From: a virus | Length of the DNA: 64,000 bases | IMG/VR virus record: IMGVR_UViG_3300009008_000022 | Location: 1 to 64,000 of that record | Strand: one strand, 5' to 3' | Shown: one piece after another, positions 1 through 64,000 of the stretch | Layout: the number at the start of each line of letters is the position of its first letter | How positions within the stretch are numbered: the first letter of the stretch is position 1 | Program-made: the position numbers and the translations under genes | The notes under the pieces: generated by a model | What the model saw: the letters and a program-made list of their open reading frames with translations, nothing else | What the model was told of the DNA's origin: nothing | The model's database searches: none

Positions 1-323
1 ACCGCACCGACAAGGGCGCCGCCGCGGCCACCGCGCGCCTCATGACCAGGGTTCCGCGGGACGCCAGCGGCGTGACCACCATCACCGACGCCAACGCCGA
101 CCTTCCCGGTTGCGCGGACGCCTACCTTATCCAGCAAAACCGAGAGTTTATGGTGTGGCACCGCCTGCTGAAATTCCTCAAGCTGCCCCTCGCGCGCATT
201 GACACCAGCGACAGGTTCCTCTTGCTTTTGTTCGGAAACCTCGTAATTCACGCAAATCGGAAGGGAATCCGGCTGAAAAATGTGGGCCGCGCGTCCCGTA
301 CCGTCACCATCCCGCTGCCGTAA
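1..323 (+). CDS. Major capsid protein, C-terminal fragment (SPO1/Twort-like HK97 fold); 5' end lies before the window
   Basis: Frame is open from the window start. C-terminus LKLPLARIDTSDRFLLLLFGNLVIHANRKGIRLKNVG resembles the Herelleviridae-type MCP end (MKLPLA.I.....F..L.YG.L...AP.K...IKNV). Sits directly upstream of neck and tail genes. Confidence 0.8.
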   Translation, partial: RTDKGAAAATARLMTRVPRDASGVTTITDANADLPGCADAYLIQQNREFMVWHRLLKFLKLPLARIDTSDRFLLLLFGNLVIHANRKGIRLKNVGRASRTVTIPLP

Positions 324-342
324 CCAGGCGGCATGACACCAT

Positions 343-378
343 AAACTTGGCCCGCGTGGGGGGCGCGGGCCGGAGTTT
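343..378 (+). terminator. Stem-loop after the capsid gene (terminator or mRNA stabiliser)
   Basis: AAACTTGGCCCGCG-(TGGGGGG)-CGCGGGCCGGAGTTT inverted repeat about 20 nt after the MCP stop. Confidence 0.5.
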
Positions 379-393
379 GGAGGGCGCACTTAA

Positions 394-912
394 ATGCCAG
401 CTTCACCGACGAAGAAAGAGGAAAAGAGAGGGCCTGCCAAGGCCGCGGCGTGGGTTAAACTACGCAACGAATCCATGTGCGGCGACCCTCATCATAGCGT
501 GGGCGATACCTGCTATCAGGTAAGCCCCACCGGCGAGATCGTGGTCCCATTGGCGCAAGCCGCCTGGCTGGAGTCCGCCGGATGGATCAGGGTGGGAGAG
601 GTGGAGCGACCGCCAGAGGGATCCTTCTGGCCCGTGAGCGAAACCAGCGTGCCGCGGGACATGGACGAGGCGTATCAGACGGTGCGCGGCCTGGGCCTGT
701 CGCCTGACGAGCTGCGCAAGCTGGCAGACCGGATGGAAAACCACCCGGCCGCGCCGCCGCCGGAGAAGCCGAAAGACACCATGGAGCTGAGCCTGGATTC
801 GCCGCTGGAAGATCTGATCAAGGCGGCCAAGTCCCTGGGCCTGGACCCGCCCGAGAAGGCGGATCAGCGCACGGTGTTTAACATGATCGTGCAAAAAACC
901 AAGGTGGGATAA
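394..912 (+). CDS. Hypothetical protein (post-capsid gene)
   Basis: 172-aa ORF with RBS TGGAGGGCGC, in operon order. Confidence 0.7.
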   Translation: MPASPTKKEEKRGPAKAAAWVKLRNESMCGDPHHSVGDTCYQVSPTGEIVVPLAQAAWLESAGWIRVGEVERPPEGSFWPVSETSVPRDMDEAYQTVRGLGLSPDELRKLADRMENHPAAPPPEKPKDTMELSLDSPLEDLIKAAKSLGLDPPEKADQRTVFNMIVQKTKVG

Positions 913-934
913 CCGCCTGGTAGTGAGGTGAAAG

Positions 935-1249
935 ATGAAGGCAAGCCGACAGTTTCCGTACTTCTACCAAGAGGGCATCGACTACATCTCGGCGGCCGGC
1001 AAGCGCGGCGAGGGCGTTACCTCGTTCCTGGTCACTTCCACTGGCACCCCCGACGCGGTTGTTTTCGCGGAGCTGGGGCTGCCGGACATGGAAACCGCGA
1101 GCTACGTCGTGATCGCCCAGGCCGAGGGCTCAACCTGCACGGTGGACGAGAGCACGAAGGCGACCACCGGCTTTTCCATCCTGGGCGCCAGCGCCGCGGA
1201 CGTGATCAACGTGATCGTGGGCGGTCAGTTCAAGGGCCAGAGGCGCTAG
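935..1249 (+). CDS. Small putative virion structural protein
   Basis: Beta-rich 104-aa ORF, GC3-biased codons, within the head module. Confidence 0.6.
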   Translation: MKASRQFPYFYQEGIDYISAAGKRGEGVTSFLVTSTGTPDAVVFAELGLPDMETASYVVIAQAEGSTCTVDESTKATTGFSILGASAADVINVIVGGQFKGQRR

Positions 1250-1252
1250 ACC

Positions 1253-1549
1253 ATGGTGGGAACGATCTGGAAACGCGGCGGACGGCCGCACCACCAGGCC
1301 GGCACAACCAAGGCCGCCACGGTGGAGGAGTGGGAGCTGGGCGCTCCTACCATGCACCTGTACTTCGCCAACACGCACGCCAGCGAAAGCATCAAGATCA
1401 CCTTGACCAGCAAGGCGGACGCCGACGCCGGCCTGGGGATCACGGTCGAGCCGCGCACCACCTGGGCGCTGGACGTGGAGTGCACGAGCGTGTGGACGCA
1501 GAGTACAAACCCCGCGACGTTTGAGATCACCACCACGGCCAGGGGTTAA
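1253..1549 (+). CDS. Small putative virion structural protein
   Basis: Thr-rich beta-type ORF tightly packed with its neighbours. Confidence 0.6.
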   Translation: MVGTIWKRGGRPHHQAGTTKAATVEEWELGAPTMHLYFANTHASESIKITLTSKADADAGLGITVEPRTTWALDVECTSVWTQSTNPATFEITTTARG

Positions 1550-1551
1550 GC

Positions 1552-1788
1552 ATGGGCGGCGGGGTCAGCTCGCTAGATGCAGCCTGGCAGCGCCAGGAAT
1601 GGACAGCAACGGGCGGGCAGACCGTGTTTACTCTCAACCGGACGCCAAACCAGCCGTTAAGCGTGGAGGTAACACGCAACGGTGTAGAGCAGCATGAAGG
1701 CACCGATTTTTCCCTATCGGGCCTGACAGTGACATGGATAGGGCCGGCGCTGGACGCTGGCGAACAGATCATCATTCGGTATTTGTAA
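1552..1788 (+). CDS. Small beta-sandwich virion module, paralogous to the C-terminal domain of the following fibre
   Basis: FTLNRTP...VEVTRNGVEQHEGTDFSLSGLTVTW...IIIRY parallels LGSTP...VQLWLNGVFQVQGAGKDYTVSGTTITW...LVARY in 1816..3549. Confidence 0.65.
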   Translation: MGGGVSSLDAAWQRQEWTATGGQTVFTLNRTPNQPLSVEVTRNGVEQHEGTDFSLSGLTVTWIGPALDAGEQIIIRYL

Positions 1789-1815
1789 CCAGCAAGAAAA
1801 AGGGAAACAGGAACC

Positions 1816-3549
1816 ATGCTCATTCGTACCAAACAGCTCAACGCCGGCATTCTCGCCGCAAGCGCCGCCGGTCGCGCGCTCATGGCGGACAACTTCTTCG
1901 ACAGCTCCACCGCGGGTGCCAAGTTTGAGGCCAGCTCAATCGCCCTGGCGAAGCTGGCCGAGGCCGTGCTCCAGGCGGACGGCGGGCAGGCGCTCACTGG
2001 CGATCTCCCGGCCGGCAGCAACAAGATCACCGGCCTGGCCGCGGCCACCACGAACGGGGACGCGGTGCGCTACGAGCAGGGGATCCTGGCGGACGGAACC
2101 AACGCCTTCAGCGCCGATCAGAGCATGGGCAGCAACAAGCTCACCAACCTGGCCGCCCCGACCGCGGACGCGGACGCCGCGCGCAAGGTGGACGTGGACC
2201 GCGCGCAGGAAGGTCTGGACGCCAAGGACAGCGTTGCGCTGGCAACCGACACCGCCCTGGCCGCCAACACGCAGGCTGGCACCGGCGTGGGCGCCACCCT
2301 GACCGCGGACGCCAACGGCGCGTTGACCGTCGATGGTGTGGCAGTCGCTTCTGCCGACCGGATTCTGGTCAAGGACGAGTCCTCTGCCCCGAATTGCGGT
2401 ATCTACACCGTCACGCAGACCGGCGACGGCAGCAACCCGTTCATCCTGACCCGCGCGGCGGACGCAGACGGCGACCAGGATAACGTCACCGGCGGCATGT
2501 TCTGCTTTGTCGAGAAGGGCTCGACCAACGCTGACACCGGCTGGGTGCTGACCACCAATGGCGTGGTTTCGGTGGACTCCGACGATCAGAACTTCACGCA
2601 GTTCTTCGGCGCCGCCTCCGTCAACTACGAGGACGGCGACCCGACGCAGATCGGCGCGGACAGCGCCGCCGCACCGGGCTCCAACATGACCGCGGCCCGC
2701 GGCGATCATCAGCACGCGATTGCCACCGGCGCCCCGGATTCCACCCTGGACGGTGCGAGCAGCAACGCGCCTGGCACCAGCAACAACCTGGCTCGTGCGG
2801 ACCATGTGCACGCGCTGGACGTGGGCGCTGTGGCCGACGTTATCCAGCCGGATGATGTTGCGGCCGAGGGCACCGACGACACCCTGGCCCGTGCGGACCA
2901 CACCCACGGGATCTTCTGTGCGGCCCCGACAGCCACCCTGGACGCCGCGAGCACCAATACCGAGGGCGCCGGCACCAGCTTCGCCCGCAACGATCACACG
3001 CACGCTCTGGACGTGGGCGCCGCCGGTTCCACCGTGGACCCGGACGTGGCCGCAGCTCCCGGCACCGACGACACCCTGGCCCGCGCGGATCACGTTCACG
3101 ACATCGGCGTGGCCGCTCCCAGCTCCACCCTGGACGGTGCGAGCAGCAACGCCGAGGGCTCCAGTTCCAACCTGGCGCGGGCCGATCACGTTCACGCTCT
3201 GGACGTGGGCGCGGCGCCGTCGAATCCGGCGGCCACCCCCGTCGAGGGCACCGACGACACCATTGCCCGTGCGGATCACCAGCACGCGCGTGACGTGGAA
3301 GCCCAGGAGAACATCACCACCGAGGAGATCACCGGCAGCGACACCGCGCTGTCCATGACCCTGGGCAGCACCCCGACCGTTGCCGGCAGCGTGCAGCTCT
3401 GGCTCAACGGCGTGTTTCAGGTGCAGGGCGCTGGCAAGGACTACACCGTCAGCGGGACCACGATCACCTGGCTCGCCAGCTCCGGCACGGCGGTGGACAT
3501 GGATACCAGCGACGTGCTGGTGGCGCGCTACAGCAGGGCGTATGCCTAA
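1816..3549 (+). CDS. Head/neck fibre protein with HxH metal-binding repeats
   Basis: Two trimeric-neck-like motifs (NKITGLAA...DAV, NKLTNLAAP...DAA), a common phage fibre domain (TVDGV...DRILVKDE...GIY...TRAADAD) and seven AR.DH.H repeats. Confidence 0.75.
   Translation: MLIRTKQLNAGILAASAAGRALMADNFFDSSTAGAKFEASSIALAKLAEAVLQADGGQALTGDLPAGSNKITGLAAATTNGDAVRYEQGILADGTNAFSADQSMGSNKLTNLAAPTADADAARKVDVDRAQEGLDAKDSVALATDTALAANTQAGTGVGATLTADANGALTVDGVAVASADRILVKDESSAPNCGIYTVTQTGDGSNPFILTRAADADGDQDNVTGGMFCFVEKGSTNADTGWVLTTNGVVSVDSDDQNFTQFFGAASVNYEDGDPTQIGADSAAAPGSNMTAARGDHQHAIATGAPDSTLDGASSNAPGTSNNLARADHVHALDVGAVADVIQPDDVAAEGTDDTLARADHTHGIFCAAPTATLDAASTNTEGAGTSFARNDHTHALDVGAAGSTVDPDVAAAPGTDDTLARADHVHDIGVAAPSSTLDGASSNAEGSSSNLARADHVHALDVGAAPSNPAATPVEGTDDTIARADHQHARDVEAQENITTEEITGSDTALSMTLGSTPTVAGSVQLWLNGVFQVQGAGKDYTVSGTTITWLASSGTAVDMDTSDVLVARYSRAYA
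2695..3285 (+). repeat. Seven intragenic repeats of about 32 aa, each ending AR[GAN]DH[QVT]H
   Basis: ARGDHQH, ARADHVH, ARADHTH, ARNDHTH, ARADHVH, ARADHVH, ARADHQH. DNA segments such as tccaccctggacggtgcgagcagcaacgc and ggcaccgacgacacc also repeat. Confidence 0.9.
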
Positions 3550-3558
3550 ACTGGTGCG

Positions 3559-3588
3559 TTGACGCACTAGCTGACTTGCGCTGACAAT
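3559..3588 (+). promoter_or_regulatory. Possible sigma70-type promoter
   Basis: TTGACG-18-GACAAT in the intergenic gap. Confidence 0.4.
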
Positions 3589-3591
3589 AGT

Positions 3592-3624
3592 TCCGGCGCC
3601 TGGGCTTCGGCCTGGGCGCCGGGA
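3592..3624 (+). promoter_or_regulatory. GC-rich hairpin closed by a cUUCGg tetraloop
   Basis: TCCGGCGCCTGGGC-TTCG-GCCTGGGCGCCGGGA just before the RBS of 3644. No U-tract follows. Confidence 0.6.
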
Positions 3625-3643
3625 TCACTAACTGGAGGGCACC

Positions 3644-4222
3644 ATGAGCGATACCGCGGGGCCGATCCAGATTGGCGGCGCCGGCACCACACCACCGCAG
3701 CCACCTGGCTCGCACCAGAGAACACAACTACCACCGAAACAGGTACGCGGCATGGAGTCCCCCGCCGTGGTCATGCTGCATCCGGCCCAATGGAACGGTA
3801 ACAGCGGGTGGTGGAGCCATGACGGCATCCTGCTCGGCGGCATTGCCATTGACGGGCCGTTCCCAGGCGAGGGCCAGGAGCCGCCAGAGGGGCCGCACAA
3901 AACGCTGCTGGCCTACTCTCCGACGCGGATCCCGCGCGTGTGGGACGGCAAGAAATTCGGCATCACCGTCGAGTATGAGTCCGAGAGGCCGGAGTCGCGG
4001 TTTAAGTTCCGCGTGTACTACTCCTGTGGCGACCCTTCGGAGCGCAAGCTGTGGGAGGCGCGCTACATGGAGGGCCAGAACAACGGCAAGCGCCGGTTGA
4101 CGTTCAATTTGGCGCCGCAATTCGTGGTGGGCGACGAGCTGTTTTGTTGCACGCTGGAGATCATCCGAGTGCAGCCCGATCCGGTGCTCATCTATGGATC
4201 CTGGCTAGAGATCGGGGTTTAA
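3644..4222 (+). CDS. Hypothetical protein
   Basis: 192 aa, RBS TGGAGGGCACC-ATG. Confidence 0.7.
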   Translation: MSDTAGPIQIGGAGTTPPQPPGSHQRTQLPPKQVRGMESPAVVMLHPAQWNGNSGWWSHDGILLGGIAIDGPFPGEGQEPPEGPHKTLLAYSPTRIPRVWDGKKFGITVEYESERPESRFKFRVYYSCGDPSERKLWEARYMEGQNNGKRRLTFNLAPQFVVGDELFCCTLEIIRVQPDPVLIYGSWLEIGV

Positions 4223-4224
4223 CC

Positions 4225-4401
4225 ATGGGGGAGCACCGGCCGGAAGTAACCACCTCTGAAGGGCGGCCGGAGGCCACCTCTGAAGGGCGAGCGCGGCCGG
4301 AAGCGACCGCGGAAAGCCAGCAACCAGAAGCCACGGCAGAGCAGGCCGCGCCGGAAACCACCGGCCAGGGCGAGCTGCGACCAGAAGTAGCGGGAGGCTG
4401 A
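4225..4401 (+). CDS. Small acidic low-complexity protein with (R/Q)PE(A/V/T)T repeats
   Basis: MGEHRPEVTTSEGRPEATSEGRARPEATAESQQPEATAEQAAPETT... exactly fills the gap between two genes. Confidence 0.5.
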   Translation: MGEHRPEVTTSEGRPEATSEGRARPEATAESQQPEATAEQAAPETTGQGELRPEVAGG

Positions 4402-4402
4402 A

Positions 4403-5842
4403 ATGGCCCTGATCAAATTGCATGTTGCCGTCAACAGCCTGGACGAAGTGCTAAAACGGTATGATCAAGTCAAGGTCTACCGGAGCACAACCGGCGTGAC
4501 TGGCACCTACTCTGAGATCACCACCGCGGACACCCGGATCAAGCTCCTGGCAGGCCAGGCGCTTTACACGTTCCATGACGCCGCAGGCGACCGCACCTAC
4601 TGGTACAAGACCGCCTATTTCAACAGCGGCGACAGCTCTGAAAGCAGCCAGTCCGACCCCACCCTGGGCGACGACGCCGAGGTGTTGACCGGCATTTTGA
4701 CCATTCAAGAGCTGAAAGACACCTTCTTGTACGGCCTGGATTTGACCGATGATCGGGGCAACGAATACCCTGATATTATGTTTGAATTTGGCATCAGAGC
4801 GGCTATTCAATGGGTGGAAAAACAGCTTGATCTTTTCATCCGGCCCACTTCGAGGGTAGAGCGCCACGACTTTAATTTGCGCGACTATCAAGAGTGGATG
4901 TTTATCCAGCTCGACAAGTACCCCGCGATCAGTTGTGAGAAGGTCGAGATCATCTGGCCGTCTAGCTCTGAGAAGATCTCGTTTCCAACCGAGTGGATCA
5001 GCCTGCAAGCCGACCTGGGCCAGATCAACCTAGTGCCCACGCATGGCACGCTGGCGCAGGCGCTCATGGTGCTGTCCGGCGCTTGGCTGCCAGCTCTGAT
5101 CGGCGGCATGAGCTTCATTCCCAACGCGGTGAGCGTGGAGTACACCGCGGGCTTTCCGTTCGGCGCGCTGCCTTACGACATCAAAGAAATGATCGGGATG
5201 CGCGCCACAAACCCGATCCTAAATACGGCCGGTGATTTGATCGCTGGTGCCGGGATCGCCAACTATTCGATCAGCATGGACGGGATCAGTCAGACCATCG
5301 GCACCACGGCTTGCCTGGCAGGCTCCACCCTGGTGGACGCGCCTGGCGGCCAGGTGGCAATCGCGGAGCTGCACCGGCGAGTCCAGGCCGGCGAAGTGGT
5401 GGAGGTGTACGGCCTGAACGAGCGCACCGGCAAGCGGCGCGTGCAAGAGGTGATCGCGTCGTTTGATAGCGGCAAAAAACAAACGCACGAGCTGCGCATT
5501 GGCAACGGCGGCGTGGTCAGAATGACAAAGGACCACCGCTGTCTTACTGGCTCCGGCTGGCGCACCATGGGTGAGCTAAACCGCGGCACGTTGTTGATCG
5601 ACGGAAAGGGTATGTCCGCGCCGGTGGAGTCCGTTGGCCCTGGCGAGATGGAACAGACGTTTGACCTGGAGATAGAGGCGCCCTGGCACAACTTCAGTGT
5701 AGCAAATTCCTCAATGATTCTGCATAATTCGGCCACAAACGCCGGCTACGGAGCAAGAATATTAAACTACGAGAAACACATCAAGGCGCAGCTCCCGGTG
5801 CTCCGTAAGTTCTACAAGCGCGTCGGCCTGGCGGTGGGGTGA
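4403..5842 (+). CDS. Head-tail adaptor/neck protein (SPO1-like) with N-terminal FN3-like domain and an intein
   Basis: Removing the intein restores the conserved GIANYSISMDGISQTIGTTA|SATNAGYGARI motif. Also V.YTAGF, and position between capsid and sheath genes. Confidence 0.8.
   Translation: MALIKLHVAVNSLDEVLKRYDQVKVYRSTTGVTGTYSEITTADTRIKLLAGQALYTFHDAAGDRTYWYKTAYFNSGDSSESSQSDPTLGDDAEVLTGILTIQELKDTFLYGLDLTDDRGNEYPDIMFEFGIRAAIQWVEKQLDLFIRPTSRVERHDFNLRDYQEWMFIQLDKYPAISCEKVEIIWPSSSEKISFPTEWISLQADLGQINLVPTHGTLAQALMVLSGAWLPALIGGMSFIPNAVSVEYTAGFPFGALPYDIKEMIGMRATNPILNTAGDLIAGAGIANYSISMDGISQTIGTTACLAGSTLVDAPGGQVAIAELHRRVQAGEVVEVYGLNERTGKRRVQEVIASFDSGKKQTHELRIGNGGVVRMTKDHRCLTGSGWRTMGELNRGTLLIDGKGMSAPVESVGPGEMEQTFDLEIEAPWHNFSVANSSMILHNSATNAGYGARILNYEKHIKAQLPVLRKFYKRVGLAVG
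5312..5728 (+). mobile_element. Mini-intein, 139 aa, no homing endonuclease
   Basis: Block A C1-LAGSTLV; block B MTKDHRCLT (TxxH); block F TFDLEIE..HNF; terminal His-Asn followed by Ser+1. Confidence 0.93.
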
Positions 5843-6666
5843 TGGCTGAGTTTAAGCCTGAAATACTGACTGGACCGCCGGACGGCGAAAAGCCCACCGG
5901 CGGGCAGCGCGTCGATTACAAGGTCGGCAAGCTCGACAACTTCATCTATACCAAGGGCCAGCGCGCATGGTGGAGCCGCGCAGCTCTGTGCCCCTGCCAG
6001 GGCAACCCAAAGACAGATCAGCCGGCGCTGAATTGCTCGCTGTGCAACGGCAAGGGGTATTGGTACTTCACGCCGCAGCTCGGCGCGACGGCGCAAGAGG
6101 TGGACCTGGCCGGCAACCCGATTGAAGTAAACGAGGCCGCGGACGCCGTTGGCGTGGTGGTAATGATCACGTCTACCACGCAGGATCCGCAGATCTATGA
6201 GCACTTCGGCCAGTGGCACTTTGGCACCGCCAAGCTCACCGCGCAGAGCCCCAACCGCCTGGGCTACCGGGACAAGTTCTCTTGCCGGGACGCTGAAATG
6301 TGGGCAGGCCAGCTCATCACCTCAGACGGCGGATCCGAGATCTCGGTGGTAGGCGAGCAGAGCGACAAAGGGCTATGGAGTCCGGCCACGCGGGTGACGT
6401 TGCTGCGCAGCGTGGCGACGGTTTACCGCGAGGGAGATGATTTTGAGCTGACCAAGCAGGGCACGATCCGCTGGCTCGGCGCACCACCGGCCGCCGGTAC
6501 GATCCTGTCCTACTACGGCGCGTTTCATCCGGTCTGGGTCATTATCGAGTTTCCGTTTGCCTACCGTGACACCCTGGTGGAAAAAAAGCGGCAAGCTGAC
6601 AACCTGGCAGACCAGCACGCGCAGCTCCCCATGAGCGCAGTTGTTAAACTGGATTTTCTGGCATGA
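5839..6666 (+). CDS. Head closure/neck protein with Zn-finger
   Basis: WW.RA.LCPC....CSLCNGKGY, typical of the SPO1/Twort-like gene after the adaptor. Confidence 0.7.
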   Translation: MMAEFKPEILTGPPDGEKPTGGQRVDYKVGKLDNFIYTKGQRAWWSRAALCPCQGNPKTDQPALNCSLCNGKGYWYFTPQLGATAQEVDLAGNPIEVNEAADAVGVVVMITSTTQDPQIYEHFGQWHFGTAKLTAQSPNRLGYRDKFSCRDAEMWAGQLITSDGGSEISVVGEQSDKGLWSPATRVTLLRSVATVYREGDDFELTKQGTIRWLGAPPAAGTILSYYGAFHPVWVIIEFPFAYRDTLVEKKRQADNLADQHAQLPMSAVVKLDFLA

Positions 6667-7583
6667 TCGACGTTGAAATAAGCGGCAAGGTGCCCGCCCT
6701 GTTTCGCGCCCTGGCGACAGACGACGTGATGGACAACGTGCTAGACCAGCTCGCCAGCGCGGCCCGTGCTCACTGGATCCGGCTGGCGACCACCGACTTG
6801 CACGCCAGCGGCGCCACGGTGGACGAGTACCAGGACGGGATCAGCGAGGTGGAGGTGGGCCATGGCACGCGATCCATTACCTTGCTCGGCTGGTTTCCCA
6901 ACGCGATAGAGGGCGGGCTCATGCCCTACGACATGCGAAAAACGCTGCTCAAGCCAGGCAGCAAGATCCGGCGCATGAGCAAGGACGGCCACGCCTACGG
7001 CTATGTTCCGTTCCGGCATTCCACGCCTGGCAGCCGCGGCAAGGCCGGCCCGCCCATGGGCAGCCCTTACGCTGAGCGGGGCGACCTGTCGCTGGCTGGC
7101 ACCGGCCGGCTGGGACCGCAGATAGCTCTGTCCGTACAGCGCGCCACGGCGCCCATGAGCCGCGAGCAGGCCCACAAGGTAGGCCAGCGCGTGCACCGCC
7201 AGGCGGCCCGCCTGGGCGGCACCGTGAGCGCCGGAGCTGTAACGATCTGGGGCGGGAGGCTGAAGGCTGGCTCCGGCAACGCTACGGCCAGGGCGAGAGG
7301 TGGCGTAAAGGCCGGCGTGCGCAAGCTGTACCGCCACCACACCACCGACATCTATCAGGGCATGGTCAAAAAGCAGCACGTCTACAAAAAGGCGGTGCAA
7401 AGCCAGTACATGACCTGGCGCACGATCTCGGAAAAAAGCAAGGTAGGCTGGATGCACCCTGGGATCATGCCGCGGCACCTGGCGCCCAAGGTGCAACAGT
7501 ACGTCGAGACACAGGCGCCGCGGGTCATCCGGCGCACCATCACCGCCGCGGTTAATCACCGCGGGTTGAAGCAGATCCTATGA
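6663..7583 (+). CDS. Tail completion/neck protein
   Basis: YGYVPFRH and Y.TWRT.S....GW.HPG motifs, plus synteny. Confidence 0.65.
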   Translation: MIDVEISGKVPALFRALATDDVMDNVLDQLASAARAHWIRLATTDLHASGATVDEYQDGISEVEVGHGTRSITLLGWFPNAIEGGLMPYDMRKTLLKPGSKIRRMSKDGHAYGYVPFRHSTPGSRGKAGPPMGSPYAERGDLSLAGTGRLGPQIALSVQRATAPMSREQAHKVGQRVHRQAARLGGTVSAGAVTIWGGRLKAGSGNATARARGGVKAGVRKLYRHHTTDIYQGMVKKQHVYKKAVQSQYMTWRTISEKSKVGWMHPGIMPRHLAPKVQQYVETQAPRVIRRTITAAVNHRGLKQIL

Positions 7584-8200
7584 TCGAGCGGACGATATAC
7601 GACATTTTGACCGATGGCCTGGCGTGGTTTCAGGCGGACACCCGGCGCGTGGTGAGCTTCTACGTTGACCATTGCGGGATCCCCGCGGCCGAGGCGGGAG
7701 AGATCGAGACTTATTTTAAGGCGCACCCGCCCAACATCGTGATCGGCTACCCGCGCGGGTCCGGCCCGTTTCCGGCCTGGGCAATCATCCTCGAAAGCGA
7801 CTCGATCCGGGATCGGTTCATTGGCGACCAGGGCGAGTATGCGCCGGACGATGAGCCGGAATACACCGACGAGGACGGGGAGCTGGCCGAAAAGGTTGTC
7901 ATGCGCGTATCAGCTCGGTACGGCGTTTACACCTACAGCCTGGGCAACCCCGACGTGGCGCTGCTGTACTACAAGCTGCTACGCCAAATCCTCTTGAAAA
8001 ACATTGATACCCTGATCGCAAACGAGGTGGGCGATCTGGACTTTAGCGGCGCGGACATGGCGCCGGATCCGCGGTATCTGCCAGAAGATATGTGGGTACG
8101 GCGATTGTCGCTGACCCTGGATCTTGAAGAAACAGCCTGGGAGGCCAAGCCCAAGGGCGCCAGCGTGACGGCCACTGTGACGGGCGTTTACACGACGTGA
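7580..8200 (+). CDS. Putative tail terminator
   Basis: Acidic ~200-aa ORF just upstream of the sheath gene, with GYPR..P.W and terminal RRLSL motifs. Confidence 0.55.
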   Translation: MIERTIYDILTDGLAWFQADTRRVVSFYVDHCGIPAAEAGEIETYFKAHPPNIVIGYPRGSGPFPAWAIILESDSIRDRFIGDQGEYAPDDEPEYTDEDGELAEKVVMRVSARYGVYTYSLGNPDVALLYYKLLRQILLKNIDTLIANEVGDLDFSGADMAPDPRYLPEDMWVRRLSLTLDLEETAWEAKPKGASVTATVTGVYTT

Positions 8201-8208
8201 GGTGAATC

Positions 8209-8460
8209 GTGCCAAAGACAGAGACAGAGAAGAAAGCAGCGCCAGAGAAGAAAGCAGCCGCGGCAAAGCCGGCGGCGCCCCTGGCGGCAGAGCTGGAACC
8301 AACAGAGCTGGTGGTGGACGTGGATCAGTTCTGCCAGGCGGCGGGGCTTCGGCCGGAGCATCGGGGCGGTTTCTGCGCCTGGCTGACTGACCGCGAGCCG
8401 CGGCCGATGGTACAATGGCGCGCAGCCTATGAAAAATACCTGAGCAGCCCCGTGATCTAG
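8209..8460 (+). CDS. Small hypothetical protein preceding the sheath
   Basis: GTG start with GAGGT RBS; W...YEKYL..P ending. Confidence 0.6.
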   Translation: MPKTETEKKAAPEKKAAAAKPAAPLAAELEPTELVVDVDQFCQAAGLRPEHRGGFCAWLTDREPRPMVQWRAAYEKYLSSPVI

Positions 8461-8470
8461 GAGAGGAACA

Positions 8471-10810
8471 ATGGCAGCTTCGACACTCTACTTTAATGGG
8501 CGGCTGTACCGGCGGCCTGGATCATACTCGACTGTGGACGCCAGCGCCCTGGACGCGGTTGGAATCAGCGCCACCGGGATCGTGGCCGTGGTGGGCACCT
8601 CGAAGGGCGGCAAGCCCTACAGCGCGGTGTCCAGCTCCGACGTGAAGGGCACGCTCCAGGCCAGCACCAGCCCCGGCAAGGCGAAGGGGTTTTTCCAGAA
8701 GGGCAGCCAGATGATCGAGGCTGAGAGCTTCCTCTTTAACCCGTCCGCGGACGAGGATATTGAAGGTGGCGCGCAGAAGGTGTTTTGGGTCAAGCCCAAC
8801 AAGAGCACCGCCTCGACGCTGGCAATGGCAAACGGTGACGGGCAGGCCATTGTCTACACGTCCGAGGACTACGGCTACCATACTCAGCAGATCTCCATTG
8901 CCCAGGGCGCCGGCACCTCCAAGGGCAAGCTGATCACAATCACCGGGCCGTACCAGGGCGTGCAGACCACCGAGGCGTTCGATAACGTGGGCGGTGACGT
9001 GCTGTTTACCTGGAAGTATCTCGCCACAGCTCCGGCCGGCGGGTTTACCACGATCACGGCCACCGCCAGCGCCACCGCGCTGCTTGCTGCTTTCACCCGA
9101 GACAGCGCCAGCCTGACCGGCGAGATCGATGCGCAGATCACCGCGGGCAACGCGATTGAGCTGTCCAGCGCCGACGCGGGCGACACACAGGTGGTCCGTG
9201 TTTACGGCATGGACAACGCCGCGACTCCGGCCGCGCAGACCGAGGAGATCACCCTGAACGGCACCACCGCGGTTTTGGGCACCGCGGTGTGGAGCAAGAT
9301 CCACGGGATCAGCATCCCGACCGCACCGGCCGGCACCGTGACCGCCAAAAACGGCGCAGGCGGCGCCACCGTGGCGACCCTGACGCCGGCAGCTCTGACC
9401 AAGGGCCTGTCGGTCTGTTCTGACTGCCCGGTGGGCAAGGGCACCCTGTCGGTCAAGGCCAGCGGCGCCTCCACCGACAAGGTTGGCGTCTACGGCCTGA
9501 GCGCCAGCGGCACCTTGCAGTACGAGGTGATCACCCTGGCAGGCACTACCCCGGTTGCGGGAACCTCCACATGGAGCCGGATCGATTATGTGGCAATGGG
9601 CGCGGTTGCCACCGTGACCGTGACCGTGAGCGGCACCGCGGCGGCCGTGTATTTCTCCGGCTACGACACGATCCAGAAGGCGGCGGATTACATCAACGGC
9701 TTGGGGGGCATGACCTTCACCGTCGTGACCGGCAAGACCGGCTACCTGCTAACCAACCTGGACCGGATCAGTACCGGCGTGAGCATCAAAACCACGGCGT
9801 ACAGCTTCTACGGCGATCTGTGGGCGATCATCGAGAAGATTAACGCGGAGTCCGGCCTGGTGACGGCGGCCCGCGGCAGCGTGGGCTCCGGCGTGCCGAC
9901 CAACGCGGCGGCGCAGTACATGGCCGGCGGCAATGAGGGCAGCTCCACGCCAGGGCAGGAAGGCACCCCGACCGCCACCGCGGCAGACTGGCAGGCAAGC
10001 CTGGATCTGCTCAAAAAGGTGTTCGTCAACACCGTGGTGGTTTTGACCCCGGACGCGGCGGTCCATGCGCAGCTCAAGGCCCACTGTGCCTATATGGGCG
10101 GCGCCGGCCAGATGGAGCGCGACGGGATCGTTGGCGTGATGAATGCCGCGAAAACCGGCATGGCGACAAAGACCGAGATCAAGAGCCAGATCGTTGCGAT
10201 CAACTCGCGGCACCTTCGCGTGGTGGCGCAGCGGGTCCAGCGTTACAACGCGGCCGGCAGTAAGGAAACATTCGAGCCCTACATGGCGGCGCTCCTGGCG
10301 GCCGGTATGCAGGCCGGGTCCGAGGTGGGCACCAGTTTGACCAACAAGCTGATGAGCACCTTGAAGATCGAACAGGACAGCTCGTGGAATCCCGCCGACG
10401 ACGCGGAGGAAATGCTGGAGGCCGGCTTGCTGTTTGGCGAGGTGGTTGACGGCCAGGGCATCCGGTGGGTCCGCAACGTCACGAGCTGTGTTAGCTCAAA
10501 CAACCTGAGAGACACCGACGCGAACGTCAACGAAGCGGTTAATGTTTTTGTCTACAACTTCCGTTCCGAGATGGAAAGGGCCGTGGGCGCCCGTGGCTTT
10601 GCTTCGACCGTAGCCGCCACCGATGGTGTGGCGCGGGAAAAGCTCCGCGTGCTCACCGGCGTGGCAATCGTGACCTGGCGGTCGCTGAACATCACGCTCA
10701 CCCTGGACGTGCTTGCCATCGACGTTGAGGTCGCGCCGGTTATCAGCATCAACTTTGTGCGAAACACGATCCATCTGGTGAGCGCACCGATCAGCAACGT
10801 CGCCAGCTAA
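8471..10810 (+). CDS. Tail sheath protein
   Basis: 779 aa. N-terminal FNGR..RRPG.YS; C-terminal AAG......SLTNK...A.EMLEAG...IRWVRNVT...V.VAPV.SINF. Confidence 0.88.
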   Translation: MAASTLYFNGRLYRRPGSYSTVDASALDAVGISATGIVAVVGTSKGGKPYSAVSSSDVKGTLQASTSPGKAKGFFQKGSQMIEAESFLFNPSADEDIEGGAQKVFWVKPNKSTASTLAMANGDGQAIVYTSEDYGYHTQQISIAQGAGTSKGKLITITGPYQGVQTTEAFDNVGGDVLFTWKYLATAPAGGFTTITATASATALLAAFTRDSASLTGEIDAQITAGNAIELSSADAGDTQVVRVYGMDNAATPAAQTEEITLNGTTAVLGTAVWSKIHGISIPTAPAGTVTAKNGAGGATVATLTPAALTKGLSVCSDCPVGKGTLSVKASGASTDKVGVYGLSASGTLQYEVITLAGTTPVAGTSTWSRIDYVAMGAVATVTVTVSGTAAAVYFSGYDTIQKAADYINGLGGMTFTVVTGKTGYLLTNLDRISTGVSIKTTAYSFYGDLWAIIEKINAESGLVTAARGSVGSGVPTNAAAQYMAGGNEGSSTPGQEGTPTATAADWQASLDLLKKVFVNTVVVLTPDAAVHAQLKAHCAYMGGAGQMERDGIVGVMNAAKTGMATKTEIKSQIVAINSRHLRVVAQRVQRYNAAGSKETFEPYMAALLAAGMQAGSEVGTSLTNKLMSTLKIEQDSSWNPADDAEEMLEAGLLFGEVVDGQGIRWVRNVTSCVSSNNLRDTDANVNEAVNVFVYNFRSEMERAVGARGFASTVAATDGVAREKLRVLTGVAIVTWRSLNITLTLDVLAIDVEVAPVISINFVRNTIHLVSAPISNVAS

Positions 10811-10822
10811 GCGAGGTCTATC

Positions 10823-11275
10823 ATGGCAACCAAGCCGACAACGAAAAGCATCACCGCGGCACGGTGCAGGATCCAGATCAACGGCAAGATCATCGGGTTT
10901 GGCACCGGCCTGCAATGCAACGTCACCTATTCTTACCAGCCGGTTGAGGTGATCGATAACCTGGAAACAGAGGAGCACGCGCCCGTAGGCTATACCGTGG
11001 ACGGGTCAATCTCCCTGGTGGAGATCAGCAAGCGCAGCTCCACCACCATGGGGCTCCGGCCGCCGCGGGGGAAGGACGCAGACGAGCATCTGCAAAACCT
11101 GCTGCTGATGGACGACGCCGTGATCGTGCTGATGGACAAGGGCGTGAACAAGAACTTCAGGCAGATCCAGGGCGTGCGGTTCAATTCGGACGGTTTCAGC
11201 GTGAATGCTCGCGGTATCGCGGGCGTCAACGTCGGCTTCCACGCGATCAGGGAATTGGACGTGAGCGAGCTGTAA
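10823..11275 (+). CDS. Tail tube protein
   Basis: 150 aa directly after the sheath; I.INGK.IG...PV...EH.P..Y pattern. Confidence 0.82.
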   Translation: MATKPTTKSITAARCRIQINGKIIGFGTGLQCNVTYSYQPVEVIDNLETEEHAPVGYTVDGSISLVEISKRSSTTMGLRPPRGKDADEHLQNLLLMDDAVIVLMDKGVNKNFRQIQGVRFNSDGFSVNARGIAGVNVGFHAIRELDVSEL

Positions 11276-11308
11276 CCACCACGCAGTACCAAAACGGAGG
11301 GCGCCACC

Positions 11309-11719
11309 ATGACCGAGGGCAATCGTGATCCCGGCAAGGACAGGAGCAAGAAAGAGTTTAGCTTCCGCCTTCGCCACGAAACCAACCGCGGGCGAGTCTA
11401 CGAGGGCAACTTTACAAACCGGATCCTGTCCAACGGCCAGCGATTGCAAGTCAAGGCGCTGGCAGCTCGGTACAGGGACAACGCACCGATCAGCTCGATT
11501 GATCGGGCCGCGTTTGCCTTTTCGGAAGCCTTGGCTCATGTGTCAGTCAGCTTGGACCCTGAAGATCTGCCGGCCTGGGCGGAAGATCTCGAAGCCCTGT
11601 TTGACGAGTCCGTTATCTATGCGCTCTATGAGGAGGTGGCCCAGCATGAGGCCATATTTCACGGACGCGCAGCGGATCCGGGAGCTGGCGATAGCGAGGG
11701 CGCAGAGGGAGAGGGATAG
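11309..11719 (+). CDS. Tail assembly chaperone (G-like)
   Basis: Between tube and tape measure; P.W..........LYEEV...E..F ending. Confidence 0.72.
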   Translation: MTEGNRDPGKDRSKKEFSFRLRHETNRGRVYEGNFTNRILSNGQRLQVKALAARYRDNAPISSIDRAAFAFSEALAHVSVSLDPEDLPAWAEDLEALFDESVIYALYEEVAQHEAIFHGRAADPGAGDSEGAEGEG

Positions 11720-12035
11720 CCTGTATTGCTGGTGGCGCGACCGCTACCAGCCGCAGGTTGCGCAGCCCTGGGAGGACCGCACGCCTGGCGGTCTGCTCGA
11801 AGAATACTATTACACTCTCGCGGTGGAGCTGGAGCGCGCCAGGGCGGACTGGCGGCGCGAGCCTACCCCTGAGTCGCGCGAGCGCGTGCAAGAGCTGGAG
11901 CGCGTGCTGGCGGGCCAGGGCGAGGCGGATACGGAGGACCGGCGCTGGCTGGACGACATGATGGATCGTTTGGAGGCAGGCGACGACGGCGAGCCAGGCG
12001 GTGACGAGCTGGAGTGGAGCAACCCCAATGGCTGA
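11646..12035 (+). CDS. Second tail assembly chaperone (T-like), overlapping in the +1 frame
   Basis: LYCWWRDRY..P..PWEDRT...LLEEYY. Reached either by frameshift at ATA-TTT-CAC or from ATG 11646, which has an AGGAGGT SD. Confidence 0.6.
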   Translation: MRPYFTDAQRIRELAIARAQRERDSLYCWWRDRYQPQVAQPWEDRTPGGLLEEYYYTLAVELERARADWRREPTPESRERVQELERVLAGQGEADTEDRRWLDDMMDRLEAGDDGEPGGDELEWSNPNG

Positions 12036-14148
12036 TGTTGAAACTGGCGTAAAAATCACCTCCAAGGGCAACGCCCTACAGGGGATCAAGCGGGACATGG
12101 ACGCGGCGTTTAACCCGCGCTCTGTCAAGGAATTTACCAAAACCGCCAAAGAACTAGAGGCAGAGCTGAGCCGCGTCAACCGCGAGCAGTCCAAGATCGC
12201 TTTGCAGCTCCGCGAGGTGGACAAGGGGTCCGACGCATACGTCAAGCTCCGCGACCGAATGGCGGACGTGAAAGAGGAAGCCGCCCTAGTCAATACGGCC
12301 CTGTCGAACCTACGCCGCGAGCACAACGAATTTGCCCGCCAGATGGATCAGGCAGACCGCAAGGCGGCTACTCCGGCTGGCCCTGGCATGGGCCGCAGTT
12401 TTGTTGCTGGCATGGCCCAGGGCGTTGGCGTGGCGCAGTACATTCCCGCGGATCGGGGCATGGCCGGCCGAATGGGCGGCGCCATGGTTGGCGGCATGTT
12501 GCGCGGCGGGCTAAACCGCGGCATAGGCGCAGCCACCACCCCTGGCGTGGGCGGCCTGGCTGGTCTGTTAAATGCGGTCCCCTGGATAGGTCCAGCTCTG
12601 GCTGGCGGCGTGCAACAGGGCGCTTCGCTGGTGCAAGAGCGCATGGGATTCGACGCGCAGCGGTTGCAAAACCTGCCCTATGCGGTTGGTAGCGTGGAAG
12701 GGCTACAGCGTGCCGCGCAGCTCGCGGGCCAGTCCAGATCGACAAAGGTGCCAACTGCCAAGGTTGCAACGCCGGCCGGCCATGCTGCCAACCCTTTGGC
12801 ACCACCGCCGGGGTTGGGGCTAACGCCGGTTGAGGCGGCGTTGTGGCAGGGAATGATGGAAACGCGCCGGGAAAAGTCGATTGCCCACACGCTTGCAACG
12901 GGTGAAACGGGAATGACGGGTGATTGGGAGATCGACTCATATCGTCGCCACAAGAATCAGTCGTACCTTCAGAAATACGGCATGGCAAAGGCCGACGAGT
13001 CTAAGCAAATACAGGCCGCCATGGACAAAAAGAGCGCGCTAAAGACGCAGGCGGGAGCCATGACGGGCGCGTCACTTAACTGGACTCCAGGCGCCGGGTT
13101 TGGGGCTGACCTTGGGTTTGGAGCTTCGCAGGTACAGAGCGCCTGGGGTAGTTTCATGGGAGCCAGGGGAGGATCGGGCGGCGTGGGGCCGCGCGGTTTC
13201 AGGGAAGCGTTGTCGATACAGCGCCTATTCGGGATCGACACGGGGACTCAAGGCCAGTACGCGCGGCAGTTTATGCCAGGCGCGGGCGGCAAAAGCGGCG
13301 CGGGATCCAGTCTTAACTTCACCCTGGGCACCGCGATCATGCAGGGGTTGCAGGGCGCGCAGATTGGCGAGTACCTGCAAGGGATCCTCACGCATACCAA
13401 GGCCATGGAACAGGAAGGGATCAAATTCAGCGTCAAGAACTTGACCGGCACCGCGGCCATGATGAACGCCGTTGGTCTGCAAGGGCTACAGGCTCAGCGG
13501 GTGTCCGGCGGGCTACAGCAATCAGCGCGTAGCCTGTCGGCTGGCGGCGTGCAAAACCCGATTCAAGTGCTCATGGCACGGGCCGCGGGCTGGACGCCGG
13601 AAGGCGGCGCTGAGAGTTACGCCGGAGCCATGAACAAGCTCGCCGGGGGCATGACGCCGCAGATGATGGAAAAATTCCTGGGCATGATCATGCAAGGCAC
13701 GTCGTCGTGGGGAAAGCAAATGCGCACGCTGCTTGTCCGGCGGGCGTTGCGCCAGGCCGGCGCTGCAATCGGTCCAGACCAGGCCGAGATGTTCATTGAT
13801 AGCTTTCAGGACGGTCGGCTAACCGACGAGGCCAGGGAGGAGTTAGCCGGCTCCATGGGCGCGGCGGGGGAGATAGCGAAAAAGGGGTTTAGCGGGGCAG
13901 CTTCGGCCGGCACCGGCGCCCGCGGCGGCCTAACCACCACCGGAACAGCCATGGAGGCAGAGCGCCTAAAGAGCGCAAATCGCAAGATGGCGCGCGTTGT
14001 CCAGGCTTGGCAAACCTCAAGCATTGCCATGGCAAACGCAATGACGCCGCTTGCAGAGCAATTCAAAGAGCTGGCCGGACTGTCTAAGAGCTTTGCCGCG
14101 ATAATGGAGAAGGGGATAACCAAGCTGGCTGACGTGCTGAACGACTAA
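12028..14148 (+). CDS. Tape measure protein
   Basis: About 706 aa, Ala/Gly/Met-rich and helical, after the chaperones; ATG overlaps the previous ORF end. Confidence 0.8.
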   Translation: MADVETGVKITSKGNALQGIKRDMDAAFNPRSVKEFTKTAKELEAELSRVNREQSKIALQLREVDKGSDAYVKLRDRMADVKEEAALVNTALSNLRREHNEFARQMDQADRKAATPAGPGMGRSFVAGMAQGVGVAQYIPADRGMAGRMGGAMVGGMLRGGLNRGIGAATTPGVGGLAGLLNAVPWIGPALAGGVQQGASLVQERMGFDAQRLQNLPYAVGSVEGLQRAAQLAGQSRSTKVPTAKVATPAGHAANPLAPPPGLGLTPVEAALWQGMMETRREKSIAHTLATGETGMTGDWEIDSYRRHKNQSYLQKYGMAKADESKQIQAAMDKKSALKTQAGAMTGASLNWTPGAGFGADLGFGASQVQSAWGSFMGARGGSGGVGPRGFREALSIQRLFGIDTGTQGQYARQFMPGAGGKSGAGSSLNFTLGTAIMQGLQGAQIGEYLQGILTHTKAMEQEGIKFSVKNLTGTAAMMNAVGLQGLQAQRVSGGLQQSARSLSAGGVQNPIQVLMARAAGWTPEGGAESYAGAMNKLAGGMTPQMMEKFLGMIMQGTSSWGKQMRTLLVRRALRQAGAAIGPDQAEMFIDSFQDGRLTDEAREELAGSMGAAGEIAKKGFSGAASAGTGARGGLTTTGTAMEAERLKSANRKMARVVQAWQTSSIAMANAMTPLAEQFKELAGLSKSFAAIMEKGITKLADVLND

Positions 14149-15713
14149 TGATCGTCCCGCTAAATTACACCGGCATGAGCGCCACCGGCGAAAAGTCGGT
14201 GAGGTGCCACACGCGCGTGGGCATGGTGTTCTACCCGCAGTCCGATCCGATCCGTGACAGCTCGACCGGCGGCAACGGGATCAAGCGCGGGTCTGGGCTT
14301 TCCAAGCGGATCATTTGGGACGCCAAGCGCACCGAGGGCACGTTGCGGTCGCTGAGCTGGCAGAAGGCCGGCGGCCAGCCGTCCGGCCGGTGGAGCGCCA
14401 CGGTAAAGGACACTTCGCCTTACAAGCTGGACATTTCCGGCGGTGACATTCTGCCCGACGATTGGGTTGATATTTACATCGTGCGCAACGGCTACCCGAT
14501 CCCACTGTGCCGCGGGATCGTGGACACCGTGACAGAGCGGAAGGAATCGATCAGCGGCGCCACGGTGCGCACCTGGGAGCTTACCGGCCGGGATCATGGC
14601 GCCCCGATGGAGTTTCCGGTGGCCTACACGAATATGTGGGCGCGGAAGATCGAGGAAGTAGCCTCTGGCTTTCTCACGCAGCGCGTTGACGGGTCCATCG
14701 GCGGGGATCCGGCGACCATGTTCAAGAAGGTGCTGAAGGCGGCGCTCACTGGATCCGGCACTACAAGCCCGTGGGAGCTGCCAGGATCACTGACCGCGGC
14801 GGTCCAGGCCGCCGGTGGTGGGCTCGCCCTGGGCGTGCTGGACATGCTCACGTTCAAGACCGACAGCCCGACCCGCGGCGGCTACTTCAACGAGCCAATG
14901 CTCTGGACTCAGGCGGGCCAGAGCATCTTCGAGATGCTTAACCAGTGGTGCAATCCGCTACTTAACGAGATGTTTTTTGACGTGGAGCACGGCACCGCCC
15001 AGGCCGGCCAGCTCATGCCGTTCAAGCAGACCGCGGTGATCCGCGAGCGGCCGTTTGTGATCTCAACCCGCGCTCTGGAGTTTCTTGCTGCCAGTGGGCC
15101 AGGGGAGATCAAGAGCGGAGCGAACAGCCCGTGGTTCCAGCTCCCGCTGTGGAAAATCCCGCATTGGCTGGTTACGTCTAGCAGCCTGTCCCGTAGCAAT
15201 ACGGAGCGGTTTAACTTGTTCCAGCTCCTAGCGGACGTGGGCTTTGGCGGTGTGGAGTCAGAACAGATCGCGCAGGCGCCGCCTAGCTGGCTCAAGGACA
15301 GCGTGCGCAAGCACGGGCTGCGCTACTTTCAGCGCAACACCAACTATGTGGCAGGCGCCGCCCTGGGCGGGCAGGGCACCGGCAAGTGGGTACAGGAGCG
15401 CAAGGACTGGCAACGGCTGCTCGTGGATTGGTACTGCCTTAACCCGTACTTTTTGAGCGGGTCAGTGTCCGTCCCTGTCCCCCTGCCCGAGATCCGGTTT
15501 GGCGACCGGATCAGGGTGGAAACCGGCACCGCGTCCGAGGATTTAACCTGCTACGTCGAGGCCGTGGGCTTTAACTACCAGGCCAGCGAATCAGCTAATC
15601 AGCCGCCGCGGTGCTCTAGCAACTTCACCCTGTCTCGTGGCTGGAAGGGCACCGACAGCAGCTTGCTAGACGCCGTGCTGACCATGGGCGGCAAGCATGA
15701 GGTGGCGCTGTGA
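14148..15713 (+). CDS. Baseplate hub/tail protein
   Basis: GIVDTV...LTGRD, NEMFFD, RERPF and C-terminal IRFGDRI...YVEAV...TLSRG. Confidence 0.7.
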   Translation: MIVPLNYTGMSATGEKSVRCHTRVGMVFYPQSDPIRDSSTGGNGIKRGSGLSKRIIWDAKRTEGTLRSLSWQKAGGQPSGRWSATVKDTSPYKLDISGGDILPDDWVDIYIVRNGYPIPLCRGIVDTVTERKESISGATVRTWELTGRDHGAPMEFPVAYTNMWARKIEEVASGFLTQRVDGSIGGDPATMFKKVLKAALTGSGTTSPWELPGSLTAAVQAAGGGLALGVLDMLTFKTDSPTRGGYFNEPMLWTQAGQSIFEMLNQWCNPLLNEMFFDVEHGTAQAGQLMPFKQTAVIRERPFVISTRALEFLAASGPGEIKSGANSPWFQLPLWKIPHWLVTSSSLSRSNTERFNLFQLLADVGFGGVESEQIAQAPPSWLKDSVRKHGLRYFQRNTNYVAGAALGGQGTGKWVQERKDWQRLLVDWYCLNPYFLSGSVSVPVPLPEIRFGDRIRVETGTASEDLTCYVEAVGFNYQASESANQPPRCSSNFTLSRGWKGTDSSLLDAVLTMGGKHEVAL

Positions 15714-16912
15714 AAAACCCTTACAGCGTGCAGCAAGGCCGCGGTGGCGCCGTCGTGCAGTCCGGTGTGCCAAGCGGCGAGGCGCGGCCGGCCTGGGCAG
15801 GGCAGCCCATGGGGCTACTTTGCGAGGCCGTGGTGACGGCTGTTTACTACCCGGAAGAAGATACCAGGGCGGTGGTCAAGGGCACGCAAAAGGCCGTGAC
15901 ATGCGACGTGAGGCTGTTGCGCAGCGGCCAGCCAGTCTACCGTGTGCCCGTGCTGCAATGGCACCAGCTCCACGATCAGGACATCAAGATCCCGCGGCCG
16001 GCGGCGCTAAACACGGCCGGCGGCAAACTGGCCCCGTTTCAGAAGGGCTCCACCGGCGCAGCTCCAACGGTGGCCGATAAGATGGACGGCGACCGCGTGA
16101 TCGTCGGCTTCCTTGAGTCGAGCTGGAACCGGCCGGTGATTCTGCCGTTCTGTCAGCCGCACGGCGACACCCGGCAGAAGATCGTTAAGAGCGCGGGCCG
16201 CGTGCGCCGGATCCGGCATTCAGGCTCCATGCTGGAGATCAAGAGCGGGGGAGACATTGCCCTGGACGCCACCGGCGCGGCGAAGGAATCCCTTTCTGCC
16301 ACTGGCGCGGAGCAGAGCAACAGCGGCACGGGCGGCAAGATCACGATCCAGACACAGGACAGCTCCAAAGCGGCCAGCAGCATCGTACTGGATACCAGCG
16401 GCGGGATTAAGCTGCTCGACGCGGCCGGTGATTATGTCGAGCTAACCAAGTCCAGCAAGCAGATCAAGGCCGTGGCCGGACTGGCCCTTGACGTGACCGC
16501 CCCCACGGTGAAATTCAAGGCAACGTCAGCGTTTCAGGTAAACAGTGGGCCGGCGACCATTACCAGCACGGGCGCCGTGAGCGCCACCGGCACGTCGATC
16601 AGCGCCACCGCAACCGGGGCAATCTCGCTCACCGCCGCAGCTCAGGCAACGATTGCGGCCAGCTCCATCACGGGCAACGCCGGCAGCATCATTCTCGGCC
16701 TAACGGCGCCCCTGCCCCTGATCAAGCACACGCCGTGGGCTACCGTGTGGGGCGACCTAAACAGCGAAGCTACCAACCAGATCAAGCAGTATCTCGGCCC
16801 ACCGCCGATGCAGCAAGTTGCGGTTGCTGATTACATTAAACTGCTCCAAAAGGTGCTTGCCGTGGCCGGAGCATTTCCTAGCTTAACTACGGTGATCACA
16901 AAGGCAGGGTAG
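15710..16912 (+). CDS. Baseplate spike (gpV/gp5-like)
   Basis: N-terminal OB-like region GDRVIVGFL....RPVI followed by Ser/Thr/Ala/Gly beta-helix repeats. Confidence 0.72.
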   Translation: MKNPYSVQQGRGGAVVQSGVPSGEARPAWAGQPMGLLCEAVVTAVYYPEEDTRAVVKGTQKAVTCDVRLLRSGQPVYRVPVLQWHQLHDQDIKIPRPAALNTAGGKLAPFQKGSTGAAPTVADKMDGDRVIVGFLESSWNRPVILPFCQPHGDTRQKIVKSAGRVRRIRHSGSMLEIKSGGDIALDATGAAKESLSATGAEQSNSGTGGKITIQTQDSSKAASSIVLDTSGGIKLLDAAGDYVELTKSSKQIKAVAGLALDVTAPTVKFKATSAFQVNSGPATITSTGAVSATGTSISATATGAISLTAAAQATIAASSITGNAGSIILGLTAPLPLIKHTPWATVWGDLNSEATNQIKQYLGPPPMQQVAVADYIKLLQKVLAVAGAFPSLTTVITKAG

Positions 16913-16914
16913 CC

Positions 16915-18789
16915 ATGCCAGGTATTAGCATCCGAAAGGCGCTGACCGAGTACTACCGGCAGCAAACAACCAAAGACGACCTTTGGCACAAGAAAAAGCC
17001 CTACGTCTTTTCGCTGGTCACTCTGCCTGGCAAGGGTCCAGCCGGCCCGACCGGCACGGCTTATTTCCCCCTGCCGCTTAACCCTGACAACCTGGAGATC
17101 AACTATCCCTTTGCAGGCCAGGTGACGCTCTGCCAGGACGGCGGCGTGGTGGTGGAGGAAAACGGGATCCTGACCGGCACGATCCGAATCAGCGCCACAA
17201 CGGGCTGGCACATGCGCAAGACTCAAGACACGTCTACCGGCCCTGGCGACGGCAAGCTAACCGGGCTCATGGCTACGTCTAACGCTTACCAGTCGCCGAT
17301 CAGTGGGCAAATGCACGCCTGGCGCCTGGTACACCGGCTGTTTGGCGCCTACGGCGCGCTGGTACAGGATCCGCAGACCAGCGCCAAAACCCACATGGAG
17401 TTTCACAGCCTGAAAGACCGGCTGCATCTGAAAGTCATACCGCGGAACGTAAGCATTCGACGGGACCGGAGCGAGGCGCGGCTAACCTACCGCCTCAACA
17501 TCGAGCTGGAGATCGTAGGCGCGGCCGAGAAGGCTAAATTCCTGGCTCCAGGGAAAACCGCGCTGCAAAAAATCAAGGACATGATCGCGGACGGCCGCAA
17601 GTACGCCAACATGCTGTCCGCCCAGGTGGACGAGCTAACCGCGGTGGCGGGGGAGCTGAAAGGCGAGATTGCCAAGATCAGCGGCATCATCGACAGCGCG
17701 GGTCAACTGGTGAGCGCGTGCAACGATTTTATTACTGGCGTCAAGTCGTTTGTCGATATTCCGGCCGGCACCGTGAGCAGCCTGACCGATCTCGTTGACG
17801 AGGCCGGCGCCCTGGCGGCCAACGTGACAGATTGGGATGCTCAGTATGAGGCGTTTCAATCCATGGGGGATCAGATCGACGGGCTCAGCGCGACGTTTGA
17901 AGGCCACTTTGACGAGGGGCTAGACGCCAAGACGGCCGCGGTGGACAACGTAGCCACCCGCAGCCAGGGGCTTAATCAGTCCTCGTGGAAGAAAGCCAAG
18001 GCAGCCAAGGATGCAGCCGCGAGCAGCGGCGGCGCCATGAGCAGCGCGAGCGCCTACGGCAGCGAGTTTAAGCCGTCCGACTATGACAAGCTGAAAGCCG
18101 AAACCGGCGCCGGCAGTAGCGCCGGGTACAACGCTTTCGCAGAGCACACCGTGAAGCAGGGCGATACGCTGCAATCAATCGCAGCTCAGCACATGGGCTC
18201 GCCGTCGAGCTGGATCGACGTGGCCCTGGCGAACGGGCTCAGACCGCCCTACGTCACGCAGGGCGCCAGGGTGCCCAACGCCGTGCGGCCTGGGGATCCG
18301 ATTCTAATCCCGATCCATAACCCGGCCGCCGCAGCGGACGTGAGCAGCACCGGCAACCCCGCCCAGGGCGCGAGCCAGATCGAGGATCAGCTCGGCGTTG
18401 ACTTACTGCTGGTCCGCCTGGACACCGGAAAATACGGGTGGGCCGTGGACAGCCAGCACGGATCCGAGAGCATTCGGCGCGTGAGAGGTGCAAAGAATCT
18501 CAGTCAAGCTCTGGCGAAGCGGGTGCGTACTGAACAGGGCACAAACGTGTCGTTTCCAGAGGTGGGGCTACCTCGACTGATCGGTGAGAGCATCTTTGGC
18601 GGCGCGGACAGCGGCAGCGCCTACGCCATGGCGAGCTACGAGCTGCACCGGCAAATTGAGGCAGAGGACCGGATTCAGCGCGTAGCAAACATGACCTTTA
18701 CAGTGGACAAGGACGCACTCACGGCCGTGATTTATGCTGTGCCCGTGGGGTATGATACCTCCAGAGCAATAAACGTCACGCTAACCTAA
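16915..18789 (+). CDS. Tube-initiator / LysM / gp25-like baseplate fusion protein
   Basis: N-terminal LPLNPDNL..; LysM HTVKQGDTLQSIAAQHMG...W.DVA.AN.L; C-terminal G.KNLSQAL..R..TE.G....P.VG...EDRI..V. Confidence 0.7.
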   Translation: MPGISIRKALTEYYRQQTTKDDLWHKKKPYVFSLVTLPGKGPAGPTGTAYFPLPLNPDNLEINYPFAGQVTLCQDGGVVVEENGILTGTIRISATTGWHMRKTQDTSTGPGDGKLTGLMATSNAYQSPISGQMHAWRLVHRLFGAYGALVQDPQTSAKTHMEFHSLKDRLHLKVIPRNVSIRRDRSEARLTYRLNIELEIVGAAEKAKFLAPGKTALQKIKDMIADGRKYANMLSAQVDELTAVAGELKGEIAKISGIIDSAGQLVSACNDFITGVKSFVDIPAGTVSSLTDLVDEAGALAANVTDWDAQYEAFQSMGDQIDGLSATFEGHFDEGLDAKTAAVDNVATRSQGLNQSSWKKAKAAKDAAASSGGAMSSASAYGSEFKPSDYDKLKAETGAGSSAGYNAFAEHTVKQGDTLQSIAAQHMGSPSSWIDVALANGLRPPYVTQGARVPNAVRPGDPILIPIHNPAAAADVSSTGNPAQGASQIEDQLGVDLLLVRLDTGKYGWAVDSQHGSESIRRVRGAKNLSQALAKRVRTEQGTNVSFPEVGLPRLIGESIFGGADSGSAYAMASYELHRQIEAEDRIQRVANMTFTVDKDALTAVIYAVPVGYDTSRAINVTLT

Positions 18790-18799
18790 CGGGTGATTC

Positions 18800-20191
18800 A
18801 TGCCGTTTTCAATTCAGCGCATGGCAGAGATTTACGACGGGATGCGCAACCGCGTGGTGGCGCGCAGCACGTTGACAGACCTAACCCCCACCAGCGACGT
18901 GGCGATAATGCTTGCGGCCGTCGCGCGAGGCATCGAGAAGGCTTACCTGGAGATGGTGCGCCTGCTGGATAGCGTGGATATGTCCAAGGCCCGCGGCCAG
19001 GATCTTGACGAGTGGGGCAAGAGAATGAATCCCACGTCAATCAGTCGCCAGAGCCCGCAGACCGCCACGTCTACCGTTGTGTTTGGGCGCACCGGCACCA
19101 CCGGCACAGTGACCATTCCCATCGGCACCACGGTGCAAGCTCCGGCGGCCGGTAAGAACGGCGAGGATCTTGTTTTCGCCTCCACCGCGGCCGGCAGCAT
19201 TGCGAACGGCAGCTCCACAAGCGCCGCGGTAGCCGTCAAGGCAGCGGCGGCCGGCGCGGAATACAATGTCTCGGCTGGCGCGATCAGCACCTTCCAAAAC
19301 AAACCGTCCGGTGTGGAGACAGTGACCAACGCCAGCGCAGTAACCAACGGCAGCGACGAGGAGAAAGACGACGCCTACCGGCGGCGAATGCTGGCCCGAA
19401 TGCTGAGCTTGCCCCGATCCACCATGACGGCAATCAAGGGCGCGCTGTTGGGCGTGACCGATGGTGCCACCGCCAAAACGATCCGCCAGGTAACGGCAAT
19501 CGAGGACAAATACAACCCTGGCAACGTCGAGATTTACATTGACGACGGCAACGGCACCGCCGAGTCAACGGCCACTGTCACCAGCCAGGGAGTGCTCACC
19601 GCGGTAGGTGGAGAGGTTGACTTTCCCCTGCCCCACAAGCCGATCAAGCCTGGCACGACGTTCAACCTGTACCGGGATTGGGGCGCCGGCCCCAGCCTCA
19701 TGGCGACGACGGAATACACGTTGCACTTGCCCAGCGGCAAGGTGCTGCTGGACTCGACGCTCTACCCAAGCGGGTTGACCGCAAGCCACGTCATCACCGC
19801 GGATTACACCTACTACACCGGCCTGGTGGCGCTGGCTCAAAAGGTGGTGGACGGTGATCCGCTTGATCGTGCCAACTATCCCGGCTATCGCGCGGCCGGC
19901 ATTAGCGCCCAGGTGAAGGTGCCTCAGATTCAATCCCAGACGGTAATGATCCTGCTTACCGTCAAGGTCGGGTTTGACCAGGCGACCGCCATAGCCGCGG
20001 TGAGCACCGCGGTGCAAGCCTACATTAACGGCCTGGGCATCGGTGACGACGTGATCCACTCCGAGATCGTGGAGCGCAGCATGGCGGTGTCGGGCGTGTA
20101 CGACGCCAAGGTTTTTCTGCCATCGGCAAACGTCGTCATTTCGAGCGAGCAGCTTGCGCGGGTGGCAGCCAGCCAGGTGACGGTGATCTAG
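18800..20191 (+). CDS. Baseplate J-like wedge protein
   Basis: A.G.DLD, GAEYNV, VTN....NG.DEE.D..YR.R, YRAAGI, YINGLGIG.DV. Confidence 0.85.
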   Translation: MPFSIQRMAEIYDGMRNRVVARSTLTDLTPTSDVAIMLAAVARGIEKAYLEMVRLLDSVDMSKARGQDLDEWGKRMNPTSISRQSPQTATSTVVFGRTGTTGTVTIPIGTTVQAPAAGKNGEDLVFASTAAGSIANGSSTSAAVAVKAAAAGAEYNVSAGAISTFQNKPSGVETVTNASAVTNGSDEEKDDAYRRRMLARMLSLPRSTMTAIKGALLGVTDGATAKTIRQVTAIEDKYNPGNVEIYIDDGNGTAESTATVTSQGVLTAVGGEVDFPLPHKPIKPGTTFNLYRDWGAGPSLMATTEYTLHLPSGKVLLDSTLYPSGLTASHVITADYTYYTGLVALAQKVVDGDPLDRANYPGYRAAGISAQVKVPQIQSQTVMILLTVKVGFDQATAIAAVSTAVQAYINGLGIGDDVIHSEIVERSMAVSGVYDAKVFLPSANVVISSEQLARVAASQVTVI

Positions 20192-20595
20192 TGACCATCA
20201 CGATCAACTCTGTAACGCCGGACGTTCTGCCCATGCACGGCGGAATGCAGCTTGAGATTCAAACGCCGCCCGCCGGCCTGGCGGCTGGCGTGGATTACGC
20301 GATCCACATCGGCCCCACCGGCACCACCGCGGACCTGGCTTGCTACTCCGGCGTTCCCGGCCAGGGCGCGGTGTGTCGCAGCTCGGACGGGGAGACAATC
20401 CTTTGCATTGCGCCCCCCATGGCCCGCGGCGCGCTTGTTCTGTCGATCCACGGCAACGGTGACAGCGGCACCTCCGCGGTGACAGCTCACGAGGAAAGCC
20501 ACCTTGATACCGTGTGGGATATGCGCCAGCACTATCCGCCCTGGTACGACACCGGGCCGCGGAGGCTGGACGTTGAGCCCAGGCAGGACGGCTAA
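20191..20595 (+). CDS. IPT/TIG-like baseplate accessory protein
   Basis: ITINSVTP..LP..GG..L.I...I.C.APP. Confidence 0.5.
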   Translation: MTITINSVTPDVLPMHGGMQLEIQTPPAGLAAGVDYAIHIGPTGTTADLACYSGVPGQGAVCRSSDGETILCIAPPMARGALVLSIHGNGDSGTSAVTAHEESHLDTVWDMRQHYPPWYDTGPRRLDVEPRQDG

Positions 20596-20598
20596 CCC

Positions 20599-22572
20599 AT
20601 GGTGGCAACACTCCGCAACCCGTTTCGGGCAGCTCTGAAGGCCGTAGGCGAGGCGCTAGGCGACCTGGCAGGAAAGCCCGTCACCCGATTAAAAGCTCCC
20701 CACGCCGTTGGAGCGACGACGCTGGACGTTGAATCGGTGTACCGGTTCAACACGGCCGGATCTCTGTGGGTTGGGGACGAGCCACGCGCGACGGCTTACA
20801 CCGGCGTGGTCGCTACGGCCAACGGGCAGCAGTTCACCGGGTGCACGCCGCTGACCAGGGCGCACCGCGAGGACACTGAGGTGGCGGACGCCAATCGGGC
20901 GTTTAGCGCCCTGGATCGGTGCTGGCGGGCTCTGCATGTTGCCTACGCGCTAGGGCGCGACCTGGATCGGGTGGGCGGCAACCAGGGGATTCATCGGCCG
21001 CGCGGCGTGGGGGATACGATCTACCGTGCCATGATCGAGGTTTTGTCTTACCTGCCCAGGGCGCCGGTGTATTCGCTAGAGGTGTTTCTGGCCGCTGTTT
21101 ACCCTGGCGGCGGCTGGACGATCTTTGAAGATCTGCAAAACAGCCCGTCCGAAGTGTTCATTACCGCCCCTGGCTACCTGGGCACCGCCGGACAGGGGCG
21201 GTCCTACATGGGGCACCGCGAAGCCGTTACCAGCTCCACCACTACCTCGATCACGCTGGCCGATGATCCCGCCCTGGTGCGGTCGGTCAAGCTGGTTCCG
21301 GTGCAGCACGCGCTGGCAATGGACGATCTGCCCAGCGCCGAAGGCTGGACGTTTGACGCGGACACCACCGGCCTTGAAGCAACCTATTTCAATATCGCCA
21401 CCGGCAAGCTCCACCATGCCCAGACGGCCGGTGACGCGCACGGCGGGCGCTACCTCGTGCAGCCTGCCCCTTCCAGCTCCCCAGGAAAGTTTCGGTTTGA
21501 GGTTTACTGGATGGTGGACACCATTTCCACGGCCAACGGCTACCCGTGGAAGTTGATCTTTGAGGACGGCGAGCGCGAAATGGGGCTTATCTGGAATGCT
21601 ACGCACGTCGCCCTGGGCCAGAGCAACGACACCGCCCTGGGCACGCCGGTAGCCTGGACTCCGGGGTCAACCATCTGGCATCACATGGTGCTAGAGCGCG
21701 AAGGAAACGAGGTGCGCGGGTGGGTTGACGGCCAGCTCATAGCGCAGTACGCGCCAGCCAGCTTTAACGCCAGCTCTAACCGCATGGCTCAGTTTGGCTA
21801 CTGGAACAACGGCGGCAATCAGAATTGGTCTGTGCTCTGGGATAACCTGACCCTGTACGTCACTGAGGACACCGAGTATTGGAACCTGAAAGGCGAGCAG
21901 GGGCAGACCAGCTCTGGCTCTGACAACTTCACCGACTCGACTGCCAACCCGTTCGTTGCCGGTGACGCAAACAAGCTCATCCGGGTGGTGGACGAAAACA
22001 CCGCCGGCTCGAAAGTCAACGGCCTGTGGAAAATCCTAGCTCACGTCAACCCCAGCACCGTGCAGCTCGGCGGGATAACGCGGATCAACGGATACACGTC
22101 GGTACTCAACCCCACGAGCTTTTACTCCAGCGACCCCGTGTTTACGCCGTTCGACGTGACCAAGATCATCACGGTGGCGACTGGCCCCAACGCTGGCCCG
22201 CATACCATCACGGCCTGGGTTAGCGAGCACGAGGTGGTTTGCGCTGGCAGCTCGTTTGTCACCGACACCGACACGTCATGGTCCTTTGACCCTGCATTCG
22301 CCACGCAAGGCGCGCTGAATTGGGAGCTGATAGCGGCCGGTGACGAGGCCGGCGGCGTGCTTACGCTGCGCGAGGGGCTGCCAGAGGCAAACTCCGCGGT
22401 GGTGGTGGATTACGCCGTGGTTAAATCAGCAGAGCTAATGAAGGATGAAAACATCGTCGCTCACACGGATCAGCGCCCACTGGCCCTGTGGGGTGTGGAT
22501 CAGTGGATACAGGATCTTGCCGCTGACATTACCGCGGCCGGCGTGATAGCGACCTGGAAGCGGCGCTACTAG
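20599..22572 (+). CDS. Baseplate wedge/tail protein with internal ConA/LamG-like domain
   Basis: A.G.DLD..G...G..R..G..D..YR and terminal AAGV (gpI-like); WHHMVLER.G....WVDG (LamG-like). Confidence 0.65.
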   Translation: MVATLRNPFRAALKAVGEALGDLAGKPVTRLKAPHAVGATTLDVESVYRFNTAGSLWVGDEPRATAYTGVVATANGQQFTGCTPLTRAHREDTEVADANRAFSALDRCWRALHVAYALGRDLDRVGGNQGIHRPRGVGDTIYRAMIEVLSYLPRAPVYSLEVFLAAVYPGGGWTIFEDLQNSPSEVFITAPGYLGTAGQGRSYMGHREAVTSSTTTSITLADDPALVRSVKLVPVQHALAMDDLPSAEGWTFDADTTGLEATYFNIATGKLHHAQTAGDAHGGRYLVQPAPSSSPGKFRFEVYWMVDTISTANGYPWKLIFEDGEREMGLIWNATHVALGQSNDTALGTPVAWTPGSTIWHHMVLEREGNEVRGWVDGQLIAQYAPASFNASSNRMAQFGYWNNGGNQNWSVLWDNLTLYVTEDTEYWNLKGEQGQTSSGSDNFTDSTANPFVAGDANKLIRVVDENTAGSKVNGLWKILAHVNPSTVQLGGITRINGYTSVLNPTSFYSSDPVFTPFDVTKIITVATGPNAGPHTITAWVSEHEVVCAGSSFVTDTDTSWSFDPAFATQGALNWELIAAGDEAGGVLTLREGLPEANSAVVVDYAVVKSAELMKDENIVAHTDQRPLALWGVDQWIQDLAADITAAGVIATWKRRY

Positions 22573-22581
22573 GAGCAGGCA

Positions 22582-24270
22582 ATGAAGCTGGTTAAATGGA
22601 CCCCGAACGAGCGCGTTGATCTGCCGGATCAAGAGGCCGGCATGGGCGGCCTGGCGCTGAAAGATCTGTTGCGCGTTAGCCGGCTGCGCATTCTGCCGGT
22701 GGGCCGCAACGGCGGCCAGGCCGGCACCGAAGCGCGGATCTTTGATGGATTCGATCTTTACGGCGCCGCGGGCGCGCTGGTTTACCTTCGCCGCGGCTCA
22801 GGGATCTTCCCGATCACGGTGGAGGGCGCGGTGCAGCTCGGCCTGGTCATGGGCGAGGTGGGCGACAGCTTCAAGACGATTGACTGCTCCGGCTTCAGCG
22901 ACGGTGATCATGCCGTGTATGTCCGCGGTCGGTTTGTGGCGAGCACGCGCGAAAATCGCGTGCTGGTAGACGCCAGCGGTAACGAGTATGTGAGCCACGT
23001 TGACACGCGGTCTGAACTGACATGGGAGTACGTTGCGCAGGAGTGGGCCGCAGCTTCGCCTGGCGCGGAGTACGTCAAGGTTGGAAAGATCACAACCACG
23101 TCGGGCGCCGTGACAGCGACAGAGGATTATCGGCACTTCTTTTTCGAGGGCGACGGGGCAGCCGGAGCTGGACAGTGGGCCGCGGAATGGGGCGGCGGCG
23201 CCAATGACCGCAACGCAGACCGCGCCGCCTACGGGATCAAGGACTTGCACAAGTTCGTGCAGTTCACCCGCACGCAGTTTCAAAGCATCCTGGGCTCCGG
23301 CAAGAAGTATTGGGAGATCCCCGACCCCGATCTGACCGACTTAGCCGCAGAGCACAATACCAACGGCACGCACGGCAACGTCAACGCCGATCAGGTGGAC
23401 ATCGGCACGCCTGGCACGCATGAGTACCGGATCATGGCCGGCAGCGACGGCAGCGAGCGGTGGACGTTCTTTCGCTGCCTGGACGCTGCCAACCAGGGCG
23501 ACATGGTGCTCACGCATGACAAGAGCGAAGTTTATGCTCGCGTAAGCATTCACCCCAAAGGGAACGGCAGCTCGCTTTCCAATGGCGATAACGGCGAGTT
23601 TTACGTCGGAGAGGACGGAGTAGGCGGCCCGCGCTACGGCTTCCGCGCTACGAAGGTGGGCGCCACGCAGACAGCTTACGCCCTGGGCAACCTGGCCGGA
23701 TCTCCGGCCGTGCTGATTAACGAGGGTACCGGCTACGGCGCGTCAGCTCGCGGGATGGTGCTGCAAGAGGGCAGTTACCATCTGCCCGCGAAAACCAAGA
23801 TGATCAGCTCGCCCACCATTGACTACTTGCCCAGCACAACCAACTGGACAAAGGGACTCAGGACACCGGGCGTACCGTCGATTTACATGGGCAGCCATGG
23901 CAACGGCACCGAAGTAGCCTATCTCCAGTCAAAGGAATTTCCATCGGATTGCACGTTGAACTATGTGCTGGTCAACCTGGCAATCAGTGGCGCGACCCCC
24001 ACCACGCCGCTGACCGTCGCGGTTTACCGCTGTCGCAAGGGCGCCGGTGCGACAATCTCCCGCACGCTGCTACAGTCAGCTACCTACGCCCTGTCAACCA
24101 CCGCAGGGGATACTCTCATGATCCTGACCACGGGGAGCAGTATGCTTGCCGAGACAGACTGGATCGTGCTGGAGATAACTCCGGCCGATGCGGCATCAAG
24201 TGTCACCACGCACGTTGACACCGTGATCGATCTGAATTGCACCTTTAACGAGGCAAGCAAGTACGCATAA
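22582..24270 (+). CDS. Tail fibre/receptor-binding protein
   Basis: Last gene of the tail module; W.PNERVDLPD start, EHN.NGTH motif, beta-rich C-terminus. Confidence 0.6.
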   Translation: MKLVKWTPNERVDLPDQEAGMGGLALKDLLRVSRLRILPVGRNGGQAGTEARIFDGFDLYGAAGALVYLRRGSGIFPITVEGAVQLGLVMGEVGDSFKTIDCSGFSDGDHAVYVRGRFVASTRENRVLVDASGNEYVSHVDTRSELTWEYVAQEWAAASPGAEYVKVGKITTTSGAVTATEDYRHFFFEGDGAAGAGQWAAEWGGGANDRNADRAAYGIKDLHKFVQFTRTQFQSILGSGKKYWEIPDPDLTDLAAEHNTNGTHGNVNADQVDIGTPGTHEYRIMAGSDGSERWTFFRCLDAANQGDMVLTHDKSEVYARVSIHPKGNGSSLSNGDNGEFYVGEDGVGGPRYGFRATKVGATQTAYALGNLAGSPAVLINEGTGYGASARGMVLQEGSYHLPAKTKMISSPTIDYLPSTTNWTKGLRTPGVPSIYMGSHGNGTEVAYLQSKEFPSDCTLNYVLVNLAISGATPTTPLTVAVYRCRKGAGATISRTLLQSATYALSTTAGDTLMILTTGSSMLAETDWIVLEITPADAASSVTTHVDTVIDLNCTFNEASKYA

Positions 24271-24289
24271 CCAACCGAAAGAGGGCGCC

Positions 24290-24565
24290 ATGAGTGAAGA
24301 AAACCCAACCAACAAACCCCCACCGCCAGAGCTGCGCCAGGTGACACCTGGGATGCAGGAGCTTGCCCAGGTCGAGGGCGTGCGGATCATGATGGACAGG
24401 TGCGCTCACAGTTTCGCGCTGGGCATTAACTCGCCGGTTGGTCTGGTGACGCAGGAGTTAGCCGGAGAGGCGCTGTGCCGGCTAGGGGTGGAACTGATAC
24501 GACAGAGCGGATACGTCCACGACTTTACGCGCCGCGTTGATCCGCCGCCTCCATCAGAAGGATAA
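24290..24565 (+). CDS. Hypothetical protein
   Basis: RBS GAGGGCGCC-ATG. Confidence 0.55.
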   Translation: MSEENPTNKPPPPELRQVTPGMQELAQVEGVRIMMDRCAHSFALGINSPVGLVTQELAGEALCRLGVELIRQSGYVHDFTRRVDPPPPSEG

Positions 24566-24710
24566 CCGCCATGTTGGCTCGGCTCCGGTGCTCTTGATCG
24601 GCCAGAGCTTGAATCCGTACTGACAGATCCACCGGAACAGTGATCGTCAACCGCGTGGTTTGCGGTGCGGGTGGTGGTGCGGTTTTTTTGGGCTTTCTCG
24701 CTGGTTTCAT
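24525..24710 (-). CDS. Ribbon-helix-helix (Arc/CopG-like) regulator
   Basis: TRLTITVPVDLSVRIQALADQEHRSRANMAVILL. Confidence 0.75.
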   Translation of the reverse strand: MKPARKPKKTAPPPAPQTTRLTITVPVDLSVRIQALADQEHRSRANMAVILLMEAADQRGA

Positions 24711-24754
24711 AGCGTCGTCCTTTTTCAACAGCTTGCCGTTGCAGCGGGGCGGTG

Positions 24755-25474
24755 TCAAGTGCTGCTATCGTCGGCAAACAGCGCGCCCTGGTCACGGTGG
24801 CGCTTGACCACCACGATCCTGGCGGTGGGGCCGATCTTGTCGGCCAGCCGATGCGCCTTGTCCGGTATGTTGGCCGCGTCCGCGATTACCAGATCCACGC
24901 CGGTCGGCATGAAGGCTTCAAATATCCCGCGGGTGTAAAGCGCCTGGCCGTCTACCAGGCCGCGGTAAATCTCCCGGTGCGCCAGGTAGACCATGGTTTT
25001 TCCCACCTCAAACCCGTTGGGGATCGCGGGCAGTTTGCGCGACACGCCCATTTCGGCCGCTTCGGCTGAGAACTTCTCCGGCGTGGGGTAGTGCGAGCTG
25101 CCGATCCAGATCAGACCGTGCTTGCCCAGGGGCGGGTTGCCCACCGGACAGGTACAGCATTCCGGCCGGTGTGCCTCGGGCGCCTCGGTGTCAATGCCGG
25201 CCTGGGCGGCGGTTGCCTCGACGCAGCGCGTGGGCGCTCCCTGGAACAGCTTGAACGGCTCAATCCACGTCCAGCTCCGGGTGGGCTTAATGCCCTGGGA
25301 GCAGCACGGGCACACGTCCAGATCCCAGGGCAGGGCGCCGCAGTCCTCCCCGTGCGACGGGCCTACCAAGTAGATCCCAACGCCGCTTTTGTCGGGCTTG
25401 CGGTAGCCGCAGCCACGGGCCTTTTCAATGCTCGTGACAACCTGGCGAACCACCTCTTGATCGAGTGTTTCCAT
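24755..25474 (-). CDS. Cys-rich hypothetical protein
   Basis: RGCGYRK, CPCC, LIWIG..HY.TP..F..EA..MGVSR; GGAGG RBS. Confidence 0.65.
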   Translation of the reverse strand: METLDQEVVRQVVTSIEKARGCGYRKPDKSGVGIYLVGPSHGEDCGALPWDLDVCPCCSQGIKPTRSWTWIEPFKLFQGAPTRCVEATAAQAGIDTEAPEAHRPECCTCPVGNPPLGKHGLIWIGSSHYPTPEKFSAEAAEMGVSRKLPAIPNGFEVGKTMVYLAHREIYRGLVDGQALYTRGIFEAFMPTGVDLVIADAANIPDKAHRLADKIGPTARIVVVKRHRDQGALFADDSST

Positions 25475-25485
25475 TCTCATCCTCC

Positions 25486-25701
25486 CTAAAATGTGGGCTT
25501 TGGGTTGCACTTGCCAGGCGGCAGCGGTACGGGCTTTCTCGCTCGCTCCCACCGCTTTGGAACGAATCCCCCTTGGCACAGCCAGCGGTCCAGGTGCTCT
25601 ACCTTTTCGGCTAACTGCTCGGCGTCCGCGTCCGCGTCCGGCTCTGACAGGATCAGGTTTGCAAGCTCCAGCATTTCTTCCAGCGCGCGATCCGGGTCCA
25701 T
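25486..25701 (-). CDS. Small hypothetical protein
   Basis: MDPDRAL...LAE....LD.WL..GGF.P..W pattern common in phages. Confidence 0.6.
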   Translation of the reverse strand: MDPDRALEEMLELANLILSEPDADADAEQLAEKVEHLDRWLCQGGFVPKRWERARKPVPLPPGKCNPKPTF

Positions 25702-25916
25702 TAGCGGCACCACTGAGCTGGCGGCGGGTCCGGCCACACCACGCTGTGCTGCATGAACATCACGAAGGCGAGCCTGCCCAGGCAAAAATCCTTGCCCTGG
25801 AAACAGTTGGCCGGTCCCCAATGACCCTGCCCAGGGCGAAGCCAGAGAACAGAGATCGGGCCAATGTCGAACAGGTGGCGCCAGAGGCGGAAGCTGCGAA
25901 AGATTGGTTTCAGCAT
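25701..25916 (-). CDS. Small hypothetical protein
   Basis: MLKPIFRSF... preceded by GAGGAG. Confidence 0.4.
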   Translation of the reverse strand: MLKPIFRSFRLWRHLFDIGPISVLWLRPGQGHWGPANCFQGKDFCLGRLAFVMFMQHSVVWPDPPPAQWCR

Positions 25917-26680
25917 CGTGTCTCCTCGATTAATTCGGCCAGGCGGCCGGTTGGGCTGCTTCCAAGCCAGGCGGCCAGAATCCGCCGGCCGGACTGGTAG
26001 ATCTCCCACTTGGTTCCGGCGCTCATGTCCGGCCTGGCGCCGCTGATCTCCTCGATAGCGGCGGCGTACAGATCGTGAAAAGCTGGACCGTGAATCTGAT
26101 CCTTGGGCACTTTGCCGCCGTTGGCTCTGAAGTGCGCCGAGTGCGCCAGCTCATGCACGGCCAGGTTGAGGTTTTCGACCGCGCCGTCGTCGGCTGCTGT
26201 GATGCGCAGGGCAACCTCCCACCTTCCGCCGAATCCGGTGCCATGGTGCCCGTCCGGGTCACGCCAGCTTCGCCGTGTATAGCTCATCCGAAAGGCGGGC
26301 GGGTCAAACCGTCGCCGGCCGTTGTGGTGTCGGCGCCAGAAGGCGCCCTCCCAGGCGGCCAGGTGGCACAGGTGACGCGCTACAGCTTCCCACATGACAA
26401 GGGGACGCTTGCGTGCCGCGGCGGCCTCTTGCGCGGCCTGGCGCTGCTTGGCTGCGCTCTTGCGCTTGCCTTTCTGCTGAGCTGCGCGCCGCTCTGCCTT
26501 GGCTGCGCGCTGGCGCTCCAGGGCGGGGCAAGTGCGCTCTACCAGTTTTCCGGTTGCCTCGGAGCACGGCAGGCAGTACCGCCGCACGTCCAGCTTGCGC
26601 GGCCGGCTTGGAGCCAGAACGCCCGCGTTACACCGGGGGCATTTCCACCGCTTCAAGGGCTGCTTTTTTGCCTGTTTCAT
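25910..26680 (-). CDS. Zn-ribbon + SprT-like metalloprotease
   Basis: CPRC/CLPC, HELAH (HExxH) and HGPAF; start follows a consensus promoter. Confidence 0.72.
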   Translation of the reverse strand: MKQAKKQPLKRWKCPRCNAGVLAPSRPRKLDVRRYCLPCSEATGKLVERTCPALERQRAAKAERRAAQQKGKRKSAAKQRQAAQEAAAARKRPLVMWEAVARHLCHLAAWEGAFWRRHHNGRRRFDPPAFRMSYTRRSWRDPDGHHGTGFGGRWEVALRITAADDGAVENLNLAVHELAHSAHFRANGGKVPKDQIHGPAFHDLYAAAIEEISGARPDMSAGTKWEIYQSGRRILAAWLGSSPTGRLAELIEETRC

Positions 26681-26708
26681 CTGTAATTCCCCTTGGTTGT
26701 TATAACCC

Positions 26709-26737
26709 ATTATATCACAGATGTTTGCAGCAGTCAA
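26709..26737 (-). promoter_or_regulatory. Consensus sigma70 promoter (extended -10)
   Basis: TTGACT-17-TATAAT with a TG extension on the minus strand. Confidence 0.85.
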
Positions 26738-26757
26738 ATGCACGGTGCAGCGCCTTG

Positions 26758-27048
26758 CTACGCCCACCACGGATCGGCCGCCCAGGCTTGCCAGGCGGCC
26801 AGGCTTGCGTCGTCCATATATTTCAGGCGGTCCAGGTTCCAGCCGTGATAGGCATTCCAAACGTACAAGATGAAACGGGCCACCGCTTCGCTGCCGTGTG
26901 TTGGCTCCGGCCCGTCGAGCCACTTGAGCAGTAGCTCCACGTTCCACGGGTCCGCCCAGGGCTTGTCTCGCGCGCAGGGGAACGTCTTACACAGCTCAGT
27001 CATGCGCAGCTCTAGCGGAAAGATTGCTTTCAGTTCTGCCGGTGTCAT
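26758..27048 (-). CDS. Hypothetical protein
   Basis: GGGAGGCACC-ATG; Trp-rich 96 aa. Confidence 0.65.
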   Translation of the reverse strand: MTPAELKAIFPLELRMTELCKTFPCARDKPWADPWNVELLLKWLDGPEPTHGSEAVARFILYVWNAYHGWNLDRLKYMDDASLAAWQAWAADPWWA

Positions 27049-27057
27049 GGTGCCTCC

Positions 27058-27366
27058 CTATCCGGTGAAGTAGATCGAAGCGCAGGCCAGGGCTTCGGCG
27101 TGGCCGCCCTTCATTGCGGTGTCGCGACCATCCCACCCGTCGCGGTATTTCCAGGCGCCGTCTGGGTAGCGCAACATGGAGGGGCCGAAACCCTCGAAGT
27201 TGCAGCTCACGAACCAGATCTCTTGCCCGTCCTCGGTTTCCATGCGCGTGTAAACCGCCTCGTTAGCAAAGCTCGGATCTTCTGACCAATGCTCCGCGGC
27301 GTTCTTGAGCAGCGCCAGATGCACCTCCCGCACGTCCGCGGGCATGTTTTCAGTTGGGGCGCTCAT
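27058..27366 (-). CDS. Hypothetical protein
   Basis: Overlapping start/stop chain. Confidence 0.6.
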   Translation of the reverse strand: MSAPTENMPADVREVHLALLKNAAEHWSEDPSFANEAVYTRMETEDGQEIWFVSCNFEGFGPSMLRYPDGAWKYRDGWDGRDTAMKGGHAEALACASIYFTG

Positions 27367-27671
27367 TCGTTGTCTCCAGTGGTGCCTTCCGGCACGATGA
27401 TCAGTTCATCCAGCGCCCCGCACGTACACCGGCCAGCCACCTCGTTAATTCTCAGATTGCGCTTCAGGTATCGGCGGTCACTGTCAGCCCACCGCTTCTT
27501 CAGCGCCTCCCGCTCTGCTACCGCATAGTGCGCCTGTCGGATGAAGTACCAGACCGCCTCGCGAATGGTCTTGAACGGGATCAGCGCCTCTGGAGACATG
27601 ACGGCCAGGACTATTTCCTCTAGTTCGGCCAGCGCCGCCTCAGCCTCAACCTGGACGGATTCAACGCTCAT
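27363..27671 (-). CDS. Hypothetical protein
   Basis: Overlapping start/stop chain; AAGGAG RBS. Confidence 0.55.
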   Translation of the reverse strand: MSVESVQVEAEAALAELEEIVLAVMSPEALIPFKTIREAVWYFIRQAHYAVAEREALKKRWADSDRRYLKRNLRINEVAGRCTCGALDELIIVPEGTTGDNE

Positions 27672-27993
27672 CGCCTGTGTCTCCTTGGGTGCTATTCAGC
27701 AACAGGATCCAACCAAACTGCTCGCACGCCACGCAGCAGACCACCCCAACGGGACGGCCGCCCATCCGATAGTCGAGCGTTAGCAGCTCGCCGCATTGCT
27801 CAGCTCGGCACACCGGGCACGGGTCCGCCCAGGGCGAACGGCCGGTGACGCTAACCTTGGCGCCGCCCAGCTCCGGCGGCAGAGTGACCCAATCCGGCCG
27901 ATCTGCAATGACCATGGAGGGCGCTCCGATCTCCTCGGTGGCATCCATCACGATCTGGTTTGGCAGTCTCCCGCCCGTGTAAGTTTTTTTCAT
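27661..27993 (-). CDS. Hypothetical Cys-rich (Zn-ribbon) protein
   Basis: CPVC...CVAC. Confidence 0.55.
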   Translation of the reverse strand: MKKTYTGGRLPNQIVMDATEEIGAPSMVIADRPDWVTLPPELGGAKVSVTGRSPWADPCPVCRAEQCGELLTLDYRMGGRPVGVVCCVACEQFGWILLLNSTQGDTGDER

Positions 27994-28349
27994 GCTGACA
28001 ACTCCTCTTTTTGGGCTTTCACCATGCGGTCAATTTCCTCGTCCAGCCCCGCGCGCACCACGCGGCTGGCGTGATAGGTTTTGCGCAGGTAGATGCTCAC
28101 CGCGAGCTGCACCGACAGCTTGTCCTCCGGCCGCCAGGGCACCATGATCACCCAATGCAGGTTGCGGGCGCGGTAGACGATCCGTGGCCGGCTGGTTTCG
28201 GACAGGCCCGTCACCAGCAGTCCGTCACCCTCAGCCAGCTCCATGCTGGTTTCGGCGCTCCAATCCTCCACAAGATCGGCCAGCCGATCCTGATTGCCGG
28301 TGACGCAGCGCAAATCAGCGGTGATCCAGTCCACCAGGCGGGGCTTCAT
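27990..28349 (-). CDS. Hypothetical protein
   Basis: AAGGAG RBS; ATGA overlap with the helicase stop. Confidence 0.6.
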   Translation of the reverse strand: MKPRLVDWITADLRCVTGNQDRLADLVEDWSAETSMELAEGDGLLVTGLSETSRPRIVYRARNLHWVIMVPWRPEDKLSVQLAVSIYLRKTYHASRVVRAGLDEEIDRMVKAQKEELSA

Positions 28350-30406
28350 GCTGTTTTCTCCTTGGGGTCCAGGCTTAGCGCCTCCCAGATATGCGGCCCA
28401 AGCTGGCGCCGGTAGGTGCGCGCCAGGCGCGTGCACAGCCAAACCTGCCCATCGGTGAGCTTGCCGGCCGCGGCAACAGAGGCCAATTCGTGCCCGATCC
28501 GGGTGTCGATCTTGTTAAATCCGGCGCCGTCCTCGGTCTGGGCGCCGTCGCACCGGCCGGCCAGGGTCATAACAGCCTCACCGGCGGCCTGACGCTGCGC
28601 CTCAGAGGCTTTCGGGTATTGCCGGGGGCGTTGGGGCCGCTTGCGGCCAGAGGGCGACACAGGCTCGGTGATGAGGGGCGCGGCGGTGTCGTTGTCCAGG
28701 GCCTTGTCCGCCCATGCCTGTTTTTGCACCAGCGCCTTAGCCATTTTGGAGTCCAGGCTGCCGTCGAACACGAGGTGTTGCACCAGCACGGCGTTTTCCT
28801 GCCCGATGCGGTGGGCGCGGTCCTCTGCCTGGCTCATGTCGCCAGGGGTCCAGGCCAACTCGACAAACAGCACCGTGCTCGCCGCGGTGAGCGTGATCCC
28901 CACCCCGGCGGCCTTGATCTGGCCCACGAACACCCGCACGTCCGGGTCATTCTGGAACCGGTCGATTGATACCTGGCGCGCGTCCATGCCCATCCGGCCG
29001 TCCAGCTTCACGGCCTGGGCGCCGAAGTGCTCCATGAGCGCGTCGATTACGTCATGGTGGTGGGCAAAAACGATGAGCTTGTCCTCTGTCGCTTCCAGCG
29101 CGTCGTCAATGTGCCCGGTGGCCGCCTCGACCTTTGCCAGCGCCAGTTTGTGCCGCGCCTGGGAGATCTCGGTAAACGCGAGCTGCATACCGTCCTTCAA
29201 GCGCGCCACCGCGGCCTGATAGGCGTCCTCGTTACCCGCCGCCGCGGCCAGTTCCAAATCATCCCTGATTGCGTCGAGCTTATCCTCGTGGGCGGCCCAT
29301 GCGCGCTGCTCCTGCTCCACCAGGCCGGAGCTGCCATTGGGCGGCAGTTCGATAACCTGGCGGCGCTTGGGCGGCAGCTCGGTTAAAACGTCGGCTTTCA
29401 GCCGGCGCACCATGACCGTGGCGCGGAGCTTTTCTTGCAGCTCGGGCAGGTTGCTGGCGCCGTCCATGTCCCAGCCCCACCGGGTTTGCTGGGCGTTGCA
29501 GTACCGCTTGGCGAAGGTGAAGAAGTTGCGCCAGGTGTCCGGGTCCAGGGCGTTGATCAGCGGAAACATCTCTTTCGGCCGGTTGAGCATCGGCGTTCCG
29601 GTGAGCAGCACCACGCGGCCGGCGCGGTGCACCAGGCCGTCTTTCGCTGCGATCTTCTTTCGTGGCTTGGCGGTGCGGCCGAAGCAGGCGACGGTGCGCT
29701 TGGCTTCGGGATTCTTGCAGTAGTGCGCCTCGTCCATGACCAGCAAATCCCACTCGCGAGCCATGAGCGAGTCAAACACCTCGGACTTGAGCAGCCGCTC
29801 GTAGTTGACGATAACCAGGGTGGCCGCGGCCGGAACCGGCGCGGTTTCCTCCACGACGTAAGGCGCCCAATGATCATCGGTGAGCCAGCGACCCGCCTCG
29901 CGGAACCAGTTGATGCGCAGGCTGGCCGGCACCACGATCAGGGCGGTGCGCGCGTCGGGGTCCGCGTTGAGGATCCCAAGCGCCTGGATCGTCTTTCCCA
30001 GGCCCATTTCATCACCGATCAAGGTGGCGCGGCGGCCCATGGCGTAGGCGATACCAGCGCGCTGATACGGCAGGTAGTCGTAGCCCTCCGGCGCGGGAAT
30101 GTCCAAGTCGGTGGCGTCGGTGGCACGGGACGCCTCCACCGCGGCGGTGTGCTCGCCCAGGGCGGCGCGGGCACCATCGTCGGCATACTCGCTCAGGCGC
30201 GCGGCCTTGGCCGTGTCGGGGGTCCACCAGTGACCACCGGGCACGCCAGCCTCGCACGCCTTGCAGGGGTACTTTTTGCCGCGCCACTCCCGCTCGCCCG
30301 CGCAGCCCTTGGGGTGCCACCAGAAGCCGGCGTTTTTAACGGTTGCCTTTTCTTCAAAGTCGGACTCGGCGTAGAAGGCGCCGCCCTTGTGTAGTAGCAG
30401 CATCAT
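28346..30406 (-). CDS. SNF2-family (SMARCAL1/HARP-like) helicase/ATPase
   Basis: LPYQ, DEMGLGKT (Walker A), DEAH, LLTGTP, VRRLK.DVL.ELP.K, AAGVGITLT, QAEDRAHRIGQ. Confidence 0.93.
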   Translation of the reverse strand: MMLLLHKGGAFYAESDFEEKATVKNAGFWWHPKGCAGEREWRGKKYPCKACEAGVPGGHWWTPDTAKAARLSEYADDGARAALGEHTAAVEASRATDATDLDIPAPEGYDYLPYQRAGIAYAMGRRATLIGDEMGLGKTIQALGILNADPDARTALIVVPASLRINWFREAGRWLTDDHWAPYVVEETAPVPAAATLVIVNYERLLKSEVFDSLMAREWDLLVMDEAHYCKNPEAKRTVACFGRTAKPRKKIAAKDGLVHRAGRVVLLTGTPMLNRPKEMFPLINALDPDTWRNFFTFAKRYCNAQQTRWGWDMDGASNLPELQEKLRATVMVRRLKADVLTELPPKRRQVIELPPNGSSGLVEQEQRAWAAHEDKLDAIRDDLELAAAAGNEDAYQAAVARLKDGMQLAFTEISQARHKLALAKVEAATGHIDDALEATEDKLIVFAHHHDVIDALMEHFGAQAVKLDGRMGMDARQVSIDRFQNDPDVRVFVGQIKAAGVGITLTAASTVLFVELAWTPGDMSQAEDRAHRIGQENAVLVQHLVFDGSLDSKMAKALVQKQAWADKALDNDTAAPLITEPVSPSGRKRPQRPRQYPKASEAQRQAAGEAVMTLAGRCDGAQTEDGAGFNKIDTRIGHELASVAAAGKLTDGQVWLCTRLARTYRRQLGPHIWEALSLDPKEKTA

Positions 30407-30591
30407 TCCACCTCGGTCGGGTCCAGCTCGGACAGCTCGGTAACGTAGGTGTTCATGTTGCCCTGGCTCAGCTCATGGGCGAGCGCGCTTGCGTCGTCGG
30501 TGCCCATCTCCTCTAGGTGGTCCGCCAGATCCAACATGGCCGTGAGCAGCTTGTGGGCCGCGGATTGAACATCTCCGAACAGATCTTCCAT
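30403..30591 (-). CDS. Small acidic hypothetical protein
   Basis: AGGAG RBS. Confidence 0.55.
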   Translation of the reverse strand: MEDLFGDVQSAAHKLLTAMLDLADHLEEMGTDDASALAHELSQGNMNTYVTELSELDPTEVE

Positions 30592-30603
30592 GGTTCGTGT
30601 CTC

Positions 30604-30990
30604 CTAGACGTTGGGGAAGGAAAGTTGCTGTGCTCCGGCCGTGCTGCGCTTGGGGCGCTTACGCACCGCCTGGCCGCCCTTGATGGTGTGGCAGTCGCCA
30701 CAGAGCCAGTCGTCGCCCACCTTGCGCCAGTCCTCTGCATAAGCGGCATGGTCCGCCTGGCCGCAGTCGGGGCAAACGGCGTCAACCGGCGGGTAGTAGG
30801 CGGCAACTCGCCCTGGCGCGGGGTAGTAGCCGACAGAGTAAATCGACTCATCCTTGATCTCGGTGTCGCGCTGGCCGTTGGGGTGCTCCCAGATAATCGC
30901 CTGGTAGACGCGGCCGTGCACGGCGGCCTTGCCGCGGTAGACGATCTCCCGCGGTGGCCCTGGCGCTACTTCGCTGATTCGCCGGCCCAT
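30604..30990 (-). CDS. Hypothetical Zn-finger protein
   Basis: CPDC...LCGDC; C-terminal QQLSF. Confidence 0.6.
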   Translation of the reverse strand: MGRRISEVAPGPPREIVYRGKAAVHGRVYQAIIWEHPNGQRDTEIKDESIYSVGYYPAPGRVAAYYPPVDAVCPDCGQADHAAYAEDWRKVGDDWLCGDCHTIKGGQAVRKRPKRSTAGAQQLSFPNV

Positions 30991-31301
30991 TAGCGCACCA
31001 CCTTTTGAGCCCAGGCTGACAGGGGCGCGGCCGGAGCTTCGCCGCGGCGGTTGGCCTGGTAGTAGGCGCGCAGCTCAGCCTCGCGGCGCCAAACCGTGTT
31101 GCGGACGTGATCGTAGCTCTCGCCGGCCGGCTGATCTTCGGCGCCCTCGGTCCAGGCCGCGTCCCGCTTCGCGTGGCTCAGTCGGATGGTGGCGCCGTCG
31201 CCGTAGTTGGCGACCAAGCAAGCGGCGTCCTCGACGTGCTTACAGGCGGCAACATAGCGGCCTTCAGGGTTGAACACCTTGTATCTCGGAGCTGCTGCCA
31301 T
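30990..31301 (-). CDS. Hypothetical protein
   Basis: GGGAGG RBS downstream of the leftward promoter. Confidence 0.65.
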   Translation of the reverse strand: MAAAPRYKVFNPEGRYVAACKHVEDAACLVANYGDGATIRLSHAKRDAAWTEGAEDQPAGESYDHVRNTVWRREAELRAYYQANRRGEAPAAPLSAWAQKVVR

Positions 31302-31334
31302 TTTGAGCCTCCCTTGCTCTGTCCTTTCACCCAC

Positions 31335-31363
31335 AATCTAATTGCTGCATTGTGCTGTGTCAA
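31335..31363 (-). promoter_or_regulatory. Leftward sigma70 promoter
   Basis: TTGACA-17-TAGATT on the minus strand at the strand switch. Confidence 0.8.
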
Positions 31364-31377
31364 GGTGCAATGTGATG

Positions 31378-31405
31378 TTGACAGCAGCTCTGGCGTGGCT
31401 ACATT
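31378..31405 (+). promoter_or_regulatory. Rightward sigma70 promoter, back-to-back with the leftward one
   Basis: TTGACA-16-TACATT. Confidence 0.7.
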
Positions 31406-31435
31406 GTGGTTGAGGGGAAAGCCAAGGAGGCGAGG

Positions 31436-31756
31436 ATGAAAACCAAAACGGTCGGAGCAACGGATTACTACAACGCGCTGCCCAACTGGAAGCCCTGGAA
31501 AGACGGCGACGGCAACCCGGCGGCCTGGGCTGAGCTGGCCTGGAGCGGCGACGGCGAGCCCCCCGCCCTGGGCGAGCGGGTGAACATCAACTTCAACGGC
31601 CTGGGCGACGGCGAGGTGGAGGGCTACTTCGGGGAGCACGGCTTCCTCGGGGTGCTGGTCAAGCTGGACCGGCCGCCGGCCTGGTACACCCGGCAGAACG
31701 GCGCGGACGCGCCCGCTTACGCCTTCGGCGCCGAGTGCGCGCCGCCCACCAACTAG
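31436..31756 (+). CDS. Hypothetical protein
   Basis: AAGGAGG RBS; very high GC3. Confidence 0.7.
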   Translation: MKTKTVGATDYYNALPNWKPWKDGDGNPAAWAELAWSGDGEPPALGERVNINFNGLGDGEVEGYFGEHGFLGVLVKLDRPPAWYTRQNGADAPAYAFGAECAPPTN

Positions 31757-31768
31757 GGAGGTGACAAA

Positions 31769-32311
31769 GTGACCGCTTACAAGCTCGACAAGGTGCCGGA
31801 GGCCGCTTCGGTGCTCTGGATTCTCGGTGACGATCAGGACGCGGAGATCGGCGTGTGCAAGCTGGCGGCGTTCCTGGCGGACAACGAATCCATGGAGCCG
31901 GCCGAACTTTGGGCGCTGGCTTCCCTGGAGCCGGGGCAGCTCCACACCGGCGGCGGCGGCGCGGCGCCCATCTGGCGCGTGCTCCGGCTGACGGATGAGT
32001 CAGAGTGCATGGGAGTGACCACCTGGCCCACGGTGGCCCTGGTGGACGACAGCGCCGAAACGCGGTGGGTTTACCGCGGGTGGGATAGCGGCGGCGACGA
32101 CATGGAGTTTTACCAGGGCTACGGCGACCGGCTGTCTTACCCTGACTGGTCAGACGACGCGGCGGTCAAGACCTGGGCGCGCACGCTGGCCGCCCAGCTC
32201 GCCGGAGCCGGAGAGGCTATCTGGCTCGCCAAGATTAGAACCTGCCCCACTTGCGGGATGCACTACACGCCGGCCACCGGAACCTGCCCCCACGGCCAGC
32301 GCAGCAAGTAG
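31769..32311 (+). CDS. Hypothetical protein
   Basis: GGAGGTG RBS, GTG start. Confidence 0.65.
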   Translation: MTAYKLDKVPEAASVLWILGDDQDAEIGVCKLAAFLADNESMEPAELWALASLEPGQLHTGGGGAAPIWRVLRLTDESECMGVTTWPTVALVDDSAETRWVYRGWDSGGDDMEFYQGYGDRLSYPDWSDDAAVKTWARTLAAQLAGAGEAIWLAKIRTCPTCGMHYTPATGTCPHGQRSK

Positions 32312-32315
32312 CCGC

Positions 32316-32344
32316 TTGACACTCCAGATTGCATCACCTATAAA
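32316..32344 (+). promoter_or_regulatory. Sigma70 promoter
   Basis: TTGACA-17-TATAAA. Confidence 0.7.
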
Positions 32345-32352
32345 TTGAATCC

Positions 32353-32418
32353 AGGCGCGCTGGCGCGGCTACCCATTGCCCCCCCCTCGATGGACCCGCC
32401 GCCCTAGCGCGCCATTTT
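32353..32418 (+). ncRNA. Candidate small RNA or leader hairpin with a C-rich loop
   Basis: GGCGCGCTGG...CCATTG-(C7T)-CGATGG...CTAGCGCGCC followed by ATTTT, starting at the predicted transcription start. Confidence 0.35.
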
Positions 32419-32433
32419 CATAAGGGGCACGCC

Positions 32434-32901
32434 ATGACTCACATCCGAAACACAGAGCATTTGATCGCCTGGCTTGAAGCCAGCGGATACCGCAATATCG
32501 TGCTGGCGGTGGGCGACCTGTTGAACGTGCTGCCGGACTGGCAACGGATCGTCGCGGCAGAGGCCATGGGCGCGCACGCAGGCCGCTTGCCGGACGGCCC
32601 GCGGCCGGACGTTGACAGCCTGGACGGTGCCGCCCTGGGCGAGCTGCTGCGCAACCTGGCGGTGGACGGCTATCTGTGCCTGCCCGTGGATTACCTGGCC
32701 GGCCTGGACATGGATCGGCTGGCCGCGCTGCAAGAGGCGGTGTTTGCGTATCGCGAGTATCGGCAGGCCATGTTTAAGCCGACTGTTTGGGAGGTTTGCG
32801 GCTGCGACGATCCTACTCGCTGCCCCATGTGCGACGGCCGCGGAGAGGTGGAGGTTTGCGTGGAGCTGAGCGAAGCTGAGCAAGAGCTGGCCCGCGGATA
32901 A
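32434..32901 (+). CDS. Hypothetical protein with C-terminal Zn finger
   Basis: CGC...CPMCDGRG. Confidence 0.6.
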   Translation: MTHIRNTEHLIAWLEASGYRNIVLAVGDLLNVLPDWQRIVAAEAMGAHAGRLPDGPRPDVDSLDGAALGELLRNLAVDGYLCLPVDYLAGLDMDRLAALQEAVFAYREYRQAMFKPTVWEVCGCDDPTRCPMCDGRGEVEVCVELSEAEQELARG

Positions 32902-33012
32902 CTGTCCACAAGGCCGCGCATTCTAGCACTTCCCCGTCGAGAAAGCCTGTTGACAACCTGTTGACTTAAAAAAACTTGCCAACGGTTGCCAGCCTTTGCT
33001 AGTTTGGCCGGC

Positions 33013-33195
33013 ATGGCAATTTCAATCTCGTTATCCATTCCCGAAGATCTCAAAAAGAAGCTCGACGCAGCCCACGCCGCGGCGGTGAAAGACTTGCCGG
33101 ACGGCGCCACACTTTCATGGTCCGCGTTCGTGTGCTCCCACTTGCGTGACTCTCTGGGCAACGGTCACAAGGCCAAAAAACGCACCGCAAAATAG
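33013..33195 (+). CDS. Ribbon-helix-helix regulator (Cro-like position)
   Basis: ISISLSIPEDLKKKLD...LSWSAFV...L, immediately upstream of the initiator. Confidence 0.7.
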   Translation: MAISISLSIPEDLKKKLDAAHAAAVKDLPDGATLSWSAFVCSHLRDSLGNGHKAKKRTAK

Positions 33196-33204
33196 GGGGG
33201 AGTC

Positions 33205-34056
33205 ATGGCAAAGAAACGTCCGGCGTTTCAGTTCTACCCTGGCGACTGGCGGCGCGATCTGAGCTTGCAAAGCTGCTCGCTCATGGCTCGTGGGCTTTGG
33301 TTTGAGATCATGTGCCTGGCCCATGACGGCAAGCCGTATGGGCACCTGAAAGTCAACGGCCACGCGATCAAGGTGGAACAGCTCGCGCGCATGGTGGGCG
33401 AAGGGCTGGACAACGTGCGCGCCGGCCTGGCCGAGCTGGAGAATGCCGGGGTGTTTTCGCGCGCCGATGATGGAACGATCTACAGCCGGCGCATGGTGCG
33501 GGATGAGAAAACCAGGGAGGCGCGACGGCTGGCCGGCTTGAAGGGCGGCAACCCTGCTTTGCTTAACCAAGGGGATAACCCGCGGGATAAGCAATCCGTA
33601 GCAGATGCAGATGCAAATGCAGAAAGCAAGGGAGGGGGTGCAGGGGGAGGGAAGCCGAAACCCTGGGAGGATGAAGCCTGGCCCGGTCACGCGCTGGTCA
33701 AGCTCTGGTTTGAGGGACACCCGTATTTTGCCGGCAATGGGGGGCGGGTGACAGAGCCCGTGCGAAAGCGCGTGGTCAAGGCGGTGGACGGGCTGCTCCG
33801 GCTAGATGAGCGCGACCCGGAGCAAGTGTTCCTGATGTTTCGCTGGATATTCAGGGATGCGCCGCGCGGAGACTGGCAAGGGTGGGCGGCCGTCATGCGC
33901 AACCCGCAGAAGCTCCGCGAGCTGAGCAAGGACGGGATCAGTCGATATTGGGACGTGATTAAAGACCAGATGGATAACCCGCGGAAGCCGAGCGGGGGCG
34001 GCCGGCGCCACGAGCCGACCATGGAGGAACTGCGCCGTTCCTGGGAGGGTGAATGA
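33205..34056 (+). CDS. Phage replication initiator (lambda O/DUF1376-like)
   Basis: RPAFQFYPGDW..D..L..CS..ARGLW...C..H, IYSRRMVRD, G.KGGNP; low-complexity linker carrying iterons; followed by a DnaC-like gene. Confidence 0.85.
   Translation: MAKKRPAFQFYPGDWRRDLSLQSCSLMARGLWFEIMCLAHDGKPYGHLKVNGHAIKVEQLARMVGEGLDNVRAGLAELENAGVFSRADDGTIYSRRMVRDEKTREARRLAGLKGGNPALLNQGDNPRDKQSVADADANAESKGGGAGGGKPKPWEDEAWPGHALVKLWFEGHPYFAGNGGRVTEPVRKRVVKAVDGLLRLDERDPEQVFLMFRWIFRDAPRGDWQGWAAVMRNPQKLRELSKDGISRYWDVIKDQMDNPRKPSGGGRRHEPTMEELRRSWEGE
33558..33657 (+). other. Putative replication origin (iterons) inside the initiator gene
   Basis: CTTAACC/GATAACC/GATAAGC at 12-bp spacing (33562, 33574, 33586), then (GCAGAT)n and a purine-rich tract. 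Confidence 0.6.
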
Positions 34057-34826
34057 GCGACGATAAGCGCATAACGGCAGAGGAAGCGCAGCGCCAGTTA
34101 GACCAAGCCAGGGAGAACGCTGGAGTGTCTAGCGAGCCCGCGCCAATCTCCGAGCTGGTAACGCCGGACAAGGTAGGCCGCGGCCGGCCGCCGGCATTCG
34201 GGGAAGTGGTGCCGGTTTACCGCACGCGCGTTCCCTGGGAAGAAAGCGAGATCAAGCGCGCGGAGCAGAGCGGGGACGGTGACAAGATCCGCGCGGCCAA
34301 ACTGCGCACCATGATCCGCGCGAAGGGCATACCGCCGCGGCTGGCCCGCGCCCTGGTGGACGGCAAGAATGAGCACGGCGAGCCGTTAGACAAGCGCGAA
34401 CAGGACAAGCGCGTGTGGGCAGCTCTGAAAGGCGGGCGCAGTCCGATTGCCCTGTATGGTCCGCCTGGCACCGGCAAGAGCTTAACCGCGGCGCGCGTGG
34501 TGGCTAAGAATCGACGCGCGGTCTGGATTCGTGGCTACGACGTTAGCCGAGCCAAGCGGGAGGAGATCGACGCCTGGCGCGCGGCCGATATGCTGGTGAT
34601 CGATGAGATCGGCCGCGGCGCGGAGTGGGCCGGCCGGGAATCAGAGGAGCTTGTGCACCACCGCTGCGATTACATGCTGCTCACGATCCTGATAACCAAT
34701 TTCGAGCAACCAAGCGGGTGGATCATGCGACGGGCCAGGGCGTATGGGGAGCTGATCGGGTGCGATCACTTCTACTGCCCTGGAGTGACCCCAGCCGACA
34801 GAGGTAAGGGCGAGAGTAAGAAATGA
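34053..34826 (+). CDS. DnaC/IstB-like helicase loader ATPase
   Basis: GPPGTGKS, LVIDEIG, TILITN. Confidence 0.82.
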   Translation: MSDDKRITAEEAQRQLDQARENAGVSSEPAPISELVTPDKVGRGRPPAFGEVVPVYRTRVPWEESEIKRAEQSGDGDKIRAAKLRTMIRAKGIPPRLARALVDGKNEHGEPLDKREQDKRVWAALKGGRSPIALYGPPGTGKSLTAARVVAKNRRAVWIRGYDVSRAKREEIDAWRAADMLVIDEIGRGAEWAGRESEELVHHRCDYMLLTILITNFEQPSGWIMRRARAYGELIGCDHFYCPGVTPADRGKGESKK

Positions 34827-35185
34827 GCATTTACACCTACAAGGCGCAGTCAACCAGGGTGGTAGACGGCGATACGATTGATTTTAGGGTGGATCTCGGC
34901 TTTGGGGTTTACATGGCGTTGCGCGTCCGCCTCCGCGGCGTTGACACGCCAGAGCTGCGCAGCCGCAACGCCGCGGAGCGCGCCCACGCGCAAGAGGCCG
35001 CCGCCCTGGTGCGCGCCGAGCTGGACAGCCGGCCGGACGTGACGCTGAAAACCTACAAGGACCGCACCGGCAAATACGGCCGCTATCTGGCGGACGTGAT
35101 CTTCAGCAACGGTGACAGCCTGGTAGAGATGCTGATCGCAGAGGGCATGGAAAAACGCGACGTTTACCCGGAGCCCGCGGAGTGA
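34823..35185 (+). CDS. Thermonuclease (SNase-like)
   Basis: RVVDGDTI, RVRLRGVDTPE, GKYGRYLA. Confidence 0.9.
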   Translation: MSIYTYKAQSTRVVDGDTIDFRVDLGFGVYMALRVRLRGVDTPELRSRNAAERAHAQEAAALVRAELDSRPDVTLKTYKDRTGKYGRYLADVIFSNGDSLVEMLIAEGMEKRDVYPEPAE

Positions 35186-35187
35186 GT

Positions 35188-35988
35188 TTACTTGAGGTTG
35201 AGCCCCACGGCGGAAAGCCAGGTGCCGGCATGGGTCTGGACCTGGCCGCTGGCCTGATCGGGACACCGGAAGTTGATCTCCAGCGTGTCACCGTTCGATA
35301 CATAAATCGCCCGCTGCATCATGTAGGTTTCCGCCGAGCCGGCCAGCCTCATGCGCGAGAACAGATCCGGCGCAGCTCCGTTGTGAGAGATACCCATCTG
35401 GTAGTTATTTACCTGGCTGGACCCGCCGAAAAAGTGGACCGTGATCAGCGCCCAGCACGGATCTGTGCCCTGGTAGGTCAGCGTTGCGTTTTTGGTTCCG
35501 CCATGCGTGAACAGATCGCTATCCACCGCGGTGCAAACCAGGCTGCCGGAGTCGTCAAGGGCGTACCAAGTGTTTTGGGTGGTCAGGGTCAGCGACCCGT
35601 CCGTTGTGACCTGGAACGCGCCGGAGACAACCTCTTGAGCCTTGTCAATGCGCAGGAACAGATCGGTGGCGTTGAAAGCAATCCCCACCCGTTGCTGGTT
35701 TGCTGGCGCGGTGGTAGTCAGCGCGCCGGACGTGCCCAGGAAATAGTTGTCGTCAAAGGTCATGCCCGTGGAGAAACCCTCAAACAGCCCACGGGTCTGG
35801 ACCCTGCACGTTGTGGAGTCGATCACCTCGCAGACCAGGCCAAAAACCCGGTGTCCGCTGCCGGCGCTGGCCGGCGCCACCTTGCCCGCCGCCACGAGGT
35901 AAACGGCGTCCTTAACCGCAACGGCGTCGGTGTCGTTCGTGCATTGATCGATGCAAAAGCTGTTGAGCTGCTTTCTCGTGATAGCCAT
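35188..35988 (-). CDS. Putative virion decoration/fibre protein (cement-like N-domain, C1q/BclA-like jelly-roll C-domain)
   Basis: DAVYL...GKV...YFL..SG.LTT.AP....VG.A then a beta-rich domain; lone minus-strand gene; N-terminus MAITRKQLN. Confidence 0.55.
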   Translation of the reverse strand: MAITRKQLNSFCIDQCTNDTDAVAVKDAVYLVAAGKVAPASAGSGHRVFGLVCEVIDSTTCRVQTRGLFEGFSTGMTFDDNYFLGTSGALTTTAPANQQRVGIAFNATDLFLRIDKAQEVVSGAFQVTTDGSLTLTTQNTWYALDDSGSLVCTAVDSDLFTHGGTKNATLTYQGTDPCWALITVHFFGGSSQVNNYQMGISHNGAAPDLFSRMRLAGSAETYMMQRAIYVSNGDTLEINFRCPDQASGQVQTHAGTWLSAVGLNLK

Positions 35989-36005
35989 GGGCGGAATTGT
36001 ACCAG

Positions 36006-36341
36006 ATGAGGCGAGCTGCAAAAGTGGACGGGAACCAGTCGCAGATCGTGGCCGATCTCCGGCGGTGCTACCTGTCGGTGTGGCCCACGCACCAGTTAGG
36101 GAAGGGGTTTCCTGATATTGCGGTGGGCTACCAGGGCCGCAACTACCTGTTTGAGATCAAAGACCCTGCCCAGGAGCCAGCTCGACGCCGGCTTACCGAG
36201 GATGAGGCCGATTGGCACCTTGCATGGAGAGGCCAGGTGCACGTCATTGAAACGTCGCGGGACGCCATGATTATCCTGGGCATGGTGAAGGGTACGCCGG
36301 ACGATTTAGCCCGGATCAAATCGCAGCAAATTAAATCTTGA
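36006..36341 (+). CDS. VRR-NUC/PD-(D/E)xK endonuclease
   Basis: RAAKVD.NQ..IV, G.GFPD..VG....L.EIK, LT.DE..W...W.G. Confidence 0.8.
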   Translation: MRRAAKVDGNQSQIVADLRRCYLSVWPTHQLGKGFPDIAVGYQGRNYLFEIKDPAQEPARRRLTEDEADWHLAWRGQVHVIETSRDAMIILGMVKGTPDDLARIKSQQIKS

Positions 36342-36367
36342 CGCTGCAATATGCTGTGAACTATAAC
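36338..36367 (+). promoter_or_regulatory. Sigma70 promoter upstream of recT
   Basis: TTGACG-18-TATAAC with the shared spacer motif GCTGCAA-N4-CTGTGA. Confidence 0.65.
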
Positions 36368-36374
36368 CAACGGT

Positions 36375-37292
36375 ATGTCAAAGCCATGGGAGGGCATGAT
36401 GCCACCGAGGAAAAGCGCGAAGAAGGCTGTAAGCCAGGAGCTTGCGCCGCGAGAGAATCAGCAGCTTTCACAAGAACAGCGCGGTGGTTCTGCCGCGTTT
36501 ATGTCCATTCTTTCCAAGCACAAGGGGAAGATCGCAGAGGCCGCCGGCAAGTCCATGGACACCGACCGGTTGATCAAGATCGCCATGATGGCGAGCAGCC
36601 GTAACCCGCAGCTCTTGCAATGCACGCCGCTGTCCATGCTGGCCGCGGTGATCGACGCGGCGTTTCTCCAGCTTGAGCCGGTCGGCGCCCTGGCCCACGC
36701 CTACCTCGTGCCGTACCGCAATCGCAAGGCGGGAGGCTGGGAGGTACAGCTCCAGATCGGCTACAAGGGCATGATGGCCCTGGCGGTGCGGGCCGGCATT
36801 CGTACCGTGATCGCGGAGGTGATCCGTGAGGGCGAAGTGCTGGAGTACCAGATCGGCAGCGGCGCCGATGATCACTTCAAGCACGTTCCCGGCATGTACG
36901 ACAGCAACCCGCCGCCCATCATCGGCGCCTGGGCAAAGGCAATCTGGCCGGACGGAACCACTTTGCTGCGCGTGATCGACCTGGCCGAGATCAACAAGGC
37001 CAAGCAGAACAGCCAGAGCGGGCGCAAGGGTTTTGGCCCGTGGAAAGACCACTACGAGGCCATGGTGCGCAAGACCGCGGTGCGCCGCCTGTGCACGTTC
37101 CTTCCGCAAACCACCCTGGCAGCCCAGGCCGCTTCAATCGAGGAGTCCCAGGAGCAGTACGGCCGTGACCACGCCTCTTTCTCCGACCTGATCGGTGACG
37201 GCAGCAGCGTGATGGACATGGAGCCGGAGCCGGAGCCTGGCACCGATGGCGGTGAGCCGCCGCGGGAGCGCGAGCCTGGGGAGGATGGTTAG
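36375..37292 (+). CDS. recT: RecT-family single-strand annealing protein
   Basis: NPQLLQCTP.S, AYLVPY, QLQIGYKG...LA.R, PW..HYEAM.RKT.VRRL...LP. The start may be 36395. Confidence 0.92.
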   Translation: MSKPWEGMMPPRKSAKKAVSQELAPRENQQLSQEQRGGSAAFMSILSKHKGKIAEAAGKSMDTDRLIKIAMMASSRNPQLLQCTPLSMLAAVIDAAFLQLEPVGALAHAYLVPYRNRKAGGWEVQLQIGYKGMMALAVRAGIRTVIAEVIREGEVLEYQIGSGADDHFKHVPGMYDSNPPPIIGAWAKAIWPDGTTLLRVIDLAEINKAKQNSQSGRKGFGPWKDHYEAMVRKTAVRRLCTFLPQTTLAAQAASIEESQEQYGRDHASFSDLIGDGSSVMDMEPEPEPGTDGGEPPREREPGEDG

Positions 37293-37294
37293 CC

Positions 37295-37552
37295 ATGGCA
37301 ACGCTGATACAGGTGGACGGCGTGCGGGTTGACGTGCTGGGGGAGGGCGAAAACGGCGCGCTAACCAATGAGCAAATCCAGGGGTTGATCGGCGGCTACT
37401 ACGCCCACACCTACTTGGACGCGAATCGGCTGGCGCTCTATGACGAGGAAGGCAACTTGAAAAAGCTGCCGGTCAACATGGCTGCATCGGAGATCGTTGG
37501 GTATCAGGTGGTTGGCCCGGTGCTGCTCGTTTCAATCAAGGAGATGCGCTGA
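37295..37552 (+). CDS. DUF3846-like small protein
   Basis: L...Q.LIGGY, DEEG.LK.LPVN..AS...VGPVL. Confidence 0.65.
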   Translation: MATLIQVDGVRVDVLGEGENGALTNEQIQGLIGGYYAHTYLDANRLALYDEEGNLKKLPVNMAASEIVGYQVVGPVLLVSIKEMR

Positions 37553-38224
37553 ATGCCTGCCATTGTCTACATGAACGAGGCAGGGGAGCGCGTGCCGAGC
37601 GTTACCACGGTGCTGTCGGGCAACCTGGCTTGGAACAAGCGCCAGCTCATGATCTGGGCAAACAAGCTGGGCTTGAGCGGTCAAGACCTGTGGAGCGACG
37701 ACAAGACCGAGGCCACGGTGGGCACCGTCGCGCACGCCTACGTTACCGATGATGCGGCCGGTGATCCGCTGGACGTGGATCACATCACGCAAGGCAACTG
37801 GCCGGCGCTGAGCGAGGAACAGCTCGCCAAGGTGCGGTACTGCTGCAAGGCGTGGTTGCTCTGGAAGGAAATGCACGGGTTTGAAACCGTGGCCGATGAG
37901 TGCTCGCTGGTCAGCGAAACACACCAGTTTGGCGGCACGCTGGACCTTGCCATGGTGCAGGGGCGCCGGATGATCTGCGACCTGAAAACCGGCAAGGGCG
38001 TCTACCGGGACATGCTGCTCCAAATCGCAGCTTACGGAATGCTGTGGAACGAAACCCACCCCAATGAGCCCGTCGAGGGGTACGCGCTGCTGCTGCTGGG
38101 CAAGTACGACGGCGCGTTTCACTACCACGTTTGGCCGGAGCTGGAGCTGGAAAAGCTCGCGTTCATTCATTGCCTGGAGCTTCACAAGATCCATCAAACG
38201 ATCAAGCAACAGAGGGGAATCTAA
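37553..38224 (+). CDS. PD-(D/E)xK exonuclease (RecT partner)
   Basis: PSVTTVL, GT..H, GGTLD, DLKT, QIAAY. Confidence 0.85.
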   Translation: MPAIVYMNEAGERVPSVTTVLSGNLAWNKRQLMIWANKLGLSGQDLWSDDKTEATVGTVAHAYVTDDAAGDPLDVDHITQGNWPALSEEQLAKVRYCCKAWLLWKEMHGFETVADECSLVSETHQFGGTLDLAMVQGRRMICDLKTGKGVYRDMLLQIAAYGMLWNETHPNEPVEGYALLLLGKYDGAFHYHVWPELELEKLAFIHCLELHKIHQTIKQQRGI

Positions 38225-38880
38225 TGTCAGACCGCGAGTGCTTTTGCTTGAAACACCCGCCGATGCCTGGCCTGGCGAAGAATCACGACTTTTACCGCAC
38301 GCCGCAGGAAACCACGACGCTGTTGATCGACGGTAGCCCACCGGACCCTGCCAGCCTGCTAATCGAGCCGAGCGCGGGAGAGGGCCATATTTGCCGCGCG
38401 CTGGAGTGGCACGGCTACGTCGTCAGCCTGGCGGTGGAGCTGCGAGCGGAGGAGCGGGAACGGCTGGAGCAAGACGCGGTGACGGTGATCATTGGCGACT
38501 GGCTCAACCTCGTGCGCCAGGATTCGTTTCGCGACGATCTTCAAGTGCAAATGACGGACGCCGGGATCTCTATCGTGGGCAACCCGCCGTGGTCCTTGGC
38601 TTGCCAGTTTATCCAGGCGTGCCTGTCGCTTAACCCGGATTATTTAGCCCTGCTGTTGCCCTGGCAGCTCCCCGCCAGGCCGCCGAGCAAAAAGACCCGC
38701 GCCGCGGAGCGTGACGCCTGGGAGGTGGTGTTCTCAGGGCACCAGCCCACCGGGCTGCATCCGGTGCCCAGGCCGAGCTTCACCATGGACGGCAAGTCGG
38801 GCGTGAGTGAGTGCGGGTGGTTCGTTTGGCAGAAGGGCCAGAGCCGGGTCAACCTGCAACCTTGGATGGAGGGCAAGTAG
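38224..38880 (+). CDS. DNA amino-methyltransferase (probably N6-adenine)
   Basis: DFY.TP, EPSAG.G (motif I), GNPPW (motif IV), WFVW. Confidence 0.8.
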   Translation: MSDRECFCLKHPPMPGLAKNHDFYRTPQETTTLLIDGSPPDPASLLIEPSAGEGHICRALEWHGYVVSLAVELRAEERERLEQDAVTVIIGDWLNLVRQDSFRDDLQVQMTDAGISIVGNPPWSLACQFIQACLSLNPDYLALLLPWQLPARPPSKKTRAAERDAWEVVFSGHQPTGLHPVPRPSFTMDGKSGVSECGWFVWQKGQSRVNLQPWMEGK

Positions 38881-38882
38881 CC

Positions 38883-39431
38883 ATGCCGGAGCAGATGAGC
38901 TTTTTTGACCAGCCGCCGGCCCGTGACACGCTGCAAGAGGCGCGGGACAAGGTGCGCGACGGGCTAGAGGACGGTGTTGAATGCCCGTGCTGTAAGCAGC
39001 TCTGCAAGCTGTACGCGCGGAACATGAACAGCGCAAGGGCCAGGGCGCTGATCTGGCTGGTAAACAAGCATGAGCTGGCCCTGTTGAGGCGATCTCCGCA
39101 TTCAATCGCCCATGGTCAGACGTGTTGGACGCATATCAGGACCGAGGCGCCGAAATGGCTAATCGCCCTGGGCGGCGAGTTTGCGAAGCTGCGCTATTGG
39201 GGATTCATCACCGAACGGCCCAACGACGACAAGCGCAAGCGCACGTCCGGCTACTGGAAGCCAACGCAGGCCGGCCGGGACTTTGCGCACGGCCGCGCCA
39301 TGGCAATCAAAACCTTCTACGTTTTCGACGGGGAGGTACAGCGCGCCTCGACTGAGCTAATCAGCGTGCGCGCCGCCCTGGGCGAGCAGTTTGACTACCA
39401 GGAGCTAATGAATGGCAAAGACAGCGTATAG
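38883..39431 (+). CDS. Hypothetical Zn-ribbon/wHTH protein
   Basis: CPCC.Q..K.Y, KLRYWG.I, SG.W..T..G..F. Confidence 0.6.
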   Translation: MPEQMSFFDQPPARDTLQEARDKVRDGLEDGVECPCCKQLCKLYARNMNSARARALIWLVNKHELALLRRSPHSIAHGQTCWTHIRTEAPKWLIALGGEFAKLRYWGFITERPNDDKRKRTSGYWKPTQAGRDFAHGRAMAIKTFYVFDGEVQRASTELISVRAALGEQFDYQELMNGKDSV

Positions 39432-39627
39432 CGGCGACCTGGACGCGCTTGCTTGCGCGTGCGGACAACCGGACTGCCCAGAACAGGTGTACTTTCACAG
39501 CCGGTGCCACCCCAAGGCGCCAACGTGGGCGCGGTACGACAAAAAGACGCGGACCATCACCATCGAATGCAGCGTGTGCAAGCAGGAGTTGATCGTCGCG
39601 TCGGTGGCGGTCAGCCGTGAGAACTAG
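39412..39627 (+). CDS. Small Cys-rich protein
   Basis: H.RCHP...W..Y....I.CSVC. Confidence 0.55.
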   Translation: MAKTAYSGDLDALACACGQPDCPEQVYFHSRCHPKAPTWARYDKKTRTITIECSVCKQELIVASVAVSREN

Positions 39628-39654
39628 GGCCACACGGCCAACATGGAGGGCGCC

Positions 39655-41148
39655 ATGGGAAACGATCCACTGACTATCAAGTCGTTAGAAATTTCAAACA
39701 TCAAAGCGGTGCGCCACTTTCGGCTGGTAGGCCGGCCGGGAGTGACCGAGATTGCAGGCGACAACGGTGTGGGCAAGACCACGATCTTGAGCGTGCCGCG
39801 CTGGCTCATGGAGGGCAAAAAAGCCCTGGGCAAAATGCCGATCACGCAGGGCAAGCAGCACGGCGCCGCGCGCATGGACCTGGGCGAGTATGTGATCACT
39901 CTCCAGCTCACCGAGGGCAAGCCGCCGCGGTGGGAGATCCGCAGCGCGGACGGTGGCAAGTACCCGCTGAAAACTACCAAGGGGTTTTTGTCCGCCTGGA
40001 CCTTTGACCCCCTGGCGTTTGCCAACATGCCCGCCAAGGATCAGGAGCGGACCTTTCGCGAGTTTGCCGGCGAGGAGTGGTGCGCGGAGCTGGACCGCTT
40101 GCAGGATGAAATGGAGGCCGCGGTTGCCAAGCGTACCGGCGCGTTCCACGACAAAAAAGCCCTGGGCAACCCGGAAGTGCCGGTCGAGGAAGTTGAGCCG
40201 GTGGACACCGCCGCCCTGGCCGACGAACTGCGCCAGATCGAGGACTGGAACGATTCTCAGGATCAGGTTGATGCGCAGCGCGTGGAGTTGTTTGCCGCCG
40301 CTGAGCAGGCAGAGCGGGAGGCAGAGCGCAAGGTCGAGACTGCCACGCGAGAGGCAGAGCTGAGCGAAGCCCAGGCCGAGGAGTTGGCCGAGACAGCACG
40401 CCTGGAAGTGGGCGACCTGGAGCGGAAGATCCAGAACCTACAAGCCAAGCTCAAGGGCGCTGAGCGCCGGCATGAACAGTCGGTTGACAACCTGGCCGCG
40501 GTGCGTATGCGGTTGCAGGGCGAGGTGCACGCCGCACGCGAGGCCGCCACGGAGGAACTGAGGGAGGCGCGAGATGCCGCCGCCGCCGCGCCGCGCGGAG
40601 CCGAGCGCCGGGATCCCGCGCCGGTGTTGGAGCAGCTTGACCAGGCCGGAGAGGCGCAGCTCCGCTATGTGGAGTATGAGCAGGCGTTGCAGGCGGTGGA
40701 GCGGGCGAACCTGGCCGCACAGCGCCACAAGGCAGCCGACAGCAAGGTCAAGTCGCTCAAGGGCCAGGTGGAAAAGCACTACCAGGGCGCCGATCTGCCC
40801 GTCGAGGGGATTGAACTGCGCGCCGATGGCATTTGGGTTGACGGACTGCCGTTTACCGAGCTGGCGCGAAGCCGGCAGATCCAGGTGAGCCTTGAGGTGG
40901 GCATGGCGCTTAACCCGCGGTTGCGGTGTGTGTTTGTGGACGACGCCGAAGCCCTGGGAGATACCCTGTACCGGGAGATCGAGGCCACCGCGGTGGAGCG
41001 CGGGTATCAGGTGCTCATGGCGACGGTGGGCAAGGGCCACACCGACGACGCGATCATGATCGAGGTGCAAGAGCCCGACGACGACGACGATGAGCTGAGC
41101 CCGGTTGACGTGGCCGGTGATCATGGCGTGATTGAGGTGCCGGAGTGA
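39655..41148 (+). CDS. SMC/Rad50-like ABC ATPase
   Basis: LEISNIK, GDNGVGKT, long coiled coil, degenerate signature ELARS, Walker B VFVDDAE. Confidence 0.8.
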   Translation: MGNDPLTIKSLEISNIKAVRHFRLVGRPGVTEIAGDNGVGKTTILSVPRWLMEGKKALGKMPITQGKQHGAARMDLGEYVITLQLTEGKPPRWEIRSADGGKYPLKTTKGFLSAWTFDPLAFANMPAKDQERTFREFAGEEWCAELDRLQDEMEAAVAKRTGAFHDKKALGNPEVPVEEVEPVDTAALADELRQIEDWNDSQDQVDAQRVELFAAAEQAEREAERKVETATREAELSEAQAEELAETARLEVGDLERKIQNLQAKLKGAERRHEQSVDNLAAVRMRLQGEVHAAREAATEELREARDAAAAAPRGAERRDPAPVLEQLDQAGEAQLRYVEYEQALQAVERANLAAQRHKAADSKVKSLKGQVEKHYQGADLPVEGIELRADGIWVDGLPFTELARSRQIQVSLEVGMALNPRLRCVFVDDAEALGDTLYREIEATAVERGYQVLMATVGKGHTDDAIMIEVQEPDDDDDELSPVDVAGDHGVIEVPE

Positions 41149-41381
41149 GCAACCCCACGGTGCTGGAGATGGTGAAAGCGGCGTTGATAGGCGGCGGTTA
41201 TGACGGCCTGGTAGCATCGGCTGGCGAGTGCGCCTGCATCGTTACCGACCTGGCGCCGTGCGGTGAGATACAGGATAGCTGCATTGCGGGCTACCTGGCG
41301 CCCTGCCCCGATGATTGCCGGGATCATGACTTTCATATCGTGGTTAAAAAACCGATCTATGTGGAAAAGTCGAAGCTGTAG
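41145..41381 (+). CDS. Small Cys-rich protein
   Basis: GYDGL....CAC...DL.PC......C..GY. Confidence 0.6.
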   Translation: MSNPTVLEMVKAALIGGGYDGLVASAGECACIVTDLAPCGEIQDSCIAGYLAPCPDDCRDHDFHIVVKKPIYVEKSKL

Positions 41382-41383
41382 CC

Positions 41384-41977
41384 ATGCCCCACCGATCCGA
41401 CAAAAAATGGTCCGCCTTGCTGGCAGAGGCGCGTGAGCTGGGGTTGCATTATCTCGGCAACGACATAGCCGAGCTGCGCAACATCGTGGACCAGGAGCGC
41501 GCGGTGCGCGAGGGCAAGCCTGACTGCTACAGCCAGAGCTACAGCCGGACAGACCCGCGGTGCGGACGGTGCGAGGCTTCGCAGGACTGCTCAGGGCTCA
41601 TGCTCCGGCCGCAAATCGGCCTGTTTGACGTGCCGGAAATGATCGGGTGCGACTGGTGCGACGGCGACCTGATCATGGAGCTGACAGACGACACCGGAGC
41701 GGTGATAGACCGCGCTTGCAGCTCGCCGGATTGCCATAACACGGCCCGTAACCAGCGCCGCCGCCGGACGGTGACAAAGTTTCTCAAGAGCAAGCCCACC
41801 GGCGCAGACCTGGCGGCGTTGCGCGAAGATCTCTGGGTAACGCTAGACAACCTGGCCGCGGTGCTGCAAGTGGACCGCGCCAGGCTTAAATCAGCCATTG
41901 CCAGGCCGGATGATCGGCTGAGCAAGGAAACGCGGGAGGCGTTTATAAAGTGGGTCAAGCGGACGACGATCTTATAA
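41384..41977 (+). CDS. Zn-finger protein with C-terminal HTH-like region
   Basis: Several CxxC motifs; L..LRE.L..T...LA..L.V. Confidence 0.55.
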   Translation: MPHRSDKKWSALLAEARELGLHYLGNDIAELRNIVDQERAVREGKPDCYSQSYSRTDPRCGRCEASQDCSGLMLRPQIGLFDVPEMIGCDWCDGDLIMELTDDTGAVIDRACSSPDCHNTARNQRRRRTVTKFLKSKPTGADLAALREDLWVTLDNLAAVLQVDRARLKSAIARPDDRLSKETREAFIKWVKRTTIL

Positions 41978-41988
41978 TCACCCCAGGA

Positions 41989-42267
41989 ATGGGGGAGGCA
42001 GACGTGCTGAATTGGCTGGACGCTAAGCTGGCAGAGTTTGACGAGCTGGTAGACCGGCGGCCGGCCGATAACATGCCGATCAACGTCAACGCCGCGCGCT
42101 TGTGGCGCCACAAGATGATCCTGCTTTACGGTCGGATGGTGGGCGCGATTGAATCCCTGGCGACCTTTGGACACTTGGCGCCCAGGGCGGCCGAGATGAT
42201 GAACCACCGGATCAAGGGCGCGACGTACCGACACATAGCCCGACACCTAACAGGAGCGGATCAGTGA
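41989..42267 (+). CDS. Hypothetical protein
   Basis: Fits the operon chain. Confidence 0.5.
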   Translation: MGEADVLNWLDAKLAEFDELVDRRPADNMPINVNAARLWRHKMILLYGRMVGAIESLATFGHLAPRAAEMMNHRIKGATYRHIARHLTGADQ

Positions 42268-42626
42268 GCAAGAAAAAGAGCGTGAGAAAGGCCAAGTGGC
42301 ACCGCCTGACTGAAATGGTCATGGTGGACGGCGAGATCGTGAGCGTGGGAGAGGATCAGGATCCCGTGCTGGTCAGCGAAAAGCTCTACACCGCGGACGG
42401 TGAGCCGGTGCTGCTCGTGGCGCGTGTGCCCATGGGCGCGGTGGCGCCGGGGCACCTGGAGATGCTGCGCCAGTTGATCAACGCCTCAATCAATGCCGAC
42501 GACGGGGTAGAAACCCTGATCACTGACTCCGCGGTGGAGATGATGAAGCTGGCGCCGATGAGCGACATTGACGCCAGGCGACTGATTGACCAGCTCCGGC
42601 GGCGCGAGCAAGAACAGGGCGCGTGA
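42264..42626 (+). CDS. Hypothetical protein
   Basis: AGGAG RBS, GTG start. Confidence 0.6.
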   Translation: MSKKKSVRKAKWHRLTEMVMVDGEIVSVGEDQDPVLVSEKLYTADGEPVLLVARVPMGAVAPGHLEMLRQLINASINADDGVETLITDSAVEMMKLAPMSDIDARRLIDQLRRREQEQGA

Positions 42627-42639
42627 TAGGATCGAACCA

Positions 42640-43122
42640 ATGACCGACGACAAAGACAACGTGCCTGTGCCGCCAGATCTTGAGCTGGACCCGAAAGAGG
42701 AAGCGGCAATCAAGGAAGCCCACCGGCTGTTTGAGCTGTGGCAGGAGCGCCGTGCGAAGCGTGAAAAGTCCGGCGTAAGGCTGCCACCTGGCGGTGCGGT
42801 GACGTGTCACCCGGTCGAGCTGGCCTATTGGGCGCTCAGGGTGGAACTACACGAGGAGCTGTGCTCTAAGCTCAACCTGCCAGGCCATGCGGTAAGCGTG
42901 GTGCTTGAGGCGAGCGGTAACGGCGTGGTTCCGCGGGTGGATTACCAGATCCCAAAGAGCTGGATCGCGCCGGCCGCGGCTGGAGATACCGAGGGTAAAA
43001 ACCGGGCGTATATCCAGCAGCAGACCGTCCTTCTCAGTGACCAGGCCAGCCGGATCTACAACCATCGGTTGCAGGAGCTTGGAAAGTGGCAGACGACAAC
43101 GGCGACGGCGACAAACGAGTAA
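42640..43122 (+). CDS. Hypothetical protein
   Basis: Fits the operon chain. Confidence 0.55.
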   Translation: MTDDKDNVPVPPDLELDPKEEAAIKEAHRLFELWQERRAKREKSGVRLPPGGAVTCHPVELAYWALRVELHEELCSKLNLPGHAVSVVLEASGNGVVPRVDYQIPKSWIAPAAAGDTEGKNRAYIQQQTVLLSDQASRIYNHRLQELGKWQTTTATATNE

Positions 43123-43793
43123 CTGTCACCCTGCCCGCGGCGCCGGAGAAAGAAACCGCCCTGGTGGACCGCGTAGCAGACCAGATCGAGGCGGTGGAGC
43201 CTGGCGACACCGAGGTGCACCTCGACGTGATGGTGCTCAGGGCGCAGATCGCTTACATGACGGATTCAGAGCGCCGGCCGCCGGACGCTTTCTACCCCGT
43301 GGTAGCGCGCCACATGACGATTACGGCCTACTACCACCGGGTAAGGGATGGTCGCTGGAGAGAGGCCAGGGAACAGCTCTGGGCCAGGGCGCAGCGCCGG
43401 TTGGTAGAGCGCCTGTCCGGCCAAGTGGTAGAGCAGCGCGTGCGGGAGATGGAACAGCTTACCAGCTTGCGGGAGCACTACCTGGACCTGATCACGCCGG
43501 ACGAGGTTGAAGTGGTAAACGAGGACACCGGCCTGGTGGAGCGCCACCGGCGATTCAAGGTCGAGCCCAAGTCGCTGGGGGAGGCGGTGCGGAGCTTCAA
43601 GGATCTGACCCTTCTGTTGGAAATGACCCGACGAAACGTGTTTGGCGAGCTGGATAACCACGTTCCCGCGGTGGAGATGCAAAACGCGGAGGAAGCCGGC
43701 GGTGCCGGGGACTACTTCTCCCAGGATGAGCTGGCAGAGTTGGCGCATGGGCTGCTCAAGCGCCGAAGTGGGCTGGACGATGGCAACAACTAA
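43086..43793 (+). CDS. Hypothetical helical protein (possible small-terminase-like)
   Basis: HTH-like segment, then W...R and a coiled coil; function not established. Confidence 0.5.
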   Translation: MADDNGDGDKRVTVTLPAAPEKETALVDRVADQIEAVEPGDTEVHLDVMVLRAQIAYMTDSERRPPDAFYPVVARHMTITAYYHRVRDGRWREAREQLWARAQRRLVERLSGQVVEQRVREMEQLTSLREHYLDLITPDEVEVVNEDTGLVERHRRFKVEPKSLGEAVRSFKDLTLLLEMTRRNVFGELDNHVPAVEMQNAEEAGGAGDYFSQDELAELAHGLLKRRSGLDDGNN

Positions 43794-43989
43794 CCAGGCC
43801 GGAGACATGGTGAGCTGTCAGCGGTGCGGCGTAGGTGGGCGCCTGTGGAGCGGGCCGTTCCTTCGCGGTGCGGCGGTGCGCGTTGAAACCGGAAATGACG
43901 CGCTGGTCATTCACCTGTGCTCAGGGTGCCGGGAGCGACTTTTCAACTGGCTTAACGGTGAGCAGAACGGCTACGGGATGGTGCACTAA
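43780..43989 (+). CDS. Small Zn-finger protein
   Basis: CQRC...HLCSGC...L..WL. Confidence 0.55.
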   Translation: MATTNQAGDMVSCQRCGVGGRLWSGPFLRGAAVRVETGNDALVIHLCSGCRERLFNWLNGEQNGYGMVH

Positions 43990-43998
43990 TGGGGAGCC

Positions 43999-44325
43999 AT
44001 GCCGGTTGATAGGCCAGGGATAAACGAGCTGCTACCTGTCCGCCCCTGTACGGTGACGCGCAACCGCTGGCGGCGCCTGCTAACCACCATGGGGCCAAAC
44101 TGGACGCCGCTTAAAAAGCGCCTGCATCACCGCACGGTCTGGGCGCTGAAACGGCACGGATTGATAGAGTACAAGTCCGGCTACCACTTGGTAATGGTAC
44201 GCCTAACCCCGCGCGGGGTAGCAGTACGGGACCGCTGGCTAGAACTTGATGCCTGGCGGTTAGACAAGCGCATGAAACGAAAGTATCCAGGCCGGGAGAA
44301 CAGAAGGCCGAAGATTCAAATCTGA
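43999..44325 (+). CDS. Basic hypothetical protein (wHTH-like)
   Basis: RTV.AL.RHGLIE....LTPRG. Confidence 0.5.
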   Translation: MPVDRPGINELLPVRPCTVTRNRWRRLLTTMGPNWTPLKKRLHHRTVWALKRHGLIEYKSGYHLVMVRLTPRGVAVRDRWLELDAWRLDKRMKRKYPGRENRRPKIQI

Positions 44326-44350
44326 AGTGATAAAACTGGAGGGCGCCAAA

Positions 44351-45436
44351 ATGACTGTACTTTCCGATGCCGTGAAACTCGCGGCTACGTTTTCTGACAC
44401 GAAAAGCCCACACGAGGGATACCGCGGCGTGCAGCTCCGGCCGGATGGCCTGTCGGCTATTTGCAACGGCCGCGCGGTGACGGTGCGGCTGGACTTGGGA
44501 GAGGTGGAGGGCGTAGCCAACGCGACCGATCTCAAGCGCGCGGTGTCCGCCCTGGGCGACGACGTAGAGCTAGAGGTTGACGGCAACATGCTGTCGGTCA
44601 TTCGCGACGGTGGGCGCGGTGTGCTGTCTCTGCCCCTGCTGTCTCTGGCTCATGCGGTCAAGGTGCCGGAGCCGCCGGAGGATGCGACCTGGCACGAGGT
44701 GGAAGGGTGGGAGGCGGTCAAGCGCGCCTCGTGGTGCACAGGGTCCGACGTTAGCCGCCCCTGGCTTTGCGCGGTGCACCTTAGCCCGCTGGGCTGGGTT
44801 GAGGCGACAGACGGCCACGCGGGCGTGCGGGTGCGACTCGGTGACGTGCTGGAGGACAGCGGCGAAGTGGTGGCGGACCTGTCCAGCGTGTTTGGCTCTG
44901 GGATCTTGGTCCGGCCGGACGTGCTAGGCGGTGGGGAGTCGAGCAAGGCGCAGATCACGAGGGAGAAAGATTGGCTATTCGTGCGCGGCCTGGGCGACGG
45001 CGGTGTGAGGGGAATCAAGGTGGTGGACAGCAAGTTCCCGGCGGTCCAGCGCGTGTTTGAGGATCCGCGCGACTATCCCACCGTGAGCGTTGATCCCGCG
45101 GAGCTGCTAGACGTGGCGCGGGAGGCCGCGGTGGTGGGCGGCCCGGTGTCGCTGGGGTTGGAGGCGGGCATGGACATTTTGCACGTCGAATGCGAGGGGC
45201 CAGGGACCGAGGCGGGGCATTACAAGGGCGAGGTTGGCGTGGTGGGCATGGCCGGAGATCACGAATTGGGGTGGGTTGCCCTGGAATCGCGCCTGCTGAT
45301 CTCGGCTATCCAGGCGGCCGGAGAGGAAGTGATCAGGGTGGGCTTTAAGCTGGTGCCCAACGGATCACTTGAGCCGGTTTATCTGTCAGACGACAGCGGC
45401 GAATATGAGGCCGTGATCATGCCGATGAGAATGTAA
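44351..45436 (+). CDS. dnaN: DNA polymerase III beta sliding clamp-like protein
   Basis: D.SRP.L..V, ATDGH, KFP...V, C-terminal VIMPMR; about 361 aa; divergent. Confidence 0.78.
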   Translation: MTVLSDAVKLAATFSDTKSPHEGYRGVQLRPDGLSAICNGRAVTVRLDLGEVEGVANATDLKRAVSALGDDVELEVDGNMLSVIRDGGRGVLSLPLLSLAHAVKVPEPPEDATWHEVEGWEAVKRASWCTGSDVSRPWLCAVHLSPLGWVEATDGHAGVRVRLGDVLEDSGEVVADLSSVFGSGILVRPDVLGGGESSKAQITREKDWLFVRGLGDGGVRGIKVVDSKFPAVQRVFEDPRDYPTVSVDPAELLDVAREAAVVGGPVSLGLEAGMDILHVECEGPGTEAGHYKGEVGVVGMAGDHELGWVALESRLLISAIQAAGEEVIRVGFKLVPNGSLEPVYLSDDSGEYEAVIMPMRM

Positions 45437-45438
45437 CC

Positions 45439-46002
45439 ATGGGCGCTCAATACCAGTGGAACAAAGAGGTGCGGGGGATGCTCGTTAATTGGGACACGAT
45501 AGCGGCGCCCGCGTTGGGGAAGTTGCCCGCGGTGGTGGTGAAAGCGGGGGAGTTTGAAAGGATGCGTCCGGCCGTGTGGATGCACCACGACGGCCGGAGG
45601 CCAGAGTACGAAATAAGCCCACCGATGGCTGACACGGCGTGGGCTTTGGCGAAGTGCCAAGGATCGCAGGTTTTGCTGTCAATCGTTATGGGCTACGCCT
45701 ACGGCAGAAGGCACAGCCACAGCCGTTCTCCCGTGTGGCGCAAACTCCAGATTGGCGCGTCCGCGGCCTGGGAGCGGGACCAGCGGCAATCTCCCGCGGG
45801 GCATGTGGCCTGGTACTGGAACGGTAACGCGCGTCATGTTCTGCCCCCTGTCCCTGGTTTGCGGTCGGAGTCTTACAAGCTGGAGACTGATCCCATGGTT
45901 GCCTATGCCGATGCCGTGGCCGCCGCGGTGCGCTATTGGGAGGGCGTGCTCAGCGAATACAGGATCGAGCTGGGGCCGAGCGCAGCAAAGGAACTGGTGT
46001 AA
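45439..46002 (+). CDS. Hypothetical protein
   Basis: Fits the operon chain. Confidence 0.55.
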   Translation: MGAQYQWNKEVRGMLVNWDTIAAPALGKLPAVVVKAGEFERMRPAVWMHHDGRRPEYEISPPMADTAWALAKCQGSQVLLSIVMGYAYGRRHSHSRSPVWRKLQIGASAAWERDQRQSPAGHVAWYWNGNARHVLPPVPGLRSESYKLETDPMVAYADAVAAAVRYWEGVLSEYRIELGPSAAKELV

Positions 46003-46004
46003 CC

Positions 46005-46550
46005 ATGGGCTTTCCAATAGTCGAAGGGCCGGAGGTGGAGCTGGTGCCCATGGAGCTGTTCCAGGCCGCCATGGTGGGCGTTTACCGCCGCCTGGACGCC
46101 ATGCGCAAGAATCGAAAGGACAAGGAACGGGACGCCGGCAAGTGTGACCATCTGTCGTTCTGGCAAAACGAGATCGAAGGGGCCGCGGGCGAGGCCGTGG
46201 TATCCAAGTACCTGGGCCTGTATTGGAGCGGTTCCCCTGGCGAGCTGTTCAAGCCGGACGCTGGCGGTTGCGAGGTTAAAACCACGCCGTATGAGTACGG
46301 CCGCCTGCTGATCAGGGACCGTGAAGCGAAGGAACGGCCGGACAAGATCCAAAAGCCGTGGATTCTGGTGACTGGCGGCTATGGCAGGTATGTAATCCGC
46401 GGCTGGCTCTGGCCCGAGCCGTATGTATCGGAGGGCAAGAGCAGCCCGTACTGGTGCGCGCCGGACGGCGTACAGTATTGCTGGGCGCTACCTCAAGACA
46501 AACTCAGCCCGATCTCCGAGCTGCCGAAAGACGAAACCCTGGTGCTGTGA
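46005..46550 (+). CDS. Putative PD-(D/E)xK nuclease-fold protein
   Basis: GAAGE..V.KYLG, PD....EVKT. Confidence 0.55.
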   Translation: MGFPIVEGPEVELVPMELFQAAMVGVYRRLDAMRKNRKDKERDAGKCDHLSFWQNEIEGAAGEAVVSKYLGLYWSGSPGELFKPDAGGCEVKTTPYEYGRLLIRDREAKERPDKIQKPWILVTGGYGRYVIRGWLWPEPYVSEGKSSPYWCAPDGVQYCWALPQDKLSPISELPKDETLVL

Positions 46551-46789
46551 TGCCTCGTTACCTCGTGTCAATTCAACCCGAATACAGCTTGGATCCAGAG
46601 GACGCCTTACACGTCACGATCAAGACGGTGGACCTGGGCAACAAGTGGACCGCTTACCATGTAAGCCCCGAGGGGGAGGTGGGCTGGCGTGCGTTTGGAA
46701 AGACAGAGGCAGAGGCGGTGCTGGATCTGCTCCGGCGGGATGAGATACCCGACGTTCCCGAGCTGCCCACCGGTGAGTGGCCGGGATGA
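46550..46789 (+). CDS. Hypothetical protein
   Basis: TGATG overlap; FG.TE.EAV..L. Confidence 0.5.
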   Translation: MPRYLVSIQPEYSLDPEDALHVTIKTVDLGNKWTAYHVSPEGEVGWRAFGKTEAEAVLDLLRRDEIPDVPELPTGEWPG

Positions 46790-47280
46790 GCACGCTACAG
46801 CTCGTGCTGATTCTGGCGCTGGCCCTGGCCCAACCTGCCAGGCCGGTGGACACCGGAATAGCGAGCTTGTATCGCCCCTGGCGCAAGGGTCCGCTTGTTC
46901 CCTACGCGAGCTATCCAGGCCGGCCGAAAGTGGCGCCGAAGCCAAGCGATCTAGTCTGTGCTGCTCGCTACCGCTACGGCCGCCACCGGATCAGGTTTGG
47001 CACGGTGCTGCGCCTCGTGAGCGTGACCAGGGCGGGCAAGGTGCGCGGGATAGGGCTTTGCATGGTGCTGGATCGCGGCCCCTACGGCACTTGTGAGCCG
47101 TCGCCAGGCCACAAGGGGCGAAGGTGCCCAGAGGGGTATAAATGGGGCGTGAACGTCAAAGCGGCGCCGCCTGGTGGGTGGTATCGCGGCGTGGTGGACG
47201 CAACGCCGGACGTGCACAAAATGATGCGCAGCTCCGGCTGGACGCGCGTTAGAATGGAAATTCTCAAGGCGGGAAAATGA
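46786..47280 (+). CDS. Secreted RlpA-like (DPBB) lytic transglycosylase-like protein
   Basis: Signal peptide; G.AS.Y, CAAR, FGT.L.L, V.DRGPY, VVD.T. Confidence 0.65.
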   Translation: MSTLQLVLILALALAQPARPVDTGIASLYRPWRKGPLVPYASYPGRPKVAPKPSDLVCAARYRYGRHRIRFGTVLRLVSVTRAGKVRGIGLCMVLDRGPYGTCEPSPGHKGRRCPEGYKWGVNVKAAPPGGWYRGVVDATPDVHKMMRSSGWTRVRMEILKAGK

Positions 47281-47414
47281 ACGGCGTTACCTGGCATTGG
47301 TCAAACGTAAATCAGGCGTGGTTGATCCTGTGGAACGAAACCCTGTTGGCGGTCAAGAACACGGCAGCGGAGCGCGACGATTACTTGCGCGAGCTGGGGA
47401 TCGAGTCCCGGTGA
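47277..47414 (+). CDS. 45-aa hypothetical protein (not in ORF track)
   Basis: ATGA overlap; MNGVTWHWSNVNQAWLILWNETLLAVKNTAAERDDYLRELGIESR; GTGA overlap with the next ORF. Confidence 0.5.
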   Translation: MNGVTWHWSNVNQAWLILWNETLLAVKNTAAERDDYLRELGIESR

Positions 47415-47544
47415 GCTGGCGACTGTCAATCAGTGGGCCTTACCGGCGGCAAGGTTGCAGTCCGGCCGCGGCAAGCAGGGCCGCCGCGGTGTGTCTCGCC
47501 CTGGCCGCCATGATCGCGCTGTACTGGTGCGGGGGAGGATGAAA

Positions 47545-48087
47545 ATGGTTCTGTACTTCATTGGCAACGCAGCTCAGTTTGACCTGTTAGACGCCATGGC
47601 AAAGGGGCTGTTCAAGCCAGGAGAAAAGCAAGTCTGGGGCGCGCGGTGCCTTGAGGTGGAGCCGAGCCATAAGAAGGCAATGATCGGCTACGGGATGCTC
47701 CTGGGCTTCACCGTGACGGATGAGGCCGGAGATCTGCTGACCGACGCCGGCCACCCCATGTGGCGCAGCAAGCTCGACGAGAGCCCGTCCGAGGGCAAGT
47801 GCAAGTGCTCCGGGTGCTCCCAATTTGAGGCGCCCGCTATCGGGTACGGCGAAGGCGAGCCGCCCGATGAGGTGGTGGAGGTGTCTTATGCGGTTATGGA
47901 TCTATTGCGGAGCATGGACACTCCCTACGACGTTGGAATCAGCGCGCTGCTTTCGATTGTCGTTACCGCGCTTGCCAGGCCAGGACACACCCCCGAGCTG
48001 GTTCAACAGCTCCACGATGCGATTGATCGGGCGTTTGATGAGGCCGCCCCATGCCACCCCGCGCGGCCTGCCGGTGAAGCGAACTAG
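47545..48087 (+). CDS. Hypothetical protein
   Basis: GGGAGG RBS. Confidence 0.55.
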   Translation: MVLYFIGNAAQFDLLDAMAKGLFKPGEKQVWGARCLEVEPSHKKAMIGYGMLLGFTVTDEAGDLLTDAGHPMWRSKLDESPSEGKCKCSGCSQFEAPAIGYGEGEPPDEVVEVSYAVMDLLRSMDTPYDVGISALLSIVVTALARPGHTPELVQQLHDAIDRAFDEAAPCHPARPAGEAN

Positions 48088-48112
48088 GTTTAGCGGTACG
48101 CCGGCCGGGTCC

Positions 48113-48331
48113 ATGGTGGACTCGCACCAGCCAAAGCTAGACCTGGACCCGTTCATGCGACGGGTACGCCGGTTGATCGGGTGGGCTATCCTGAAAGGCG
48201 CCACGCCGCATAGCTGCATTCTCGCCCTGGACGGAGTGCGCGCCGAGCTGGAGAAAATGAACTGGCATTACAAGAGCAGATCCGCCGCGGTGGCGGACCT
48301 GCAATCCCACGACTGGCGCCGTCGCGCTTGA
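48113..48331 (+). CDS. Hypothetical protein
   Basis: Fills the gap; start uncertain. Confidence 0.4.
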   Translation: MVDSHQPKLDLDPFMRRVRRLIGWAILKGATPHSCILALDGVRAELEKMNWHYKSRSAAVADLQSHDWRRRA

Positions 48332-48386
48332 CAGCAAATCACAGCCGATCAAATGTAGTCGCTGTAAATAACAGCGGAGATAGACC

Positions 48387-48620
48387 ATGGCAATGCTCAG
48401 CCTCACCCCGACACAGCTCGCACTTCTGGAAACCCTGGACGGCCGCCGGCTGACCCACTACAAGGATGCTGCTATCGCCATCGGCAAGGACAACGGCCCG
48501 GTTATGCGGTCGCTGCGCAGCCTGGAGGACAAGGGGCTGGCCGTCGCCAACGCCGCGGGTGACAGCTTCAAGCGCACGTCCGCCGGAAGCTCCGAGATCA
48601 AGGTGCGGCTGCATAACTAG
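48387..48620 (+). CDS. Winged-HTH (MarR-like) protein
   Basis: LTPTQL.LL..L, V...L..LE.KGL....T.AG. Confidence 0.65.
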   Translation: MAMLSLTPTQLALLETLDGRRLTHYKDAAIAIGKDNGPVMRSLRSLEDKGLAVANAAGDSFKRTSAGSSEIKVRLHN

Positions 48621-48621
48621 C

Positions 48622-49359
48622 ATGGGCGCAGCTCAAGACATACGGCTGCGCAGCTCCGAGGATCTAGCCGCCCTGGCAAACCCGAGCTGTAGGCGGTGCT
48701 ACGGCCGCGGCTACACCGGCCGCAACGTGATCAACGGGGCGCTGCTCTGGTGTCGATGCGTGGTCAAGGCGGTGGAGGAAGGCAGGCAACCCACCGAAGA
48801 AGCGCGCCAGGCCGCCGCAGGCAAGCTCAAGCCGAGCGAGATAAACAAGGCCCGAGCCGAGCGCCTGTCCACCCTGGTGGAAGGGCTGGAAGCCAAGGCT
48901 GCGCAGTATGAGCGCGAAGTGGACGAGGAAACAGCCGACCTGGCCGCGGAGGTGGAGGATCTAGCCATGGCCGCGGAGTGGATCGAGGCCGAAGCCAGCG
49001 CCATACATGCGGCCGGATCGTTGCTCGAAACCAAGGCGGCCGAGCTGCTGTTTGACGTGGTAGCAGCTCAGCAGCGAATCGAGGATGAGCGGCGGCTAAT
49101 CCGGCAGCTTAAAGCGCAGGCGGTGGAGTGCGATACCGAGGGGGAGCGCAAGCGGCGTGAAGCCCAGGCTATGATCGATGAGTCCCGATACAATGGGGCG
49201 CACGCGCAGCTCGCGAGAGGCCAGCGCGACATGAGCCGGCAGAGCCGTAAGAAGCTACGCAAGGCAACCGAAGCCCGACGACGGGCGGACAAACTGCGCA
49301 AGCGGCTGCATGGCCTGCAAGCGCGCATAGATGGAGGGCAAGAGAATGGATCGGATTAA
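48622..49359 (+). CDS. Zn-finger + coiled-coil protein
   Basis: ANPSC.RCYGRG...C.CV then a long heptad region. Confidence 0.65.
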   Translation: MGAAQDIRLRSSEDLAALANPSCRRCYGRGYTGRNVINGALLWCRCVVKAVEEGRQPTEEARQAAAGKLKPSEINKARAERLSTLVEGLEAKAAQYEREVDEETADLAAEVEDLAMAAEWIEAEASAIHAAGSLLETKAAELLFDVVAAQQRIEDERRLIRQLKAQAVECDTEGERKRREAQAMIDESRYNGAHAQLARGQRDMSRQSRKKLRKATEARRRADKLRKRLHGLQARIDGGQENGSD

Positions 49360-49582
49360 CAACATTCTGAAAGGCGACAGCGCCGCGGGCAAGACCATCA
49401 CCTCGACGCTGCCGAAGCCGGACGTTGACAAGCTGGACGCGCTGTGCCGGCAGCTTAGCGTGCGGCGGTCGGAGTTTATCAAGGCGGCCGTGATGGACTC
49501 GGCGGACAAGATCGCGACCGAGCGCGGCGGGTGGGATGCGGTTGTCGCCGCGGACATGCCCGAGCCAGGCGACGACGAGTGA
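49346..49582 (+). CDS. Ribbon-helix-helix (CopG-like) regulator
   Basis: TITSTLP...VDKLD.LC..L.V.RSEFIK.AV. Confidence 0.72.
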   Translation: MDRINNILKGDSAAGKTITSTLPKPDVDKLDALCRQLSVRRSEFIKAAVMDSADKIATERGGWDAVVAADMPEPGDDE

Positions 49583-50622
49583 GCAAGCTACCGCAGAGCC
49601 AGGCCGCGGCGCGTGACTTGCTGGAGGTGATGCGAGCCGCCAGCAAACCGATCCTTGCCGCCAACGGCATACGGGAGTCGCCAGGCCGGCGCGTGACAAC
49701 CTGGGAGGACGGCCGTGGGCCGGCTGGCATGGCGTACCACTGGACCGGCGGCTGGAGCTGGAAAGGGGCGGCCAACTGGCTTAACTTCCCCTGGACAATC
49801 ATCAAGGGCGGCGAGACAGAGCCAGGCAACCGTGGCAGCTCTGCTCAAGTACTGATCATGGACCGGGATTGCATCGGGGACGCCTGGCCCGCCGAGCTGC
49901 GCAGCCTGTTTCCTGTGCCCACCCTGATCCTGTCACCCTGGACCGCTTCAACGTGGTGCACGAATTGGGTAAACAAGCTATGCGTCGGGGTGGAGCTGCG
50001 CAACAGTGGCCCCTGGCGCAAGGGCGAAACCCACCTGGGCAAAGCGCCCATGATGGCTTACGGGCAGCAATTCGAGCCGTACACGCAAGAGCAGATGATC
50101 AGCGCGATCAACCTTGGGCGCCTCGTGCGACAGTGGCGCGGTGACAAGCTGGATCCCAAGTGGATCGTCGGGCATTCCATGATCTCGATCAACAAAGCCG
50201 ACCCTGGCCCGCTGTGCCCCATGCACCGCATGAGGTGGGCAATCTGGGATACCAAAGATCCGGCCGAATACTGGTGGGTCCAGCGGCTACCCGAGGCGCC
50301 CTCAAACGAGGGCGTAGATGAGCCTGTCGCCCTGGGCGACGATGATCGCAACGGGCCGGACCTGTCGGAAATGATCCTGGTACATGACAAGTTTGTCGGC
50401 CTGGACGATCCAGGGTTTGCCACCGAGGCGCTATGGTGGCTGGGCTGGCAGGTTGGGCCGGAGCAGTTGCCACCGGCCGCGCTGAAAGAGTTTGTCTCCT
50501 ACTACCAGCGCCACACCCGGTGCACTAAGAACAAAACGCTCCACCTGAAGGTTGACGGCGTACCAGGGCCGAAAACGTGCGCCAGCATGGACGCCAGGCT
50601 ACGGCGCCTTGGGTTGCGGTAG
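49579..50622 (+). CDS. Endolysin: N-acetylmuramoyl-L-alanine amidase (Amidase_2) + peptidoglycan-binding domain
   Basis: YHWT, GVEL.N, YT.EQ, IVGHS, K.DPGP; C-terminal L.VDGV.GPKT. Confidence 0.85.
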   Translation: MSKLPQSQAAARDLLEVMRAASKPILAANGIRESPGRRVTTWEDGRGPAGMAYHWTGGWSWKGAANWLNFPWTIIKGGETEPGNRGSSAQVLIMDRDCIGDAWPAELRSLFPVPTLILSPWTASTWCTNWVNKLCVGVELRNSGPWRKGETHLGKAPMMAYGQQFEPYTQEQMISAINLGRLVRQWRGDKLDPKWIVGHSMISINKADPGPLCPMHRMRWAIWDTKDPAEYWWVQRLPEAPSNEGVDEPVALGDDDRNGPDLSEMILVHDKFVGLDDPGFATEALWWLGWQVGPEQLPPAALKEFVSYYQRHTRCTKNKTLHLKVDGVPGPKTCASMDARLRRLGLR

Positions 50623-50652
50623 CCCGTCGAGAACAGGTATCGTCGTGGGGCT

Positions 50653-51042
50653 ATGACAAATGACATTCCGAGCAGACTAGCGAAGCTAGAGCAGAGACAG
50701 GAGCACGTCGAAAAACAGACCGCAGAGCATGATGCTACAATGAATCAGCTCGCGCATTGGAGGGCGTCAACGGAGGGGCAATGCGCAGAGCACGGGGCGC
50801 GGATAACGGAGATTCTAGGGCGGGTGGGCGAAGTGGAGGCGCTAGTGGAGCGGTTCAAGGGCGCACGGATTATGCTGGTGCTGATCTTCACAGCTCTGAT
50901 GAGCATGATCGGGATGATGTTTTCCGCATACCAAATCTACCGCGAGAAGCCCAAGTCACCGGCTGCGCCGGCTGTTCAGCGTGTACCTTCACCCCGCGTA
51001 TCACAGACAGCTCCACCTCAACCCAAAGTGAGGCGAAAATGA
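50653..51042 (+). CDS. Membrane protein in lysis cluster (coiled coil + 1 TM)
   Basis: Hydrophobic IMLVLIFTALMSMIGMMF. Confidence 0.6.
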   Translation: MTNDIPSRLAKLEQRQEHVEKQTAEHDATMNQLAHWRASTEGQCAEHGARITEILGRVGEVEALVERFKGARIMLVLIFTALMSMIGMMFSAYQIYREKPKSPAAPAVQRVPSPRVSQTAPPQPKVRRK

Positions 51043-51287
51043 CAGAGAAGAAAAGCAGCCCCGGCTACAAAACAACGGAGTTTTGGCTCAGCCTGATCGT
51101 GGTGGTTCTGGGCGCGTTCATGGCGTCGGGCATGGTTCCCGGCGACCACGTTGCGATCAAGGTCGGCGGCATGGTGATGGCGGTGCTTTCCGGCATGGGT
51201 TACACGGCTGGCCGGAGCAAGATCAAGGCCGCGGCCGAGGTGAGCAACGGCAAGCATCCCCCCGTGGCAAAGGATGGTGAAAAATGA
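51039..51287 (+). CDS. Holin
   Basis: PGYKTTEFWL, two TM segments, GYT..R..IK. Confidence 0.72.
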   Translation: MTEKKSSPGYKTTEFWLSLIVVVLGAFMASGMVPGDHVAIKVGGMVMAVLSGMGYTAGRSKIKAAAEVSNGKHPPVAKDGEK

Positions 51288-51757
51288 GGCGGCCCCTGCA
51301 AGCAGCCGGCGCCCTGGTGCTGGCCCTGATTCTCTCCATGACCGTTGCCTGTGGCACGTCAACGCTCAAGAAGATCCACATGGCGAATGAAGGCGTGGCA
51401 GCTCTAACCAGGGCGGTTATCCCCGCCTGGGATCAAGCCTGCCAGGACAAGGCGAGCGAGTGCAACACGACGGCCAAGGCCGAGCTGGGCAAGTGCAAGG
51501 CCGGAGCTGCCGATGAGGCGGCCACCGCGGCGTGCGTCGAGGCGGCCAAGTCCGGCGCCCTGGCGTGCATCAAGCCGTGCAAGGAAGCCCGAGCGGCCTA
51601 CTACAAGGCGGCCAACGGCGCCCACGTTGCGTGCGCGTCCGCGGCCGTGCTGGCGACCCTGGAAAAAGAGGACGCCGCGATTGCCAAGCTATCCACCGCC
51701 CTGGGCGCGCTCAAGACAGCTCAGGAGCTTGCTACCAAGGCCGGACTGATCAAGTAG
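51284..51757 (+). CDS. Cys-rich lipoprotein (possible spanin component)
   Basis: Signal peptide with lipobox-like TVAC-G; helical. Confidence 0.6.
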   Translation: MRRPLQAAGALVLALILSMTVACGTSTLKKIHMANEGVAALTRAVIPAWDQACQDKASECNTTAKAELGKCKAGAADEAATAACVEAAKSGALACIKPCKEARAAYYKAANGAHVACASAAVLATLEKEDAAIAKLSTALGALKTAQELATKAGLIK

Positions 51758-51890
51758 CTGGCCTAACCAAATGACGTGGATCCCCTGCCATTGCGGTGAG
51801 TACTGGTGCACGGTGCACAAGTGCCACACTTTTGAGTGCTCGTGTCCGCCGATAGAAGAATGGGAAACAGACCCTTACCGGGAGGTTGAA

Positions 51891-52091
51891 ATGGATTGGT
51901 CAAGCATCATCGGAACAGGTATCGGCGCGCTGGCTCAGGCCGCGGTCGGTTTCGCCAAGTCGGCGTTTGGCGTGGACGTAAAAGCGGACGACGTGATCAA
52001 GGCGGCCAACGGTTACATTGCAGCCAATACCAGCGCCCAGGCCGAAGCTGACAAGGCAGACGACGCAACCGCCACCGAAGGTCTGGAGTAG
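51891..52091 (+). CDS. Small hypothetical protein
   Basis: GGAGGT RBS before MDWSSIIG. Confidence 0.55.
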   Translation: MDWSSIIGTGIGALAQAAVGFAKSAFGVDVKADDVIKAANGYIAANTSAQAEADKADDATATEGLE

Positions 52092-52100
52092 CCCGCCGCA

Positions 52101-52415
52101 ATGCCGATCCGTGAGTACAAATGCCGGCGGTGCGGCCTGGTGAGTGAGCACCTCATCCTGTCCAGCTCAGACCGGCCGGAGGAGTGCCCCGGCTGCCCTG
52201 GGCTACCGGACGCGCTAGAGCTGGTGACGATAAGCCGGAGCAGCTTTGTCATGGGGCGGCCCAACGTGGGCAAGGTCTACACGTCCGACGCGCAGATGGA
52301 AGCGGAGCACGGCGCGGACTGGCGCGAAACACCCGGCAGTCGAGCCATGACGGACGGCAACCCCATACCAGAGCGGCAGCATTTTGACCAAAAGGCGAAA
52401 GCTAGGGCAGAATGA
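52101..52415 (+). CDS. FmdB-family zinc-ribbon protein
   Basis: MPI.EYKC..CG...E.......CPGC...IS..SF. Confidence 0.8.
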   Translation: MPIREYKCRRCGLVSEHLILSSSDRPEECPGCPGLPDALELVTISRSSFVMGRPNVGKVYTSDAQMEAEHGADWRETPGSRAMTDGNPIPERQHFDQKAKARAE

Positions 52416-52419
52416 TCGT

Positions 52420-52944
52420 ATGCCCGACGACGACGCCCCAAAGCCCCTGCCCCCGTCCGCCCGTTGGATTAACTACGCCAAGGCCGCGGCCATCTTGATC
52501 CCCGTCATTTACGCCGTCTACCAGGGCCACACCGGCAAGGAATCGGCGGACAAAAACACCGCGAAGGTGGGAGAGGCATGGGGACTGCTCCAGCCCACCG
52601 TCAACACGCAGACCGACGCGCTACATGATCTGTTTGAAAGGGTCCGGCGCCTGGAGAGCGCAGCCATGGCCGGTATGGGCATGGGAGGCATGGACTTGCC
52701 GCGGCCGGCGCGTGTGGTGGTGGAGGAATACAAGCCGAAGCCCAAAAAACCCAGGGTTAAAAAGCCAAAGCGGCGCCCAAGGCCAGGGGAGCCGGTAGCA
52801 GCCAGCCCCATGAGCCGGACGCCGCCCCCACCGAAGCCGGCGCCCAGGCCGGACGCCGGAGCACCGCCAACTCGCAAGTTCAAGCTGCGCAAGTTGCCAA
52901 CCAACCTCACGGCCCAACAGCGTGCGCCAGCAGCCAGTTTATAG
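52420..52944 (+). CDS. Membrane-anchored Pro/Lys-rich protein
   Basis: One TM segment and a Pro-rich tail. Confidence 0.5.
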   Translation: MPDDDAPKPLPPSARWINYAKAAAILIPVIYAVYQGHTGKESADKNTAKVGEAWGLLQPTVNTQTDALHDLFERVRRLESAAMAGMGMGGMDLPRPARVVVEEYKPKPKKPRVKKPKRRPRPGEPVAASPMSRTPPPPKPAPRPDAGAPPTRKFKLRKLPTNLTAQQRAPAASL

Positions 52945-53084
52945 ACCGCCACCGGTTGCCCCTGCCACGCCTGGCGAGCCCACCTGGCACAAGTGCACAG
53001 CCTGTGGGGGGCTGACCCTGGACCCGCGGCCTGGCACCTACTCCTGCCCCCGATGCGACGGTACAATGGCAGAGGTGCCCGAGG

Positions 53085-54851
53085 ATGAGATCAACCCGCA
53101 AGCTGCCGAATAACTGCCTACGCAGGCACGATCCACCGGTACGCACGCCCGTTGTGGGCGGCCAAGTCCAGCGGTCGCTCAAGGACGTAATCAGCGAGAT
53201 CAAGGATCAGGGCGAGCTGCAATCTTCGCTCACGTCCGCCACAACTCAGGCCGCGCTGCATGAGCACATGCTCGTGGCGAGCTGCGCTTACTTCGCAGAG
53301 GCGACGATCAGCGGTCCTAACGAGGAGCCTTACAACGGCCGGTTTCTAATCGCAAAGCACCACCTGGCATGGGATGAGGCGCTGCTCAGCAACAAGAAGC
53401 TCTGCATTCAGGCAGCTCGTGACCACGGCAAGAGCCACTTTTGGGCGGTCGCTTTCCCAATCTGGCTTGGCGGGTGGCGAATGCCTGGCGGCCTGGGCTA
53501 TATGTTCAGCGCGAGCCAGGAGCTTGCCGAGGAAAAGCTGGAGCTGGTCAAGCGCGAGATCAAACAGAACGAGGCGCTGCATTGGCTGATACCCGAGAGC
53601 GGTGAGCGGTACTGGTCAAAGCGGGAGATCCGGCTGAGCACCGGAACCATCATCCGAGCCCGCGGTTGGGGCGTCCGCGTCCGAGGCGGCCACCCTCAGT
53701 GGATCATTGCAGACGACGTGTTAGACGACGACTGCTTGTATTCGGAAACCATCCGGCGCCGGTCGGTTGAGTACTTCTTCAGCGTGCCCGTCAACATGGT
53801 GGTGCCGAACGGCTGGCTCGTCGTGGTCGGTACGCCGTTTCACTTCGCGGACCTGTACCACAAGATCGCGGAAACCGGGAAATACGCCTGCTTAACTTTT
53901 GCCGCCCTGGACGGCGAAGATCCGCTATTCCCGCAGCGGTACAACGCAGCTCGCTTGCAGGACAAACGAGAGGAGATCGGAGAGATCCGGTTTGCTCGCG
54001 AGTTTCTGTGCCGGCCGCTATCCGATGAGGCGTCCCTGTTTCCGTCGCACCTGTTTGAAGGTGACGAGGTGCGCGTGCCGTACCGCCTGGGCATGGGCGC
54101 GGACCATTGGGAGGAGCGAAACATGCTCCGGTACACCGGCGTTGACCTGGCCTTTTCCGCCGAGACTGGCGCGGACTACACCGTGATCATCACGATTGCA
54201 GTAGACCCGCACGGCAACCGGTGGCTGGCAAACATGCGCAGGGGCCGCGGTTGGGGCTATTCCAGGCAGATCCAGGAGATGAAAGAGGAGTACGCGCTCA
54301 TGCGGCCTGATATGTTCCACATCGAGGCCAATCAGGCTCAGCGCATCCTGGGCGATTCAATCGCAGCTCAGTCCATTTTGCCCGTCCGGCTTTTCTTCAC
54401 GGCCGGCGCTCAGCCCAAAAAGCCCTGGACCCGCGGCATGACCAGCATTACCGCAGGCAAGCACAGCCTGGACCGCGGCGTACCGAGCTTGAGGCTGGCA
54501 TTCGAGCGCAAGAAGTGGCGGATCCCGCGCGGTGACGCGCACGCCATTGACATGACCGACACCTGGATCGCGGAGTTTAATTGCATTGCCTACGAAAACG
54601 GCAAGGTTGAGTCCGTGGGCGAGCATGACGATTGCGTGATGGCTACTTGGATGGCGGACACCGCAGCTCGCATGGGCGAAGGTGTTACGATGGTATTCGG
54701 AGGAGAGGAAGCAGAGCCGGAAAATGTTGATCCAGACGCGCCCGAAGCGGAGGATCTAGACTACTTCGGGCTAGGTGAGTACGATGCTGGGGAGGAACAA
54801 CCCCCGCAGTACAACCTGGGAAGCCTGATCGGAGACAGAACAGGAGAGTGA
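53085..54851 (+). CDS. terL: Terminase large subunit (true start may be slightly downstream)
   Basis: AARDHGKS (Walker A), VRG, IIADD (Walker B), VGTP...DLY, FAREF, GVDLA, HDD.VMA.W. Confidence 0.92.
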   Translation: MRSTRKLPNNCLRRHDPPVRTPVVGGQVQRSLKDVISEIKDQGELQSSLTSATTQAALHEHMLVASCAYFAEATISGPNEEPYNGRFLIAKHHLAWDEALLSNKKLCIQAARDHGKSHFWAVAFPIWLGGWRMPGGLGYMFSASQELAEEKLELVKREIKQNEALHWLIPESGERYWSKREIRLSTGTIIRARGWGVRVRGGHPQWIIADDVLDDDCLYSETIRRRSVEYFFSVPVNMVVPNGWLVVVGTPFHFADLYHKIAETGKYACLTFAALDGEDPLFPQRYNAARLQDKREEIGEIRFAREFLCRPLSDEASLFPSHLFEGDEVRVPYRLGMGADHWEERNMLRYTGVDLAFSAETGADYTVIITIAVDPHGNRWLANMRRGRGWGYSRQIQEMKEEYALMRPDMFHIEANQAQRILGDSIAAQSILPVRLFFTAGAQPKKPWTRGMTSITAGKHSLDRGVPSLRLAFERKKWRIPRGDAHAIDMTDTWIAEFNCIAYENGKVESVGEHDDCVMATWMADTAARMGEGVTMVFGGEEAEPENVDPDAPEAEDLDYFGLGEYDAGEEQPPQYNLGSLIGDRTGE

Positions 54852-54855
54852 CACC

Positions 54856-55434
54856 ATGAGTAATCGCAGCGTATCGACCCCCGACCGCGCCGGCAAAACG
54901 CCGTCCGAGATCGCCAATCGCAACAGCAAGCTCTGCCAGGATCTTGAGGCGCTGCGCACCTTCATGCGCAACCATATCCAGGGCGGCTACCTCAAGGCGC
55001 CGACTACCAGCAGCGCGCAGCTCACCGGCAGCGGCAACACCACGTTCAATGTGAACTACGAGTCCGGCCTGGCCGTGGTCGATGGCGTGGCCGCCAGCGT
55101 GCCCCTGAAGGCGGACCTGTCGATCCATGCCGGCAGCAACATCGGTTGGGCAGCTCTGACAACCAAGTCGTGCGTGGCGGCCGTGGTTGCCAAGTCCGTT
55201 TCCGGCGTGATCACCCTGGTGGCGGTCAAGGGGACCGTGGACCTGGACGCCGACGCCGTTGGCCCGACCGACGCCGTGATCCAGGCGGCCGTGGGCGCTG
55301 GCAACCCGTGGGTCAAGGTGGGGGAAACCACCCTGGAGCGCACCGCGGACACCACCGTGGTCCAGACCTACGACAATACCAAGCGGCCGATCCTGTGCGT
55401 CAACGAGGACAGCCAGCTTGGGGACTGGAGCTAG
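54856..55434 (+). CDS. Hypothetical, possibly structural protein
   Basis: AGGAG RBS; Ala/Thr/Val-rich, strong GC3 bias. Confidence 0.7.
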   Translation: MSNRSVSTPDRAGKTPSEIANRNSKLCQDLEALRTFMRNHIQGGYLKAPTTSSAQLTGSGNTTFNVNYESGLAVVDGVAASVPLKADLSIHAGSNIGWAALTTKSCVAAVVAKSVSGVITLVAVKGTVDLDADAVGPTDAVIQAAVGAGNPWVKVGETTLERTADTTVVQTYDNTKRPILCVNEDSQLGDWS

Positions 55435-55444
55435 AGCCCCGATA

Positions 55445-55525
55445 CAGGGCACCGGCCGGCGCTAAACCGGCCGCGAATGGCGCCCTCCAAGCGCGGCCCA
55501 ATGGCCCGGCCGGCGCCCTGCTTTT
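55445..55525 (+). ncRNA. Long hairpin with anti-RBS loop, ending in a U-tract (terminator and/or 3'UTR-derived sRNA)
   Basis: Outer stem 55445-55459/55506-55520 (1 mismatch); inner stem 55469-55475/55492-55498; loop AATGGCGCCCTCCAAG; then CTTTT. Confidence 0.5.
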
Positions 55526-55568
55526 GGAGCTGGATCGCGCATGGGCTACCCTGTTTCGCGTAGGTGGT

Positions 55569-55824
55569 TTTGCTTAACCACCACCTTAACTAGCAGCTTA
55601 ACTAGGTGCTGTCCCTGCCACCTGGACGCGAGCCGTCCGCCCCCGTCATTTTTGTCCGTCCGAAGCGGTGGAATTGTCCACCGATACGGTAAAGGTGCGA
55701 GATGATTGGGGGCGGCCTGTCGTTTTGCTTAACCTATGGCTTAACTAGCAACTTATCCAATTCGTAGCAGATGCAGATGCAGATGAAGATCTGTTTTTAA
55801 GGGGGGGTGCAGGGGGGGAAACCG
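55569..55824 (+). repeat. Non-coding second copy of the iteron/origin element
   Basis: Two triplets of CTTA(A/T)C(C/T) at 12-bp spacing (55573/85/97; 55728/40/52), then CGTAGCAGATGCAGATGCA and GGGGGTGCAGGGGG as in 33558-33657. Confidence 0.8.
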
Positions 55825-55839
55825 GGAGAAGGATCCGCC

Positions 55840-58800
55840 ATGCCTATTTGGCTAAAACAACCGCCGCAGCCCGCGCCGATAATCCAGGCGAACAGCGCCT
55901 TGCTCACCATGCGCCAGGCAGAGCGCACGCCACCGGCCAGCCGCGGTGAGTTTGGGAACATGAAGCAGGCCAACAGTGTGCGTGACGTGCTGGACGGGCT
56001 AGGTCTGGGGATGGATCTTGAGCGCGCCCTGGGCGAGCGCGTTGAGCAATGGCTGGCCTGTCGTACCCAGGTTGAGATCATGGAGCGCGCACGGCACGAT
56101 CTGGCCGGAGCTGTGGCGGATCCCTACGTCCGGCGCGAGATCATGGGCCGCGCCATGAACCTGTGGCTGCGCACCGTGCAACCGGCCGAGCGGGCGCCGA
56201 ACCATGGGACCATGATCATCAAGGCCCAGGCTGCGCAGTTCGCACCGGACAACCGGCGGCGGTGGGGAGGTGGGAAGCCCTACGGCGGGCAACGTCCGCC
56301 CTTGAGCCGGACGGTGACAGGACAGCCGAGCGGTGGAGGGTGGGAGGAAGTAAAGAACAGCGCCCATGGAGGTTGGCGCAGGCCGGACGGCCGCGGTGGT
56401 TACGAATATTGGTATCCAGGGCAGGGCGGCCCCGGTGGCGGCCCTGGGGGAGCTGGGGGCGAAGCCAAGCCTCACCCGAATGAGGGCCAGGGCAAGGGCG
56501 ATCCAAAGCCACCTGGCGTAAGGTGGGCACCTGTGCCGCACCATGCGCCGGGAACATTCCGCCGGCCAGCCGAAGATCATTCCGCGGGCGGGCCAGCTCA
56601 CGCTTCACGCATGGAGGCGCAAGGGATTGCCTCAGAGCCGCACCGCGGGGCAGCGGAGGGGGAGAGTCAAGGCAACGAAACCCAGGGCGACAAGCCCGCA
56701 GAATCAGGAAAGGACTCCGGCATCCCGCCAGAGCTGCAAGCGCAGCTCGCCCAGGCCATTGAAGCCTACGGTATGGACGCGGTGAAAAAGGGGCTGGGGA
56801 GCGTGACAGAGGCCGCGGCGAAGGCGGCCGATGAGCAGTACCAGGCCAAGGCCGCGGAGCTGGGGAAACATGAGACAGTCCAGGCCGCGGTAAAAGAGCA
56901 CTTCGGCGGCAAGCTGCGCAGCAAGCCGAGCGAGCAAGAGGTTAAACAGCTCGCAAAAAAGCTGGGCAACGATCCCGAGATCCGCAAGCTGGCTGAAACG
57001 GCCATGCAGGGCGCCGATGGTGCGGTGGTGGACGCGATAGCCCAGGCCGCGGTGGACGCAGCCCCCAAGGCCGATCCTGGCCTGGCTAAAAAGCTCCTGG
57101 TAGGCGCCAAGGTCGCAGCCAAGGCAGCTCTGCCGAGCGCGGCGTTTGGTTTCGTGGACAACTTCATGCTGTACCTGGCAGGGGCGAGCATTGACACCAT
57201 GATCGCAGCCATGGGTTTCGGCGCCGCGGTGGTGGCCGGCCTGGGCAACGCAATCAGTGATTCAGTGGGCGAAGCCGTGGCTGACAAGATGGAGCGTTTC
57301 CTCGACAAACTGCCAGGGCTGAAAGAGGACGAGAAGGATGTTCTGACCCCGGAGCAGCGTCAGAAGATCGAGAGCAAGGCTAAGGTCGCGGGCGTGTTTG
57401 TTGGCGCGATCATCGGCATGTGCCCGTTGCTGGTAGGGATCGGGTTTGGGGGAGCGCCAGCCGCCAAGTCAGAACGGCTGGTATTTGCCGGCGGCCGGTT
57501 GCTGCTCAAGAGCGAGCCGGACCCGTTGCCCGCCCTGGACGGAGCGCCCGAGCTGGTGTTTGTCATGGTGGACACCGAGCCGCGCGACGGCCTGTTTCTG
57601 GTCAAGGGAGCGGGGCACAAGTACCTCAGACGGATCCGCAACCCGAGCCCACCGCCCAACTGGCGCTATCTGTACAAGTACCCAACCAGGAAGGGTTTGG
57701 TACACGACGATCACCTCGTTGAAGGGGCGAAATTCAAGGGCAAACACGGCGACCTGGAGGGCCACTTTGAAGTAACCGGAGTGGTCAAAAAGAAGGGCAA
57801 GCACGTTATCGCGCTGAAGCACGACGAGTCCGGCAAAACGATCTACGTTCACCGCAAGGACATTCAGGGAATGCTCACCCGCTATCACAAGGATGCGGGC
57901 ACGCATAAGGAGCCGCGCAAGCGCAAGCCCAGGGCGCCCAGGGCGCCGGCTAAGAGCTTTCCCGAGCCGGACAAGAGCAAGGCAACCGAGGGCACCTACA
58001 GCGGCGAGCTGCCGAAGATCGGGCTCAGGGACACTCACGCATGGGAGGAGATGAAAGGCTTTGCTGACGATGAGCAAGCCGCGCGGGAATTGCTGGCGAG
58101 CTGGGACACGCACGGCCAGGAGTACGGCCTGATACCGCAGCCCAACGGGGTGATGATTATGCGCCGGACAGCTCGCACCGGCAGCAAGGCGGTGAAAGAG
58201 GGCGCGTCTACCGTGGTGGCGTTCAAGGGCGACGGCAAGATAGAGCGCCAGCAAGGCGAGTACATGGTCATGGAAATGAGCGAGCTGATCCCGAGCCACA
58301 AGCCAGGGAGCTTTGCGCCGGACCCGCGCTACCCCGATGGTGTTCAGGAGCGCGTTTACCACGACGATCCAAACGAGCGCGCGAAGGTGGAGGAGATCGC
58401 CCGCGGCCTGGATCCTTTTTTCGTGATCAACACCAATAACGACGGCGTTGGAGGGCCGCCCGTGATCACTCCAGACGGGATCGTGCTAGGCGGCAACGGT
58501 CGCACCATGGGGATCATGACGGCATACACGCACTACCCGGAGAGCGGGCAGAAGTACAAGGATCACCTGGCAAGCCAGGCCAGCGACTTTGGTTTCAGCT
58601 CGCATGACATTCAGGGCATGAGCCAGCCGGTGCTAGTGCGGCGCGTGGCGGTGGACGCGAATAACACGCAGAAGGCTCGCATGTGGGCGCGCGTGCTGAA
58701 TGAGCCGTTGACGCAGGGCATGGACCCGCGCACCGAGGAAGTTGCGGTCGCGAAGAACCACATGAACGAGCGCGTGATCGCCGCCCTGGTGGCCGGCATG

Positions 58801-59790
58801 AAAGAGGGCGAGACAATCCACGCCTTTTTGAGCGGGGCACATAGCCGTGAGTTTGTGGACGGGTTGAAGCTGGCCGGCATCATCGACCGGTACAACGAAA
58901 GCAAGTATCGCCACGTTGACGCCACGGCCGGAGCTGACAAGCAAGGGCTGCTTAACGAGGAAGGGATCATGAGGATCCAGCGCGTGCTAATCGCCTCGCT
59001 TATCCCTGATTCTCGGCTGCTCAAGCGTATGCCGAAAAACATGATCACAGCTCTGGCCGGCAGCGTGCCGCACCTGTACCGCGCCCAGGCCGCCGGTTGG
59101 GATCTGTCCGGCGCGCTGGCCGCGGCGGCGGACGCCTGGCTTGACGCGAAACACCGGGAGTACAAGACAGCCGCCGCCTACCTCAAGGCCACCGAAATGG
59201 ACTACGGCGACGGCGATAACAAGATGGCGCCGTTGATGAAAGATCAGGCCGCGGAGTTTATGTTTCGGATCCTGTTCAAACCGCAGGCCACCGCGACGGC
59301 CACAAAGATGCGCGAGCTGGCAAACCGCGCGGGAATGGCGAAGCAAGCCCGAGAGGAGCAGGACAGCGGCGGCATGTTTGCCATGCTGGGCGAAACCGCG
59401 GACGCGCCAGAGCCGGAGAAGTTGACCGACGCGCTTGATACGATCTGGGGTATCACGGCAGAGGGGCGCGGCCGGCGCCAGGCGGAAAAGGACGCGGCCA
59501 GGGCGGAACAGCTCAAGGCGTACCAGGCGCGAGCCGATGAAATGGGAATGCACGTCGAGCAGTACGAGGCTTACCAGGATTGGGCCGCGGAGGACAAGAA
59601 GTGGCAGGACCGGCAGAACAAGCGCAAGCGCAAGGCGCGCAAGCCGGACCCGAGGCCGGAGAAGCCGCCGATCATCCAAGGGCTGAGAGTGGGACACCGG
59701 GAGCACAACATGGGGCTATTCCGCGAGCACGATGCGAAGCGACGGCGCGAGCAGATGAAAGACGACAGCCGGGAGCGGGAGGCAAGTTAA
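55840..59790 (+). CDS. Large polyvalent protein 1: repeat tag, TMEM65-like membrane domain, HKY module, DdrB-like ParB domain (start 55840 or 55960)
   Basis: FGFVDNF...AG..ID...AGLGNAISD..G...G...GAIIGM.PL (57121-57438); Y.V.E..ELIPSH...YP..VQ.R...GPPVI..DG.V.GGNGR...PVLVR (about 58255-58650). Confidence 0.85.
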   Translation: MPIWLKQPPQPAPIIQANSALLTMRQAERTPPASRGEFGNMKQANSVRDVLDGLGLGMDLERALGERVEQWLACRTQVEIMERARHDLAGAVADPYVRREIMGRAMNLWLRTVQPAERAPNHGTMIIKAQAAQFAPDNRRRWGGGKPYGGQRPPLSRTVTGQPSGGGWEEVKNSAHGGWRRPDGRGGYEYWYPGQGGPGGGPGGAGGEAKPHPNEGQGKGDPKPPGVRWAPVPHHAPGTFRRPAEDHSAGGPAHASRMEAQGIASEPHRGAAEGESQGNETQGDKPAESGKDSGIPPELQAQLAQAIEAYGMDAVKKGLGSVTEAAAKAADEQYQAKAAELGKHETVQAAVKEHFGGKLRSKPSEQEVKQLAKKLGNDPEIRKLAETAMQGADGAVVDAIAQAAVDAAPKADPGLAKKLLVGAKVAAKAALPSAAFGFVDNFMLYLAGASIDTMIAAMGFGAAVVAGLGNAISDSVGEAVADKMERFLDKLPGLKEDEKDVLTPEQRQKIESKAKVAGVFVGAIIGMCPLLVGIGFGGAPAAKSERLVFAGGRLLLKSEPDPLPALDGAPELVFVMVDTEPRDGLFLVKGAGHKYLRRIRNPSPPPNWRYLYKYPTRKGLVHDDHLVEGAKFKGKHGDLEGHFEVTGVVKKKGKHVIALKHDESGKTIYVHRKDIQGMLTRYHKDAGTHKEPRKRKPRAPRAPAKSFPEPDKSKATEGTYSGELPKIGLRDTHAWEEMKGFADDEQAARELLASWDTHGQEYGLIPQPNGVMIMRRTARTGSKAVKEGASTVVAFKGDGKIERQQGEYMVMEMSELIPSHKPGSFAPDPRYPDGVQERVYHDDPNERAKVEEIARGLDPFFVINTNNDGVGGPPVITPDGIVLGGNGRTMGIMTAYTHYPESGQKYKDHLASQASDFGFSSHDIQGMSQPVLVRRVAVDANNTQKARMWARVLNEPLTQGMDPRTEEVAVAKNHMNERVIAALVAGMKEGETIHAFLSGAHSREFVDGLKLAGIIDRYNESKYRHVDATAGADKQGLLNEEGIMRIQRVLIASLIPDSRLLKRMPKNMITALAGSVPHLYRAQAAGWDLSGALAAAADAWLDAKHREYKTAAAYLKATEMDYGDGDNKMAPLMKDQAAEFMFRILFKPQATATATKMRELANRAGMAKQAREEQDSGGMFAMLGETADAPEPEKLTDALDTIWGITAEGRGRRQAEKDAARAEQLKAYQARADEMGMHVEQYEAYQDWAAEDKKWQDRQNKRKRKARKPDPRPEKPPIIQGLRVGHREHNMGLFREHDAKRRREQMKDDSREREAS

Positions 59791-62183
59791 TGGCGAAGGC
59801 AGAGAAGAAGGGCGCCGCCGCGGCCGGAGTCCGGTACGTCATGGACTGCCTGCTGGTGGAGGCCAAATTCGAGGTACAAGGGGCGGTGCACCTGTCCATG
59901 ATTAAGGACCGGAGCGTGAGCGTTAAAACCTCAGAGATCGTCGCGCGCCTCAAGAAGTTCGCCCAGGCCAAGCTGGAGCTGGACCCGCGGTTTCGCGCCG
60001 GTTGGGGCAGCTCGCCAGTGACCGATGAGCAGCTACACGCAATCGTCGGGCCGTTGGTTGAAATGCGGGCCGGAAAGATCGTCAAGGGCGGTGAGCGGAT
60101 CTGGTGCCAGGGAGGGCCAGCTCCGCGCCCTTTCGTTAAGGGCGAGCGGCCGTCCGGCGCAGGCTGGCAGGCCGTACCAAATACCAAATTTGGCGGGTAC
60201 AGGCGCCGCGGCAAGGGCGGCAAGTGGGAGTATTGGTATCCCGAAAAGCACGCCAAGTTGGGCCATGGGTTTGAAGCTGAGCATGTGGAGCTGCGCGAAA
60301 AGCGCGACCGCGTTGCGGCCGACATAGAGCGCCGCGGCCTGGGGGTGGAGTACGAAACGAGCCCAGGCCGGTATCTGGTTGTCATGCCGGACCCGTCGCA
60401 CGCGGGCAAGGTCCGCACGCAGAGCTACGATGAGCACGGATTCTCTGGGCACCGCACCTATGACGATCTGCCAGCTCTGGCCGCGGACGTTGCCAAGTGG
60501 GAGTACAACGGGATCAAGCCAGCTCAGGCCGGCACGCTAGACAAGCTCGCCCAGGGCGAGCCATGGCGCCAGGCCGCCCTTCACCAGCAAGCGTTAAGGG
60601 AGATCGAAAGCCTGGAGAGGCAGGGGCAGGACGTGAGCGAGCTACACGCGGTCCTAGCTCGCAAAGGGTCAGAGGCGCTACTGGCGCACCTGGGCAAGTC
60701 GGAGGCGCCGCGGTTGCTCGCCCTGGGCGACCGGTTGGTCAAGGCTGGCGTTGGAGCGGAGCGGCAACAGATCATGTTTGCAGCTCGCCAGCGCAAGCAG
60801 TACCCGCCAGGTTACAAGCCGGAGCACAAGGTCAAGGGAAAGACGGTCAAGGTCCACACTAACGGCTGGCAGGCTATCCCCAAGGGGCACAAGGGAGGCT
60901 ATCGGCGCCGGACCCGCGGCGGGTGGGAGTACTGGTATCCAGACCATCACGCGCGGCCTGGGCTACACGCACCGAGCGTGGAGCCGCACGGCGGCACGTT
61001 GGCCGAAGCGGTGGAGCTGCGCGAAAAGCACGGCGTGCCGATCCATGTAAGCTGTGGCGCTGGGGTGGACAGTACCGGTTTGCTGGTAGGCATGTATCAG
61101 CAGGGGATCCGGCCGGATGCGGTTGTGTTTGCGGACGTGGGGAACGAAAACCCGCGCACTTATATGTTCCTTCCCCACCTGGACGCATGGCTGAGATCGG
61201 TTGGCTTCCCGCCCCTAACCGTGGTGCGAAACAAGCCGACCGTTAGCGCCTCAGAAATGGTGAGAGAGGCGCGCGGAAAGACTTACGCCACGTTGGAACA
61301 GAACGTGGTGCTGCATGAAACCCTGCCGTCAATCTCACTGGCCGGTGGCCGCGGTTGCAGCCAGAAGTGGAAACACCAGCCTCAAGAAGCCTGGGCAAAC
61401 CAGCGCGAGGATTGCCAGTCGGCATGGGAGCAGGGCTTCAAGGTCACGAAGCTAATCGGCTACAGCTCTGACCCGGCGGACAAGCGCCGGCCGGATATGC
61501 CGGACGATGAGAAGTATCACTATCAGTACCCGTTGCGTGAATGGGGGTGGGATCGGGAGCGGTGCAAGAAAGAGATCGCCGCGGCCGGTATGCCCGTACC
61601 AGTCAAGAGCGCGTGCTGGTTTTGCACAGCGACCAAGCCGCACGAGCTGCGCCGCATAGTGAGCGAGTACCCCGACATCGGCCGCCGGATAATCCAGATG
61701 GAGGCCGCCGCGGAGGACAACCTACGCAAGATCCGCGGCCTGTGGGGCACACCGGTGAAGGGGGCCAGGGGCGCGCTAAAGAAGCCGGGAACAATGGCAG
61801 AGTGGATCATCGGGGAGGAGTTGCTGCCGGAGTTTAAGGGCCAGGATATTGTTGACCCGTGGTGGCGCCAATCAGGCCAGGTGACGCCCGGTAACGAGCA
61901 CTTCAAGGTGGCGGACGTGATGCACCTTGTAGACGCGCCACCGCCGCCGGTGAGCCCGCTTGAGGATCTAAGCGGCCTGGCTCCGGTGGACACCGACGAG
62001 CTGCGCGAGCAGAGCAAGGCGCGAAAGCGAGGTGGTGCGGTTCAGACCAGCTTGTTTAAGAGCGCGCCCAGGGCGACGATGAGGGACGGAGATCAAAAGT
62101 TCTGGGCAGCCATGGCATTGATCCAGGCGTTTGATCAATTCGACAGCATGGGCAAGGACGGCAAGCGGCATGGATCTGAATGA
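59790..62183 (+). CDS. Large polyvalent protein 2: two repeat tags and a PAPS-reductase-like (PP-loop) domain
   Basis: TAATG coupling; VSCGAGVDST, FADVG.E, CS.KWK, YPL.EWG..R..C, KSACWFC. Confidence 0.85.
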   Translation: MAKAEKKGAAAAGVRYVMDCLLVEAKFEVQGAVHLSMIKDRSVSVKTSEIVARLKKFAQAKLELDPRFRAGWGSSPVTDEQLHAIVGPLVEMRAGKIVKGGERIWCQGGPAPRPFVKGERPSGAGWQAVPNTKFGGYRRRGKGGKWEYWYPEKHAKLGHGFEAEHVELREKRDRVAADIERRGLGVEYETSPGRYLVVMPDPSHAGKVRTQSYDEHGFSGHRTYDDLPALAADVAKWEYNGIKPAQAGTLDKLAQGEPWRQAALHQQALREIESLERQGQDVSELHAVLARKGSEALLAHLGKSEAPRLLALGDRLVKAGVGAERQQIMFAARQRKQYPPGYKPEHKVKGKTVKVHTNGWQAIPKGHKGGYRRRTRGGWEYWYPDHHARPGLHAPSVEPHGGTLAEAVELREKHGVPIHVSCGAGVDSTGLLVGMYQQGIRPDAVVFADVGNENPRTYMFLPHLDAWLRSVGFPPLTVVRNKPTVSASEMVREARGKTYATLEQNVVLHETLPSISLAGGRGCSQKWKHQPQEAWANQREDCQSAWEQGFKVTKLIGYSSDPADKRRPDMPDDEKYHYQYPLREWGWDRERCKKEIAAAGMPVPVKSACWFCTATKPHELRRIVSEYPDIGRRIIQMEAAAEDNLRKIRGLWGTPVKGARGALKKPGTMAEWIIGEELLPEFKGQDIVDPWWRQSGQVTPGNEHFKVADVMHLVDAPPPPVSPLEDLSGLAPVDTDELREQSKARKRGGAVQTSLFKSAPRATMRDGDQKFWAAMALIQAFDQFDSMGKDGKRHGSE

Positions 62184-64000
62184 CCTGTTACAGCGAGGGT
62201 TGAGAAAGGCGGAACAGCTCGATCTGTTTGGGCCGGAGCAACTAACCTCAGACAGAGGGCCACGAGACACCGTGAAGCCGGCCACGCCGCGCCGAGTTGG
62301 TAAGCCAGGCCGCGGCAAGCGCCGCAAGAGCAAGCGCGTTATACCGCCGCACCAGGGCCACATGACGCCACCTGGCAAGGGTTGGCAGGCTATCCCGCGG
62401 GGCAAGAAGGGCGGTTTCAGACGCAAGGGCAGCAACGGCAAGTGGGAGTACTGGTATCCCAACAGGGGAATCACTCCCAGCCCGCACCATAAAGACATTC
62501 CCGACAGGCCCGATCCGGCGAAGGATCCGAAGGGCGCGCTGGCATGGTGGGGGATGCGCCTTTATGAAGGCACCGTCAACGACGAGGGGTTTTGGCAGGA
62601 CCACCGGAGGACAACCGGAGCCAGGCCGCGGGTTTACAGCTTGAGTTGGGATTATGGCCGAATGAGCCTGGCCCTGTTTGATGCAGTCGAGGGCATACCT
62701 CAACAGCAAAGGGCCGCCATTTTGGAGCCGACGCGGGAGCGAGCGCACTTCCCCCGCGATCAGTTCACCGACATGGCCGAAAGCTATCGCCGGTTGGAGG
62801 AATACCAAGTCGCGGTGCGATTGAATGCCGAGCGCCGGCCGGCCGCCCCCGTCGAGGACGTTGACGCCGCGGTGGACAGCCTGCAAGGGGTGGAGCCGGA
62901 GTCCGCCCAGGGCGCCGACGTGCCGCACCTGGAAGTTGAGGAGTACGACGGCCGCGAGGGCGATCCAAACCACCTTACGCGCAAGGAAACCGGCCGCGTA
63001 ACGCCGCAAAGCCTGGCTCACTTAAAGGGGGCCAGGAAAGAGCACGGCTACATGCGCTGGCACGACGGCAGCGCCATTGGAGCGAAGGATCCAGGGGAAT
63101 ACTTCGGCAGATATACCAGGGAAAAGTGGGAGGCGTTTGTTGCCGACATTAAAGCGCGCGGCGTTCAGGATCCGGTTTTCATCGTTAGGAACCCAGAGCC
63201 AGGCACGCGGCACGATCCGGCTGGAACGTGGGTGTATGAGGGCAATCACCGCATAGCCGCGGCATTGGAGGCGGGGGTTAAAACGATCCCGGTAGAGATC
63301 CGCTACTTCGGCCACACTGAGCGCGACGGCCAGGCTGCGCCAGGGTGGGATCGTATGCCCGAGAGTGAGCCCGCCCAGGGCGAGCCACACGAGCCGGGGC
63401 CGGATACGTTTCACGGCAAACTTACGGCGCTACGGGCCGAGGCTGAAAGGCTGGACTTGCCCACGGCCGCCAGGCTGCTTAACCCGGAAGGCTGGCCCAC
63501 GGACGATGAGAAGTTGGGCAGCGTGCTAATGGACGCCACCGCGGAGCTGGGCGGGTTGCTAGTAGGGGAGGATACGCCGGACAACCGCCGCCGCCGTGAG
63601 CTGCTAATCGAGGGGATCAAGGTCTGGACCAAGGATGGCGAGTACGAGCCGATCACGTCCCTGCATACCAGCCGCGAGGATCTTCAACGGCTGGGGTTTA
63701 GGACCATTGCCAAGTTCACTGATCTGAAAAAGCTGGGCTACCGTATCGTTCAGTGGGCGCGCGTGGTGGGCGAGGTGTACGGCGACAACAAGGACATGGC
63801 CGGTTGGGAGATCGTTCACGAGTATGACCCGATGCACCCCGACGCGGGCAGCGGCGCAGGGCTGGCCGGCAAGCGTGATCACAAGACGGGTGACGGGTTG
63901 GGCTATTGGGAGGCTCCAGCGCCCGGTGATGCGCCAGGGATGAGCCCCGAGGCGGTGCGCTACACGGCGCCGGCCGGACCCGCGACAAGCAAGGTCCATG
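62170..64000 (+). CDS. Large polyvalent protein 3 (runs off the window; absent from ORF track): repeat tag and ParB/Srx-like domain
   Basis: Manual translation from ATG 62170: MDLNDLLQRGLRKAEQLDLFG...GWQAIPRGKKGGFRRKGSNGKWEYWYP...FVADIKARGVQDPVFIV...YEGNHRIAAALEAGVKTIPVEIRY; no stop seen. Confidence 0.85.
   Translation, partial: MDLNDLLQRGLRKAEQLDLFGPEQLTSDRGPRDTVKPATPRRVGKPGRGKRRKSKRVIPPHQGHMTPPGKGWQAIPRGKKGGFRRKGSNGKWEYWYPNRGITPSPHHKDIPDRPDPAKDPKGALAWWGMRLYEGTVNDEGFWQDHRRTTGARPRVYSLSWDYGRMSLALFDAVEGIPQQQRAAILEPTRERAHFPRDQFTDMAESYRRLEEYQVAVRLNAERRPAAPVEDVDAAVDSLQGVEPESAQGADVPHLEVEEYDGREGDPNHLTRKETGRVTPQSLAHLKGARKEHGYMRWHDGSAIGAKDPGEYFGRYTREKWEAFVADIKARGVQDPVFIVRNPEPGTRHDPAGTWVYEGNHRIAAALEAGVKTIPVEIRYFGHTERDGQAAPGWDRMPESEPAQGEPHEPGPDTFHGKLTALRAEAERLDLPTAARLLNPEGWPTDDEKLGSVLMDATAELGGLLVGEDTPDNRRRRELLIEGIKVWTKDGEYEPITSLHTSREDLQRLGFRTIAKFTDLKKLGYRIVQWARVVGEVYGDNKDMAGWEIVHEYDPMHPDAGSGAGLAGKRDHKTGDGLGYWEAPAPGDAPGMSPEAVRYTAPAGPATSKVH

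Follow-up and report, generated by a model that had tools for sequence, protein, structure and literature searches.

A conserved tag of ~30 residues, with the consensus PPGxGW..IP..K.GG[YF]RR...G.WEYWYP, recurs in six consecutive giant open reading frames (ORFs A–F) downstream of the large terminase gene (terL) of a viral contig, and we establish here its conservation, spread, genomic context, predicted fold and statistical link to a K-[SAG] motif that resembles a protease site. Judged by their domains, the six ORFs belong to the known class of phage polyvalent proteins. The explanation that we consider best, to which we give close to an even chance, is that these polyvalent proteins are composed of reusable cargo units headed by the tag, which would serve as a handle keeping the modules in the phage head.

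A conserved tag in a chain of giant ORFs

The window, which is the whole stretch of 64,000 nucleotides that was analysed, comprises bases 1-64000 of an 81,458-bp (81.5-kb) viral contig with a completeness of 61%, from which portal, protease, scaffold and capsid genes are absent. A tag HMM applied to the contig translated in all six frames reveals nine copies, every one of them within the six giant ORFs, at E values from 3e-18 to 2e-7; the best background match has an E value of 0.87. With nine matches at E <= 2e-7 and all others at >= 0.87, the recurrence is not a matter of chance. The coordinates of the four copies first predicted in the window hold, all on the + strand (Table 1); the degenerate copy predicted in ORF A is present as well, yet weak. 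Column identity among the contig copies at the DNA level is ~69% on average, with many synonymous differences, which indicates that the copies are kept by selection on the protein and are not the product of recent duplication or misassembly. The tag is basic (net charge +4.4 +/- 2.1) and rich in aromatic residues.

Apart from their tag regions, ORFs A, B and C share little, in agreement with their description as otherwise unrelated; the one other match in an all-against-all BLASTP comparison is a weak one between B and C (E 7e-4). ORFs A and B meet in a TAATG, the ATG of C lies 14 nt inside B, D and E are adjacent, and E and F meet in an ATGA; these junctions make the proposed translational coupling plausible. 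In terms of payload, the predicted TMEM65-like and PAPS-reductase-like domains are confirmed by profile matches, the tblastn matches of the latter being phage PAPS reductases, whereas the ParB assignment in ORF C receives a weak match. ORF D carries a methylase, ORF E contains two PAPS-reductase domains and other regions, and ORF F combines a SNF2/Sno helicase with a large C-terminal region, so that the domain set of the contig comprises ddrB-ParB, TMEM65, three PAPS-reductase domains, methylase, SNF2/Sno helicase and DUF3560.

Table 1. Features of the giant ORF chain, in window coordinates unless given as contig positions; a slash marks a putative cut.
Feature	Coordinates	Strand	Details
Large terminase subunit	53085..54851	+	phrog_38 E 5.6e-54; weak PF17289 match; upstream of giant ORF chain
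Giant ORF A, polyvalent protein	55840..59790	+	ATG 55840 with upstream Shine-Dalgarno; open frame from GTG 55807
Tag copy A1 (PSGGGW...EYWYP)	56326..56418	+	HMM E 4.4e-12
Degenerate tag-like stretch (PPGVRW...FRRP), ORF A	56509..56568	+	borderline, HMM E 0.019, 10.7 bits
TMEM65-like membrane domain, ORF A	57124..57432	+	PF10507 E 3.7e-16, residues 440-542
Cleavage-like site LLLK/SE, ORF A	57499-57516	+	3' of TMEM65-like domain
Variant module head, ORF A	57595..57684	+	FLVK/G then AGHKYLRR...WRYLYKYP
ddrB-like ParB domain, ORF A	58243..58647	+	PF18763 E 3.9e-21, residues 813-947
Giant ORF B	59790..62183	+	ATG overlaps ORF A stop; protein N-terminus MAK/AE
Cleavage-like site FVK/GE and tag copy B1	60132..60242 (tag 60150-60242)	+	HMM E 1.1e-17
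KVK/G and tag copy B2	60828..60941 (tag about 60864-60941)	+	HMM E 3e-18
PAPS-reductase-like domain, ORF B	61023..61736	+	phrog_424 E 1.2e-25, residues 482-719
Giant ORF C	62170..64000	+	leaves window; end at contig 67059; 1642 aa from open frame
ORF C N-terminal leader	62170..62232	+	MDLNDLLQRGLRK/A then EQLDLFG, presumed sliding-clamp-binding-like motif
Tag copy C1	62368..62460	+	HMM E 2.1e-17
ParB-like domain, ORF C (weak match)	63112..63318	+	PF02195 E 0.013; phrog_4715 E 3.7e-7
Five tag copies past the window, in three further giant ORFs	contig 68656-68772, 72781-72870, 75531-75605, 78837-78944

AlphaFold2 models of two copies, B1 and C1, predict a small β-meander of three to four strands. 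In the B1 model the core has pLDDT values of 79-86 and the leader preceding it values of 43-55, in keeping with a site that is flexible and exposed; the C1 model, with a pLDDT of 76.7, is likewise a β-meander. Foldseek finds no structural relatives of the tag at E <= 0.001, VIA-align scores reach at most Z 3.1 (for single β-propeller blades), and the tag matches no entry in Pfam or among PDB sequences. It does bring to mind the WW domain, a three-stranded antiparallel sheet of ~30-35 residues, in that its strand 1 carries GW and its strand 2 aromatic residues, and in its W-x-P-like ending and the proline-rich segment upstream. The tryptophans of the tag, read from the sequence, are spaced as W...(20) W-E-Y-W-Y-P, compared with a Trp pair 20-22 residues apart and a proline three residues after the second Trp in the WW profile; the tag thus has WYP in place of the WxxP spacing, and it is strongly basic. 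None of eight copies matches the Pfam WW model at E <= 10, and the best WW structure match, to the Fe65 WW domain (Foldseek E 3.7, rmsd 2.6 Å over 32 columns), is not significant. The similarity is a resemblance only.

Distribution and genomic setting

The tag is found in 430 cluster representatives among 1.84 billion (1.84e9) protein clusters at E <= 1e-3, with up to six copies per protein. No description of it was found in the literature searched; a tblastn search over 50,697 phage records found no copy, and a pattern-limited scan of the genomes of 185,579 species gave no true hit. The tag-bearing clade is uncultured, and the function of the tag is one that we infer. The tag unit opens some stand-alone genes and also lies within giant proteins: 73 of 265 tags begin within the first 60 residues, the position favoured in stand-alone proteins, and there are small natural proteins built as a leader, a tag and a polylysine tail. 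Hydrophobic modules akin to the TMEM65-like one are also headed by the tag in three other proteins (P0008, P0010 and P0012).

In other viral contigs, the tag again lies in giant tandem ORFs adjoining portal or terminase genes, as the original prediction had anticipated. The tag ORFs neighbour a portal gene in four loci, terL in one locus, and ddrB-ParB or InPase proteins in others. One syntenic genome (G004) has the order tag ORF, SNF2 giant, head maturation protease, scaffold and capsid protein, with the tail sheath further on. The giant-ORF genes are placed between terL and the head genes, outside the replication module; the contig also encodes replication functions, for example RecT and an SMC-like ATPase. 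The original prediction is borne out in that the tag is genuine, conserved and modular and stands in front of different payloads in giant proteins encoded in the head-gene region. As a universal loading signal, however, it fails: two relatives that are 100% complete by CheckV (G001 and G002) have one or two tags each despite several giant polyvalent proteins, which makes the tag optional. The protease and scaffold proteins contain none.

Polyvalent proteins, a class known from phages and conjugative elements, are giant multi-domain proteins whose predicted fate is processing and delivery together with the DNA (Iyer, Burroughs, Anand, de Souza, Aravind 2017; PMC5512222). The giant ORFs are like them in joining disparate activities, such as TMEM65 and ddrB-ParB in ORF A, in containing signature families (ddrB-ParB in ORF A, the methylase of D and SNF2 of F in the same chain) and in following directly after terL, with head genes next in G004. 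Tag-bearing relatives carry InPase, ART-PolyVal, LPD1, ddrB-ParB, SAM lyase, topoisomerase IB and C5 methylase domains, and the ORFs neighbouring their tag ORFs encode Zeta toxin, SNF2 and, at one locus, an M90-like peptidase; InPase, ART-PolyVal, LPD1 and Zeta toxin extend the likeness to polyvalent proteins. The zincin metallopeptidase that is common, though not universal, in the class was looked for, and the six ORFs contain no peptidase domain; processing appears to proceed via the prohead protease. A further difference is that the tag, the K-[SAG] leader and two other short head motifs match no Pfam model; LPDs (large polyvalent protein-associated domains) are represented in Pfam by many models, and the tag may yet be an LPD that has none there. 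Neither the polyvalent class (Iyer et al. 2017) nor the protease-site-like motif that usually precedes the tag figured in the original prediction.

The motif upstream of the tag

What is new here is the link between the tag and a hydrophobic-x-K-[S/A/G] motif upstream of it. The pattern [LIVMF]x?K[SAG] lies within 14 residues upstream of 57% of 247 tags, compared with 11% of random positions, and its Lys precedes the GW of the tag by 7-10 residues. A short leader of the form M...phi-x-K-[SAG] is present in 42 of 64 N-terminal tags. A canonical K-[SAG] closely precedes only about half of the contig copies (B1, B2, D1 and F2) and is missing before A1 and C1.

In related phages the same motif is enriched 5-8-fold in the scaffold as well as in the prohead protease. 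Three scaffold proteins contain 7, 8 and 10 copies, compared with 1.2-1.6 in shuffled sequences (0/2000 shuffles reach the observed counts), the protease contains 6 (0.96 expected; p 0.001), and the capsid protein has one at about residue 30 (DLRK/A, ALRK/A). The enrichment could partly reflect a helix-rich, Lys/Ala-rich grammar, but the shuffles, which preserve composition, argue against this. The scaffold proteins also contain long acidic runs. The HK97 capsid protein is cut at K103/S104 (PMC10275583), likewise a Lys followed by a small residue, and in giant phages, SPN3US among them, ejection proteins are processed by a protease (PMC10052503); the cargo here would similarly be cut, at putative sites, by the protease that processes the shell. 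The protease of G004 matches phrog_1028 strongly (E 2.5e-48), and its weak Pfam S78 match, at 17 bits, does not reach the cut-off. Together, the association of K-[SAG] with tags, scaffold, protease and capsid and the HK97 precedent suggest that the tag probably heads modules released by a protease. Because the contig itself lacks portal, protease, scaffold and capsid genes, the involvement of a protease is drawn from relatives.

Two further elements accompany the motif. The variant head in ORF A resembles strands 2-3 of the tag, and its pattern is found in 14 of 166 related proteins, in 13 of them directly after phi-x-K-[SAG]. Motifs of the type Q[LM]x[LMF]F[GD], which we take to be sliding-clamp-binding-like, number 56 in 45 of the 166 tag-bearing proteins, typically between K-[AS] and the tag (for example ...LLKAEQLGLFG...PPGxGW), and ORFs C, E and F of the contig start with them.

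A proposed handle for head-borne modules and its alternatives

In the explanation that we favour, the six giant ORFs would be multi-enzyme effector polyproteins encoded among late head genes, and the tag a small folded basic domain (net charge about +4) forming the N-terminal head of a reusable unit, in which a flexible leader ending in hydrophobic-x-K/[S/A/G] is followed by the tag and then by the payload. The precursors would enter the procapsid, where an HK97-type prohead protease would cut after Lys, each freed module retaining the tag at its new N-terminus. The tag would then be the handle by which all modules bind one and the same partner, which is probably polyanionic; the packaged DNA and the acidic scaffold stretch are candidates, and possibly the portal. 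This binding would hold every module in the head for delivery with the genome. Cleavage, encapsidation and binding partner are what we infer from the sequences. Since one tag would be enough to load a precursor, multiple copies fit retention, ejection or a post-injection role better than loading.

The element invites comparison with the signals of T4 and P1 (PMC9024508): it, too, would be a short N-terminal element common to unrelated proteins that reside in the head, and it would be coupled to prohead protease cleavage. The capsid-targeting sequence of T4 is a peptide of ~10-20 residues that is removed at LxE, and the signal of P1 DarB comprises residues 1-30 (PMC9024508); the tag, in contrast, is a predicted folded domain that is also repeated internally and has no sequence similarity to either signal. 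Because it follows the likely cut, the tag, unlike the T4 sequence, would remain part of the mature fragment. A removed N-terminal peptide of the T4 type was rejected, as the tag lies 7-10 residues past the putative cut and is predicted to fold, such that only the leader is removable.

More specifically, though this is less likely than not, the leader and the WEYWYP mini-domain may constitute a portable load-clip-deliver cassette. Any payload fused behind it would enter the procapsid, be freed by the prohead protease with the tag at its new N-terminus, be held on packaged DNA or first on acidic scaffold, and be injected; two sister motifs, GPRGGKWADP..IPW and AGHKYxxR..YxYxY, would then serve as other heads in this hitherto undescribed grammar.

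It is rather unlikely that the tag instead acts after injection, as a nucleic-acid- or host-factor-binding module that places effectors on DNA, often with a QLxLF(G)-type motif, packaging being achieved by other means. Such a role is consistent with the strongly basic, aromatic tag, with the QLxLF-type motifs usually just before it, and with payloads that mostly act on DNA (ParB, methylase, SNF2, topoisomerase IB, PAPS reductase/DndC-like); multiple tags fit if each released enzyme needs its own DNA anchor. However, the structure searches reveal no homology to a known DNA-binding fold, the tag also heads membrane modules (the TMEM65-like one and its counterparts in relatives), for which DNA anchoring is less obvious, and clamp binding by QLxLF is a resemblance that we presume.

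We give little credence to the tag as a pure capsid-targeting signal, necessary and sufficient for loading via scaffold, portal or capsid protein, which was the original proposal. Its consistent location in the head-gene module, the tags near N-termini and the precedents in T4 and P1 DarB (PMC9024508) agree with it, but the tag is predicted to be folded and lies 3' of the putative cut, whereas the T4 signal is a short removed peptide; internal repeats would be needless for loading one precursor; and giant polyvalent proteins of related complete genomes, as well as protease and scaffold, are without the tag. Quite improbable, too, is a tag that has no addressing role, being a spacer, a downstream element that presents the cut site or a domain of large cytoplasmic proteins that serve in replication or anti-defence and never enter the virion: the tight K-[SAG]-to-tag spacing, the RecT and SMC-like ATPase genes and the fact that packaging of polyvalent proteins is mostly prediction (PMC5512222) are compatible with it. 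However, no tag follows the K-[SAG] sites of scaffold and capsid, so that the protease would not need one; W, Y, R, G and P are strongly conserved across some 430 diverged clusters, which is suggestive of a binding surface more than of a spacer; and the genes are placed between terL and the head genes, outside the replication module.

Polyvalent proteins are predicted to be the phage's first strike against host defences, and the recruitment, cutting and delivery of such large, varied cargo are almost unstudied. A handle combined with a cleavage grammar would provide a sequence rule by which giant ORFs may be split into working fragments, and the handle a route to injected effectors in metagenomes. 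For the loading of foreign proteins into phage heads, the tag is also a candidate fusion partner, a use to which the T4 signal and the P1 DarB N-terminus have already been put.

The giant ORF chain and its tag copies

The window comprises bases 1–64000 of an IMG/VR viral contig, 81,458 bp in length. The contig carries six consecutive plus-strand giant ORFs, A–F, that form one chain (see table). Translation of the three ORFs within the window agrees with the original prediction, and four copies of the tag, a basic aromatic motif of ~30 residues, lie exactly where it had placed them; a further, degenerate copy (56509–56568) is present, yet reaches E = 0.019 with a tag HMM. The proposed translational coupling of the giant ORFs is consistent with their junctions, which overlap or abut (TAATG, ATGA, TAA-GTG).

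The HMM, made from the tag copies, was run against all six reading frames along the full contig and returned 9 matches (E = 3e-18 to 2e-7), every one within the six giant ORFs, the best remaining match anywhere in the contig having E = 0.87. At the DNA level the copies share a mean column identity of ~69%, with numerous synonymous changes. ORFs A, B, and C had been described as otherwise unrelated, and BLASTP sharing outside the tags is indeed small, the sole extra match being weak (B–C, E = 7e-4). Because nine matches stand against a background of 0.87, the DNA has diverged, and sharing is mostly confined to the tags, the repetition is real, non-random, and more extensive than first described.

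In domain repertoire and layout, the giant ORFs match the "polyvalent proteins" of phages, for which a late-gene location, processing, and injection with DNA have been predicted (Iyer et al. 2017, PMC5512222). The contig is that of a myovirus; no portal, protease, scaffold, or capsid gene was found in it, at a completeness rated as 61% (CheckV). The syntenic relative G004 has the order tag-bearing ORF, SNF2 giant, head maturation protease, scaffold, major head protein, phrog_772 protein, and tail sheath, which places the giant chain of this phage between terL and the head-shell genes. Scans of the relatives with the Pfam capsid (PF05065) and S78 models gave almost no matches, and their capsid, scaffold, and protease genes were recovered with PHROGs. 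In one relative the gene for the head maturation protease occupies L015:13195-13983 on the minus strand. Between a 192-aa ORF after terL and ORF A lies a non-coding gap of ~400 bp (window 55435–55839) that contains repeated GCTTAAC(C/T) words, a run of three GCAGAT, and a G-rich Shine-Dalgarno region; a role as late promoter/operator or as cis element is possible.

Genes, giant ORFs, and motif sites (domains from Pfam/PHROGs; L002–L018, viral loci; P numbers, tag-bearing related proteins; a slash marks the putative cut position)
Feature	Position	Strand	Domains or remarks
Tail sheath gene	8471-10810		baseplate genes next
terL	53085-54851
Giant ORF A	55840-59790	+	TMEM65-like domain, E 3.7e-16; ddrB-like ParB, E 3.9e-21
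Giant ORF B	59790-62183	+	one PAPS-reductase-like domain
Giant ORF C	62170-67059	+	ParB_N match (weak); DUF3560
Giant ORF D	67087-69663	+	N6-methylase-like domain
Giant ORF E	69664-74562	+	two PAPS-reductase-like domains
Giant ORF F	74559-81185	+	SNF2/Strawberry-notch helicase
HKY-type head	window 57595-57684		FLVK/G then AGHKYLRR...WRYLYKYP
GPRGG-type copies	contig 70843-70899 (L002:8843-8899); L010:9080-9223		also P0014 (twice), P0037, P0040 and others
Q[LM]x[LMF]F[GD] sites	window 62212-62232; contig 69679-69702, 71077-71094, 72682-72705, 74616-74633		also P0038, P0046, P0065 and others
Scaffold of related phage	L015:12270-13193	-
Scaffold of related phage	L016:366-1412	+
Scaffold of related phage	L018:3010-3915	-

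Predicted fold, novelty, and spread of the tag

The AlphaFold2 model of the tag copy in ORF C, C1 (26-row alignment; mean pLDDT 76.7), is a four-strand β-meander, and that of copy B1 from ORF B, built with 12 upstream residues, has the same three core strands, WQ, YRRR, and WEYW. In the B1 model the core has a pLDDT of 79–86, compared with 43–55 for the upstream FVKGE, which lacks secondary structure. Eight isolated tags retrieved no Pfam family at E ≤ 10 (the lone match, YedD at E = 0.3, is noise), and MORN, choline-binding, and RHS/YD repeats were ruled out, no profile match being obtained. A profile search of PDB sequences gave 0 matches, and Foldseek none at E ≤ 0.001 in the PDB (best E = 1.9) or BFVD. 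A WW domain appears among the Foldseek matches (E = 3.7) and is alike in size and in the topology of the predicted fold, a likeness that does not permit assignment to the WW family. The wide VIA-align search gave Z ≤ 3.1, every match being a single propeller blade, and the ESM Atlas yielded no usable match. The lone convincing BFVD row is a Zeta-toxin protein of an uncultured phage (Foldseek probability 0.95, 33% identity), which probably carries another copy of the tag. From these models, the tag appears to be a small β module without an assignable family; identity with a known stand-alone domain, an objection foreseen in the original prediction, was not found in Pfam, PDB sequences, or the structure searches.

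The polyvalent protein class is already known, as are head-targeting peptides and protease-processed cargo in T4, P1 DarB (PMC9024508), and SPN3US. We could not find a description of the tag, of the leader grammar, or of the sister motifs described below, and a full-text search for YWYP returned unrelated peptides only. The view that the tag had no known description agrees with the negative results in Pfam, PDB, and text, the comparison with the LPDs of Iyer et al. extending to those with a Pfam model.

A profile of eight copies from the contig matched 430 of 1.84 billion cluster representatives at E ≤ 1e-3 and 74 at E ≤ 1e-10; single proteins contain as many as 6 tag copies. A word-indexed search across 5.8 billion proteins yielded large tag proteins with InPase, ART-PolyVal, LPD1, ddrB-ParB, topoisomerase I, and SNF2/Sno domains (precomputed Pfam); scanning 55 further tag proteins added SAM lyase and C5 methylase, the majority having no Pfam domain. 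Gene context was read from ten viral loci in IMG/VR, and in these loci the tag is always in giant tandem same-strand ORFs. Its recurrence near terL or portal with varied domains, as anticipated, was seen there: the neighbors include portal (4 loci) and terL (1 locus), together with ddrB-ParB, InPase, Zeta toxin, SNF2 giants, and LPD1. There are 9 tags in the related genome G005, at least 9 in this contig, and 1–2 in each of four further genomes, including two with a completeness rating of 100%. A tblastn search of 50,697 records of cultured or deposited phages gave no match, and no true copy was found in the genomes of 185,579 species, where a narrow-pattern scan, weak evidence of absence, gave a single, false-positive match. 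No cultured member of the tag-bearing clade was found in the collections searched.

Several tag proteins have further features of their own. P0008, P0010, P0011, P0014, P0016, and P0018 have in common a conserved C-terminal region of ~500 aa without a Pfam match, with the stretches ...GLVMAL.SY.GG..F... and ...EQVP.G.W.... A hydrophobic module ending in phi-phi-K/SE often follows the tag (P0008, P0010, P0012, and window 57124–57432), the TMEM65-like domain of ORF A being one such module; these are probably membrane-spanning and could be membrane-inserting ejection proteins. P0010 and P0016 include a eukaryotic-type topoisomerase IB catalytic domain (PF01028, best E = 7.5e-18). The tag giant ORF of a complete 78-kb relative spans one in-frame TGA (G002:C1:46896-47018; 2548 aa), which could reflect a sequencing error, two genes, or recoding. 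In the related contig L011, a 668-aa ORF beside the tag ORF and a SNF2 giant ORF both contain Intein/Hint matches (L011:1561-3564, L011:6366-14213).

Leader motif and sister heads

Among 165 proteins with 265 tags, [LIVMF]-x?-K-[SAG] occurs at most 14 residues upstream of 57% of tags, compared with 11% of random positions in the same proteins, its Lys lying 7–10 residues ahead of the tag GW. Short leaders such as M-x-F-S-D-L-V-K-A precede 42 of the 64 N-terminal tags. Four natural proteins of 91–176 aa (P0133, P0162, P0099, P0109) are made up of leader, K/[AS], and tag, followed by either a polylysine tail or a small domain, and resemble minimal head proteins of an internal or DNA-associated kind.

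The motif was also counted in expected prohead protease substrates, against composition-preserving shuffles. Three scaffolds of related phages have 7, 8, and 10 phi-x-K-[SAG] sites (phi, hydrophobic) versus 1.2–1.6 expected, with 0 of 2000 shuffles as high, pointing to protease cleavage of the scaffold at this motif; the protease itself has 6 versus 0.96 expected (p = 0.001). Capsid proteins of related phages conserve DLRK/A or ALRK/A near residue 30, and a more distant one has three sites within its first 52 residues. In HK97, the reference system for proteases of this type, the capsid protein is cut at K103/S104 (PMC10275583). Together with the low-confidence, unstructured leader of the B1 model, these circumstantial data make phi-x-K/[SAG] a credible maturation site, and cleavage there would leave every freed module with the tag at its newly formed N-terminus.

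Besides the tag, two short motifs, likewise basic and aromatic, follow these K-[SAG] sites in the set of 166 proteins. GP[YF]IGP[RK]GGKWADPxHxIPW (13 occurrences) almost always directly follows phi-x-K-[SA]; neither Pfam, in the scanned proteins, nor tblastn, in the 50,697 phage records, gave a match, and a word search with the copy from the contig recovered itself alone. AGHKYxxRxPTG...[YW]xYxY (14 occurrences, 13 directly after K-[SAG]) looks like strands 2–3 of the tag without strand 1. In one related complete genome, a Zeta-toxin protein begins with the HKY-type head, and the tag ORF with a leader and then a GPRGG-type head. Because these sister motifs share its K-[SAG] sites, the tag appears, at the sequence level, to be one of a small family of module heads.

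The motif Q[LM]x[LMF]F[GD] (EQLGLFG, QLDLFG, QLGFDF) occurs 56 times in 45 of the 166 tag-bearing proteins, usually right after K-[AS], at protein starts or just ahead of the tag, and opens ORFs C, E, and F. As a sequence it resembles the QL[SD]LF sliding-clamp-binding motif. That the tag, once injected, serves as an anchor on DNA or on the sliding clamp is a reading we regard as doubtful.

Possible roles of the tag

The tag is a conserved basic mini-domain, predicted to be folded, that recurs ahead of numerous unrelated payloads; it sits in head-module polyvalent proteins and is statistically tied to a protease-site-like motif. The proposal of a modular addressing signal is supported in so far as the tag is modular and reused; a universal, removable address of the T4 type is disfavored by the few tags in complete relatives and by the position of the tag after the cut site. 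A pure capsid-targeting signal is accordingly improbable, and we give little credence to a spacer or protease-presentation element, or to tag proteins that are never packaged.

We propose instead that the precursors would enter the procapsid, where the prohead protease would free the modules. Since long acidic stretches of E or D/E occur in the scaffolds of related phages and the tag has a net charge of ~+4.4, a hand-over of the tag from scaffold to DNA is conceivable, if purely conjectural. Retained at the N-terminus, the tag would bind a common partner, such that each module may be kept in the head and delivered.

What the first reader, a model, noticed from the sequence alone, without database searches (positions are those of the whole stretch)
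57121..57438. TMEM65-like membrane domain embedded in a phage polyvalent protein
Seen: AALPSAAFGFVDNFMLYLAGASIDTMIAAMGFGAAVVAGLGNAISDSVGEAVADKMERFLDKL...LTPEQ...AGVFVGAIIGMCPLL. As I recall it, this follows the TMEM65 family signature (PF.GFGFLDN..MI.AG..I.......AAALGN..SD..G...LT..Q...G...GC.LGM.PL). TMEM65 is a mitochondrial inner-membrane family linked to cation (Na+/Ca2+) handling, with acidic residues in its DN/SD helices. Inference: an ion-conducting or membrane-modulating module delivered at infection, possibly countering depolarising defences, excluding superinfection or aiding ejection. It is flanked C-terminally by the putative cleavage cluster.
Basis: partly seen in the sequence, partly recalled or inferred. 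Interest (0 to 1): 0.8.

Follow-up and report, generated by a model that had tools for sequence, protein, structure and literature searches.

The report
TMEM65 membrane module in phage cargo protein
An uncultured marine tailed phage carries, inside a giant multi-domain protein next to its DNA-packaging gene, a true relative of TMEM65 (the protein now proposed as the mitochondrial sodium/calcium exchanger), so this phage may deliver an ion-handling membrane module into its host, a kind of cargo not described in any paper searched.

Summary
The quoted peptide lies at 57121-57438 (+), inside a 1316-aa gene (55840-59790). Pfam TMEM65 (PF10507) matches at E 3.7e-16 and 59.5 bits (cut-off 25), over 105 of 109 profile positions. 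These are the only hydrophobic helices in the protein. All four residues reported as essential in human TMEM65 are kept.

The C-terminal half is a ddrB-ParB domain homologous to phage P1 DdrB, a head-internal protein co-ejected with the DNA. The gene follows the large terminase and opens an array of six giant polyvalent-type proteins.

About 20 other giant phage proteins carry the same module. They form one supported clade, separate from eukaryotic TMEM65. In a 109-kb phage the homologue sits between terminase and portal.

No match was found in 401 bacterial genomes, in plasmids, or with this domain as query in 50,697 phage records. One cultured Vibrio jumbo phage has a stand-alone 94-aa copy.

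Best reading (0.45): a module cut out of the precursor, packaged, and inserted into the host inner membrane as a cation-binding or cation-transporting unit. Packaging, cleavage and transport are inferred, not shown.

This scan had already found the same module on other DNA (e1-6005985, e1-6005988, e1-5410207).

The parts
55840..59790 (+). Gene for the 1316-aa polyvalent-type protein. The ORF is open from GTG 55807 (1327 aa, P0002). All residue numbers in this report use the 1327-aa numbering.
   Evidence: the database copy P0003 is 1316 aa. A Shine-Dalgarno-like GGGAGAAGG lies before ATG 55840.
56338..56418 (+). A roughly 27-aa tag, GW..V....GG[WYF]RR....G.EYWYP (aa 178-204). The neighbouring giant proteins carry the same tag.
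   Evidence: A regex search found copies in protein A (this one), B (two copies) and C. The same tag follows the TMEM65 module in giants of other phages: L003, P0009 and P0010. The lead came from earlier notes e1-6081578 and e1-6081587.
56728..57057 (+). Soluble all-helical pre-domain (aa 308-417). It runs into the first membrane helix and is conserved together with the TMEM65 domain in the giant proteins.
   Evidence: In the AlphaFold2 model on alignment A4, the blocks of ten residues covering aa 310-419 have mean pLDDT 81-95, with six helices. Identity to the other giants over aa 300-568 is 33-48%. No PDB match was found.
57124..57432 (+). TMEM65-family domain (aa 440-542), with three long helices:
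- TM1: aa 441-468.
- TM2 plus an amphipathic extension: aa 473-501.
- TM3 with the glycine zipper G529/G533/G537: aa 515-543.

Key residues: D451, N452, D463, N481, S484, D485, G488, E496.
   Evidence: Pfam. These are the only hydrophobic stretches in the protein. The AlphaFold2 model has pLDDT 84.3 and pTM 0.71, with helices at 3-30, 35-63 and 77-105 of the domain.
57436..57480 (+). Conserved stretch just after TM3, G-I-G-F-G-G-APAA-K554-S555-E-R-L. This is a candidate proteolytic cut site and module boundary.
   Evidence: In the clade alignment F547 is kept in 17/19 rows, G548 in 19/19, and K554 in 11 of 14 aligned rows. The clade consensus is LLFGVSFGKS. Matches to the pattern K-[SAG]-E-[RA]-[LP], of which three are KSERL (A, D, F), occur in giants A, B, D and F. 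Cleavage itself is inferred. The lead came from e1-6081588 and e1-6081579.
58165..59088 (+). DdrB-like region (aa 787-1094). It contains the Pfam ddrB-ParB domain (aa 813-947; nt 58243-58647).
   Evidence: Pfam PF18763 scores E 3.9e-21. tblastn matches the DdrB genes of the darA operon in phages D6, P7 and P1, with E 3e-11 to 3e-8.
53085..54851 (+). Large terminase subunit, upstream of the polyvalent array.
   Evidence: phrog_38 at E 5.6e-54; weak Terminase_6C match.
59580..64000 (+). The next two giants of the array:
- An 867-aa protein with a PAPS-reductase-like domain.
- The start of a 1642-aa protein with ParB-like and DUF3560 domains.

The array continues beyond the window with proteins of 858 aa (N6-methyltransferase), 1632 aa (PAPS reductase) and 2208 aa (Strawberry-notch-type helicase).

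Best explanation
Identity (near certain, about 0.95). Residues 440-542 are a genuine TMEM65-family three-helix membrane domain. It forms a discrete module inside a phage polyvalent (Dar-type) protein. That protein's C-terminal half is a homologue of phage P1 DdrB.

Mechanism (leading hypothesis; every step below is inferred):
1. The precursor is made late with the head genes and loaded into the procapsid.
2. It is cut at linker sites, including the conserved G-F-G-K|S stretch right after the third helix. This frees the soluble DdrB-like part.
3. The pieces are expelled with the DNA at infection.
4. The TMEM65 module, together with its helical pre-domain (aa 308-417), inserts into the host cytoplasmic membrane. 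Its N-terminus faces the cytoplasm.
5. There it binds and moves cations in the manner of TMEM65 (Na+/Ca2+ or H+-coupled exchange, or a leak). This changes ion balance or membrane potential at the entry site in the first minutes of infection.

An odd number of helices in the middle of a soluble protein would leave the two halves on opposite sides of the membrane. That is itself an argument for cleavage.
For: Family membership:
- Pfam TMEM65 at 59.5 bits against a cut-off of 25, nearly full length.
- The best non-phage relatives are named eukaryotic TMEM65 proteins.
- The nearest ESM Atlas clusters are TMEM65.
- The model is confident and has three helices.
- The model superposes on another viral protein of 94 aa (TM 0.77/0.86, rmsd 1.9 A). 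That is probably the PF10507-annotated 94-aa protein of Vibrio phage 2.275.O.

The functional site is kept:
- Human D132, D167, G170 and E178 are reported as required for activity (bioRxiv 10.1101/2023.10.10.561661).
- Their equivalents D451, D485, G488 and E496 are present in this protein.
- Across 19 divergent giant phage proteins (40-60% identity) they are kept in 19/19, 18/19, 18/19 and 19/19 (acidic) rows.
- N452, D463, N481 and S484 are kept in 19/19 rows.
- A mere hydrophobic anchor would not need buried Asp and Asn residues.

It behaves as a module:
- All 15 scanned large relatives carry it, at varying positions in the protein (for example aa 186-285, 1551-1651, and the C-terminal end).
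- Its partners are typical polyvalent domains: ddrB-ParB, SNF2, InPase, LPD1, methylase, DarA_C.
- The clade has SH-aLRT support of 98.

Evidence bearing on delivery:
- The gene follows TerL.
- In an independent 109-kb phage the order is TerL, ddrB-ParB giant, TMEM65 giant, portal, InPase giant.
- The C-terminal half is homologous to P1/P7/D6 DdrB.
- P1 Dar proteins, including DdrB, are internal head proteins co-ejected with DNA (PMC12810830).
- The polyvalent-protein concept is set out in PMC5512222.

Evidence bearing on cleavage:
- G-F-G-K-[SA] is conserved after TM3.
- K-S-E-R-L recurs in the sister giants.
Against: - No virion proteome, expression data or transport assay exists. The phage is an uncultured marine contig, about 61% complete.
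- No protease, MuF or other packaging domain was recognised in the protein.
- How three hydrophobic helices would escape membrane insertion in the producing cell is unexplained.
- TMEM65's own role is still debated. One study treats it as a regulator of NCLX rather than a transporter (bioRxiv 10.1101/2023.10.06.561062, title and abstract listed).
- Three helices cannot form a pathway alone, and oligomerisation is not shown.
- The phage clade differs from the eukaryotic proteins by a one-residue deletion in the TM1-TM2 loop. It also lacks the family's nearly invariant Cys in TM3 and Q195.
- Conserved polar residues could serve folding or helix packing rather than ion binding.
Confidence: 0.45

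Rival explanations
1. Passive membrane tether. The three helices only anchor the ejected protein, or its N-terminal part, in the host inner membrane at the DNA entry site. This keeps the anti-restriction enzymes next to the incoming DNA. No ions are moved.
For: - The module is always part of large enzyme-bearing proteins.
- It holds the only hydrophobic stretches in the protein.
- Lysines cluster before TM1 and in the TM2-TM3 loop. This suggests a defined topology (sequence).
Against: - An anchor does not explain 19/19 conservation of the buried D451, N452, D463, N481 and S484, nor of the residues needed for human TMEM65 activity.
- With three helices, the DdrB-like part would end up on the opposite side of the membrane from the N-terminal part.
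- Stand-alone copies of 94-120 aa exist in phages with nothing attached to tether.
Confidence: 0.22
2. Acts in the producing cell and is not injected. The precursor is made late and inserts into the inner membrane of the infected cell. There it could block superinfection, tune lysis timing or ion balance, or site head assembly at the membrane.
For: - Internal transmembrane helices are normally inserted co-translationally.
- The stand-alone copy in Vibrio phage 2.275.O lies among tRNA genes and small genes, not head genes.
- No packaging signal has been identified experimentally.
Against: - The position between terminase and portal is conserved.
- The module is fused to a homologue of the head-internal, co-ejected P1 DdrB.
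- The giants of the array share tags and linker cassettes, which points to common handling.
Confidence: 0.15
3. Part of the DNA-entry conduit. Glycine-zipper helices from several ejected copies assemble into an inner-membrane channel through which the genome passes. The comparison is with the ejection proteins of T7 or P22, as I recall them; this was not checked here.
For: - A GxxxGxxxG zipper in TM3 is invariant.
- The protein is probably ejected ahead of or with the DNA (inference).
Against: - The phage is a contractile-tailed myovirus with sheath and baseplate genes. In such phages the tail tube and tape measure usually provide the conduit.
- The module is rare. No match to this domain was found in 50,697 phage records. 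It therefore cannot be a general entry device.
- Three small helices with buried carboxylates resemble an ion site more than a DNA pore.
Confidence: 0.08
4. A chance resemblance of a Gly/Ala-rich hydrophobic stretch to the TMEM65 profile, with no homology.
For: Hydrophobic, glycine-rich segments attract weak profile hits. One example is the sub-threshold PT-VENN hit on TM3.
Against: - E 3.7e-16 over 105 of 109 profile positions, 34 bits above the cut-off.
- 774 family hits when the domain is used as query.
- Every invariant family column is kept.
Confidence: 0.01

Closest known systems
Eukaryotic TMEM65 (Pfam PF10507). A mitochondrial inner-membrane protein needed for Na+-dependent Ca2+ efflux (bioRxiv 10.1101/2023.10.10.561661; PMC13254257).
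   Same: - Three helices and the TM3 glycine zipper.
- The FGFxDN, GLGN..SD..G and GM.PL motifs.
- Equivalents of D132, E144 (as Asp), D167, G170 and E178.
- The predicted orientation, N-terminus inside, matches the topology reported for the human protein.

Sources.
   Different: - It is not a stand-alone 25-kDa protein with a mitochondrial presequence. It is an internal module (aa 440-542) of a 1316-aa phage protein.
- Identity to eukaryotic members is 31-45%.
- There is a one-residue deletion in the TM1-TM2 loop.
- There is no poly-acidic tail.
- The family's nearly invariant Cys in TM3 is Ala.
- It belongs to a separate clade. Named eukaryotes form their own clade with support 100.
Polyvalent proteins of phages and conjugative elements (Iyer, Burroughs, Anand, de Souza and Aravind 2017, PMC5512222).
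   Same: - A giant multi-domain phage protein with the polyvalent-specific ddrB-ParB domain.
- It sits beside terminase or portal genes.
- Relatives combine the module with SNF2, InPase, LPD1, methylase and DarA_C domains.

Sources.
   Different: - That paper lists soluble enzymatic and DNA-binding domains. Its text contains no 'transmembrane', 'TMEM' or 'DUF2453'.
- A membrane transporter-type module is a new kind of component.
- No peptidase or MuF domain was detected in this protein.
Phage P1 Dar anti-restriction system (DarA, DdrA, DdrB, Hdf, DarB, Ulx): head-internal proteins co-ejected with the DNA (PMC12810830).
   Same: - Residues 787-1094 align with DdrB of the darA operon in P1, P7 and D6.
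- Both are myoviruses.
- One relative carries DarA_C.
   Different: - No membrane domain was seen in the P1 Dar proteins here. The TMEM65 domain finds no match in any P1-like record.
- Here the functions are spread over six giant proteins after the terminase.
Stand-alone viral TMEM65-like proteins. Examples are NVP2275O_332 of Vibrio phage 2.275.O (94 aa, annotated PF10507), and 160-500-aa proteins on IMG/VR contigs and giant-virus MAGs.
   Same: - Same domain and same predicted fold.
- In the tree they lie between the polyvalent clade and the eukaryotes.
   Different: - They are free-standing small proteins, not modules of polyvalent proteins.
- The genomic context differs: tRNA region and small genes.

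Membership tests
TMEM65 family (Pfam PF10507) | Match to the family profile above the curated gathering score, over most of its length | tested here: met
   59.5 bits against a cut-off of 25, E 3.7e-16, profile positions 2-106 of 109. A six-frame search gives 65 bits.
TMEM65 family (Pfam PF10507) | Three transmembrane helices, with a glycine zipper in the last one | tested here: met
   Hydropathy peaks occur only at aa 441-549. The AlphaFold2 model has pLDDT 84.3 with helices at 3-30, 35-63 and 77-105. G91, G95 and G99 of the domain are invariant.
TMEM65 family (Pfam PF10507) | Residues required for the activity of human TMEM65 (D132, D167, G170, E178) | tested here: met
   Named animal TMEM65 proteins show the D...D...G...E spacing of 35, 38 and 46 that fits this numbering. 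The window protein has D451, D485, G488 and E496, with one loop residue fewer. Clade conservation is 19/19, 18/19, 18/19 and 19/19. Assigning the human numbers to the motifs also rests on my recollection of the human sequence.
TMEM65 family (Pfam PF10507) | The nearest relatives outside its own clade are recognised family members | tested here: met
   phmmer hits include Trebouxia and Peranema proteins. Named TMEM65 proteins of animals and oomycetes appear. The ESM Atlas nearest clusters are 91-100% PF10507.
TMEM65 family (Pfam PF10507) | Na+-dependent Ca2+ transport, or control of such transport | not testable with these tools
   This needs flux assays.
Phage polyvalent proteins (PMC5512222) | A large phage protein that combines several unrelated domains, including polyvalent-specific ones | tested here: met
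   TMEM65 plus ddrB-ParB in one 1316-aa protein. Relatives add SNF2, InPase, LPD1, DarA_C and methylase domains.
Phage polyvalent proteins (PMC5512222) | Location in the head-morphogenesis and packaging gene neighbourhood | tested here: met
   The gene lies directly downstream of TerL. In L006 the homologue lies between TerL and portal.
Phage polyvalent proteins (PMC5512222) | An embedded peptidase, or a MuF or other head-incorporation domain | tested here: inconclusive
   Pfam and PHROGs recognised none. About 800 residues carry no annotation. The shared GW..EYWYP tag could serve this role.
Phage polyvalent proteins (PMC5512222) | Packaged in the virion and delivered with the DNA | not testable with these tools
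   Inferred only, from homology to P1 DdrB and from gene position.
   No Pfam hit at E <= 1. VIT1 (6iu3) appears only at rank 47, E 2.6, for the longer model. The best VIA Z for the domain is 5.8, within the noise range for helical proteins.

The most novel reading that the evidence does not exclude
Some tailed phages inject a working TMEM65-type cation exchanger into the host membrane together with their DNA. This would be a membrane-transport effector among capsid cargo.

A second part concerns origins. The prokaryotic-world relatives found here are viral. They are diverse, and they lie outside a single eukaryotic clade.
Probability: 0.15. Interest if true: 0.9.

Novelty: new variant of a known kind. 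Interest (0 to 1): 0.7.

Why it matters
For phage biology. Known polyvalent and Dar-type cargo consists of soluble enzymes that protect the incoming DNA. A conserved ion-site-bearing membrane module would add a new class of delivered function, namely manipulation of the host membrane or ion balance at the moment of entry. It also raises the question of how a membrane protein is stored in a capsid.

For mitochondrial biology. No TMEM65-family chain turned up among the PDB sequences searched, and the protein's mechanism is disputed. Minimal phage versions, a 94-aa stand-alone form and a 105-aa module, are compact natural variants. They keep the essential residues and may be easier to express, assay and solve.

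For evolution. It was not seen in 401 sampled bacterial genomes. That makes its origin a testable question.

Tried and rejected
- **Homodimer prediction** of the domain (complex prediction, two copies, alignment A3): no verdict, score 0.00, and the fold was uncertain in at least one run. This is neither for nor against oligomerisation.
- **PDB by sequence**: no TMEM65-family chain; the best E was 0.16, an unrelated protein.
- **Foldseek against PDB** for both models: nothing at E <= 0.001.
- **VIA-align against 48,161 chains**: best Z 5.8, within the noise range for helical proteins.
- **The window's TMEM65 domain against 50,697 phage records**: tblastn found no match even at E <= 5. Megablast of the whole gene also found nothing.
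- **The domain against 72,556 plasmids**: none.
- **Pattern scan of 185,579 prokaryotic species genomes**: only two partial matches, L021 and L022. Neither keeps the domain. The patterns were tuned to the phage clade, so eukaryote-type copies in bacteria would have been missed.
- **PF10507 in 401 genomes of one bacterial phylum**: 0 hits. This is a sample, so the result is 'not found in those searched', not 'absent'.
- **The search for homologous proteins with the 106-aa piece, 'longer' lengths**: limited by word sharing; only 2 hits.
- **PHROGs annotation of the neighbours of the stand-alone copies** (L007, L009): uninformative. Whether those contigs are phages or giant viruses remains open.
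- **Sigma-70 promoter and terminator scan upstream of the gene**: nothing.
- **One literature search was too broad to be useful**.
- **The 2026 language-model preprint that mentions TMEM65**: the term is not in the part of the text that is held.
Full report
**1. The observation**

It lies in frame in the long ORF 55807-59790 (+), 1327 aa from the GTG. The likely true start is ATG 55840, which follows a GGGAGAAGG Shine-Dalgarno-like stretch. That start gives the 1316-aa form held in the public protein collection (P0003). Residue numbers below use the 1327-aa numbering.

Pfam finds two significant domains:
- TMEM65 (PF10507): E 3.7e-16, 59.5 bits against a cut-off of 25, aa 440-542, profile positions 2-106 of 109.
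- ddrB-ParB (PF18763): E 3.9e-21, aa 813-947.

A six-frame profile search of the whole record gives the same single TMEM65 hit at 57124-57432.

**2. Where it sits**

The window is part of an 81,458-bp linear IMG/VR virus record, estimated at about 61% complete, with about 63% G+C. Three marine-metagenome runs from one study hold the stretch. One of them may be the source sample.

The phage is a contractile-tailed myovirus. It has tail sheath, baseplate wedge and tail fibre genes. It also has replication genes and an amidase.

The gene follows the large terminase (53085-54851; phrog_38, E 5.6e-54), a 192-aa ORF and a 405-bp spacer. It is the first of six consecutive giant proteins on the same strand:

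| Protein | Length | Recognised domains |
|---|---|---|
| A (this one) | 1327 aa | TMEM65, ddrB-ParB |
| B | 867 aa | PAPS-reductase-like |
| C | 1642 aa | ParB-like, DUF3560 |
| D | 858 aa | N6-methyltransferase |
| E | 1632 aa | PAPS reductase |
| F | 2208 aa | Strawberry-notch-type helicase |

These domains are typical building blocks of the polyvalent proteins described by Iyer et al. 2017 (PMC5512222).

Residues 787-1094 align with the DdrB gene of the darA operon of phages D6, P7 and P1, at E 3e-11 to 3e-8. P1 Dar proteins, DdrB included, are internal head proteins that are co-ejected with the DNA (PMC12810830).

**3. Anatomy of the module**

The only hydrophobic stretches in the whole protein lie at aa 441-549.

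An AlphaFold2 model was built on a 144-sequence family alignment. It is confident (pLDDT 84.3, pTM 0.71) and shows three long helices:
- aa 441-468.
- aa 473-501, a membrane helix that continues into an amphipathic stretch.
- aa 515-543.

Lysines cluster before helix 1 and in the loop between helices 2 and 3. This predicts N-terminus in and C-terminus out, which is the orientation reported for human TMEM65.

A second model covers aa 300-568. It shows a confident all-helical soluble pre-domain (aa 308-417; block-mean pLDDT 81-95) that runs into helix 1. This region is conserved with the membrane domain in related giants. It has no PDB match.

Directly after helix 3 comes G-I-G-F-G-G-APAA-K554-S555-E-R-L. 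In related proteins the consensus is LLFGVSFGKS. In the clade alignment, F is kept in 17/19 rows, G in 19/19, and K in 11 of 14 aligned rows. Matches to the pattern K-[SAG]-E-[RA]-[LP], three of them KSERL (A, D, F), also occur in giants A, B, D and F of the same array.

**4. Is the functional site kept?**

Vetralla et al. [quoted passage not shown] They report that G140L and Q195E behave like wild type and that E144Q is more active.

Named animal TMEM65 proteins show the conserved D...D...G...E at spacings of 35, 38 and 46, which fits those residue numbers. Assigning the human numbers to the motifs also rests on my recollection of the human sequence.

The window protein has D451, D485, G488 and E496, with one residue fewer in the TM1-TM2 loop. 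It also has D463 at the E144 position.

Conservation across 19 giant or related phage proteins that are only 40-60% identical:

| Position | Kept in |
|---|---|
| D451 | 19/19 |
| N452 | 19/19 |
| D463 | 19/19 |
| N481 | 19/19 |
| S484 | 19/19 |
| D485 | 18/19 |
| G488 | 18/19 |
| E496 (as E or D) | 19/19 |
| Three zipper glycines | 19/19 |

The dispensable Q195 position is not kept (1/19). In alignments of the full-length giants, the TMEM65 motif supplies nearly all the invariant columns. This pattern is what purifying selection on an ion-binding site would produce. A simple anchor would not require it.

**5. Relatives**

A full HMMER scan of 1.84 billion representative proteins gave 774 hits at E <= 0.001. 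Most of the top 16 or so are proteins of 1251-3037 aa at 50-60% identity. After them come proteins of 110-700 aa.

All 15 large relatives scanned carry PF10507. Their other domains:
- ddrB-ParB (6 of 15).
- SNF2 (3).
- InPase (2).
- LPD1 (2).
- Strawberry-notch helicase parts.
- N6 and Eco57I methylases.
- DarA_C.
- DUF5661.

The module's position within the protein varies: near the N-terminus, in the middle, or at the C-terminus. It therefore behaves as a shuffled module.

IMG/VR holds four more giants, L003-L006. In L006, a 109-kb phage, the gene order is terminase, ddrB-ParB giant, TMEM65 giant, portal, InPase giant.

Stand-alone copies also occur:
- Proteins of 250-500 aa on gene-dense viral contigs (L007-L014).
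- Proteins of about 160 aa on giant-virus MAGs.
- A 94-aa protein of the cultured 349-kb Vibrio phage 2.275.O. Its GenBank note already says PF10507. It is probably the top BFVD structural match (TM 0.77/0.86, rmsd 1.9 A).

An IQ-TREE tree of 68 domains places the 20 polyvalent copies in one clade (SH-aLRT 98). The 21 named eukaryotes form another clade (SH-aLRT 100) on a long branch. The stand-alone viral and metagenomic forms lie between them. FastTree on 245 rows agrees. The tree is unrooted, so the direction of transfer is unknown.

Searches that found nothing:
- PF10507 in 401 sampled genomes of one bacterial phylum and in 14 control genomes.
- A phage-clade pattern scan of 185,579 species genomes gave no intact copy.
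- Plasmids gave none.

The ESM Atlas neighbours are eukaryotic TMEM65 clusters and one Nucleocytoviricota cluster.

**6. How it most likely works**

Shown:
- A bona fide TMEM65 domain with an intact set of essential residues.
- It is a recurrent, mobile module of phage polyvalent proteins.
- The host gene lies in the packaging and head gene neighbourhood.
- It is fused to a homologue of a protein that P1 packages and ejects.

Inferred:
- The precursor is loaded into the procapsid and processed.
- The module is expelled with the DNA.
- It inserts into the host inner membrane and binds or moves cations.

One structural argument supports processing. With three helices, the N-terminal 438 residues and the C-terminal 780 residues would lie on opposite sides of the membrane. 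Yet the DdrB-like part is expected to act in the cytoplasm. A cut at the conserved stretch after helix 3 resolves this.

I put the ion-module reading at about 0.45. The rivals are a passive tether (0.22), action in the producing cell (0.15), an entry-channel part (0.08), and chance (0.01).

**7. Comparison with what is known, and novelty**

It is a member of the TMEM65 family by profile, fold prediction and key residues. It is not a mitochondrial protein, and it belongs to a separate viral clade.

It fits the polyvalent-protein concept. However, the founding paper never mentions a transmembrane component. No paper in the searched library links TMEM65 with polyvalent proteins. The three papers that mention both TMEM65 and bacteriophage do not concern this by their titles and abstracts.

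Precomputed Pfam labels in public collections, and the Vibrio phage record, already show PF10507. The domain call is therefore easy to make. What I did not find in any paper searched is the recurrent phage-cargo context and what it implies. I rate it a new variant of a known kind.

This scan had already reached the same reading on other DNA:
- e1-6005985 and e1-6005988: by their description (a 1,409-residue head-operon protein, a 109-kb phage), probably the phage seen here as L006/P0007.
- e1-5410207: a stand-alone copy in a giant marine phage.

My analysis was done before I read those notes, and it agrees with them.

**8. Limits**

- There is no experimental evidence.
- The host is unknown. 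The nearest terminases are only 28% identical.
- The contig is incomplete, and no portal or protease gene was seen in it.
- The taxonomic labels of most small homologues are unknown.
- The survey of bacterial genomes is a sample.

Noticed in passing
window 55570-55595 and 55725-55750 (+): An exact 26-nt motif, TTGCTTAACC-N5-CTTAACTAGCA, occurs twice. Both copies lie in the 405-bp spacer between the 192-aa ORF and the polyvalent gene. None is expected by chance. No sigma-70-like promoter was found there. It may be a phage-specific promoter or operator for the giant-protein array.
   Followed up: partly
window 56338-56418, 60150-60242, about 60864-60941, 62368-62460; also L003, P0009, P0010: A tag of about 27 aa, GW..[VI]P...GG[WYF]RR...G.EYWYP, occurs in giants A, B (twice) and C of this phage. 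In giants of other phages it occurs just after the TMEM65 module. It may be a shared address or handling label.
   Followed up: partly
relatives L004, P0008, P0013, P0016, P0006, P0007, P0019 (alignment): Motifs of the type QL[SGD]LF, QMGFQF and QLGFDF lie 15-30 residues after the third helix in 7 of 19 relatives. They resemble beta-clamp-binding motifs. The window protein lacks one at that position. The phage does encode a DNA polymerase processivity factor at 44327-45436.
   Followed up: no
L023 4049-4333 (Vibrio phage 2.275.O._10N.286.54.E11, MG592671.1): A cultured 349-kb jumbo phage encodes a minimal 94-aa stand-alone TMEM65-family protein, NVP2275O_332, in a tRNA-rich region. It is the only phage record of 50,697 found to match a small stand-alone family member used as query.
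   Followed up: partly
L013, L016, L017, L019, L020 (giant-virus MAG contigs): Low-GC giant-virus MAGs (22-30% G+C) encode TMEM65-like proteins of about 160-170 aa. BFVD also shows similar folds in Heterosigma akashiwo virus and mimivirus-like genomes.
   Followed up: no
P0012 (546 aa) and P0025 (416 aa): Two metagenomic proteins each carry two TMEM65 domains in tandem. If the domain works as a dimer, these could be natural covalent dimers.
   Followed up: no
window 57337-57417 (aa 511-537): A sub-threshold match of the third helix to the N-terminal part of the PT-VENN pre-toxin domain (E 0.005, 17.4 bits against a cut-off of 20.3). It is probably a compositional effect of a glycine-zipper helix.
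   Followed up: no
window 59580-64000 and L002 (G000 62000-81458): The array after the TMEM65 protein holds three PAPS-reductase-like domains, a second ParB-like domain with DUF3560, an N6-methyltransferase and a Strawberry-notch-type helicase. These are spread over five giant proteins. The contig ends 273 bp after the last giant, and no portal gene was seen.
   Followed up: partly
window 56728-57057 (aa 308-417): A confidently predicted six-helix soluble domain precedes the membrane helices (block-mean pLDDT 81-95). It is conserved in the giant relatives. It has no Pfam, PHROG or PDB match.
   Followed up: partly
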